Shown: piece after piece, positions 1-28,316 of the stretch
Position numbering within the stretch: position 1 is the first letter of the stretch
How the letters are laid out: each line of letters opens with the position of its first letter
Assembly (NCBI GenBank): GCA_014729445.1
Contig: WJJX01000105.1
Span: 1 to 28,316 of the forward strand
Length of the DNA stretch: 28,316 nt
DNA from: Candidatus Moraniibacteriota bacterium
GTDB lineage: Bacteria > Patescibacteriota > Minisyncoccia > CAIUEV01 > JAHKAQ01
Reading direction: 5' to 3'
The notes under the pieces: generated by a model
Database searches by the model: none
The model's input: only the letters and a program-made list of their open reading frames with translations
What the model was told of the DNA's origin: nothing
Program-made: the position numbers and the translations under genes

Positions 1-645
1 CTAAAACAAATAAAAGAAAGCAAAACAATAGGAGACTTAGAAAAAGCTTTAGACGAAAACATAAAAAATCAAAAATGCTATTTAGTTTACAGAGAAGACA
101 AACTGGAAGCCTTTGCCAGAGTTGAAAAAACAGAAGAATCAAAGATCTTAGCTTCAAATTTAAGCATTTCCAAAAAACTTCAAAGCTCCAGAATGGGATC
201 CTATCTTAATCGAGAAATTTTATTGCAGCATGCAAAGCAGGGTTATGAAATAGAAGCCATTGTTCTGCCAGACAAAAGAGTGGTTTTAACCTATGTTGCA
301 TCCGGCTTCAACATAACCGGCTACAAACCTCCGGATGAAGACGATAAAAGAGAATCATTCAAAATGGAATTTGATTTAGACAAAAAAATCACTGATCCGG
401 CAAAAAGATTAAAACAGATCAAGGAAGAAAAAAACACAATGCAGTTAATTGAAGCAGGTGAAAATCCGGTTGTTGTTATTTATTCGAATTTAAAAACCGC
501 CCAAGAAGAATGGAAAAAAATTCTACCCAAAGTAGATGAAAGTAGAAAAATTGTCGCAGAAGAGTTACCAGATAATATCTACAAATTAAGCGAATTAACA
601 CCACATGAAGAGAAATATGTTGCGGTTTATGAATTAACTACTTAA
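1..645 (+). CDS. hypothetical protein, 5'-truncated by the window edge
   Basis: Frame 1 has no stop from nt 1 through the listed ORF 193..645, so the gene most likely starts upstream of the window. The product is Lys/Glu-rich with no motif I recognise. Confidence 0.45.
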   Translation, partial: LKQIKESKTIGDLEKALDENIKNQKCYLVYREDKLEAFARVEKTEESKILASNLSISKKLQSSRMGSYLNREILLQHAKQGYEIEAIVLPDKRVVLTYVASGFNITGYKPPDEDDKRESFKMEFDLDKKITDPAKRLKQIKEEKNTMQLIEAGENPVVVIYSNLKTAQEEWKKILPKVDESRKIVAEELPDNIYKLSELTPHEEKYVAVYELTT

Positions 646-666
646 ACAATAAACTTAATTTTTTGC

Positions 667-1820
667 TTATAAAACAAAATCGAAATAATTTTCTCTATTA
701 ATAATTTTAAAACTTGCTTTTGGATAAGCAATAGACCAATCTTTAGGAGCTTTATAAATTTTATTACCCCATTTAATCTCAAATCCACTCAAATTCCCAT
801 CTTTTTCTTCTATTAAATCTATCTCTTTTTTTTGATAGGTTCGCCAAAAATAATAATTAGCAAAAAATCTTTTGTATTCGTTTAATTTAAATCTTTCCAT
901 TACTAAGAAATTTTCCCATAAAGCACCTTGGTCATTCCTGTTTTCTAAAAGATTAAATTGAGAAATTACTGCGTTTCTAATACCATTATCCCAAAAATAA
1001 TATTTAGCTTTTTGATTAATTTCTTTTCTTAAATTTCGACTAAAGCCGCCGATTCTTTTTATTACAAAGCCTTTTTCAAGAAAATCTAAATATCTATCAA
1101 CGGTTTTTACATCAATTCCCAAAGTCCTCGATAGTTCATTTAAAGAAACCTCACTGCCAACTTGAAAAGAAATCAATTTTAATAGATCTAAAAGCTTATT
1201 GGAATTTTTTATTTTATCCAGCATTAAGATGTCTTTTAGCAAATAAGAATCAGCGAGTTCTTCTAATATCTCTCTTTTTTCTATTTGATTAGATGTCTTG
1301 ACAACTTCTGGATAAGTTCCAAAAATAAGACAATTTTCCAAATCTTCTTTAAGTTCAAATTTATTATAAATGTTACTTAACTCTAATTGGGAAAAGGGGA
1401 ATAAAGTAAATGTTTTTTTTCGCCCAGTTAATGGTTCTCCGATTTGTTGAGATAATTCAAACGAAGAGGAGCCGGTAGTAATTATTTTAAGATCTGGATT
1501 TTGATCGATTAAAATTTTTAATCCTTGTCCAATGTTATTTATTTGTTGGGCTTCATCAATAACAATCAATTGATATCTTTTAGCATAATCTAAAAGTTCG
1601 CCAAATCATTAGAATTAAAAAGTCTCTGGATTTTTAAATTTTCCCCTGAATCTAAACGATATTTCAGTTTAGTTTCGTTCAAAAAATTATTTATAAGGGT
1701 AGTCTTCCCAACCCTTCTTGGCCCATAAATAACTAAAACTCTTTTATTTAAAGCATTAATTAAACTTTTCAAATTATAAAAGCGAGGTAAGAAGTTTAAA
1801 TTTTGAGTATTATTATCCAT
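667..1820 (-). pseudogene. AAA+ ATPase of the DUF4143 type, split by a frameshift
   Basis: ORF 1590..1820 carries a Walker A motif (GPRRVGKTT). ORF 667..1569 carries Walker B (VIDEAQ) and the typical C-terminal DUF4143-like region. The two pieces are in different frames. The downstream frame stays open across the upstream stop (reads ...ELLDYAKRYQLIVIDEAQ), so one indel near 1570-1600 joins them. Confidence 0.6.
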
Positions 1821-1841
1821 GATTTTGGACTATTTTATGGA

Positions 1842-1881
1842 TTAACATTCCATATTTTAGAATAAATTTGTGGAATGTTAA
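1842..1881. promoter_or_regulatory. perfect 11-bp inverted repeat TTAACATTCCA-N18-TGGAATGTTAA, operator-like
   Basis: Read directly from the sequence. It lies between the stop of the TrmB-like regulator gene and the start of the AAA ATPase gene, both on the minus strand. No U-tract follows on either strand, so it is less likely to be an intrinsic terminator. Confidence 0.35.
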
Positions 1882-1914
1882 AGCGCAATGCCAAAAAATC
1901 TAAAATATCAATCT

Positions 1915-2661
1915 TCATAATTTCCCCCAAGTAACCTCAAACAACAACTTCATCATTCGAAAAATGTTTTTATCCTCAATCAAGACTCCGATTGCCTTGC
2001 CTTTTTCAATCGACTGAAAAGAAACTTTGCCGTCATAAATCTGAACCGAGGAGTTGAAGGCGAAGAAGTCCTCATCCAAAGCTTTAATTTTCGTGAATTC
2101 ATTTAATTTTTTAAAATATTTTTTCGCGCCTTTTGGAACAATAATCCTTTTTTTAATTTTTCTTTTGATTCTTTCTTTTTTATATTCGTTGTTAATTTTC
2201 ACTAGGGCATAATGCTTGCGGATAACCTGCGAATCGCTGAAAGTTAAAATTTCGTTTTTTGTCTCCAAGGTGTCCCAAAGAATTTTTTTAAAACCCTCTC
2301 TATCTTCAAAGTATTTAATTTTGGGCCGCGGACTTGCCAAACTGTAAGCAGAAATAATATCAGGTAGATTTTTTAAATAATTTTTTTTCTCCCGCTTTAG
2401 TTCTTCTTCTTTTTTTTCATAATAATCAACAATCTTTTCCGGGTGTATAATCTTGTAGGTGGTTATTTTGCCTTTGCTTTGATTTTTAACCAATAACTTT
2501 TTTTGCGTTAATTTATCCAAATCTCTATAAATAACGGTCCTGGGCCGGTTGATCTGTTTTGCGATTTCACTGGCCTTTAATTCTCTTTTTTGAGCCAGCA
2601 GATCCAAAATTTCGCTTTGATTTTTATCATCCGTAAGCGATAAAAAAATATCCTTAAACAT
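1915..2661 (-). CDS. winged-helix transcriptional regulator, TrmB-like
   Basis: The N-terminal HTH segment EILDLLAQKRELKASEIAKQINRPRTVIYRDLDKLTQKKLLVK matches the TrmB-family wHTH pattern. The likely true start is the internal Met at 2661 (MFKDIF...), because the first 22 codons of ORF 1915..2727 look non-native. Confidence 0.55.
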   Translation of the reverse strand: MFKDIFLSLTDDKNQSEILDLLAQKRELKASEIAKQINRPRTVIYRDLDKLTQKKLLVKNQSKGKITTYKIIHPEKIVDYYEKKEEELKREKKNYLKNLPDIISAYSLASPRPKIKYFEDREGFKKILWDTLETKNEILTFSDSQVIRKHYALVKINNEYKKERIKRKIKKRIIVPKGAKKYFKKLNEFTKIKALDEDFFAFNSSVQIYDGKVSFQSIEKGKAIGVLIEDKNIFRMMKLLFEVTWGKL

Positions 2662-2759
2662 TTTTAGTATTTTTAAAAAATTAAAGATTGCTATTAATAA
2701 CTTAACCGATATAATCCAACAAGGCAATTTTTAAAATTGCTTTTCCCCTCATCTCTAAT

Positions 2760-2996
2760 TTAAACGCAACCTCTTTTTAATCCGCCTTTTCTAAGCACAA
2801 TCGATAGCGGGCAATAACCGGTTAGGGAAAAGAACATCAACATTCCGCCGACCAGCATTAAAAAATAAATAAAACGTATGTCTACTAAAAGGGCAAGTAG
2901 AGAGCCGGAAAAAACAAAGATTCCGGCGATTAAATAAACGGTCCGCTCCACATACCAGCTGTCTCTTTTTAATCTAAAAATTTTTTTCTTTTTCAT
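2760..2996 (-). CDS. DUF2892 (YgaP-like) small inner-membrane protein
   Basis: 78 aa with two TM helices and the conserved ...SLTGYCPLS... motif typical of DUF2892. It sits 8 nt downstream of the RND permease gene on the same strand. Confidence 0.55.
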   Translation of the reverse strand: MKKKKIFRLKRDSWYVERTVYLIAGIFVFSGSLLALLVDIRFIYFLMLVGGMLMFFSLTGYCPLSIVLRKGGLKRGCV

Positions 2997-3004
2997 AATT
3001 TAAA

Positions 3005-6000
3005 TTATTTAAGCTTATTATTATTTCCCCATTTTTTTTCAAAGATTTTAAAATATAAAATCGGAAAAATTATTAAAGTTAGGAAAGCCGATAGAGAAAG
3101 ACCCCAAATAATCGACCAAGCCAGTCCTTCCCAAACAGGATCGCTAATTATGGTTAAAGAAGCTAAGATTGTTGTTAGGGAAGTTAAAAGAATTGGAAGC
3201 ATTCTGGTCTTTCCGGCTTTTAGTAGAGCTTCTTTTATTTCGTAGTTTTTCTTATTAAGATCTTTTAAGTACTCTAATAAGATAATCGCATTATTAACTA
3301 CAATTCCGGAAAGAGCGATTACTCCGATCATTGAAGTCGCATTAAAGTAAACGCCTTTAACCAATCCCAAAATTGCAAAACCCGGCAAAACACCGATTAA
3401 GGTAAGCGGGATGGTTCCCATAATAATCAGCGGTTCTATTAATGATCGAAATTGGGCCACCAAGACAAAGTAAATTAAAAAAACGGCAACAGCCATGGCC
3501 AAACCGAGATCCCGAAAAACATCCAGAGTTAATTTCCATTCACCGTCAATGGAGATTAAAAATTCTTCTCCTGTAAGTCTGTCTTTTAATACAACTTTAG
3601 ACAGATTTATTTTTTTAATTTCGCCCTCTCCGTTGGGAAGCTTATATTCAAGTAGGCCTAAAAGCATATCGATCGAAGCATAAGTAACGCTTCGTTTTCC
3701 CATTTCGCCGGTCACATAAATCGTTTTTCTTTTTTCATCGCTTAAAATCAACGAATTTGTGTCGTCATGACTTTTTTCAACCAATTCACTGAGTAAAATC
3801 TGCTCTCCTTGATTATTTAAAATATTAATTTTTGAAAAATCATTAAATTCGTTTCGATCATTTTTGTTCAAGCGAAGAAATATATATTCTTCTTCGACTT
3901 TTCTTAAATTCTCGCTGTTTTTTTCATGAAACAGACCAACTTTTGATCCGTTTAATAAAACATTTAAAGTTTGGACAATATCGTTGACATTAACTCCCAA
4001 ACGACTGGCTTTTTCTTTTTGAATTTTGTAAACAAATTCCAGTTTGTCTTCGTTTATACTGTTGTCCACATCCACGACACCCTTTATTGCCATTACTTTA
4101 TTTTCGAGATCTTTAGCAATTTCCTCGATTTTAGTTTGATCTTCGCCTTGGACCTTCACGAGAAAAGTCGATAAAACAGGAGGGCCGGGCGGATCCTCAA
4201 TAAATTTAATTCTTAAATCGGGATTATTTAGGATAAAGTCTTTATTTGACAAATCTTTTCTCATTCTTAAAACAAGTTCTTCCGAAGTTTCTTTACGTTT
4301 ATTTGGATGAGTTAAATTGATTTTTAAAGTCGCTTGACTACTGGAATTTCTTCCCTCGCTGCCTTTAAATAATCCGTTAAAATCGACTACCGGTGGAATT
4401 CCAACAAAATTTTGAACATTTAAAACCTCTTCATTTGATAAAAAATAATCGCTTACTTGATCCGCTTTTATTTTGGTTTCGTTGAGGTTGGTCCCTTTAG
4501 GCAGATCAAGATAAACATAAAACTGTTCTCTGTCGGCTTTTGGGAGCATTCTGAATTTAACAATTTTTAAAACCGGCAAACTTAAAGATAAAACAAATAA
4601 AATTAAAACAAAGACCAAAACCAAGTTGTTCTTTTTTCTGTTCTCCAATAAAAATTTTAAAAAATCATGATAGCTTTTTTTTATTTTATCAATGATTTTC
4701 AAGAAAACATTACCCTCTTTCTCTTTTTCGATTTTTTTGCTTTTTTGCCTATTGAAAAAAACATAAGCCAAATAAGGATTAACAGTGATTGCAATTAAAA
4801 GCGAGGCAATCAAGGCCGAAGGAACAAAAAAAGGAATCGGTCCCATATAAGGTCCCATCATGCCGGTCACAAAGGCCATTGGATAAAAAGCCAAAATTGT
4901 CGTGATGGTTGACATAATCAGACCTCCTCCGACTTCGTCGACAGCTCTGGCAATCAAGTCGATTTTATTTTTGTTTTTTAAATTGGTATTTTTTTTAAGG
5001 AACCGATAAATATTTTCCACCACCACGGTGGCGCTGTCCACCAATAGCCCCAGGGATAAAATCAAGGCAAATAAGGTAATTCGATTAATTGTTTGGCCGG
5101 CCAAAAGACCGATTCCAAAAACCGTTGCCAAAGTAAGCGGAATGGCGATTGAAACAATTAAAGCGCTTCTCCAGCCTAAAAATAAAAATAACACAAAAGA
5201 AACAATTGAAATTGAAATAAATAAATTTTTAGTTAAAGTGTTGACCGCTTCGCTTGCCACTTTTCCGTCGTCTCGAACAACAGTCGCCTTAACATTATTT
5301 AAAAGCGGGTCCTTTTTTACTTCCTCAAACTCGTCCAAAACATCCCTGGCCACTTTAGTGATGTTGCTTCCTTTGGTTTTGGCGATTGTTAGATAAACCG
5401 CCGGGTCATTTCCTTTTTTTGAATTTAAATTTACATAATTTTCTATTTTTTCATGAGAATAAGTAACCCGACTCAAATCTTTCAAATAGATTTCTCCATT
5501 GTTGTTATTTAGAATCACCAAATTCGACAAATCATGCACCCCTTCTATATTTCCCTTTATTTTTAATCGGTAATTATTTTTTGAAGTTTCGATTTCGCCG
5601 ACTTTTGAACTGAAATTATTTTGTTTGATCTTGTTTACAATTTGTAATGGAGAAATTGAATAACCGTTTAATTTATCCAAATCAAGATCCGCTCGTAACA
5701 CTTTTCTTCGCCCTCCTTTTAAGTTGACTTCGGAAACTCCTTGAACGTGTTTTAAACGATCGCCGACGTCATAAGCCATTTTCCTTAAGGATTCCTCGCT
5801 TAATTTTTCCGATGAAAAGCCAATTGTAATAATGGGCACGTTGTCCGGATCAATTGTTTTAATTAAGGGCTCCTGCACTCCCAGGGGTTTCAAATCCAGA
5901 TTGCCCTCTATTTTTTGCATCAAAGAAATTTTAGATTTTTCCAAATCCTCTCCAATTTCGAATAAAACAGTAACCACACTTACGCCGCCTTCTTTGGATT

Positions 6001-6286
6001 GAGACATAATCTTATCAACACCCGGCACTTCTTTTAGCTTTAACTCCATCGGCCGGGTTATCAGCTCGTAAACCTCTTCGCTTCCGGCTCCCGGGAATTC
6101 GGTGATGATATTAAACGCCGGCGCCACAATCTGAGGGTTGTACTGCTTGGGAATGATTAAAAAACTTAAAATTCCCCAAAAAAACAAGGCCAGAATAACC
6201 AGAATCGAAAGTTCCCGATTTTTTAAAAAGAATTCGGTAATTTTGCCAACAATTCCCAGATTGTTCTTTTTTGTCTTCGTAGTCAT
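3005..6286 (-). CDS. RND-family efflux transporter permease (AcrB/HAE-like)
   Basis: 1093 aa with an N-terminal TM helix followed by large periplasmic loops and about 12 TM helices. Conserved AcrB-like segments include GLLVDSATVVVENIYRF and the N-terminal PKQYNPQIVAPAFNIITEFPGAGSEEVYELITRPMELKL. Confidence 0.85.
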   Translation of the reverse strand: MTTKTKKNNLGIVGKITEFFLKNRELSILVILALFFWGILSFLIIPKQYNPQIVAPAFNIITEFPGAGSEEVYELITRPMELKLKEVPGVDKIMSQSKEGGVSVVTVLFEIGEDLEKSKISLMQKIEGNLDLKPLGVQEPLIKTIDPDNVPIITIGFSSEKLSEESLRKMAYDVGDRLKHVQGVSEVNLKGGRRKVLRADLDLDKLNGYSISPLQIVNKIKQNNFSSKVGEIETSKNNYRLKIKGNIEGVHDLSNLVILNNNNGEIYLKDLSRVTYSHEKIENYVNLNSKKGNDPAVYLTIAKTKGSNITKVARDVLDEFEEVKKDPLLNNVKATVVRDDGKVASEAVNTLTKNLFISISIVSFVLFLFLGWRSALIVSIAIPLTLATVFGIGLLAGQTINRITLFALILSLGLLVDSATVVVENIYRFLKKNTNLKNKNKIDLIARAVDEVGGGLIMSTITTILAFYPMAFVTGMMGPYMGPIPFFVPSALIASLLIAITVNPYLAYVFFNRQKSKKIEKEKEGNVFLKIIDKIKKSYHDFLKFLLENRKKNNLVLVFVLILFVLSLSLPVLKIVKFRMLPKADREQFYVYLDLPKGTNLNETKIKADQVSDYFLSNEEVLNVQNFVGIPPVVDFNGLFKGSEGRNSSSQATLKINLTHPNKRKETSEELVLRMRKDLSNKDFILNNPDLRIKFIEDPPGPPVLSTFLVKVQGEDQTKIEEIAKDLENKVMAIKGVVDVDNSINEDKLEFVYKIQKEKASRLGVNVNDIVQTLNVLLNGSKVGLFHEKNSENLRKVEEEYIFLRLNKNDRNEFNDFSKINILNNQGEQILLSELVEKSHDDTNSLILSDEKRKTIYVTGEMGKRSVTYASIDMLLGLLEYKLPNGEGEIKKINLSKVVLKDRLTGEEFLISIDGEWKLTLDVFRDLGLAMAVAVFLIYFVLVAQFRSLIEPLIIMGTIPLTLIGVLPGFAILGLVKGVYFNATSMIGVIALSGIVVNNAIILLEYLKDLNKKNYEIKEALLKAGKTRMLPILLTSLTTILASLTIISDPVWEGLAWSIIWGLSLSAFLTLIIFPILYFKIFEKKWGNNNKLK

Positions 6287-7498
6287 TTAAATTCGATTAA
6301 TTCTAGAATTCAAGGAGACAAGAGGAGTTAATTCAACCAAATCGCCGTCTTTTAAATAGAACTGTCCGCTGACTACCACCTGGTCTCCCTCTTTTAATCC
6401 TTCCAAAATTTCCACTTCTTCTCCGTCTGTTAAACCGATTTTTACCATTCTCAATTCTACCCATTGTTTGTCATTTTCCTGCTTGAGAACAAAAACCGAA
6501 TTATCATGATACTGTTTAACGACAGCTTCTATAGGTGCGACCAATCCCCGATGACCGCCGGAAAGTTTGATTTTAACATTGGCCAGTTCACCGATCAGAA
6601 AACCGCAGTCATTTGTTTGAAGTTTGGCTTCGACTTTAATTTTTTGAGTCATACTATTTAAAGAAGGCCTTTTTTCATTAATATTTGCCAAACATTCCCT
6701 GCCTTCTTTCTTTAGAAAAACCGTATCTTTAATATTTAGTTGTTTTGCCGTCTCTGCATCAATTGTAAAATTAGCGATTTTGTTTTCGGATTGAGCCAAA
6801 GCAAAAATTGCGGTGTTTGGTCCTGCCAGAGAGCCTATTTCCAAGTATTTTCTGGTAACGACTCCTGAAAAAGGAGCCCTAAGGTTAGTGTCATTGGCAT
6901 AGCTTTCGGCTAATTCGCTTTGACCTTCGGCATAAGTTAAACTTCCCTGCGCCAATTCGATTTGTAATTCACGCATTTGCTTTGCGCTGTCTAAAGCCTT
7001 TTCTGCCTGTTTGACATTTCTTTTTGCTTCTTTAATTTTGCTTTCATCCTCTTTCGAATCTTTTAAATCTTTGTAGTAATCTTTGGCATTATCCAAAGCT
7101 TCTTCGGCTTCGTCCACAACCTCGTCATAGTAGTCTTCTGTTTCATCCAATGTCTCTTTTGCATCGTCTAAAGAATTTTTTGCACTTTTGGCCTGGCTCC
7201 ATAATTCGTCACCGTCGATTACCGCTAAAACTTCGCCTTCTAAAACAAAGTCACCCACCTGTTTATTTATTTTAATCACCCTTCCATTAACCTTTGACGC
7301 CAGGTCCACTTCGCTTTCGCCTCTAATTTCAGCCATATATTCCCGGCTGGTCATAATTTCCTTTTGACTGATTTTTGCTACGGTTACTTTTTTCTTAAGA
7401 GGTTCATTTTTGATTTTATTGCTCTTCTCCATAAAGATCATTCGAAAACCCAAACCTAAAAAAAGAAGTAAAGCTAAAATAATCGATAATTTTTTCAT
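6287..7498 (-). CDS. RND efflux periplasmic adaptor (membrane-fusion protein, HlyD/AcrA family)
   Basis: Signal/TM N-terminus, a long Asp/Glu-rich coiled-coil hairpin, and C-terminal beta-barrel-like segments. Its stop abuts the RND permease start, so the two form an operon. Confidence 0.75.
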   Translation of the reverse strand: MKKLSIILALLLFLGLGFRMIFMEKSNKIKNEPLKKKVTVAKISQKEIMTSREYMAEIRGESEVDLASKVNGRVIKINKQVGDFVLEGEVLAVIDGDELWSQAKSAKNSLDDAKETLDETEDYYDEVVDEAEEALDNAKDYYKDLKDSKEDESKIKEAKRNVKQAEKALDSAKQMRELQIELAQGSLTYAEGQSELAESYANDTNLRAPFSGVVTRKYLEIGSLAGPNTAIFALAQSENKIANFTIDAETAKQLNIKDTVFLKKEGRECLANINEKRPSLNSMTQKIKVEAKLQTNDCGFLIGELANVKIKLSGGHRGLVAPIEAVVKQYHDNSVFVLKQENDKQWVELRMVKIGLTDGEEVEILEGLKEGDQVVVSGQFYLKDGDLVELTPLVSLNSRINRI

Positions 7499-7742
7499 GA
7501 ATTAAAAATATAATATTTAAACCTTCAATACTTTCACACTTGGCAAGTAAGAGCAATATAGCATATACCCCCAGGGGGTGTCAAGAATTATTTTTAAAGC
7601 TTAATCTGAAATTTAAAGCTCAAGTATCAGGCTAAAAGGGATAAACAACACAATTAGATTTCCCCTAACCAACAGTTAATTCATTTTACAAAACCCGAAT
7701 AATTTGTTTTTATTTAACTGTTACAGTTTAAGTTAAAACAAA

Positions 7743-9641
7743 ATGAGTAAAAATAAATGGAAAAATTATTCCGATTCAATCAAATTATTTTTTGCAGGGT
7801 CCATTCTAGCCTTGATTTTTGAAATTTATCAAAAAGCAATAAACTTATTTTTAGAAAATATTGTTAGTTTTTGTTTTAAGCATTTTAACATCTTATTTTG
7901 TACTTTTTTCTCTTTAATACTAATATTTTCAATCTATAAACTTACAGTTTTTTATTTAAATAATCTCGAAGCAAAAGTATTAAAAATAAATTTTTTAGAT
8001 AAAACATTGATTTTTATTTTAGGATTTATTATTCCTTTTCTTTATAAAAAACAATTTGAAATATTCAATTTGTTCTTAGAAAAAAATGATATTTACAACA
8101 TCTTTATAGGATCGATATTATATTTTTTAATAATTTTAATTTTAGTTAGATTGTATTCGTTATATAAATTAGAAGCTAACGCAAGAAAAAATAAAAGCAA
8201 CAACCATCCAATAAACGACGAACCTTTAAAAAATCTAAAAGACATTAAAAGTATTCAAAATTATAGCGATAAAAAAGTCTTAGAAGAATATGAAATAAAT
8301 ATTAAATTCTTAATTAAAAACATAAATTCAACGGATAATAAAACTTTAAATAATGGAAGTTTTGTTTACTGCATTGACGCCTCCTGGGGCCACGGAAAAA
8401 CAAGCTTCATAAACATCGTTAAAAATAAAATTTTCAATCAAAACAATAAAAAACCACGACAAAAAATACAAGAAATATTAGACTTCATAAAAAGAAAATA
8501 TCCCAAAGACATCATTTGGATCGACTACAATCCCTGGCATTTCAGTAGCCAATCCGAACTAATCGAAGACTTCTTCCAAACAATCGAAAACAAAATCAAC
8601 AAAAAATACGGCAGGGGACTAGGCGGCAATTTAAAAAAATATGTTGAACTGGTAACCCCGGTCATTGAATCCAACAACTCAACAAAAATTCTAAGCGGCA
8701 TCTTAAAATTTTTTTCAAGCAAAAAAGACCTTACTCAAATCAAAGAGGAAATAAAAGAAAGCTTAACTTCAATCAAAGAAAAAATAATAATAGTCCTAGA
8801 CGACATCGACCGACTAAAACCCAAAGACCTCTTCCTCATAATCAAACTCGTAAAACTAGTCAGCGATTTCCCCAACATCATCTTCATCCTCCCCATGGAT
8901 TATTCCAGAGTCTCCAAAATTATCAAAGCCGAATATAACGATCAATACGACAACTACCTCCAAAAAATAGTCAACCACCGAATCAAACTAAAACCCTACA
9001 CCTATGACGAATTTTTGGCGATGTTAAATTGGTTTATGAATAGAGATAATATGAATAAAGAGAAGAAGCCAGAAAAACAAAAAATTCCATTAGAAAACAT
9101 CAAAAAAGTTTTTGAATATTATATTTTAAAAGCAAAACAGCAGGTGATACAGAATGAATATAATGATAAATCAGTTTCAAGCAATAACGATGACAAGGAT
9201 AAGGTTGAGCAAATTAATTTCATTAAAAAATTTTTTAGAGAATTTCATGTAGCAATCTTTACAGAAGATAAAAGAAATAAAATTTATGATGATTCGATGA
9301 TAGAATCTTTAGAAAAAGATATCACATCAATATTAGACCAATTATATTATAATCATTTTAAATCGATGAGATGTTTTCAAAAAAATATAGTAAAAGTAAG
9401 TCGTGATGCTTATAGGAAATATCCCTCGACAAATAAGCGTCCATTACCAAAAGTAAAAGATGAAGAAGCTAAAATCAAAAACAAATTTGTCGAATACCTA
9501 ATAACTCCAAGAGACCTAAAACAACTAGCAACCAAATTAAAAGGTGTTAGTTCGAAAAACATCGTAAATCAGAAAGGAGAGCTAAAAGAAAAAGTTAAAG
9601 ATAGAATCGACGAATTAGTCGAAACTCAAACATTTTTCTAA
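7743..9641 (+). CDS. KAP-family P-loop NTPase with an N-terminal multi-TM region
   Basis: The Walker A context CIDASWGHGKTSFIN has the KAP-type GxWGxGKT/S signature. Walker B plus the KAP signature is present (IIVLDDIDRLKPKDLFLIIKLVKLV...IIFILPMD). About 150 N-terminal residues are hydrophobic with 4-5 predicted TM helices. Confidence 0.65.
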   Translation: MSKNKWKNYSDSIKLFFAGSILALIFEIYQKAINLFLENIVSFCFKHFNILFCTFFSLILIFSIYKLTVFYLNNLEAKVLKINFLDKTLIFILGFIIPFLYKKQFEIFNLFLEKNDIYNIFIGSILYFLIILILVRLYSLYKLEANARKNKSNNHPINDEPLKNLKDIKSIQNYSDKKVLEEYEINIKFLIKNINSTDNKTLNNGSFVYCIDASWGHGKTSFINIVKNKIFNQNNKKPRQKIQEILDFIKRKYPKDIIWIDYNPWHFSSQSELIEDFFQTIENKINKKYGRGLGGNLKKYVELVTPVIESNNSTKILSGILKFFSSKKDLTQIKEEIKESLTSIKEKIIIVLDDIDRLKPKDLFLIIKLVKLVSDFPNIIFILPMDYSRVSKIIKAEYNDQYDNYLQKIVNHRIKLKPYTYDEFLAMLNWFMNRDNMNKEKKPEKQKIPLENIKKVFEYYILKAKQQVIQNEYNDKSVSSNNDDKDKVEQINFIKKFFREFHVAIFTEDKRNKIYDDSMIESLEKDITSILDQLYYNHFKSMRCFQKNIVKVSRDAYRKYPSTNKRPLPKVKDEEAKIKNKFVEYLITPRDLKQLATKLKGVSSKNIVNQKGELKEKVKDRIDELVETQTFF

Positions 9642-9690
9642 TCCTTAAAAAAACATAAAAATTTAAAGCTCAAAAAGCAGCCTTAAAAAG

Positions 9691-9725
9691 AACCCCCAAA
9701 CCCCCGCAGCGGGGGTTTGGGGGTT
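9691..9725 (+). terminator. perfect 15-bp-arm GC-rich hairpin AACCCCCAAACCCCC-GCAGC-GGGGGTTTGGGGGTT
   Basis: Read directly from the sequence, 50 nt downstream of the KAP NTPase stop. There is no clear U-tract. It is a member of the G5T3G5 motif family described in the findings. Confidence 0.45.
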
Positions 9726-9831
9726 CAGGCCAAAGCTAAACCTGAATTTAAAAAATTTGCCAGATAGTCACATATTTAACCTTTTTTTTGTAATATGCTT
9801 TAATAAACTAAAATTAGCCTTAAAAAAACCA

Positions 9832-12639
9832 ATGAACAAAAAGAAAAAAATCCTTACCGCTATAGGCCTAATGGCCGCACTAGGCCTAATCTATTACCTC
9901 TTTGATAAATTCTTTGGCAAAACAGACGACTGGCAGTATGTTTATTCTCCAACCAGGGAGTTTTTAGCCAAAATGCCTTTTTATGTATATATAATTCTTG
10001 CTGTTTTCATCGTCATCGTCATCGTCGGCTGGCTGGTGATACCGATTATTTTGATTGTTAAAGGCAAAAAAATCGAAGAAAAAATGAGCCCTAAAAGGTG
10101 GGTAGGCATTTTTTATTTAACAGCCCCGATTTTATTGGCCGGTTGCTTGTTTTTAATGAACTACATAGGGCTAAATCAACTTATTAATAATTTTATAAAT
10201 ATTATTTTTCTGGGCTTTAGCTCTCAAGAAAAAACATATTCCGACTTGGACATAAGCGAGTACCTTAATTTTGCTCTAATATGCCTGTTTTTAATTTTAT
10301 TTATCTGGAGTCTCATTAAAATTTTCAAAAACAAAGTTTTTTTAGCGCTTATTTCGGCTCTGGCCTATTTGATCATCGGGGGCTTTTTAGCTTATGTTTA
10401 TATGAAAGAAAAAGAGCCTTCAGTTTCCAACTATCATTATAGCGGAGGAGGAGGGTATTCAGGTGGCGGTTATAGTGACGGACTTTCAGTTGCCTCTTCC
10501 GGCAGCGGTCTAAAAAGCAGCAGCTGGCTTCCTGAAATGGATTTTTCCAGAAGTTCGGTTTCAAACGAGGAAATGGGTTTTTCGGTCGGCGGCGCCAAAG
10601 ACGTTAACAATTTTCGAGAAAACATCAAAGAAAACAAGCTGCCTCTTCCGACCGACATCACCTATGAGGGTTTATTTTATGACTATTACTTTGACACCGG
10701 CAAAAAAGAAGATTGCCAAAAATTATTCTGCCCCTCTTACAGTTATGCGGTTTCTAACGATCCTTTGAACAATTATGAAGAATATTATCTATCTGTTGGC
10801 CTAAATTCGAACTTAAAAGAAGAAAATTTTCAAAGGAAAAAACTCAATTTGGTCATTGTGCTAGACATTTCAGGCTCGATGTCTTCTCCTTTTAGTCAAT
10901 ATTATTACGATAGATTCGGCAACAAAAATGAATTAGAGCCGGCAAACGAGGAGGATTCAAAAAAATCCAAGATACAGATTGCCAACGAAGCGGTAGTTGA
11001 CTTATTGGGCCATCTAAACGAGGATGATCGTTTTGGAATGGTTTTGTTTGACGATGGCGCTTATTTGGCAAAACCTTTAAACAAAGTGGGAAAAACCGAT
11101 ATGGAAGCAATCAAGAATCATATTCTAGAGATTGATCCCAGGGGAGGAACCAACATGGAAGCCGGTTTCAAACAAGGAACAAAATCCTTTGAGGAATTTT
11201 TAGAGGTTGATCAGGATGAATATGAAAATCGGATTATTTTTCTAACCGACGCCATGCCAAACATTGGAGCTATCAATGAAGATAGTCTGCTTGGCATGAC
11301 TCAGGAAAATGCCGAAAATAAGTTATACACCACCTTCATCGGAATTGGAATCGATTTTAATACCGAATTAATCGAAGAAATCACCAAGGTCCGCGGCGCC
11401 AACTATTATTCCGTCCATTCCGCCGAGCAGTTTAAAACCCGAATGGATGACGAGTTTGAACTAATGGTCACTCCTTTAGTTTTTAATTTGGAGTTAAAAC
11501 TTAAAGCTGACGGCTATCAAATAGATAAGGTTTACGGATCGCCTGAAGCGGACGAAGCCACCGGTCAAATAATGAAGGTCAACACTTTGTTTCCTTCAAG
11601 AACGGTTGAGGGGGAGACCAGAGGCGGGTTGGTTTTGCTTAAGTTAAAAAAGCAGTCCGAAAATGCCAGTTTAAAACTAATCGCAAGTTACGAAGACCGA
11701 AGCGGTAATCAGGATTCCGATCAAAAAAGCATCAACTTTCCGGCTGAAAAGGAAAATTACTATGAAAATTCCGGAATTAGAAAAGGAATTCTTTTAGCCA
11801 GATACGCCAACTTGATTAAAAAATGGATCATCGATCAAAGAGCCTTGGAAAGTCAAAACCAGGAAGTCAAAATGTGTTACCCCAACGCCGGAGCCGATCC
11901 TTTATCTTACCTGGAAAAAGGAATCCCCATTCCCCAGGAAATTCCCTGCGAGCAGCTTCTAAATAAATGGGAGCGCCAATCGATCAGCCTTAAAATCGAC
12001 CCCGAATACAAATCAATTTTTATGAATTTTAAAACCTATTTCCAAAAAGAGACGCAGGCCATCGGAGATGAAAACCTAAAGCAGGAAATAGAAATTCTGG
12101 ATCAATTGATTAAGACCGAACAGAAAGCGCAAACCTCCCTCTATCCACCCCTGAAAAACGCCGACCAAAGAATCACCAAAAAACCCTTTGGCATTTTCGT
12201 CACCCCCCAAAATTCACCGATTGAAAAAGAGCGATTTAGCGGTTATCACACCGGAGTTGACTTTGAAATCCTAAGCGGCGAAGAAGATCAAACCGTAAAG
12301 GTGTTTTCGATTTGCGAAGGAAAAATAATTCACAAAGACAGGGTCAATGGTTACGGAGGAGTTATTGTTCAATCCTGCACCTTTGATCAGGAAAAAATTT
12401 CGGTTCTTTACGGCCATCTCGATCTAAAGCAGATTCCGGTTCAAAAAAATAGCCAAATAAATAAAGGCCAGCCGATCGCGGTGCTTGGGCAAGGCTACTC
12501 CACCGAAACCGACGGCGAAAGAAAACACCTTCACCTTGGCCTAATCAAAGGCGGAAAAATCGACTTCAAAGGTTACGTCAGCCAAGAATCGATGCTTGAC
12601 GGCTGGCTGGATTATGAAAGGGTTCAAAAAGGGGAGTAA
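9832..12639 (+). CDS. membrane-anchored vWA-domain protein (YfbK-like) fused to a C-terminal M23 (LytM-type) metallopeptidase
   Basis: The probable start is ATG 9832 (MNKKKKILTAIGLMAALG...); the ORF is open from 9757. The order is N-terminal TM helices, a Gly/Ser/Tyr-rich linker (GGGGYSGGGYS), a YfbK-type vWA N-region, then the vWA MIDAS motif LVIVLDISGSMSS. The C-terminus has M23 motifs HTGVDF and HLHLGL. Confidence 0.75.
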   Translation: MNKKKKILTAIGLMAALGLIYYLFDKFFGKTDDWQYVYSPTREFLAKMPFYVYIILAVFIVIVIVGWLVIPIILIVKGKKIEEKMSPKRWVGIFYLTAPILLAGCLFLMNYIGLNQLINNFINIIFLGFSSQEKTYSDLDISEYLNFALICLFLILFIWSLIKIFKNKVFLALISALAYLIIGGFLAYVYMKEKEPSVSNYHYSGGGGYSGGGYSDGLSVASSGSGLKSSSWLPEMDFSRSSVSNEEMGFSVGGAKDVNNFRENIKENKLPLPTDITYEGLFYDYYFDTGKKEDCQKLFCPSYSYAVSNDPLNNYEEYYLSVGLNSNLKEENFQRKKLNLVIVLDISGSMSSPFSQYYYDRFGNKNELEPANEEDSKKSKIQIANEAVVDLLGHLNEDDRFGMVLFDDGAYLAKPLNKVGKTDMEAIKNHILEIDPRGGTNMEAGFKQGTKSFEEFLEVDQDEYENRIIFLTDAMPNIGAINEDSLLGMTQENAENKLYTTFIGIGIDFNTELIEEITKVRGANYYSVHSAEQFKTRMDDEFELMVTPLVFNLELKLKADGYQIDKVYGSPEADEATGQIMKVNTLFPSRTVEGETRGGLVLLKLKKQSENASLKLIASYEDRSGNQDSDQKSINFPAEKENYYENSGIRKGILLARYANLIKKWIIDQRALESQNQEVKMCYPNAGADPLSYLEKGIPIPQEIPCEQLLNKWERQSISLKIDPEYKSIFMNFKTYFQKETQAIGDENLKQEIEILDQLIKTEQKAQTSLYPPLKNADQRITKKPFGIFVTPQNSPIEKERFSGYHTGVDFEILSGEEDQTVKVFSICEGKIIHKDRVNGYGGVIVQSCTFDQEKISVLYGHLDLKQIPVQKNSQINKGQPIAVLGQGYSTETDGERKHLHLGLIKGGKIDFKGYVSQESMLDGWLDYERVQKGE

Positions 12640-12643
12640 AAAT

Positions 12644-12671
12644 TTGACACAGGCCCTTCCAAAGCTATAAT
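12644..12671 (+). promoter_or_regulatory. sigma70-like promoter TTGACA-N16-TATAAT upstream of the SPFH gene
   Basis: Exact consensus hexamers at 12644-12649 and 12666-12671. The ATG of the next gene (12699) lies 28 nt downstream of the -10 box. Confidence 0.55.
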
Positions 12672-12698
12672 GCATAGCTAAATCCTAAATTAAAACCA

Positions 12699-13844
12699 AT
12701 GTCTCGATACAATCAAGCGGTCCAAAAAGAGTTCGTCGCTTCCTCCCTAAACGAAAAAGACATCGCCCGGGAAGTGAATTTTTTTGAACCTTTCTTTTAT
12801 TTTTTAGGCAACATTTTCGATTTTGTAGCGTCGCTTATAGTGATTTTTATTCTGGCCTATACTTTTGTTTTGGTTGTTAGGCTCATTTTTGCCGCCAAAA
12901 AATCCGGAACCAAAGAGGCTAACGAGATTGTCGAAAAGGAATATCGAAGAATTTCCGGATTATTAGGGACCATTTTTCGAAAAGGCAAAAATATTTTTGG
13001 CGATTTATTCAAATTCGTCTGGCGTAAAAAGCATTATGCTTTGGCGGTTTTAATTTTGCTTTTTTTGTGGAAGGTTAATGTGGTGGAATTGATTAAGGTT
13101 TCACCCGGCCAGAAAGCGGTCGATATCGAATCGCAAAAAATTCTAAATCCGGGCATTCATTTAACAAGTCCGTTATTTTCCGAATACATTTTGGCCCATG
13201 TCGCCGATTATCAATTCTCTATCCCCGAAATCACCGCCGAGTCAAAATATCCGGAGCTGCAGGATGTGATCTTAAACGTCAATGTCACTTTTCATATCAA
13301 AGATGAAGAATTGATTGAATTTTTCAGACAGCAAGGCCCGCAAATGAGCATTTGGAACACTTCCGATCAAATAGTCTCTCCAAGAGTTATCGAGCAGATC
13401 AAAAAAGTGGTCAGAGAATACTCGTTTAAGGAAGTTCACTTAAATCAAGAAGAAATCAAGCAAAAGTCGGTTGAAGAAATCCAAAAAGCGATCGAACCTT
13501 TAGGGCTCGAATTGGACGAACTAAACATCGTAAACATTAGAATTTCGCAAAAATTCATTGACGTATTCGGCGAAACCGAAATCCTTGAGGAAAAAAGAAT
13601 CCTGGAAACCGCGGAGCTGGAGCAGGAAAAAATTAGAACCGAAAAGGAAATCGAGGCCGCCGAAAGGGAAAAGCAAAAAAGAATCATTGAAGCCGAAGGA
13701 ATCGCCGAAGCCAACCGAATTATCAGCTCTCAAAATATAAGCCCCGAAATGCTTGAATTAAAACGCATCGAAAACAAAGCCAAGCAAATCGAAAAATGGA
13801 ACGGCCAGGCGCCTCAAAACGTGGGCGGAGATTTTGGGCTGTAA
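12699..13844 (+). CDS. SPFH/Band-7 (prohibitin/HflKC-like) domain membrane protein
   Basis: N-terminal TM helices, a Band-7 core (VSPGQKAVDIESQKILNPGIHLTSPLF...), and a C-terminal Glu/Lys/Ala-rich coiled coil (EAEGIAEANRII) resembling HflK/C tails. Confidence 0.7.
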   Translation: MSRYNQAVQKEFVASSLNEKDIAREVNFFEPFFYFLGNIFDFVASLIVIFILAYTFVLVVRLIFAAKKSGTKEANEIVEKEYRRISGLLGTIFRKGKNIFGDLFKFVWRKKHYALAVLILLFLWKVNVVELIKVSPGQKAVDIESQKILNPGIHLTSPLFSEYILAHVADYQFSIPEITAESKYPELQDVILNVNVTFHIKDEELIEFFRQQGPQMSIWNTSDQIVSPRVIEQIKKVVREYSFKEVHLNQEEIKQKSVEEIQKAIEPLGLELDELNIVNIRISQKFIDVFGETEILEEKRILETAELEQEKIRTEKEIEAAEREKQKRIIEAEGIAEANRIISSQNISPEMLELKRIENKAKQIEKWNGQAPQNVGGDFGL

Positions 13845-13915
13845 AACCTTTCCCGATCATTCAATTTGATTTATAATAAAAATACAAAAATTCTAATTTT
13901 TTATCGATTATTATA

Positions 13916-15601
13916 ATGTCGGTTGTTGAGAGATTAAAAGAAGGTTTTAAGAACCGAAGATTAACTTTAGACGAAAAAGCTCGGGCCGCCCAAAGCCGGA
14001 TTATTGAATTTTTCCAAGAAAATAAAAAAGCTTCCTATTTTGAAACCAAAAACAAGTTAGATAATAAAAATGAAGGTTATCTTGGAGGACAATTAGATGT
14101 TATCGCTACGTATGCAAGAGAAAAGCAGAAAGATCTATTGGAGAGAACCAAAAGCCACCGCCCCAGCCGTTTCGACCGAGCCCGAAGAATCAAAAGCGGC
14201 TTTTTAACCTGGAAAGGCTACGCAAATAATGAAATTCTAAAATTAAAGCAAAAACTAAAGGAAGTAACAGCCCAAAATCAGGATAATGATAATCCAGAAA
14301 TTCAAAAACAGATTACCGGAATCGAAAAAATGATCAACAGCTATCAAGAAGCCTTAGAGGATGAAGTTTTTAAAAATAAAGAAATAAAAGAAATGAAAAT
14401 CGATTTAAGGTATAATCTAACTGAAAGAAAGGTTCAATACGACGCCTTAAAAACCGCCAATGCTCTCCCAGAATCTGCAAGACGATTCGAAAACCTAAAT
14501 GAATTTACCCCCTTTAATCCAGATAAAACCGAAAAAATAACCGAAGATCAGATTGCAGAAAAGGCCAAAGAAATCGCCAATTTTATCTTGATTAAAAAAA
14601 ACTTTCGACTTGATGAGGCTTTTGGTAAAAAAGAATTTGAAGAACTTAGGAAAGACCCAGCCGTCCAAGAAGAATACCAAACGCTAAAAGAGTATTACAA
14701 AAAATCGATCAAGGCGGCGCTGACTTTAAGAGAGATTTCCTTATTCGAAGATGAATCGATTAAGCCTAAAAAGCTCGAGTTCTTAAAAGAATTAATGGCC
14801 GCCAACCACATCAAGAAAAACAACATCAGCCCCGAATTTGTCGACCAAATCTTTAAAAATCCTAAAGCCTTTTTCAATGAAAATTTACTAAACATTAAAG
14901 ACCAGCAATTACAACAAGGCAACGTCTTTGCCAACAACAGAAGCCCCAGAGCTTCTGCCTTTCTAGGAAGACATCCGCTGGTCAAAGTGGCGGCTTCGTT
15001 GGTTATGTTTGGTGCTGCCGTAATAAGCTATAAACCCGGAGAGACTTTCGGCGATGGAGAAGAAGCGCGCAAGATTATGATAACTCAAAAAGTAAGCAGT
15101 GAAGAAATACCAGATTTCCCTTCGCCGGGAAATGAAAAAATCCGGACAAAAGATAATAATTATGCCAAAGAAAAAGAAGTGCAAGAAGATAAAGCAAGGT
15201 CTCAAGAAGAAAAGAAAAAAACTACAAGACAAGAAGTTTTTGACGACTTAAAAAAGCATAAGGTTTACGAAGACCTGGCCGACAACCCCGCCGCCATCCG
15301 CTGGCTCATTAAACAATACAAAGAAGGCTTTACAATAATCAACAAATTCTTCTCCCAAGGCAAAAATCACACCCTGATTCTTCAAAAAAATGACCAATCT
15401 AAAGATATGATTGCTTATTTGATCGGGCGAGGAGATAGTAGTAAAGGCAACCAGACTGAATCCGGTGACCTCCAGAGTGCTGGCGCGCCTGATGATGAAA
15501 GATCGAATAATTTTATTTCTTCGGAAAAGCTTGCACCGACTACATTTAAAGAAAACGAAGGAGGCCCGAGTGAACTGACCGGAGGTGTTGATAATCCATA
15601 G
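13916..15601 (+). CDS. hypothetical Lys/Glu-rich coiled-coil protein
   Basis: 561-aa ORF with strongly biased K/E composition and heptad-like stretches. It has one hydrophobic segment (PLVKVAASLVMFGAAVISY) and no catalytic motif I recognise. Confidence 0.5.
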   Translation: MSVVERLKEGFKNRRLTLDEKARAAQSRIIEFFQENKKASYFETKNKLDNKNEGYLGGQLDVIATYAREKQKDLLERTKSHRPSRFDRARRIKSGFLTWKGYANNEILKLKQKLKEVTAQNQDNDNPEIQKQITGIEKMINSYQEALEDEVFKNKEIKEMKIDLRYNLTERKVQYDALKTANALPESARRFENLNEFTPFNPDKTEKITEDQIAEKAKEIANFILIKKNFRLDEAFGKKEFEELRKDPAVQEEYQTLKEYYKKSIKAALTLREISLFEDESIKPKKLEFLKELMAANHIKKNNISPEFVDQIFKNPKAFFNENLLNIKDQQLQQGNVFANNRSPRASAFLGRHPLVKVAASLVMFGAAVISYKPGETFGDGEEARKIMITQKVSSEEIPDFPSPGNEKIRTKDNNYAKEKEVQEDKARSQEEKKKTTRQEVFDDLKKHKVYEDLADNPAAIRWLIKQYKEGFTIINKFFSQGKNHTLILQKNDQSKDMIAYLIGRGDSSKGNQTESGDLQSAGAPDDERSNNFISSEKLAPTTFKENEGGPSELTGGVDNP

Positions 15602-15657
15602 AATTTTTAGGATCGAACGAAGAATAGCAACGAAAAAAGACAAACCTAATTAAATCA

Positions 15658-17517
15658 ATGTGTGGCATTAACGGAAAAATTTACTTTAACCAGGCAAAGG
15701 TTGACCAAAAATGGATTCAAATAATGAATCAAAAAATCAGCCATCGGGGTCCCGATGATTCCGGAGTTTATTTAAGCAAGGACGAAAAAGTAGGTTTAGG
15801 CCATCAAAGACTTGCTATCATTGACTTATCAAAAAAAGGAGCCCAGCCGATGAGCTATTTAAATAGGTATCACATTGTTTTTAATGGCGAAATTTACAAC
15901 TTCCAAGAACACCGCGAAAATTTAAAAAAACAAGGCTATAAGTTTAACTCCAAAACCGACACTGAAGTCATTTTGGCTCTTTACGATAAATACAAGGAAA
16001 GTTGCTTGAAATACTTAAGAGGAATGTTTGCTTTTGCAATTTATGACAAAAAAGAAAAAACAGTTTTCTGCGCTCGCGATCGAATCGGCAAAAAACCCTT
16101 TAAATATTATTTGGATAGTAACGTATTTATATTCTCCTCAGAGCTAAAATCGATTTTGACCCAGAAAGAATGCCCCAAAGAACCTGATTTCGAAGCAATT
16201 AATTATTTTTTAACTTTCACTTATTGCCCCTCGCCCTTAACCGGTTTTAGAAAAATCAAAAAGCTAGAGCCGGCTCATTATCTAAAAGTTAACTTAAAAA
16301 CCAAAAAAATTGAGAAAAAATCTTATTGGGATTTGGATTTTTCAAATAAACTGGACTTAAGCGAAGCAGAATGGCAGGAAAGAATCCTTGAAAAGTTAGA
16401 AGAATCAACAAAAATAAGAATGATCTCGGATGTGAGCATCGGCGCCTTCCTCTCCGGCGGTATCGACTCTTCGGCGGTTGTTGGAATGATGAGCCGGCTA
16501 AGCCAAAAACCAATCAAAACCTTCTCCGTAGGATTTGAAGAACAAGAGTACAATGAACTGTCTTACGCTAAAATAATCGCTGAAAAATTCAAAACCGAAC
16601 ATAGCGAAATTATCGTAAAGCCAGACAAAATCGAAGAAATTTTGCCCAAACTTGTTTATTTCTACGAAGAACCCTATGCCGACAACAGCATGCTCCCGAC
16701 TTATTATTTAAGTAAAGAGGTTAAAAAGCTCGTAACTGTAGCGCTAAACGGCGACGGAGGCGACGAAAATTTCGCCGGCTACAAACATTATGCGGTTAAT
16801 AAATTCGCCTCCCTTTACAATAATTTTAGGCCCCTAAATAATGCCTTGGTCTTTCCGTTTTTTAAATTTTTAAACAAGTTTTTAAAAAACAAATTACTCG
16901 ATAGGGCGCATTTATTTTCTAAAAGCATTAAAGAAGATGGATCAAAAAGGTATTTAAATTATCTCTATCGATTTAGTTTAGGCGATCAAAAAAAAGCGTT
17001 TGACTATTTTGCTAAATACTTTAAAACCGCCCAAAAGTTCGAAGAACTGGATCGAATGCTTTATACCGATATAAAAACTTACTTAGCAGATGATCTTATG
17101 GTTAAAATGGATATCGCAAGCATGGCCTGCGGCCTTGAAGGCCGTTCGCCCTTCCTTGACCACGAGATGCTTGAATTAACCGCTAAAATGCCGTTTAATC
17201 TAAAACTGAAAGGCCTTAACAACAAAAAGTATATTCTTAAAAAAGCCCTGGAAAAAGATAATTTTATTCCAAAAGAGGTAATGTATCGGTCAAAGAGGGG
17301 ATTTGTGGCCCCCCTAGGCCGTTGGTTCAAGGACGATAAAAACTTTCCAAAATACGCTGAATCAAAGATATTAAACAAAGATTTCTTAGAAACCAATGGT
17401 TTCGATGAACACGCAATCAAGGAAGTCTTAAACAAATGCAACAAGAATCCAGCCGATTACTATCGTCCACTGTGGACACTGCTTTGTTTAAGTGTTTGGT
17501 TTGAGGAGTATCATTGA
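15658..17517 (+). CDS. asnB: asparagine synthase (glutamine-hydrolysing) family amidotransferase
   Basis: N-terminal MCGI (Cys2 nucleophile of the class-II glutamine amidotransferase domain) and the PP-loop SGGIDSS in the synthetase domain. TGA is its stop codon, so the standard genetic code applies. It sits at the head of a glycan cluster. Confidence 0.85.
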   Translation: MCGINGKIYFNQAKVDQKWIQIMNQKISHRGPDDSGVYLSKDEKVGLGHQRLAIIDLSKKGAQPMSYLNRYHIVFNGEIYNFQEHRENLKKQGYKFNSKTDTEVILALYDKYKESCLKYLRGMFAFAIYDKKEKTVFCARDRIGKKPFKYYLDSNVFIFSSELKSILTQKECPKEPDFEAINYFLTFTYCPSPLTGFRKIKKLEPAHYLKVNLKTKKIEKKSYWDLDFSNKLDLSEAEWQERILEKLEESTKIRMISDVSIGAFLSGGIDSSAVVGMMSRLSQKPIKTFSVGFEEQEYNELSYAKIIAEKFKTEHSEIIVKPDKIEEILPKLVYFYEEPYADNSMLPTYYLSKEVKKLVTVALNGDGGDENFAGYKHYAVNKFASLYNNFRPLNNALVFPFFKFLNKFLKNKLLDRAHLFSKSIKEDGSKRYLNYLYRFSLGDQKKAFDYFAKYFKTAQKFEELDRMLYTDIKTYLADDLMVKMDIASMACGLEGRSPFLDHEMLELTAKMPFNLKLKGLNNKKYILKKALEKDNFIPKEVMYRSKRGFVAPLGRWFKDDKNFPKYAESKILNKDFLETNGFDEHAIKEVLNKCNKNPADYYRPLWTLLCLSVWFEEYH

Positions 17518-17530
17518 TCCCTCAGGGTGA

Positions 17531-17701
17531 GGTTTGATAGTTAAGCTTGGGTTTTGGCCTTGGCCCAAAACCCATCCCGGCCTTCCCTTAACAAGGAAGG
17601 AGCTCATAAACGCTTGATATAAACTAAAATTCAACGCCCCCTCCCTGTGAAGGGAGGGCTGGGGTGGGTTTCTTTCAAAACCAAAACTTAGCTATCAAAC
17701 C
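17531..17701 (+). other. candidate structured RNA element or complex terminator (nested hairpins)
   Basis: A ~25-bp imperfect outer inverted repeat (GGTTTGATAGTTAAGCTTGGGTTTT ... AAAACCAAAACTTAGCTATCAAACC) encloses three GC-rich hairpins. These are GGGTTTTGGCC/GGCCCAAAACCC, CCTTCC/GGAAGG and CCCTCCC/GGGAGGG. Confidence 0.3.
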
Positions 17702-17766
17702 TAAGTTATCACCTACGACAAGGCCCCTTAAATTTGACAAAAAAAATAAAATATGTTATTAATAAA

Positions 17767-17797
17767 AGCTTCATCGAGAAGCTATATTAAGTTTTTT
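17767..17797 (+). terminator. weak intrinsic-terminator-like hairpin AGCTTC-ATCGA-GAAGCT followed 8 nt later by T6
   Basis: Read directly from the sequence. It lies between asnB and the Wzz-like gene. Confidence 0.25.
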
Positions 17798-17883
17798 AAT
17801 CAGGATTTCCAGATTATTCCCGCTCCGCGGGGATTATCCAGGGAAAGTCGATTATATGAATTAAAGACTTAAGTTTAATTTTT

Positions 17884-18816
17884 ATGGACAGGATGGAAAA
17901 CAACAATTTAAACTATAAATCATTCAAACTGGCAATCGTAATGGCTGTAATGCTTGGCTGTTTAGTGTTTTCACTTAGCTCTTTTTTGCCAAGCAAATTC
18001 AAATCCGATTTAAGCATTTTGGTGATTCAACAGTCTGACACTAAAATGGATGCTTATTCAGCCGCCCAGTCGGCCGAATATCTAAGCGGCATTTTAGCCA
18101 AAGTGATTTATACCGATTCCTTTATCGAAGACACCTTAAACCAGGAGTCTTTTGAAAATGACTCTAATTTTATTAACCTAAAAAATAGTATTTCGGCCGA
18201 ATCCAACAAAAGAAAAGAAATTTGGGAAAATATGATTGAGGCTAGAAACGTTAACAACACCGGTATAATTGAAATAGAAACTTTTAACGAAAACGCCGAG
18301 CAGGCAAAAGTGCTGGGAAAAGCCATTGCATCAAATCTTTTGGATAACGGTAAAAACTACCATGGCGGAGGCGAGAGTATTAAATTAAAAGTTGTCGATG
18401 GTCCCAATGTTTCAACTAAAGCTAAATATCCCAATGTTTGGGCTAACTTCGGTTTTGGTTTTATCCTCGGCTTCATAGGTTCTTTAATTATGTCCTATTT
18501 TTTTAAAGGTTATGAAAATGCTTTCTTCAAACCCGAAGAAGCAGAAACCGACCGTTTAAAAGACGATAATAAAATAAAATTCAGCGATTCTAAAACAATC
18601 GCCAATCACAATTATGCCAACCCCAAGGAGCAGTTAGTTCAATCGGTTCATGGAAGCGAATCCGATTCCATGGTTAATTTTGAAAAAAATCAATCAAAAG
18701 AAATCTACTTAACCAATGAAAATATCCATTATCCTTCGGGCTACAAACAGGATTTTGAAAAAATCGATCACAGTCAGGCTAACAAAAAATACGGTGAGCT
18801 TTTTGGCGCAATCTAA
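17884..18816 (+). CDS. Wzz-like polysaccharide chain-length determinant or co-polymerase family protein (tentative)
   Basis: An N-terminal TM helix, a long soluble region and a C-terminal TM helix (WANFGFGFILGFIGSLIMSYFF) match PCP-family topology. Glycosyltransferases follow. Sequence similarity was judged by eye only. Confidence 0.45.
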   Translation: MDRMENNNLNYKSFKLAIVMAVMLGCLVFSLSSFLPSKFKSDLSILVIQQSDTKMDAYSAAQSAEYLSGILAKVIYTDSFIEDTLNQESFENDSNFINLKNSISAESNKRKEIWENMIEARNVNNTGIIEIETFNENAEQAKVLGKAIASNLLDNGKNYHGGGESIKLKVVDGPNVSTKAKYPNVWANFGFGFILGFIGSLIMSYFFKGYENAFFKPEEAETDRLKDDNKIKFSDSKTIANHNYANPKEQLVQSVHGSESDSMVNFEKNQSKEIYLTNENIHYPSGYKQDFEKIDHSQANKKYGELFGAI

Positions 18817-18833
18817 TTTCAATATTTTTTTAC

Positions 18834-19880
18834 ATGAAGAAATTACTCCTAAAAGTTATCAATCTATTCCCGCCTGGACTGATTAAGGTTATCAAAAAAC
18901 TGCCCTTGATTAACGACGGTAGTTATTATTATTTCAAATTAAAAAACAGAGTGCCGATGCCCAAAAGTGCGATAATCGACGTAATGAATATCTGCAATCT
19001 CAATTGTCCGATTTGTCCCACCGGCACCAATACCTTAAAACAAAAACAAAAGCCGATGAGTCTTAAAGATTTTAAAAATATTTTAGATCAAATCCCGACT
19101 TTGCAACAGGTAAGCCTATACAACTGGGGTGAGCCTTTCTTAAATCCTGAAATCTTTAAAATCATTAAATACGCCAAAAGCCGAGGAATTTTTACCATTA
19201 TTCACTCAAATTTAAGTCTTGAAAAAAACGATGAATTTTTCGAAAAGCTTATTGATTCGGGGATTGACAGGTTGTCCGTATCCTTAGACGGAGTCAGCCG
19301 GGAAAGTTATTCCAAATACCGAAAAAACGGCAACTTTGATTTGGTGCTTAACAATCTTAAAAAGTTAGCCCGATTAAAAACTGAAAAAGGCGCAAAAAAT
19401 CCCAACCTTGTTTGGCAGTTGGTTGTCAATAAATACAATGAAGGTGAACTTAAAGAGGCTAAAAAAATAGCCAAAAAAATCAAAGTTCAGCTAAATTTTA
19501 CCGAATTTGGGGCAGGCGACAGTGTGCCTGATTTAAAGTTTAAGGGCAGTTTAAAGGAGAGAATGCAAAAATGGCTGCCGAAAAATAATGATTACAAGTA
19601 TAATCATTATCAGGGCAAATATTCGTTTCCTTTGTATAACACCCACTGCTGGATGCTTTTTAATCAACCCACCATCACTCCGGATGCCAAAGTCTATCCT
19701 TGCTGTTTTTTAACCAACCAGAAGAACGCTTTCGGCGATTTAAAAAAACAGGAATTTAAAACAATTTGGAATAATCAAAAATATACCAGCGCCCGACAAC
19801 TCTTCATAAAATCAAAACCCAAAACCAAACAGGTTCCCACTATCTGCCAAAAATGCAATAATTATAAAAAATATCGCTAA
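18834..19880 (+). CDS. radical SAM enzyme with a C-terminal SPASM/twitch-like Cys cluster
   Basis: CxxxCxxC motif (CNLNCPICP) near the N-terminus. C-terminal cysteines (HCWMLF...YPCCFL...ICQKCNNY) are typical of SPASM domains. Confidence 0.75.
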   Translation: MKKLLLKVINLFPPGLIKVIKKLPLINDGSYYYFKLKNRVPMPKSAIIDVMNICNLNCPICPTGTNTLKQKQKPMSLKDFKNILDQIPTLQQVSLYNWGEPFLNPEIFKIIKYAKSRGIFTIIHSNLSLEKNDEFFEKLIDSGIDRLSVSLDGVSRESYSKYRKNGNFDLVLNNLKKLARLKTEKGAKNPNLVWQLVVNKYNEGELKEAKKIAKKIKVQLNFTEFGAGDSVPDLKFKGSLKERMQKWLPKNNDYKYNHYQGKYSFPLYNTHCWMLFNQPTITPDAKVYPCCFLTNQKNAFGDLKKQEFKTIWNNQKYTSARQLFIKSKPKTKQVPTICQKCNNYKKYR

Positions 19881-19881
19881 A

Positions 19882-21135
19882 ATGAGAATTCTGCATATCC
19901 ACAAATCGTTTAAAAAAAACACGACCGACGGTTCGCTAAGCGCGCTTTTGGAAACCAAAAAACTCCTTGAAAAAAAAGGCCACACAGTGATCATCTTTTC
20001 AACCAAAGATAAGAAAAATTTAAAAACCGAATATGCAAAATACTTCCCTAAAAATTTTAATTATAATGAAATAAAGAGCTTTTTTAAAAAAATCTATTAT
20101 CTGCCTAAAGTTTTTTATAATCTGGAGGCCAAAAAAAACTTGGAGACTCTGATCAAAAAAGAAAAACCTCAGATTGCCCATCTCCACAGCCTTCACTTTT
20201 ATTTAAGCCCCTCGATCATAGATGTCTTAAAAAAATACAATATTCCCATTATTCACAAGCTGCCTACTTATCAGTTGTTTTGCCCCAATTATCGGTTTTT
20301 CACCCAGGGAAAAATCTGTGAAAAGTGCAAAGGCGGCAAATTTTATCACTGCGCCCTAAACAAATGCTTGAAAAACTCCTTTAAAGTAAGTCTGGTCGCC
20401 GTCTTAGAAGCCTATTTTTCAGGAATTTTTAAATTTTACCAAAAAGTAGACCTATTTTTGGCCCCCAGCCTCTTTATGCAAAAAAAAGCAATAGAGCACG
20501 GCCTAGCTCCCAATAAAGTGAAATTGCTTCGAAATGTTTTTAATTTTGACCAAATTAAGCCAGATTATCAAAACAAAAATTATTTTTTGTATTACGGTCT
20601 AATCGCCGAGGAAAAGGGGATAGAAAGCTTAATTCTAGCCGTAAATCGGCTTAAAAAAGCTCGAAAATTGGGTCAAAACAAGCTCAAAATCGCCGGAAAC
20701 GGCCCCAAAAAGCAGGAATACCAGAAAATAGTCAAAAATCTAGGCCTAAAAGAAGAAATTAAATTTGTTCCCAATCTAGCCAAAGGCTCAACAGAATGGA
20801 AAAATCTAATCAAAGAGGCCAAATTTGTCACAATTCCCTCCATTTGGTATGAAAATTCCCCCAATACCGCAACCGAAGCCATGGCCTTTGGCAAGCCCGT
20901 AATTGTCTCCAACTGCGGCGGCAGTCCGGAAATGATCGAAAACCACAAAAGCGGTTTTATTTTTGAAGCCGGCAATTCCAAAGCTTTAGCTCAAAAAATA
21001 GACCAATTGCTTAAAGATCCAAAAAAAATCAAGCAAATGGGCCAAGCCGTCAGGAAAAGAGCCGAAACCATCAACAACGAAGAGCGGTATTATGAAAAAT
21101 TAATAAGTTTTTATAAAGCTTTGGCCAACCGTTAA
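19882..21135 (+). CDS. GT4-family (GT-B) glycosyltransferase
   Basis: C-terminal Glyco_trans_1 signature EAMAFGKPVIVSNCGGSPEMIENHKSGFIFE. Its start overlaps the stop of the rSAM gene. Confidence 0.8.
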   Translation: MRILHIHKSFKKNTTDGSLSALLETKKLLEKKGHTVIIFSTKDKKNLKTEYAKYFPKNFNYNEIKSFFKKIYYLPKVFYNLEAKKNLETLIKKEKPQIAHLHSLHFYLSPSIIDVLKKYNIPIIHKLPTYQLFCPNYRFFTQGKICEKCKGGKFYHCALNKCLKNSFKVSLVAVLEAYFSGIFKFYQKVDLFLAPSLFMQKKAIEHGLAPNKVKLLRNVFNFDQIKPDYQNKNYFLYYGLIAEEKGIESLILAVNRLKKARKLGQNKLKIAGNGPKKQEYQKIVKNLGLKEEIKFVPNLAKGSTEWKNLIKEAKFVTIPSIWYENSPNTATEAMAFGKPVIVSNCGGSPEMIENHKSGFIFEAGNSKALAQKIDQLLKDPKKIKQMGQAVRKRAETINNEERYYEKLISFYKALANR

Positions 21136-21167
21136 TTTAAGTCTAATTTAAATTAATCACCTCAATT

Positions 21168-22160
21168 ATGCTTCAAAATCCCGTCAAAAATGCAAAAATC
21201 AGTGTGATAACCACCGTCTACAACGGCGAAAAGTTTTTAGCTCAAACCATTGAATCTATCCTAAATCAATCCTACAAAAACTTTGAATATATTATAATCG
21301 ACGACGCCTCCAAAGATTCAAGCGTTGAAATTATCAAGAAATTCAAGCAAAAAGACCCGAGAATCAAATTTTTTAAAAACCCGAAAAACCAGGGCATTAC
21401 CAAATCCCTAAATTCGGCCCTAAAAAAAGCCAAAGGAGAATACATCGCCGTTATCGATCACGACGACGTCGCCCAAAAAGAAAGACTTCAAACAGAAGCC
21501 GACTTCTTAAACCAAAACCCGGATATTTTTCTTGTTGGAACCTGGTCCAAATACATTAACCAAAACGGAGAAGTTAAAAGCTACTTTAAGCCGAAATTAG
21601 ATCATAAAACTTTAAAAAAAAAGCTTCTGACTCTAAATCCCATCTTTCATCCTTCGATTATGTTTAGAAATCAAGGAGATTTATTTTATCGAGAAAAAAT
21701 CTTTTTTTGCCATGACTTGGACTTCTGCCAAAGATTGGTCACCGACGGCAAAAAATTGGCCAACATTCCTCAATTTTTAACCAATTATCGCATTTACGAC
21801 AAACAAACTTCAATGAAAAATTTGATTCATCAAAAACTTTTCGCCCAAAAATCCAATGAATTTTACAAGCAGAGACTCAAAAACAAAAAAGACAACTATG
21901 CCGAATTCGACCCCAGTGAAATTTTCAAACTAAACACCGACAATTTGGACAGTGAATTTATTTTAAGAAATCATATTTCCTTAAATTTCCGCCAAAACAA
22001 ATTCCAAAAAACCCGAAAGCTTTGTCGAAAACACTTCAAACAATTCGGCTTTTCAAGCCGGATTCTAATTTTCTATTTAACTTCCTTTTTGCCCAAAAAA
22101 CTAATCCGGTTTTTAAGAAAAAAAGCCGGCTATTTAATTAAGTTGAAGCTGCAGGGGTAG
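21168..22160 (+). CDS. GT2-family (GT-A) glycosyltransferase
   Basis: N-terminal ISVITTVYNGEKFL...IIIDDASKDSS with a DxD-like DHDD motif, which is the classic GT2 fold signature. Confidence 0.8.
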   Translation: MLQNPVKNAKISVITTVYNGEKFLAQTIESILNQSYKNFEYIIIDDASKDSSVEIIKKFKQKDPRIKFFKNPKNQGITKSLNSALKKAKGEYIAVIDHDDVAQKERLQTEADFLNQNPDIFLVGTWSKYINQNGEVKSYFKPKLDHKTLKKKLLTLNPIFHPSIMFRNQGDLFYREKIFFCHDLDFCQRLVTDGKKLANIPQFLTNYRIYDKQTSMKNLIHQKLFAQKSNEFYKQRLKNKKDNYAEFDPSEIFKLNTDNLDSEFILRNHISLNFRQNKFQKTRKLCRKHFKQFGFSSRILIFYLTSFLPKKLIRFLRKKAGYLIKLKLQG

Positions 22161-22174
22161 GCTTTAATTGGTCG

Positions 22175-22816
22175 TTAGTTGGTTTTTTTCACAACCTTTT
22201 CCAAAAAGCCCTCCACTTCGCTAAGTTCGACTTGGAATCCATCAGAAAACTCAATCTCCTCCTCCTCAATATCATCAAAATAAACCAAACTCTTCAAAAC
22301 TAATGCTTCGTCTAAATTTGGAAATTTTTCCCTTAACTTGATCAATAGTTCCTCTAACTTATATTTCTTCAAAATGAAATATAAATCAATATAGTCCTTA
22401 CTTGTCGCTCTACTAGTTATCGCGTTTAATTTCATCAAAGCAATATCTAAAACACTCGCCAATTTCAAATTTTCATCACTTACAAAATCTTCAATTAAAT
22501 CAACCTTTAAAGTAAAAAAGCTCAACTTGACATTCTCCCCAATAATAACAGTAAGCGTATTCTCTTCTTCCTGAATTTTATTAATCTCAAAATTTTTAAA
22601 AACATCTTTTATCATTTGGAATAACTTTTGTGTATCAATATCTTTTTTCGAAAAAAAATCAAAATCAACACTATCTCGATGTCCTATTTGAAGAGCAAGC
22701 GCAGTTCCTCCTCCAAGATAAAAATCCTTTTTAAAATTTTTTAAATATTTAACAACCTCTAACCGTTCTTTGTCGAGTATTTTGTAATATAGCATCTTTA
22801 TTAAAATCAAGAACAA
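22175..22816 (-). CDS. AbiEii/AbiGii-family nucleotidyltransferase (type IV toxin-like)
   Basis: YLGGGTALALQIGHRDSVDFDFF matches the GG(T/S)AL...R.S.D.D nucleotidyltransferase motif of AbiEii/DUF1814-like toxins. The true start may be the internal Met at about 22795. Confidence 0.65.
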   Translation of the reverse strand: MFLILIKMLYYKILDKERLEVVKYLKNFKKDFYLGGGTALALQIGHRDSVDFDFFSKKDIDTQKLFQMIKDVFKNFEINKIQEEENTLTVIIGENVKLSFFTLKVDLIEDFVSDENLKLASVLDIALMKLNAITSRATSKDYIDLYFILKKYKLEELLIKLREKFPNLDEALVLKSLVYFDDIEEEEIEFSDGFQVELSEVEGFLEKVVKKTN

Positions 22817-23036
22817 TTGACCAATAATTAAGTGACTTTTTATTCCATTCCCCTGAATAAGATCTATTAATCACTTCTAAAATCTCGCTTCTTGAATAAT
22901 TATCAAACAGCCAATTTATCGCCTGCTTACTCCCTAAATTCAAGATATTTAAAATTATCACTTTCTTATCCTTTTCTAAATCTATCTTAGAAAAATCGTA
23001 AGACCACAAAAAAGGCTTAATGAAATTTGGAAGCAT
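22749..23036 (-). CDS. small partner protein of the nucleotidyltransferase (putative antitoxin)
   Basis: 95-aa ORF directly upstream of, and overlapping, the nucleotidyltransferase gene on the same strand. The conserved-looking N-terminus LWSYDFSKIDLEKDKKVIILNILNLG recalls small partners seen with AbiEii-like genes. This is inference only. Confidence 0.4.
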   Translation of the reverse strand: MLPNFIKPFLWSYDFSKIDLEKDKKVIILNILNLGSKQAINWLFDNYSRSEILEVINRSYSGEWNKKSLNYWSIVLDFNKDAILQNTRQRTVRGC

Positions 23037-23237
23037 AATATTTATTAATTCTCACACTGCTATTATAGCATTTTAAATAATTTTCACCATAAGCCAGACC
23101 GAATCGTCACCAGCCGCTAAGCCGACTACTAAGTAAACAGTCACCTGAAAACTTGACCAAACCCTCCAAAAATGGTATTTTTTATAGCTTTCAAAAGATT
23201 TTTTTGAAAGTCTAAAAATTGATCTAATTTCTTAGTC

Positions 23238-23280
23238 AGCTGTCCGCGGATTATAATAACCCAAGCGTTTAAAAACGCGC
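23238..23280 (+). repeat. 42-nt repeat CAGCTGTCCGCGGATTATAATAACCCAAGCGTTTAAAAACGCGC (copy 1)
   Basis: It contains a TATAAT core flanked by CCGCGG, followed by the palindrome GCGTTTAAAAACGC. It is about 80% identical to 27319-27360. It lies in the intergenic region upstream (minus-strand sense) of the nucleotidyltransferase pair. Confidence 0.5.
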
Positions 23281-23374
23281 CGTCGGCACCATAGCCGACA
23301 AAATCGCCGCTCTTTGCAACCCTTTTCCCAACTCCAAATCAAAACCCTTCCACCCCATTCAAAAAAAATTTATT

Positions 23375-23650
23375 TCACCTTCCATAATTCAACCTCTCTC
23401 TTATCATCCCATCACTCCTATGAACAAATAATTCCGTCTTTTTGTCTCTGGCCAGCTTCTTCCCAAAGTCAATTGCTTCTTTTTGAGTATCAAAAACTCT
23501 GAATGATTTTTTAGAATCTAATCGTTTAATTACCCAATTACTGTTATCATAAACAATATGCCACGCCAAAAGACCCTTTCTTACAGCTTTTTCATAGGCT
23601 TTAATCTGAGGATTATTTAAATTTCTACGTTTTAAAGTTATTTCTTTCAT
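23375..23650 (-). CDS. DUF2188-family small protein
   Basis: WHIVYDNSNWVIKR...FDTQKEAIDFGKKLARDKKTELFVHRSDGMIRERLNYG matches the DUF2188 pattern (W.V...........F.TK.EAI..A...A......L.IH..DG.I.E...YG). Confidence 0.6.
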   Translation of the reverse strand: MKEITLKRRNLNNPQIKAYEKAVRKGLLAWHIVYDNSNWVIKRLDSKKSFRVFDTQKEAIDFGKKLARDKKTELFVHRSDGMIRERLNYGR

Positions 23651-24248
23651 TTTTATAATTTATAAATTTGACTAAATTATTTTCTTTAATTTGAATAGTT
23701 TCTAAATATTTAATTTTCTCCTTTCTTGAATCAAAATATAATTTTTTAAAAATCATTTTATCCTTTTTATCATAAATACTCTTATAAACCATCAATTTAA
23801 CTTTCGGATAATTCTTAGCAATCCATAACAACACTTCTCTTGATCCCGAATGCGTTTTATAAAAATGTATATCGCTGAATTTTCTATCACGATGTAAAAA
23901 CGCGATGAATGCCCTCTTTAAATCATCCGGAATAACACTATAAACAATAGGAGTTTTATTCTTTTTTAAAATCTTTCTTATTTTAATCTTTGCCCCCAAA
24001 ACAGTTGATAAAGTTCCATCAAAAACTACTCCTTTATAATCAAACAAATACTCTGACAAAAACTCAGTTTTTCCAGAAGCGGTTCCGCCATTCATCAAAA
24101 TAATCCGCCAAAATCTATCATCTTTCAAAACTCCATCAAATTCTTTATCGGCTAACTTTGCTGATTTTTTATGATAATTCTCAACTTTTTTAGGATCATA
24201 ACCTTTAAAACTTTTCTTGATCTCATCAGCAGAGATAATTTTTGTCAT
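23625..24248 (-). CDS. P-loop kinase-like protein, zeta-toxin/AAA_33-like (tentative)
   Basis: Walker A-like ILMNGGTASGKTEF, of a size typical for zeta-toxin/UNAG-kinase-like P-loop proteins. It overlaps the DUF2188 gene at its 3' end, suggesting co-operonic organisation. Confidence 0.5.
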   Translation of the reverse strand: MTKIISADEIKKSFKGYDPKKVENYHKKSAKLADKEFDGVLKDDRFWRIILMNGGTASGKTEFLSEYLFDYKGVVFDGTLSTVLGAKIKIRKILKKNKTPIVYSVIPDDLKRAFIAFLHRDRKFSDIHFYKTHSGSREVLLWIAKNYPKVKLMVYKSIYDKKDKMIFKKLYFDSRKEKIKYLETIQIKENNLVKFINYKNERNNFKT

Positions 24249-24426
24249 AATTTTACTAATTCCTAAATCCTTCCTACTAACATCCTAAATAAATTTAATT
24301 TATAATTCAAGACTCCATCAAACAAACAAAAAATGGTCACTGTCAGTTTTATTGTCGTAATCCGCTAAACCGAACACCAGCCGCCGACCAGCATGTCGGT
24401 CCAATCTTACATAAAAACCAACAGTC

Positions 24427-24469
24427 ATAACCCCGAGACTTCAGTCCGGGGTTATGGCGGCTGAAAGGC
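24427..24469 (+). repeat. ~43-nt hairpin repeat, copy A (CATAACCCCG-N11-CGGGGTTATGGCGGCTGAAAGG)
   Basis: 9-bp perfect stem ATAACCCCG/CGGGGTTAT. It shares about 80% identity with copies at 24659 and 25620. Confidence 0.5.
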
Positions 24470-24658
24470 CTACCCCTCCCAAAAAGTCTATCCCCACCGA
24501 CAACTCCATTGACTTTTTATCTAAAATATGGTACAGTTTCTCGTTATCTATGAAAATAATCTAACATTTTCGTAGATAAAGAACCTTCTATCGGGATAAT
24601 AACAAATTACCTCTAAAAATAAGGCTTTTTCGTTTAAGCCTGACTGAAATGGATTTTA

Positions 24659-24701
24659 CATAACCCCGAAACTTTAGTCCGGAGTTATGACAGCTGGAAA
24701 A
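24659..24701 (+). repeat. ~43-nt hairpin repeat, copy B
   Basis: CATAACCCCGAAACTTTAGTCCGGAGTTATGACAGCTGGAAAA. It has the same architecture as copy A, with one C/A mismatch in the stem. Confidence 0.5.
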
Positions 24702-24995
24702 CCCCAGCCCTCCTCGCCACGCTTGGCTGGCGTAGCGGGCCTTCACAGGGAGGGGGCAAACCTCCCCGTCCCTCCGCTCCGGAGGGAACCTACATTACAG
24801 TACCTCCAAACTCTATTCAAGGGTTCCTCCCGGATCGGGAGGACAGGAGGGTTCCCCAACCCAAACCGGGGGTTTGGGGGTTCAAAGGTCAAATCCATAA
24901 AATTTATTTCAGTCAGGCTTCGAGAAGCTTAAAAAATAACTGGGGATGCTGCCGCCTGACGTTGCAGTGTTCCCTAAAAATTACTGGAGGTAAAA

Positions 24996-25484
24996 ATGAA
25001 TAAAAACTTGTTGTTTGTATTAATCTTTATGGTAATAATGGTGTTGGGAGCATGTTCGTCCCAAGATCAGAACACGGCAGATGGTGATGTCAACATCACC
25101 ATCTATGATTACACAGACGGGCATCTTGTGTATGAAGGAAACCCGGAGAGTGCCAAATTGTATTTCGACTACACATGTGAATACGAAGGATTTATAAGGC
25201 AATTCTGGTGGGTTTCCGAGAGACTCTCAGGGAAGTACGTATGGGAAGTTATATCCTCCCCCATTGACGAATACTGGAATGGTTTCTGGCTTATCAAAGG
25301 ATTTCTGGTGGAAGAAGGGGAGACCATAAGCAGAAACATCTGCATCTATGTGGTGGAAGATACCCCAGAAGAGATTGCCGCCGCTATAAAAAATTATTAT
25401 CAGACGAGTGCAACCTTTTCAATTTATTATCCCCAAGATGAATCAGGGGATATTGTTACGGAGTTCCTCTTAATCGAGGAGTAA
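24996..25484 (+). CDS. putative lipoprotein of probably foreign origin
   Basis: Signal peptide with a lipobox (MNKNLLFVLIFMVIMVLGAC-SSQ). A strong GGAGG Shine-Dalgarno sits 7 nt upstream, which is unusual in this window. The gene is visibly GC-richer and uses different codons than its neighbours. No homolog was recognised. Confidence 0.6.
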   Translation: MNKNLLFVLIFMVIMVLGACSSQDQNTADGDVNITIYDYTDGHLVYEGNPESAKLYFDYTCEYEGFIRQFWWVSERLSGKYVWEVISSPIDEYWNGFWLIKGFLVEEGETISRNICIYVVEDTPEEIAAAIKNYYQTSATFSIYYPQDESGDIVTEFLLIEE

Positions 25485-25619
25485 CAAGTAACAGTTCCTT
25501 TGAACAAAGAAAACAGCCCAAGGTGGGTTTGGACATAAAGGAGAAATCCTTGATGTCCTATGAGATTCAATTCTCACTCACCTTCGGGCTTTTTTCAATT
25601 CAAAACAAAACCAAAAATC

Positions 25620-25658
25620 CCAACCCCGAAACATTAGGCCGGGGTTATGATGGCTTGG
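25620..25658 (+). repeat. ~43-nt hairpin repeat, copy C
   Basis: CCAACCCCGAAACATTAGGCCGGGGTTATGATGGCTTGG. It lies between the lipoprotein gene and the 3' end of the AbiEii gene. Confidence 0.45.
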
Positions 25659-25701
25659 TAAATAAGCTTATGAACTTACAGCTTAATTTTAGACAGCTGA
25701 A

Positions 25702-26379
25702 CTATTCGCTTCTGATTTTTAGCTCAAACAACAATTTATTTATCAAATTTTTTTTAGTATCAACCTTTTGCTTTTCATCCAAAACCTCTCCTAATCCGTC
25801 AAGAATCAAGGCGGGGTTAATCTTTTTTTCAATAAAATCGATTAGTTCCTTAAAATATTCCTTCAAATTTTTGCCTGTTCTTTGTTTAATAATCTCTTCG
25901 CTAATGTTAAAGCCTTGTTCAAACATAAAAAGAGCGTCAAAAAGGTCTCTGTTTTGGGGTTTTCTTCTGTCGGTAATGGCGCAAAGTTTATGGGCGAACA
26001 TACAATCTTTAGTCATTGTCTTAACCGTAAAACCGTAAAAATTTTTTGTTTCGTATTTATCAAGATAGCGTCTTTTACTGACTTCAACCTTGACTTTTTG
26101 CCTGCCTTTTTCAAAACTCCCAAGCCAAAACCAGGTGTTTCTTTTGGATATATTTTCCTCCAAAATCAAGTATTGTTTTAAGATTTTAGTTAATTCATAA
26201 CTTTTCAATTCATTGTTTAAAAGGTTAAAATCAAGATCCGTTGAAAAACGGTTGAGTTTATGAAAGAGATAAAGGCAGGTTCCGTCCTTAAAAGCCAGTT
26301 TGTTTTGGAGGCGTTTATTTGAATAAATATCGGCCAGAATTTTTTTTAAAATTATTTCGTGGCGTGTTCTATCAAGCAT
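25702..26379 (-). CDS. AbiEii-family nucleotidyltransferase toxin (type IV TA)
   Basis: FKDGTCLYLFHKLNRFSTDLDF is the hallmark AbiEii/DUF1814 motif. It overlaps the upstream AbiEi-like gene by 8 nt. Confidence 0.8.
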   Translation of the reverse strand: MLDRTRHEIILKKILADIYSNKRLQNKLAFKDGTCLYLFHKLNRFSTDLDFNLLNNELKSYELTKILKQYLILEENISKRNTWFWLGSFEKGRQKVKVEVSKRRYLDKYETKNFYGFTVKTMTKDCMFAHKLCAITDRRKPQNRDLFDALFMFEQGFNISEEIIKQRTGKNLKEYFKELIDFIEKKINPALILDGLGEVLDEKQKVDTKKNLINKLLFELKIRSE

Positions 26380-26938
26380 AGTCTTTAATTAACTTTTTAA
26401 TTTCTTTTAAAAGATTTTGATTTTCGTAAATTCCGGCAATTTTTAAAAGTTTTTCTACATCTAAACCGGAAAGGTTGTCAAAAGCCAGCTTGGGTTTTAA
26501 ATAAAGGCTGTCGCAGATTGCCCTTTCTTTGGAAGCGATTAAATAGTTTTCCTTTTGTTCAATTCCCAGCGAATTAAAAAAAATATCAGATTTGATTTGA
26601 TGATACTTAAAAATTTTGTCTTCAACTTTTACGTTTTTGGTTTTAAGCGCCATGCTGTGAATATTCTTATAATATTGAAAAACAACACCGTGTTTATTTA
26701 ACGCAGTATAAAAAGAAATATAGGAAACGGGAACAATTTTTTGAGCTAATTCAAAGTCGTCAAAATCTTTTTCTATGTAGTAAATACCCTTTTTGATTTT
26801 TTTCAAATCTCCCTTTCTTAAATAATACTTAATTGCCTCGATTAACTTTTTTCTGTCGTTTTCCCGCCAAATAACGCCCAAGTCCTGAATGGTTAAAATT
26901 TTTTGTCGAGCTTTTAAAAGCTCGGTTATTTTTGTCAT
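26372..26938 (-). CDS. AbiEi-family antitoxin/transcriptional regulator (type IV TA)
   Basis: The N-terminal winged-HTH pattern ILTIQDLGVIWRENDRKKLIEAIKYYLRKGDLKKIKKGIYYI matches the AbiEi_4 N-domain consensus (L...G.L.RL.RG.Y). It sits upstream of, and overlapping, the AbiEii gene. Confidence 0.75.
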   Translation of the reverse strand: MTKITELLKARQKILTIQDLGVIWRENDRKKLIEAIKYYLRKGDLKKIKKGIYYIEKDFDDFELAQKIVPVSYISFYTALNKHGVVFQYYKNIHSMALKTKNVKVEDKIFKYHQIKSDIFFNSLGIEQKENYLIASKERAICDSLYLKPKLAFDNLSGLDVEKLLKIAGIYENQNLLKEIKKLIKDYA

Positions 26939-26947
26939 CGTTTTATT

Positions 26948-26998
26948 TTACGGTTAAAAAACTACCGTAATTATAAACAAGCGAAGGAATACTGTCAA
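26948..26998 (-). promoter_or_regulatory. consensus TTGACA-N17-TATAAT promoter (minus strand) with an embedded 7-bp inverted repeat
   Basis: On the minus strand the -35 box is at 26993-26998 and the -10 box at 26970-26975. The inverted repeat TTACGGT-N9-ACCGTAA (26948-26970) overlaps the -10 box and the predicted transcription start, immediately upstream of the AbiEi start codon. This fits the known AbiEi mechanism of autorepression through promoter inverted repeats. Confidence 0.5.
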
Positions 26999-27109
26999 GA
27001 GATAGCAATAGGGTAATATCTAGGAGATGGAACAAGGACAATATAAAATAGAAAAGCCGGTGTCGAAACCACCAGCTAATCTAATAAATATTAACCTTGT
27101 TCAAAACTA

Positions 27110-27138
27110 TTGACAAAACTTAAATTTTAAGATAATAA
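27110..27138 (+). promoter_or_regulatory. candidate plus-strand promoter TTGACA-N15-17-GATAAT/TAATAA
   Basis: Read directly from the sequence. It points into the ~620-bp hairpin-rich element, and no ORF lies downstream for about 800 nt. Confidence 0.3.
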
Positions 27139-27221
27139 TTAATGTTTTCTTTGTAAAAAGGGGGACTGTACCTTAATTTGAGACTGTACCCCCCAAACCC
27201 CCAAGGGGGCTTATGTAATCG

Positions 27222-27287
27222 TAAAGTTTCATTTAAACTTTATGACAAGGTTCCCCCCTTGGGGGGGGGCAGTGGGGGTAAAGCCAA
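27222..27287 (+). repeat. direct repeat unit 1 (AAAGTTTCA-TTAAACTTT-TGACAA-GC hairpin-CAGTGGGGGTA)
   Basis: It aligns with 27556-27640. The conserved core is ATAAAGTTTCA(C)T(A/T)AAACTTT(A/T)TGACAA(G/A)GTTC, followed by a G/C palindrome and then CAGTGGGGGTA. Confidence 0.5.
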
Positions 27288-27318
27288 AAAGACAAAGGGC
27301 CACCCCAAAAATAGCCAT

Positions 27319-27360
27319 CAGCTATCCGCCAATTATAATAACCAAGGCGTTCCAAACGCC
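27319..27360 (+). repeat. 42-nt repeat copy 2 (CAGCTATCCGCCAATTATAATAACCAAGGCGTTCCAAACGCC)
   Basis: Same architecture as copy 1, with TATAAT followed by the palindrome GGCGTTCCAAACGCC. A shorter relative, CCGGTGATTATAATAAG, is at 27708-27724. Confidence 0.5.
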
Positions 27361-27555
27361 AAGGTTTAAAAAATAATTAGCGGATACTCTGACTGCTATA
27401 AAAAAGAGTCTATTTAGATCTTTTAAAATTTACCCTATACTTTATACCGAATCGATAGAAACGGAATACCTTCTTTGAATATAAGAAAATTCCTTTCCGA
27501 ATCGGAATATTGTGTTTGAACCACCCTGTCCCTCCAGTATGGAGGGAACTATGTC

Positions 27556-27640
27556 ATAAAGTTTCACTAAAACTTTTTGACAAAGTTCTCCCCGCGGGGG
27601 AGACCCACCAAAGGCTGGGTAAACAGTGGGGGTAGAGAGA
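27556..27640 (+). repeat. direct repeat unit 2
   Basis: Second copy of the unit above. Its G/C hairpin is longer (TCCCCGCGGGGGAGACC). Confidence 0.5.
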
Positions 27641-27932
27641 AAAAGGGGAGAGGGGAACGAAAACCCCTAAATCCCCGATGCACGGGGACTTCCTAACTTT
27701 GGTTTCTCCCGGTGATTATAATAAGAATCTATTATCAAATTCTCTATTCTCATCATCATCTCTCCCCAACCAACACAAGCCCCCGTGCATCGGGGGTTTG
27801 GGGGTTCCAAAACTTGCCAATTCCCCCAACAAACACAACATTCCGGTTCGGAATTCCCAGGTTAGCGATTGTGCGAAGCCTGGGATTAATGGTTTTTCTT
27901 TATTTTTTGGGGCGTTGCCCCGAGGAGGAATT

Positions 27933-28316
27933 ATGAAAAAATTGATCGTTGTCGTAATTTTGGCGGCCTGGGCAACCGCCACGGCTAGTGTTGCGGATGC
28001 CGGGATTTTCTCGGATCCGCTTTTGTCCGCCGGTCCGGGGGCGGACGTTGAATTGACCTGGTGCCCTGGGGATCCGGATTTCCGGGGATATACGGCGGGC
28101 CCCGACGCCGATATCGTTGTGTACTTTGATTCGGAGTGCGGGGAAACTCCGAATCTGGATGGACTCTGGACCCTTGGTCCGGGGTCCGATGTGCGGGCGG
28201 AGGAGCGGCGCGGTATTTGTGGCTGCGACGCATCCTCGGGGAGCTCCGACGCCCCCCCCGCCAGCTGGGAGCGGGACATCGCCCCCCCCGCCCCCACCCC
28301 AGAAGTGCCCTGTACC
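27933..28316 (+). CDS. secreted protein, 3'-truncated by the window edge, very GC-rich
   Basis: ATG 27933 sits 4 nt after a perfect AGGAGG Shine-Dalgarno. The Sec signal peptide is MKKLIVVVILAAWATATASVADA. The frame is open for 128 codons to the last base of the window. It is not in the ORF track because it has no stop in the window. GC content and codon usage are radically different from the rest of the window. Confidence 0.5.
   Translation, partial: MKKLIVVVILAAWATATASVADAGIFSDPLLSAGPGADVELTWCPGDPDFRGYTAGPDADIVVYFDSECGETPNLDGLWTLGPGSDVRAEERRGICGCDASSGSSDAPPASWERDIAPPAPTPEVPCT

What the first reader, a model, noticed from the sequence alone, without database searches (positions are those of the whole stretch)
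24249..24995. ~750-nt GC-enriched non-coding island with repeated 43-nt hairpin units and dense GC stem-loops
No credible ORF is present. The 81-aa ORF at 24687-24932 spans palindromes and is spurious. The region holds two copies of the CATAACCCCG...CGGGGTTATG hairpin repeat, with a third copy at 25620. It also has further GC hairpins: TCCTCCCG-GAT-CGGGAGGA, GGGAGG..CCTCCC, CCCTCCG-CTC-CGGAGGG, and the degenerate G5T3G5 palindrome. The CCCTCC-loop-GGAGGG hairpin recurs at 27527-27555 and at 17639-17658 with different loops, a stem-conserved, loop-variable pattern typical of functional RNA hairpins. A non-coding stretch this long stands out in a compact genome.
Basis: seen in the sequence. Interest (0 to 1): 0.6.

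Follow-up and report, generated by a model that had tools for sequence, protein, structure and literature searches.

The report
Cluster of GC-rich palindromic DNA repeats
The long gene-free stretch is real. It is best read as a pile-up of small GC-rich hairpin-forming DNA repeats, REP/MITE-like "junk" elements nested into one another, sitting in the promoter and leader region of an orphan lipoprotein gene in a Candidatus Moranbacteria genome, and nothing identifies it as a recognisable functional RNA gene.

Summary
Window 24249-24995 has no annotated gene and no credible ORF. It is 44% GC, against 35% for coding sequence and 18-30% for short spacers, and it folds far better than shuffles (z = -10).

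The GC sits in two blocks. One is 24378-24463. The other is a 309-nt unit, 24622-24930, closed by a 23-nt inverted repeat (21/23) and flanked by a 7/8 A-rich direct repeat.

The blocks are built from at least four short palindromic modules (A-D). These recur in other long spacers of the same contig (9.7, 17.6, 25.6 and 27.2-27.8 kb), in both orientations, as singlets and as inverted doublets. One copy carries a clean 27-nt palindrome nested in its loop.

No Rfam family matches, and nothing matched in the phage, plasmid or viral collections. The genome and metagenome scans gave only unrelated, convergent hits. The nearest relatives, Moranbacteria with about 61% AsnB identity, have tight spacers and 5-12 times fewer such hairpins.

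Best reading: a lineage-specific mosaic of REP/REPIN- or MITE-like palindromic repeats inserted into a roughly 450-nt mRNA leader. A dedicated structured RNA is neither supported nor excluded. Only copy A3, on the minus strand, looks like a working terminator. Interest is modest.

The parts
24249..24344 (-). AT-rich (26% GC) promoter and 5' UTR zone of the minus-strand gene GF347_04185. A promoter-like TTGAAT (24310-24305), 17-nt spacer and TAGGAT (24287-24282) lies on the minus strand. It scores 8 of 12, below the scan threshold, so it is an inference.
   Evidence: Sequence read. GC content. Gene identity.
24378..24463 (.). GC block 1. An 8-bp inverted repeat, CAGCCGCC with GGCGGCTG, encloses a small hairpin (24384-24401) and copy 1 of module A.
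   Evidence: The fold shows this nesting (z = -4.4). Sequence.
24426..24456 (+). Module A copy 1: CATAACCCCG-AGACTTCAGTC-CGGGGTTATG, a perfect 10-bp stem. The full alignable unit is about 24414-24463. On the minus strand, TTGGTTTTT follows 8 nt after the stem.
   Evidence: (DNA fold -13.1 kcal/mol, z = -5.3).
24509..24537 (+). Promoter-like site: TTGACT, 17-nt spacer, TG-n-TACAGT (extended -10). It is the only credible plus-strand promoter upstream of the lipoprotein gene. It implies a transcription start near 24545 and a leader of about 450 nt. This is an inference.
   Evidence: No promoter-like site was found closer to the ATG at 24996.
24541..24582 (.). AT-rich hairpin or palindrome, TTATCTATGAAAAT-N8-ATTTTCGTAGATAA, with 17-nt arms that are 88% complementary. 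It sits at the predicted transcript start. It could be an operator or a 5' stem-loop. It is not repeated elsewhere.
   Evidence: (I2).
24622..24930 (.). A 309-nt mosaic element bounded by inverted repeats, with a 61% GC core. The inner arms, 24636-24658 and 24898-24920, match 21 of 23, and both mismatches are G-T. A looser outer extension (AGGCTTTTTCG with CGAGAAGCTT) continues the arms. The element is flanked by TAAAAATA (24614-24621) and AAAAAATA (24931-24938), which match 7 of 8.
24659..24689 (+). Module A copy 2, with one C-A mismatch in the stem. It lies immediately inside the left arm of the inverted repeat.
24701..24757 (-). Module D copy. It is identical (13 + 18 nt) to the reverse complement of 17636-17665. 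A clean 27-nt insertion, itself palindromic (CGCCA...TGGCG), interrupts it at the junction of stem and loop.
   Evidence: (alignment A3).
24759..24853 (.). Inverted doublet of module C, in a REPIN-like layout. Hairpin C1 is at 24769-24787 (plus orientation) and hairpin C2 at 24825-24843 (minus orientation). The 32-nt arms are 75% complementary and 31 nt apart.
   Evidence: (I1).
24855..24883 (.). Module B copy. The right arm, CGGGGGTTTGGGGGTTC, is identical to those at 9710 and 27791. The left arm has decayed.
   Evidence: (D2).
24941..24993 (+). End of the leader of the lipoprotein mRNA. An 11-position hairpin (24941-24975) has 7 Watson-Crick pairs, three G-U pairs that can form only in plus-strand RNA, and one mismatch. 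The Shine-Dalgarno sequence GGAGG (24986-24990) follows it. This part is not repeated elsewhere.
   Evidence: (H10).
25620..25650 (-). Module A copy 3, outside the reported span. It has 2 mismatches at the base of the stem. On the minus strand it lies 52 nt after the AbiEii stop codon and is followed by TTTTTGGTTTTGTTTT, so it is a plausible intrinsic terminator of the AbiEi/AbiEii operon.
   Evidence: AbiEii/AbiEi assignments.
9690..9726 (.). Module B in its intact form: a perfect 17-bp-stem palindrome, GAACCCCCAAACCCCCG-CAG-CGGGGGTTTGGGGGTTC.
   Evidence: (-22.8 kcal/mol, z = -7.0).
17530..17702 (.). A sister element of 173 nt that folds as a rod. Its outer arms are 27 nt long and 89% complementary. 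It contains the module D copy at 17636-17665.
   Evidence: I19; z = -7.9.
27187..27806 (.). Further copies inside the 994-nt spacer. There is a module B half at 27190-27202. A module C singlet is at 27529-27547. A two-hairpin unit occurs at 27219-27265 and again at 27554-27600. A split module B palindrome has arms at 27662-27691 and 27777-27806 (30 nt, 90% complementary, 85 nt apart).
   Evidence: (D10, I1, I11).

Best explanation
The spacer is the divergent promoter and leader region of two genes. It has been inflated from roughly 300 nt to 747 nt by small, non-coding, GC-rich palindromic DNA repeats.

What it is
- At least four short modules (A-D, each 20-50 nt) are scattered through the long spacers of this Candidatus Moranbacteria contig.
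- They occur as singlets, as inverted doublets and nested inside one another, and they are in various states of decay.
- In the finding they form two composite blocks. The larger block, 24622-24930, is closed by a 23-nt inverted repeat and looks like one inserted unit.

How it most likely works (inferred, not shown)
- These are selfish or neutral hairpin-forming repeats of the REP/REPIN/BIME or MITE kind.
- A transposase encoded elsewhere in the genome would copy them, either a hairpin-recognising Y1/RAYT-type enzyme or an IS with matching ends.
- They are tolerated only in spacers, and they land preferentially in or next to one another.

Likely consequences, all secondary
- The GC block is probably transcribed as part of a leader of about 450 nt for the orphan lipoprotein gene, starting at the promoter-like site at 24509-24537. 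There its stable structure could dampen or stabilise that mRNA.
- Module A with its TTGGTTTT tail can act as a minus-strand terminator at 25620, after the AbiE operon.

Shown versus inferred
- Shown: non-coding status, the repeats and their dispersal, the nesting, the fold stability and the absence from relatives.
- Inferred: mobility, the enzyme, transcription and any regulatory effect.
For: Dispersal and mosaicism
- Module A occurs 3 times.
- Module B occurs at 5 sites (7 arm matches against 0.45 expected), with an identical 17-mer at 3 of them.
- Module C occurs 3 times in both orientations.
- Module D occurs 2 times in opposite orientations.
- All copies lie in spacers of 115 nt or more, each time next to different genes.

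Nesting and decay
- One module D copy carries a clean 27-nt palindromic insertion.
- Module B ranges from a perfect palindrome through decayed arms to arms split by 85 nt.
- Module A stems decay without compensation.

REPIN-like and MITE-like layout
- Module C forms an inverted doublet at 24759-24853 and a singlet at 27529.
- The REPIN definition, two inverted REPs around a spacer, is taken from PMC3337134.
- The 309-nt block has inverted-repeat arms matching 21 of 23 and a flanking direct repeat matching 7 of 8.

Composition and position
- Short spacers are 18-30% GC and long spacers are 37-44% GC. The extra length is therefore the GC-rich repeat material.
- Hairpins are enriched in spacers (P about 2e-8).

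Lineage specificity
- Related Moranbacteria loci have spacers of 3-60 nt after AsnB.
- They carry 0.5-1.1 GC-rich hairpins per 10 kb, against 5.65 in this contig.

Lack of alternatives
- No Rfam family matches and there is no strand asymmetry.
- There is no protein homology.
- There is no tandem array and no Cas, Tas, reverse transcriptase or integrase gene in the window.

Precedent
- Pneumococcal BOX, RUP and SPRITE repeats cluster in spacers and insert into one another (PMC10969869, citing Croucher 2011).
Against: - No transposase or RAYT gene is present in the 28 kb, and the rest of the genome could not be retrieved. Mobility and genome-wide copy number are therefore untested.
- The 23-nt inverted repeat occurs only once as a pair in the window.
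- The flanking direct repeat is A-rich and only weakly significant. When both flanks are pure A/T, 12.6% of such pairs match this well.
- The other units bounded by inverted repeats show no flanking duplication.
- Prokaryotic MITEs are typically AT-rich (PMC10969869), whereas this core is 61% GC.
- Module C keeps perfect stems through three compensated changes. That shows selection or a correction process acting on the hairpin, and an RNA role would explain it equally well.
- No empty site or presence/absence polymorphism could be examined, because no close relative exists in the collections (best AsnB identity 62%).
Confidence: 0.6

Rival explanations
1. The block, about 24545-24995 or the 309-nt unit alone, is a dedicated structured RNA. 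It would be a long cis-regulatory leader or an sRNA controlling the orphan lipoprotein gene. It could work through its many CCUCC/GGAGG (anti-SD/SD-like) hairpins and through segments complementary to the ribosome-binding site.
For: - The predicted structure is very stable (z = -10.2 and -6.6).
- A promoter-like site at 24509-24537 would transcribe the block together with the gene.
- The hairpin at 24941-24975, just before the SD, needs three G-U pairs and so forms only in plus-strand RNA.
- TACCTCCA (24800-24807) and TTACCTC (24606-24612) are exact complements of the SD region TGGAGGTAA.
- The module C stems are kept by 3 compensated changes.
Against: - No Rfam match was found.
- The same modules sit in unrelated contexts and in both orientations.
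- The minus strand folds equally well.
- Wobble pairs show no strand bias overall.
- Module A stems decay without compensation.
- No homologous region exists in any collection, so there is no covariation evidence beyond copies within this genome.
- CCTCC is common in this C-rich block (6 copies), so matches to the SD complement are not surprising.
Confidence: 0.15
2. The hairpins are functional transcription terminators or insulators that separate the densely packed, oppositely oriented toxin-antitoxin and lipoprotein transcription units.
For: - On the minus strand A3 lies 52 nt after the AbiEii stop codon and is followed by TTTTTGGTTTTGTTTT.
- A1 on the minus strand is followed by TTGGTTTTT.
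- The conserved 5' flank AAAACCAA of A1 and A3 is this T-tract read on the other strand.
- A terminator-like site lies on the minus strand at 24641-24622.
- SPRITE elements set a precedent for repeats that look like terminators (PMC10969869).
Against: - The finding lies between divergent genes, where no terminator is needed.
- A2 and the hairpins of modules B, C and D have no adjacent T-tract on either strand.
- The perfect module B palindrome at 9690 has its T-tract on the strand opposite to both neighbouring genes.
- The lipoprotein gene already has a canonical terminator at 25510-25594 with TTTTTT.
- A need for terminators does not explain the nesting, the inverted doublets or the 309-nt unit bounded by inverted repeats.
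Confidence: 0.12
3. The region is an assembly artefact or a chimeric join. The contig comes from a metagenome bin, and palindromes and repeats can mislead assemblers.
For: - The contig ends in a 64% GC ORF with no homologues (27933-28316), an abrupt change from a 35% GC genome.
- The source is a MAG.
- The repeats are absent from all searched collections.
Against: - The modules recur at five separate spacers across 18 kb, between intact genes with normal starts, stops and ribosome-binding sites.
- The copies differ by point changes, as real diverged repeats do, and are not identical collapsed copies.
- The finding is 3 kb from the GC-rich end.
Confidence: 0.05
4. The region is the remnant of a degraded protein-coding gene or of foreign GC-rich DNA.
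For: The local GC (61%) is foreign to the genome. An 81-aa ORF is present.
Against: - The ORF has no Pfam hit.
- Its only HMMER hits are spurious translations of tandem repeats.
- ORFs of similar length lie on both strands because the DNA is palindromic.
- blastn found nothing in the phage or plasmid collections.
- The block breaks down completely into the short repeated modules.
Confidence: 0.03

Closest known systems
REP / REPIN / BIME elements (repetitive extragenic palindromes mobilised by RAYT Y1 transposases; Bertels & Rainey, PMC3116915 and PMC3337134)
   Same: - They are short (20-40 nt) imperfect GC-rich palindromes confined to spacers.
- They occur as singlets and as inverted doublets around a short spacer. 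Module C shows this at 24759-24853 (doublet) against 27529 (singlet), and module B is split at 27662-27806.
- Different units combine into mosaics.
- Stems are maintained while loops and flanks drift.
   Different: - No RAYT gene is present in the window, and the genome-wide copy number is unknown.
- No conserved GTAG-type flank was seen.
- To my knowledge the host is a Patescibacteria/CPR lineage in which such systems have not been described. My literature searches found nothing on this.
- Several unrelated module families coexist within 28 kb.
Prokaryotic MITEs (Correia/CREE, ERIC, QMITE and others; review PMC10969869)
   Same: - The 309-nt unit has no coding capacity.
- It has 23-nt terminal inverted repeats.
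- It has a possible 8-bp flanking duplication.
- It sits in an AT-rich spacer just upstream of a gene.
- Its transcript is predicted to form a very stable stem-loop.
   Different: - The core is 61% GC, whereas MITEs are typically AT-rich.
- Only one copy of these terminal repeats is present in 28 kb.
- The duplication is statistically weak.
- The interior is itself a mosaic of other repeats.
- No parent IS is known.
Pneumococcal BOX / RUP / SPRITE repeat clusters (Croucher 2011, as summarised in PMC10969869)
   Same: - Several families of small, structured repeats bunch together in spacers and insert into one another.
- One family, SPRITE, mimics a Rho-independent terminator, as module A does on the minus strand.
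   Different: There is no sequence similarity, the phylum is different, and the modules here are GC-rich in an AT-rich genome.
Mobile GC clusters of AT-rich fungal mitochondrial genomes (from general knowledge; analogy only)
   Same: - Short GC-rich palindromes are scattered in AT-rich spacers and are often nested.
- The single metagenome match to module A was such a GC hairpin, ATAACCCCGG...CCGGGGTTAT, in a very AT-rich contig (L001).
   Different: This is a different genetic system with no homology. The identity of L001 was not established.

Membership tests
REP/REPIN-RAYT system | Short imperfect palindromes restricted to extragenic DNA | tested here: met
   Modules A-D have 7-17-bp stems. 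Twelve of the 16 GC-rich perfect hairpins lie in the 12.8% of the contig that is intergenic.
REP/REPIN-RAYT system | Inverted doublets of the REP unit around a short spacer (a REPIN), alongside singlets | tested here: met
   Module C forms a doublet at 24759-24853 (32-nt arms, 75% complementary, 31-nt spacer) and a singlet at 27529. Module B has arms at 27662-27691 and 27777-27806. The definition comes from PMC3337134.
REP/REPIN-RAYT system | Tens to hundreds of copies per genome | not testable with these tools
   Only this 28-kb contig of the MAG was reachable. Within it each module has 2-5 copies.
REP/REPIN-RAYT system | A cognate RAYT (Y1, IS200/IS605-like) gene, usually flanked by REPs | tested here: not met
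   Pfam scans of the window's proteins found no transposase of any kind. One may lie elsewhere in the genome, which could not be searched.
MITE | Shorter than about 500 bp with no coding capacity | tested here: met
   The element is 309 nt long. Its ORFs are spurious.
MITE | Terminal inverted repeats of about 4-30 bp | tested here: met
   The arms 24636-24658 and 24898-24920 match 21 of 23, and there is a looser outer extension.
MITE | Target-site duplication flanking the element | tested here: inconclusive
   TAAAAATA and AAAAAATA match 7 of 8. Random pairs match this well 0.13-0.18% of the time. Pairs in which both 8-mers are pure A/T do so 12.6% of the time. The other units bounded by inverted repeats have no such duplication.
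MITE | Several copies of the same TIR-bounded element; AT-rich composition | tested here: not met
   The terminal repeat occurs only as this one pair in the window. The core is 61% GC.
Any curated RNA family (Rfam 15) | A score at or above the family's gathering threshold | tested here: not met
   The whole window gave 0 matches. Permissive scans of 24200-25050 and 26900-28316 gave only sub-threshold hits to miRNA, snoRNA and other unrelated families.
Intrinsic (Rho-independent) terminator | A GC-rich stem-loop followed immediately by a U-tract, downstream of a gene on the same strand | tested here: not met
   Inside the finding the scan lists only 24641-24622 on the minus strand, and no gene lies upstream of it. 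The feature is met only outside the finding, by A3 on the minus strand after AbiEii.
Integron attC / gene cassette | A 57-141-nt imperfect palindrome with RYYYAAC and GTTRRRY core sites, with an integrase or an array of such sites | tested here: not met
   Module A is 31-49 nt long. Its ends, TCATAAC and GTTATGG, each miss the consensus at 2 positions (read; the consensus is from general knowledge). No tyrosine recombinase is present in the window. No attC covariance model was available.
CRISPR or TIGR guide arrays | Tandem, regularly spaced repeats next to a Cas or Tas gene | tested here: not met
   No tandem array was found in 22800-28316. Module A spacings are 233 and 960 nt. No Cas or Nop-domain protein is present.
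Replication origin | A cluster of DnaA boxes | tested here: not met
   No TTATCCACA-like box with up to 1 mismatch lies inside 24249-24995.

The most novel reading that the evidence does not exclude
The unit at 24622-24930, closed by inverted repeats, together with its sister at 17530-17702, would be a previously undescribed class of modular structured RNA private to this Moranbacteria lineage. Interchangeable GC hairpins with compensated stems (3 of 8 pairs in module C) would present SD-like GGAGG and anti-SD-like CCUCC motifs to control translation or stability of the downstream mRNA. The apparent dispersal would then be duplication of a functional RNA module, not selfish DNA.
Probability: 0.08. 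Interest if true: 0.55.

Novelty: new member of a known kind. Interest (0 to 1): 0.3.

Why it matters
Candidate Phyla Radiation bacteria have small, tightly packed genomes. The relatives examined here have spacers of a few to about 280 nucleotides. A lineage whose long spacers are filled with several families of nested GC-rich palindromes would therefore be a useful case.

- It would show selfish or structural repeats invading a reduced genome.
- It could point to an unrecognised hairpin-dependent transposase in this group.

In practice, the result warns annotators that long, strongly folding, GC-rich spacers in AT-rich MAGs need not be RNA genes. It also flags palindromes that can disturb assembly. 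It does not open a new mechanism.

Tried and rejected
- **Rfam.** A scan at gathering thresholds and two permissive scans found nothing meaningful. No tRNA or tmRNA was found.
- **Retrieving the rest of the genome.** Three exact-protein look-ups found nothing on record.
- **Module A pattern.** It gave 0 hits in genome contigs and 0 hits in viral contigs. It gave 1 hit in metagenome contigs, and that hit is an unrelated AT-rich contig with a GC hairpin.
- **Module B palindrome in genome contigs.** It gave 38 hits, all in unrelated phyla (many in Hormoscilla, plus Runella, Chloroflexi and others) and none in Patescibacteria. I read this as convergent low-complexity palindromes, not homologues.
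- **Module C, module D and terminal-repeat patterns in viral contigs.** These gave 0 hits or chance hits in GC-rich phage contigs.
- **blastn of the 747 nt against the phage and plasmid collections.** No hit.
- **Degraded-gene idea.** No Pfam hit. The exhaustive HMMER search hit only junk tandem-repeat translations.
- **Suspected homology between spacers 23037-23374 and 24249-24640.** The local alignment score is at the shuffle level, so I rejected it.
- **Strand of a putative RNA from G-U versus A-C mismatches in 12 helices.** The counts were 20 against 12 (p = 0.22), which is uninformative.
- **Other readings.** A replication origin, a tandem, CRISPR or TIGR array and integron attC sites (core motifs do not fit) were all rejected.
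- **Synteny or empty-site test with relatives.** The closest AsnB homologues are only about 61% identical and sit in a different gene order. This gives only a general contrast in spacer length and hairpin density.
- **GC-rich terminal ORF.** No homologues were found.
- **Function of the flanking 207-aa protein.** It has no Pfam, NCBIfam or PDB sequence match. Calling it a "zeta-like P-loop kinase" is only my reading of its GGTASGKT motif and its DUF2188 partner.
Full report
**Source and setting**

The window is an entire 28,316-nt contig of an NCBI metagenome-assembled genome labelled Candidatus Moranbacteria bacterium (Patescibacteria/CPR).
- The gene to the left of the finding, 23625-24248 on the minus strand, is GF347_04185. 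The gene to the right, 24996-25484 on the plus strand, is GF347_04190. The tags are consecutive, so the depositor annotated nothing between them.
- The right-hand gene encodes a 162-aa protein with a lipoprotein-type signal sequence. Its only match among 5.8 billion protein clusters is itself.
- The neighbourhood is a toxin-antitoxin-rich variable region. It holds two AbiEii toxins, an AbiEi antitoxin, a DUF6922 protein and a DUF2188 protein.
- The rest of the contig carries an RND efflux pump, a KAP NTPase, a vWA/M23 protein, asparagine synthase and glycosyltransferases.
- The window contains no transposase, reverse transcriptase, integrase, Cas or Tas gene.

**Check of the observation**

The 747-nt spacer is real.
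- It is 44.3% GC, against 34.9% for coding sequence and 18-30% for the short spacers.
- The GC sits in two blocks: 24345-24500 (51%) and 24690-24895 (61%). They are separated by a 28% GC stretch.
- The CATAACCCCG-N11-CGGGGTTATG unit occurs three times in one orientation, against 0.01 expected by chance.
- GGGGGTTTGGGGG occurs 7 times, against 0.45 expected.
- The whole spacer folds with z = -10.2.
- The 81-aa ORF is spurious. It has no Pfam hit and is absent from the protein collection. Its only exhaustive-search hits are translated tandem repeats.

**Anatomy, left to right**

1. 24249-24344 is AT-rich and serves the minus-strand gene.
2. 24378-24463 is a small composite unit. It is closed by an 8-bp GC inverted repeat and contains module A copy 1.
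3. 24509-24537 is a plus-strand promoter-like site: TTGACT, a 17-nt spacer, then TG-n-TACAGT.
4. An AT-rich 17-bp-arm hairpin at 24541-24582 follows the promoter-like site.
   - Its arms, 24636-24658 and 24898-24920, match 21 of 23.
   - They close a multi-branched fold, with z = -6.6 on the plus strand and -6.9 on the minus strand.
   - The unit is flanked by TAAAAATA and AAAAAATA.
   - Inside it, in order, lie module A copy 2, a small GCTGG/CCAGC hairpin, module D, an inverted doublet of module C, and a decayed module B.
6. 24941-24993 holds a hairpin that needs three G-U pairs on the plus strand, then the GGAGG ribosome-binding site.

**The modules are dispersed repeats**

- Module B is a perfect 17-bp-stem palindrome at 9690-9726. 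The identical 17-mer recurs at 24867 and 27791. A half copy lies at 27190, and a diverged partner arm lies at 27662.
- Module C, GAACCnCCCTGTCCCTCCG-n-CGGAGGGAACC, occurs at 24757-24795 (plus), 24818-24856 (minus) and 27517-27555 (plus).
- Module D at 24701-24757 equals the reverse complement of 17636-17665 over 13 + 18 identical bases. It carries a clean 27-nt insertion, itself palindromic, at the stem-loop junction.
- The 17.6-kb copy lies inside another unit bounded by inverted repeats, 17530-17702, which folds as a rod (z = -7.9).
- The 994-nt spacer 26939-27932 is built the same way.
- Twelve of the 16 GC-rich perfect hairpins lie in the 12.8% of the contig that is intergenic (P about 2e-8).

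**RNA or DNA?**

- Module C keeps 100% pairing in three copies, and 3 of its 8 pairs changed on both sides. The hairpin is therefore maintained.
- Module A shows no compensated changes and three disruptive ones.
- Both strands fold equally well.
- Over 12 helices, wobble pairs favour neither strand (20 against 12, p = 0.22).
- No Rfam family matches.
- Compensated stems are also expected for hairpin-dependent mobile DNA. They therefore do not discriminate between the two readings.

**Comparison with other genomes**

- The module A pattern gave nothing in 185,579 species-representative genomes and nothing in IMG/VR. Its one metagenome match is an unrelated AT-rich contig with a GC hairpin.
- The module B palindrome gave 38 hits, but all in unrelated phyla and none in Patescibacteria. 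I read these as convergent.
- The nearest AsnB homologues are only about 61% identical.
- Three such Moranbacteria loci have 3-60 nt after AsnB, where this contig has 366 nt.
- Those loci carry 0.5-1.1 GC-rich hairpins per 10 kb, against 5.65 here.
- The repeats are therefore lineage-specific. Classical covariation analysis across species is not possible.

**Interpretation**

- The most economical reading is a mosaic of REP/REPIN/BIME-like or MITE-like palindromic repeats. They would have accumulated, partly by nesting, in a permissive promoter and leader region.
- The defining features of REPINs (PMC3337134) are met where they could be tested: extragenic palindromes, and inverted doublets alongside singlets. 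The RAYT gene and the genome-wide copy number could not be tested.
- The defining features of MITEs (PMC10969869) are partly met. Size, terminal repeats and stable structure fit. The flanking duplication is only weakly significant. Only one copy of the terminal repeat exists in the window. The core is GC-rich, not AT-rich.
- Pneumococcal BOX, RUP and SPRITE clusters are a close precedent for bunching and mutual insertion (PMC10969869).

**Secondary functions**

- Module A copy 3 on the minus strand lies 52 nt after the AbiEii stop codon and is followed by a T-rich tract. That fits a terminator.
- Copy 1 has a weaker tail of the same kind. Copy 2 and modules B-D have no T-tract.
- If the promoter-like site at 24509 is real, the GC block is part of a leader of about 450 nt. 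It could then affect expression of the lipoprotein gene. This is an inference only.

**Verdict**

The functional-RNA interpretation is only partly supported. The feature is a new, lineage-specific example of a known kind of element and is of modest interest.

Noticed in passing
window 26939-27932: This non-coding spacer is even longer (994 nt, 41% GC) and is made of the same kind of modules. A two-hairpin unit occurs at 27219-27265 and again at 27554-27600. There are 47-nt inverted arms at 27223-27269 and 27530-27576. A split G5T3G5 palindrome has arms at 27662-27691 and 27777-27806. No Rfam match was found.
   Followed up: partly
window 27933-28316: The contig ends in an ORF of 64% GC (65-59-69% at codon positions 1-3) with a signal-peptide-like start, MKKLIVVVILAAWATATASVA. 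It runs off the end and has no homologues. The compositional jump in a 35% GC genome is abrupt. It could be foreign DNA or a chimeric join.
   Followed up: partly
window 17530-17702: A 173-nt rod-like palindromic element (27-nt outer arms, z = -7.9) lies between asparagine synthase and the next gene. Related Moranbacteria have only 3-60 nt after AsnB, although their downstream gene is different.
   Followed up: partly
L002-L039 (genome-contig hits): The palindrome CCCCCAAACCCCC...GGGGGTTTGGGGG occurs in 38 loci from unrelated phyla. Many copies are in Hormoscilla cyanobacteria, framed by GGATCC. Others are in Runella and Cytophagia with a shared inner GGGGGCTT...AAGCCCCC layer, and in Chloroflexi and Thermodesulfobacteriota. 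They appear to be independent repeat families that converged on the same simple motif.
   Followed up: no
L001 9889-9915: The only metagenome match to module A is a GC hairpin, ATAACCCCGGCACATAGGGCCGGGGTTAT, in a very AT-rich 13.9-kb contig with few ORFs. It is reminiscent of mitochondrial GC clusters. The identity of the contig was not checked.
   Followed up: no
window 667-1820 (minus strand): An AAA_14/DUF4143 ATPase appears split into two ORFs. ORF 1590-1820 carries the N-terminal P-loop part, and ORF 667-1569 carries the rest. This could be a frameshift or a pseudogene.
   Followed up: no
window 23037-23374 and 24249-24500: The plus strand is markedly C-rich and G-poor here (GC skew about -0.4) across two spacers in the toxin-antitoxin region. 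The two spacers are not significantly similar to each other.
   Followed up: partly
window 25079-25104: A perfect 11-bp-stem palindrome, AGATGGTGATGT-CA-ACATCACCATCT, lies inside the orphan lipoprotein gene.
   Followed up: no
window 17766-17786 and 24917-24933: Similar small palindromes, AGCTTC-ATCGA-GAAGCT and GCTTC-GA-GAAGCT, lie 65-100 nt upstream of two plus-strand start codons. They could be a shared regulatory site or a chance match.
   Followed up: no
window 24606-24612, 24800-24807 and 24984-24992: Two segments of the leader, TTACCTC and TACCTCCA, are exact complements of the ribosome-binding region TGGAGGTAA of the lipoprotein gene. The minimum-free-energy fold pairs the first of them with the SD sequence.
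   Followed up: partly

What the first reader, a model, noticed from the sequence alone, without database searches (positions are those of the whole stretch)
27188..27811. ~620-bp ORF-less element bounded by inverted G5T3G5 repeats, a MITE-like insertion into a palindromic repeat
The termini ACCCCCCAAACCCCC and GGGGGTTTGGGGGTT are inverted copies of each other with 14 of 15 positions matching. These same termini form a contiguous hairpin elsewhere in the window (9691-9725), which is the pattern expected if a non-autonomous element inserted into, or is bounded by, that palindrome. The interior has no ORF and carries two ~85-nt direct repeats, each with an AAAGTTT/AAACTTT mini-palindrome, a TTGACA box and a G/C hairpin. 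It also has a 15-bp inverted pair CCCCGATGCACGGGG/CCCCGTGCATCGGGG about 93 bp apart and a copy of the 42-nt TATAAT repeat. A consensus-like promoter at 27110 points into it, so the region may be transcribed as a structured ncRNA.
Basis: partly seen in the sequence, partly recalled or inferred. Interest (0 to 1): 0.65.

Follow-up and report, generated by a model that had tools for sequence, protein, structure and literature searches.

The report
Palindromic repeat cluster in Moranbacteria intergenic DNA
The flagged 620 bases are real and far from random, but they most likely are not one mobile element: they are the core of a 1-kb gene-free stretch, in a Candidatus Moranbacteria contig, packed with several kinds of short G/C-rich hairpin repeats that also occur in other gaps between genes on the same contig.

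Summary
The window is one whole 28,316-bp contig of a Candidatus Moranbacteria MAG.

The "termini" are 2 of 6 copies of a 15-nt arm (AACCCCCAAACCCCC), all in gaps between genes. A third copy inside the element (27662-27691) pairs with the right terminus over 29 bp. A 23-bp stem (27495-27518/27830-27853) crosses the proposed right boundary. There is no target-site duplication.

No second copy of the interior turned up in phage, plasmid, viral, species-representative genome or JGI metagenome collections. The nearest relatives of two contig proteins are only 50-61% identical, so no close genome was available for comparison.

The region is built from hairpin doublets (a hairpin, a spacer, the inverted hairpin) of at least five repeat families. 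These are shared with gene-free stretches at 9.7, 17.5, 23.2 and 24.7 kb. One 73-92-nt module is duplicated.

Folding is equally extreme on both strands and G-U pairs are few. This fits DNA palindromes of the REP/REPIN/BIME kind (probability about 0.55).

A roughly 750-nt structured transcript or leader cannot be excluded (about 0.2). It would run from the near-consensus promoter at 27110 to a hairpin plus U-tract at 27855-27908. A single MITE is unlikely (about 0.1).

The parts
26970..26998 (-). Perfect sigma-70-type promoter (TTGACA-17-TATAAT) for the AbiEi/AbiEii operon. It marks the left limit of the repeat region and is not part of it.
   Evidence: 12 of 12 consensus positions. The 41 nt next to the AbiEi start (26939-26979) are 78% identical to the same position upstream of AbiEi homologues in L035 and L036.
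27030..27102 (.). 73-nt imperfect palindrome lying between the two divergent promoters.
   Evidence: pair I3; z = -7.0 on the + strand and -8.3 on the - strand.
27110..27139 (+). Promoter-like site TTGACA-18-AATAAT pointing into the repeat cluster.
   Evidence: 11 of 12 consensus positions. This is a consensus match only; no expression data are available.
27185..27216 (+). U1, the left 'terminus': arm AACCCCCAAACCCCC with 1 mismatch, a C5-AA-G5 core hairpin, then CTTATGT. It is an inverted copy of 27773-27809 with a 7-nt indel.
   Evidence: (pairs I7 and I10).
27198..27269 (+). M1 hairpin doublet: CCCCCAAGGGGG, an A/T-rich AAAGTTT/AAACTTT hairpin, then CCCCCCTTGGGGGG.
   Evidence: (pair I13).
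27219..27291 (+). Direct-repeat copy 1.
   Evidence: 84% identical to 27554-27645. (families D1, D3).
27311..27399 (.). 89-nt imperfect hairpin that contains the TATAAT repeat (27318-27356). A second copy of that repeat is at 23236-23274.
   Evidence: (family D6); z = -6.6 on the + strand and -7.0 on the - strand.
27495..27518 (.). 5' arm of the 23-bp stem 'B'.
   Evidence: pair I4; score 18; best shuffle score 14.
27528..27602 (+). M2 hairpin doublet: GTCCCTCC-AGTAT-GGAGGGAAC, an A/T-rich hairpin, then CTCCCC-GCG-GGGGAG. It is a paralogue of M1 and of M5 (24768-24844).
   Evidence: (pair I5).
27554..27645 (+). Direct-repeat copy 2, with a 19-nt extra hairpin.
27662..27691 (+). U2, a third copy of the arm-plus-core unit (AACCCCTAAATCCCCGATGCACGGGGACTT). 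It pairs with 27777-27806.
   Evidence: pair I2; score 21, the highest in the region.
27773..27809 (-). U3, the right 'terminus': core hairpin CCCCCGTGCATCGGGGG followed by TTTGGGGGTTC. Its 17-mer CGGGGGTTTGGGGGTTC is identical to the one at 9710-9726 and at 24867-24883.
   Evidence: (family D2).
27830..27853 (.). 3' arm of stem B.
27855..27908 (+). 9-bp G/C hairpin followed by a U-rich tail (UUAAUGGUUUUUCUUUAUUUUUU). It is a possible intrinsic terminator for a + strand transcript.
   Evidence: -17.5 kcal/mol, z = -1.4, so not remarkable in itself. The consensus scan did not report it.
9690..9726 (.). Intact G5T3G5 palindrome: two U arms back to back around CCCCC-GCAGC-GGGGG.
24636..24920 (+). 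IG5e, a related composite element. A 23-bp closing stem encloses an H hairpin, the X motif, the M5 doublet (24768-24844) and a degenerate G5T3G5 hairpin (24853-24883).
   Evidence: z = -9.1 on the + strand and -6.4 on the - strand; alignment to 27495-27853 in the same orientation gives z = 5.5.
17530..17702 (-). IG3e, a 173-nt near-perfect long palindrome. It shares the 18-mer CCTTCACAGGGAGGGGGC with IG5e.

Best explanation
The 995-nt gene-free stretch 26939-27932 lies between the divergently oriented AbiEi gene and an orphan G/C-rich ORF. Its core, about 27144-27853, is a mosaic cluster of lineage-specific, G/C-rich palindromic repeat units of the REP / REPIN / BIME kind.

Shown by the sequence:
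- The building block is a short C/G hairpin, often present as a doublet: a hairpin, an A/T-rich spacer, then the inverted hairpin.
- At least five unit families occur. I call them U (the G5T3G5 arm), M, T (the TATAAT hairpin), B, and X/H in the neighbouring gaps. They recur in other gene-free stretches of the same contig.

Inferred, not shown:
- The units spread and rearrange at the DNA level. Possible routes are a hairpin-recognising transposase encoded elsewhere in the genome (RAYT / IS200-IS605-like), or template switching between palindromes.
- They accumulate in a dispensable toxin-antitoxin island by insertion next to or into each other and by local duplication; the 73-92-nt module is present twice.
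- If transcribed, they would form very stable stem-loops and could insulate or terminate transcription between the flanking genes.
For: - The U arm occurs 6 times in 28 kb, always between genes and in both orientations. The 13-nt core occurs 5 times against 0.05 expected.
- Families M (3 copies), H (3), X (2), T (2) and B (2) are shared among the gene-free stretches at 17.5, 23.2, 24.7, 25.6 and 27.2-27.8 kb.
- Doublet architecture is seen in M1, M2, M5, U2/U3 and IG3e.
- Each small hairpin keeps perfect pairing through double substitutions between paralogues. For the third hairpin the stems are CCCCCC/GGGGGG in M1, CTCCCC/GGGGAG in M2 and CCTCCC/GGGAGG in M5 (read directly).
- Folding is equally extreme on both strands. 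The four composite units score z = -6.4 to -9.1, while two coding stretches used as controls score +0.8 to -3.6.
- G-U pairs make up only about 5-12% of predicted pairs and do not favour the + strand. Stems run to 23-29 bp. This is what DNA inverted repeats look like, and it is unlike evolved RNA structure.
- No Rfam family matches at gathering score, and the sub-threshold matches are chance-level, mostly miRNA-precursor models that score long hairpins. No tRNA was found.
- No coding remnant was detected.
- Published REPIN clusters have these properties: tandem REPINs including their flanks, clusters over 700 bp, REPINs inserted into or next to REPINs, and compensatory changes in the hairpin (PMC3116915).
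- The contig ends 460 bp after the cluster. That would be consistent with an assembly break at repeated DNA (inference).
Against: - Genome-wide copy number cannot be measured. Only this contig of the MAG is readable.
- No other copy of any unit was found outside it.
- No RAYT, IS200/IS605 or other transposase matched among the ORFs of the contig scanned against Pfam.
- Copies of a family are not near-identical as in an actively spreading REPIN population. The long closing stems of IG3e, IG5e and 27495-27853 are each unique in sequence.
- A near-consensus promoter upstream and a hairpin plus U-tract downstream frame the cluster on the + strand, as they would an RNA gene.
- G/C-rich structured islands in an A/T-rich genome are also the classic signature of RNA genes (general knowledge).
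Confidence: 0.55

Rival explanations
1. Structured transcript. The cluster is transcribed from the promoter at 27110-27139 (start near 27147). It acts either as a roughly 750-nt non-coding RNA ending at the hairpin plus U-tract 27855-27908, or as a long structured 5' leader of the ORF that starts at 27933. It would consist of two domains: 27144-27490, and 27495-27853 closed by the 23-bp stem. IG5e (upstream of the lipoprotein gene 24996-25484) and IG3e would be further members of the same modular RNA family.
For: - Promoter with 11 of 12 consensus positions pointing in, and no comparable promoter on the other side.
- Hairpin with a U-rich tail directly after the closing stem.
- Fold z-scores for the whole region are somewhat better on the + strand: -17 against -12.7, and -14.7 against -10.4.
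- IG5e and 27495-27853 are collinear in the same orientation, with z = 5.5 against 1.9 for the reverse orientation.
- The three closing stems differ in sequence but all pair.
- Hairpin stems are kept by double substitutions between paralogues (read directly).
- The elements are G/C-rich (44-54%) in a 35% G+C genome.
Against: - There are no homologues, so no covariation test is possible.
- No Rfam family matches.
- At unit level there is no strand asymmetry, and G-U pairs are scarce.
- Perfect helices of 23-29 bp and z-scores near -9 to -17 are atypical of functional RNAs and typical of DNA inverted repeats.
- No typical RNA loop motifs (GNRA, UNCG) were seen in the hairpin loops (read directly).
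- The downstream ORF is an orphan of foreign composition and may not be a real neighbour.
Confidence: 0.2
2. A single non-autonomous transposon (MITE) of about 620 bp, with G5T3G5 terminal inverted repeats, inserted into a palindrome of the 9690-9726 type.
For: - Inverted termini of 32-37 nt with a 13-nt perfect core.
- No coding capacity.
- Size is within the MITE range.
- An uninterrupted version of the palindrome exists at 9690-9726.
- Directly inside the arms there is a second inverted pair, GGGGGCTTATGT / ACACAAGCCCCC, which could be the insert's own ends (pair I10).
Against: - No target-site duplication.
- No second copy anywhere.
- An internal third arm is the better partner of the right end.
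- Stem B crosses the right boundary.
- The interior is itself made of units found elsewhere on the contig.
- No transposase is encoded on the contig.
Confidence: 0.1
3. Assembly artefact or foreign junction. The repeat-rich, compositionally shifting last 1.1 kb of the contig is partly a chimeric join made by the assembler at low-complexity G/C runs.
For: - The last 384 nt have 64% G+C (69% at third codon positions) against 35% for the contig.
- That ORF has no homologue among 5.8 billion proteins.
- The window is the whole contig, so this is a true contig end.
Against: - The composition break lies after about 27950, that is, downstream of the cluster.
- The cluster shares five repeat families with the interior of the same contig, so it belongs to this genome.
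Confidence: 0.07

Closest known systems
REP sequences, REPINs (REP doublets forming hairpins) and their clusters; BIMEs of enterobacteria
   Same: - Short G/C-rich imperfect palindromes confined to space between genes.
- Doublets in inverted orientation around a spacer, forming a long hairpin.
- Clusters over 700 bp with tandem copies and with units inserted next to or into each other.
- Compensatory changes that keep the hairpin (PMC3116915).
   Different: - No RAYT gene is visible and no GTAG-type flanking motif is present.
- Copies are few and diverged rather than hundreds of near-identical ones, although only 28 kb of the genome can be seen.
- Several unrelated unit families are mixed in one locus.
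- The host is a Patescibacteria (CPR) genome. My two literature searches found no report of REP-type repeats in that group.
Bacterial MITEs (for example Correia/NEMIS, ERIC, RUP) and modular BOX elements of Streptococcus pneumoniae
   Same: Non-coding, under 800 bp, with inverted ends, located between genes, able to fold into long stem-loops when transcribed. BOX elements are also modular mosaics. This comparison rests on general knowledge.
   Different: No target-site duplication, no conserved ends among the composite elements, and no repeated full-length copies.
Large structured non-coding RNAs found as G/C-rich islands in A/T-rich genomes (OLE, GOLLD, ROOL, HEARO and similar)
   Same: Several hundred nucleotides, no ORF, strong predicted structure, and a promoter-like site upstream.
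   Different: No match to any of 4227 Rfam families. The helices are long and nearly perfect and are symmetric between the strands. No homologues are available for a covariation test.

Membership tests
REP / REPIN | Short (about 20-60 nt) imperfect palindrome with a G/C-rich stem | tested here: met
   The U unit is about 35 nt with a C5-loop-G5 core. Seven C4-5-loop-G4-5 hairpins were found in the window, five of them in 27198-27796.
REP / REPIN | Confined to space between genes | tested here: met
   All copies of U, M, H, X, T and B lie in gene-free stretches. The only overlapping ORFs are unsupported ones of 81, 74 and 171 aa.
REP / REPIN | Two units in inverted orientation around a spacer, folding into one hairpin | tested here: met
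   M1, M2, M5, U2/U3 (29 bp) and IG3e all have this layout.
REP / REPIN | Tens to hundreds of similar copies per genome | not testable with these tools
   Only one 28-kb contig of the MAG is readable. Within it the U core occurs 5 times against 0.05 expected. No copies were found in other collections.
REP / REPIN | Cognate RAYT (IS200/IS605-like tyrosine transposase) in the genome | not testable with these tools
   No transposase family matched among the 20 ORFs of the contig scanned against Pfam. The rest of the genome is unavailable.
MITE | Terminal inverted repeats | tested here: met
   27185-27216 against 27773-27809, with a 13-nt perfect core.
MITE | Target-site duplication flanking the ends | tested here: not met
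   No abutting direct repeat at either candidate boundary pair.
MITE | Multiple full-length copies with the same ends, or empty sites | tested here: not met
   No second copy of the interior in the window, in phages or plasmids, in viral contigs or in JGI metagenomes. No close relative exists for an empty-site comparison: the nearest proteins are 50-61% identical.
Structured RNA gene | Match to a curated RNA family | tested here: not met
   Rfam 15 gives nothing at gathering score. At E-values up to 10 there are only chance-level matches, mostly miRNA-precursor models that score long hairpins. ARAGORN found nothing.
Structured RNA gene | Helices supported by covariation among homologues | not testable with these tools
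   No homologues were found. Only three paralogous modules exist, and they show 2-3 double substitutions in small hairpins (read directly; the alignment is too small for statistics).
Structured RNA gene | Strand-specific structure signal (G-U pairs, z-score asymmetry) | tested here: inconclusive
   Per unit, z-scores are equal on both strands. The whole region slightly favours the + strand. G-U pairs are about 5-12% of predicted pairs and do not favour the + strand.
Integron attC site / cassette array | R''/R' boxes (RYYYAAC ... GTTRRRY) at the hairpin ends, and an integrase nearby | tested here: not met
   None of the long hairpins (27311-27399, 27662-27806, the H hairpins, the closing stems) ends in these boxes (read directly). 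No integrase is on the contig. The attC covariance model itself could not be run.

The most novel reading that the evidence does not exclude
The cluster and its relatives at 24636-24920 and 17530-17702 would be genes for a previously undescribed family of modular RNAs in Moranbacteria. Each would be closed by a long helix that is a likely RNase III substrate. Here they would be expressed as a tandem pair of about 750 nt from a near-consensus promoter, sitting upstream of genes for exported proteins in a toxin-antitoxin island.
Probability: 0.13. Interest if true: 0.6.

Novelty: new member of a known kind. Interest (0 to 1): 0.3.

Why it matters
Genomes of the Candidate Phyla Radiation are small and tightly packed, and my two literature searches found no description of REP-type repeats in them. 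A 1-kb gene-free stretch filled with several families of hairpin repeats shows that such genomes can carry this kind of DNA, at least in a toxin-antitoxin island.

Such repeats may also explain why MAG contigs break at places like this. If the repeats prove to be mobilised by a hairpin-binding transposase, that would extend REPIN-type elements to a new part of the bacterial tree. If they prove to be a transcribed structured RNA, it would be a new RNA family.

As it stands this is a descriptive finding on a single contig with no comparative support.

Tried and rejected
**Searches that found nothing**
- Known RNA families: Rfam at gathering score over the whole window, and at E-values up to 10 on the three repeat-rich gaps. 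ARAGORN found no tRNA or tmRNA.
- Similar DNA: blastn of 27100-27930 against phage and plasmid collections gave no match.
- Exact-pattern scans of viral contigs for the M core, X, H, T and B motifs gave 0 hits.
- Exact-pattern scans of JGI metagenomes for the M core and the M doublet gave 0 hits each.

**Searches that gave only unrelated hits**
- The 18-mer CGGGGGTTTGGGGGTTCM in one genome per species gave 34 hits. They were single matches in high-G+C genomes, one unrelated cyanobacterial repeat family, and one low-G+C contig (L033) where the match lies in ordinary A/T-rich sequence with no palindrome.
- The M first-hairpin pattern and the G/C palindrome pattern in viral contigs gave only isolated hairpins and one microvirus-like contig.

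**Attempts to find relatives of the source**
- Three window proteins are not indexed in the contig look-up, so the rest of the MAG could not be reached.
- Neighbour-based comparison: AbiEi homologues (at most 61% identical) and glycosyltransferase homologues (at most 50%) were fetched with their flanks. Only the 41 nt next to the AbiEi start are shared, and no repeat unit is present.

**Ideas rejected**
- Pseudogene debris: 10 of the longest stop-free six-frame segments have no Pfam match.
- Integron attC sites: the boundary boxes are absent.
- Retron, CRISPR or type III antitoxin RNA: no reverse transcriptase, no regular spacing and no short tandem array.
- Two complete tandem units of about 350 nt: the global alignment is significant (z = 10.5), but the signal comes almost entirely from the 73-92-nt module plus a 10-nt ATTATAATAA. 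I keep this only as a suggestion.
- The closing stem proposed for 27144-27490 is weak and did not reach the inverted-repeat threshold.
Full report
**Source and setting**

The window is one complete 28,316-bp contig of an NCBI MAG labelled Candidatus Moranbacteria bacterium. Two of its proteins return 100%-identical database entries whose longest contig is 28,316 bp. The contig has 35% G+C.

Gene content along the contig:
- The left part carries an RND efflux pump and its membrane-fusion partner, a KAP NTPase and a VWA/M23 protein. An asparagine-synthase-like ORF, a radical-SAM-like ORF and two glycosyltransferase-like ORFs follow; these labels are my reading of the translations and of database hit names and precomputed Pfam domains.
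- From 22 kb there is a toxin-antitoxin island: AbiEii, DUF6922, DUF2188, an ORF with no Pfam match that I read as zeta-toxin-like, a second AbiEii and a weak, sub-threshold AbiEi match (PF13338, E = 0.005).
- The finding lies in the last gap between genes, 26939-27932. On its left is the start of the AbiEi gene (minus strand). On its right is an ORF that runs off the contig end.

**Check of the observation**

- The inverted termini, the contiguous hairpin at 9690-9726, the two direct repeats, the 15-nt inverted pair, the TATAAT repeat and the promoter-like site were all found.
- The G5T3G5 core occurs 5 times in the window against 0.05 expected.
- In 27100-27932, six inverted-repeat pairs score at least 12, against 0.15 in dinucleotide shuffles. 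The best shuffle score (14) is below the three best observed scores of 21, 18 and 18.
- Predicted folding energy is 13-17 standard deviations below shuffled sequence.

**Why the single-element reading fails**

- The 15-nt arm AACCCCCAAACCCCC occurs six times on the contig: twice in the hairpin at 9.7 kb, once at 24.87 kb and three times in this stretch.
- The third local copy, 27662-27691, pairs with the right 'terminus' over 29 of 30 positions, with only 85 nt between the arms. This is the strongest inverted repeat in the region. It is also what forms in the minimum-free-energy fold, while the left 'terminus' pairs locally.
- A second long stem, 27495-27518 with 27830-27853 (23 bp), has one arm inside and one arm outside the proposed element.
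- No direct repeat flanks either candidate boundary.
- Each of the left and right units carries its own complete C5-loop-G5 core hairpin. They are whole copies of a roughly 35-nt unit (arm, core hairpin, CTTRTGT), not the two halves of one split palindrome (read directly).

**What the region is made of**

Self-comparison of all gene-free stretches of the contig shows several repeat families.
- **U**: the arm-plus-core unit, six arms in total.
- **M**: a G/C hairpin, an A/T-rich centre, then the inverted G/C hairpin. Copies are at 27198-27269, 27528-27602 and 24768-24844.
- **H**: ATAACCCCG...CGGGGTTAT, three direct copies at 24427, 24660 and 25620.
- **X**: the 18-mer CCTTCACAGGGAGGGGGC, at 24740 and, inverted, at 17636.
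- **T**: the TATAAT-containing repeat, at 23236 and 27318.
- **B**: the arms of the 23-bp stem.

The recurring plan is a doublet: a small palindromic hairpin, a spacer, and the reverse complement of that hairpin. Either three local hairpins or one long hairpin can therefore form.

Larger composites exist at three places:
- 24636-24920, with a 23-bp closing stem.
- 17530-17702, a 173-nt near-perfect palindrome.
- 27495-27853, with a 23-bp closing stem.

The first and third are collinear in the same orientation: alignment z = 5.5, against 1.9 for the reverse orientation. Within the flagged stretch, 27219-27291 and 27554-27645 are 84% identical direct repeats. Similarity beyond them is limited to ATTATAATAA and a few short matches, so a full tandem duplication of about 350 nt is only a suggestion.

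**DNA repeat or RNA gene?**

For DNA-level palindromes:
- The four composite units fold equally far below shuffled controls on both strands (z = -6.4 to -9.1). Two coding stretches used as controls score +0.8 to -3.6.
- Only about 5-12% of predicted pairs are G-U, and they do not favour the + strand.
- Stems reach 23-29 nearly perfect pairs.
- No Rfam family matches.
- Competing and crossing pairings are present.
- The contig breaks shortly after the cluster.

For an RNA:
- A promoter with 11 of 12 consensus positions at 27110-27139 points into the cluster.
- A 9-bp G/C hairpin with a U-rich tail follows it at 27855-27908.
- Whole-region z-scores are somewhat better on the + strand.
- The three closing stems differ in sequence yet all pair.
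- The elements are G/C-rich islands in an A/T-rich genome.

Small hairpins keep perfect pairing through double substitutions between paralogues. The stems of the third hairpin are CCCCCC/GGGGGG, CTCCCC/GGGGAG and CCTCCC/GGGAGG in M1, M2 and M5. This fits both readings, because compensatory change is also reported for REPIN hairpins (PMC3116915).

**Search for relatives**

- No similar DNA was found in phage or plasmid records.
- Exact-pattern scans of viral contigs, of one genome per species and of JGI metagenomes found no true relatives.
- The nearest homologues of two contig proteins, AbiEi and a glycosyltransferase, are 61% and 50% identical.
- The loci fetched around those homologues share only the 41 nt next to the AbiEi start, probably its promoter or operator. 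They carry none of the repeat units.
- The remainder of the MAG could not be reached.
- Genome-wide copy number, empty sites and covariation therefore remain untested.

**Interpretation**

The best-supported reading is a mosaic cluster of lineage-specific palindromic repeats. It is comparable to REP/REPIN clusters and BIMEs, which also form clusters over 700 bp, tandem copies and insertions of units into units. I give this about 0.55.

The mechanism is inferred, not shown. It would involve spread by a hairpin-recognising transposase encoded elsewhere, or template switching between palindromes, with accumulation in a dispensable toxin-antitoxin island.

The other readings:
- A structured transcript or leader from the 27110 promoter: about 0.2.
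- An assembly artefact affecting mainly the last 380 nt: under 0.1.

Pseudogene debris is not supported.

**Novelty and score**

The sequence families are new, but the kind of feature is known. No functional or comparative evidence can be obtained with the data at hand. Interest is 0.3. The most novel reading still open is a new modular RNA family in Moranbacteria, with probability about 0.13.

Noticed in passing
window 24636-24920 (+) and 17530-17702 (-): Two further strongly structured composite elements. Each is closed by a unique 23-26-bp stem, and they share the exact 18-mer CCTTCACAGGGAGGGGGC plus CCCCAGCCCTCC. There is no Rfam match. Fold z-scores are -6.4 to -9.1.
   Followed up: partly
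window 24427-24456, 24660-24689, 25620-25649: Three direct copies of a 30-nt hairpin (ATAACCCCGAGACTTCAGTCCGGGGTTATG and variants). Two of them have similar flanks. They bracket the lipoprotein ORF 24996-25484 rather like cassette boundaries, but they lack attC-type end boxes.
   Followed up: partly
window 27933-28316: The ORF at the contig end has a signal-peptide-like start, 64% G+C (69% at third codon positions) against 35% for the contig, and no homologue in the 5.8-billion-protein search. It is either recently acquired foreign DNA or a chimeric contig end.
   Followed up: partly
window 27030-27102: A 73-nt imperfect palindrome sits exactly between the divergent promoters at 26998-26970 (-) and 27110-27139 (+). 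On the minus strand its inner hairpin is followed by a T-rich tail, like a terminator shielding the AbiEi promoter.
   Followed up: partly
window 26939-26979; L035 9959-9999; L036 2338-2378: The 41 nt directly upstream of the AbiEi start codon are 78% identical to the same position upstream of AbiEi homologues that are only 59% identical in protein. This is probably a conserved promoter or operator.
   Followed up: no
L002, L016, L017, L029-L032, L034 (Leptolyngbyaceae cyanobacterium SL_7_1): A multi-copy repeat of at least 60 nt in this cyanobacterial MAG contains the same 18-mer CGGGGGTTTGGGGGTTCC, seen on 8 contigs. The flanks are unrelated to the window, so it appears to be an independent repeat family.
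   Followed up: partly
L043 3990-4110 (same sequence as L044, reversed): A 5.4-kb, 38% G+C viral contig with a rolling-circle Rep (ORF2/G2P) carries a cluster of four different G/C palindromes in its non-coding region. One of them is CCCCCCAAACCCCCC-AAAGT-GGGGGGTTTGGGGG. The resemblance to the G5T3G5 hairpin may be convergent.
   Followed up: partly
window 22175-26938: A dense toxin-antitoxin island: two AbiEii toxins (one with DUF6922, one with AbiEi), a 207-aa ORF with no Pfam match that I read as zeta-toxin-like, and DUF2188. Unusually long gene-free gaps of 340, 750 and 220 nt lie between them.
   Followed up: partly
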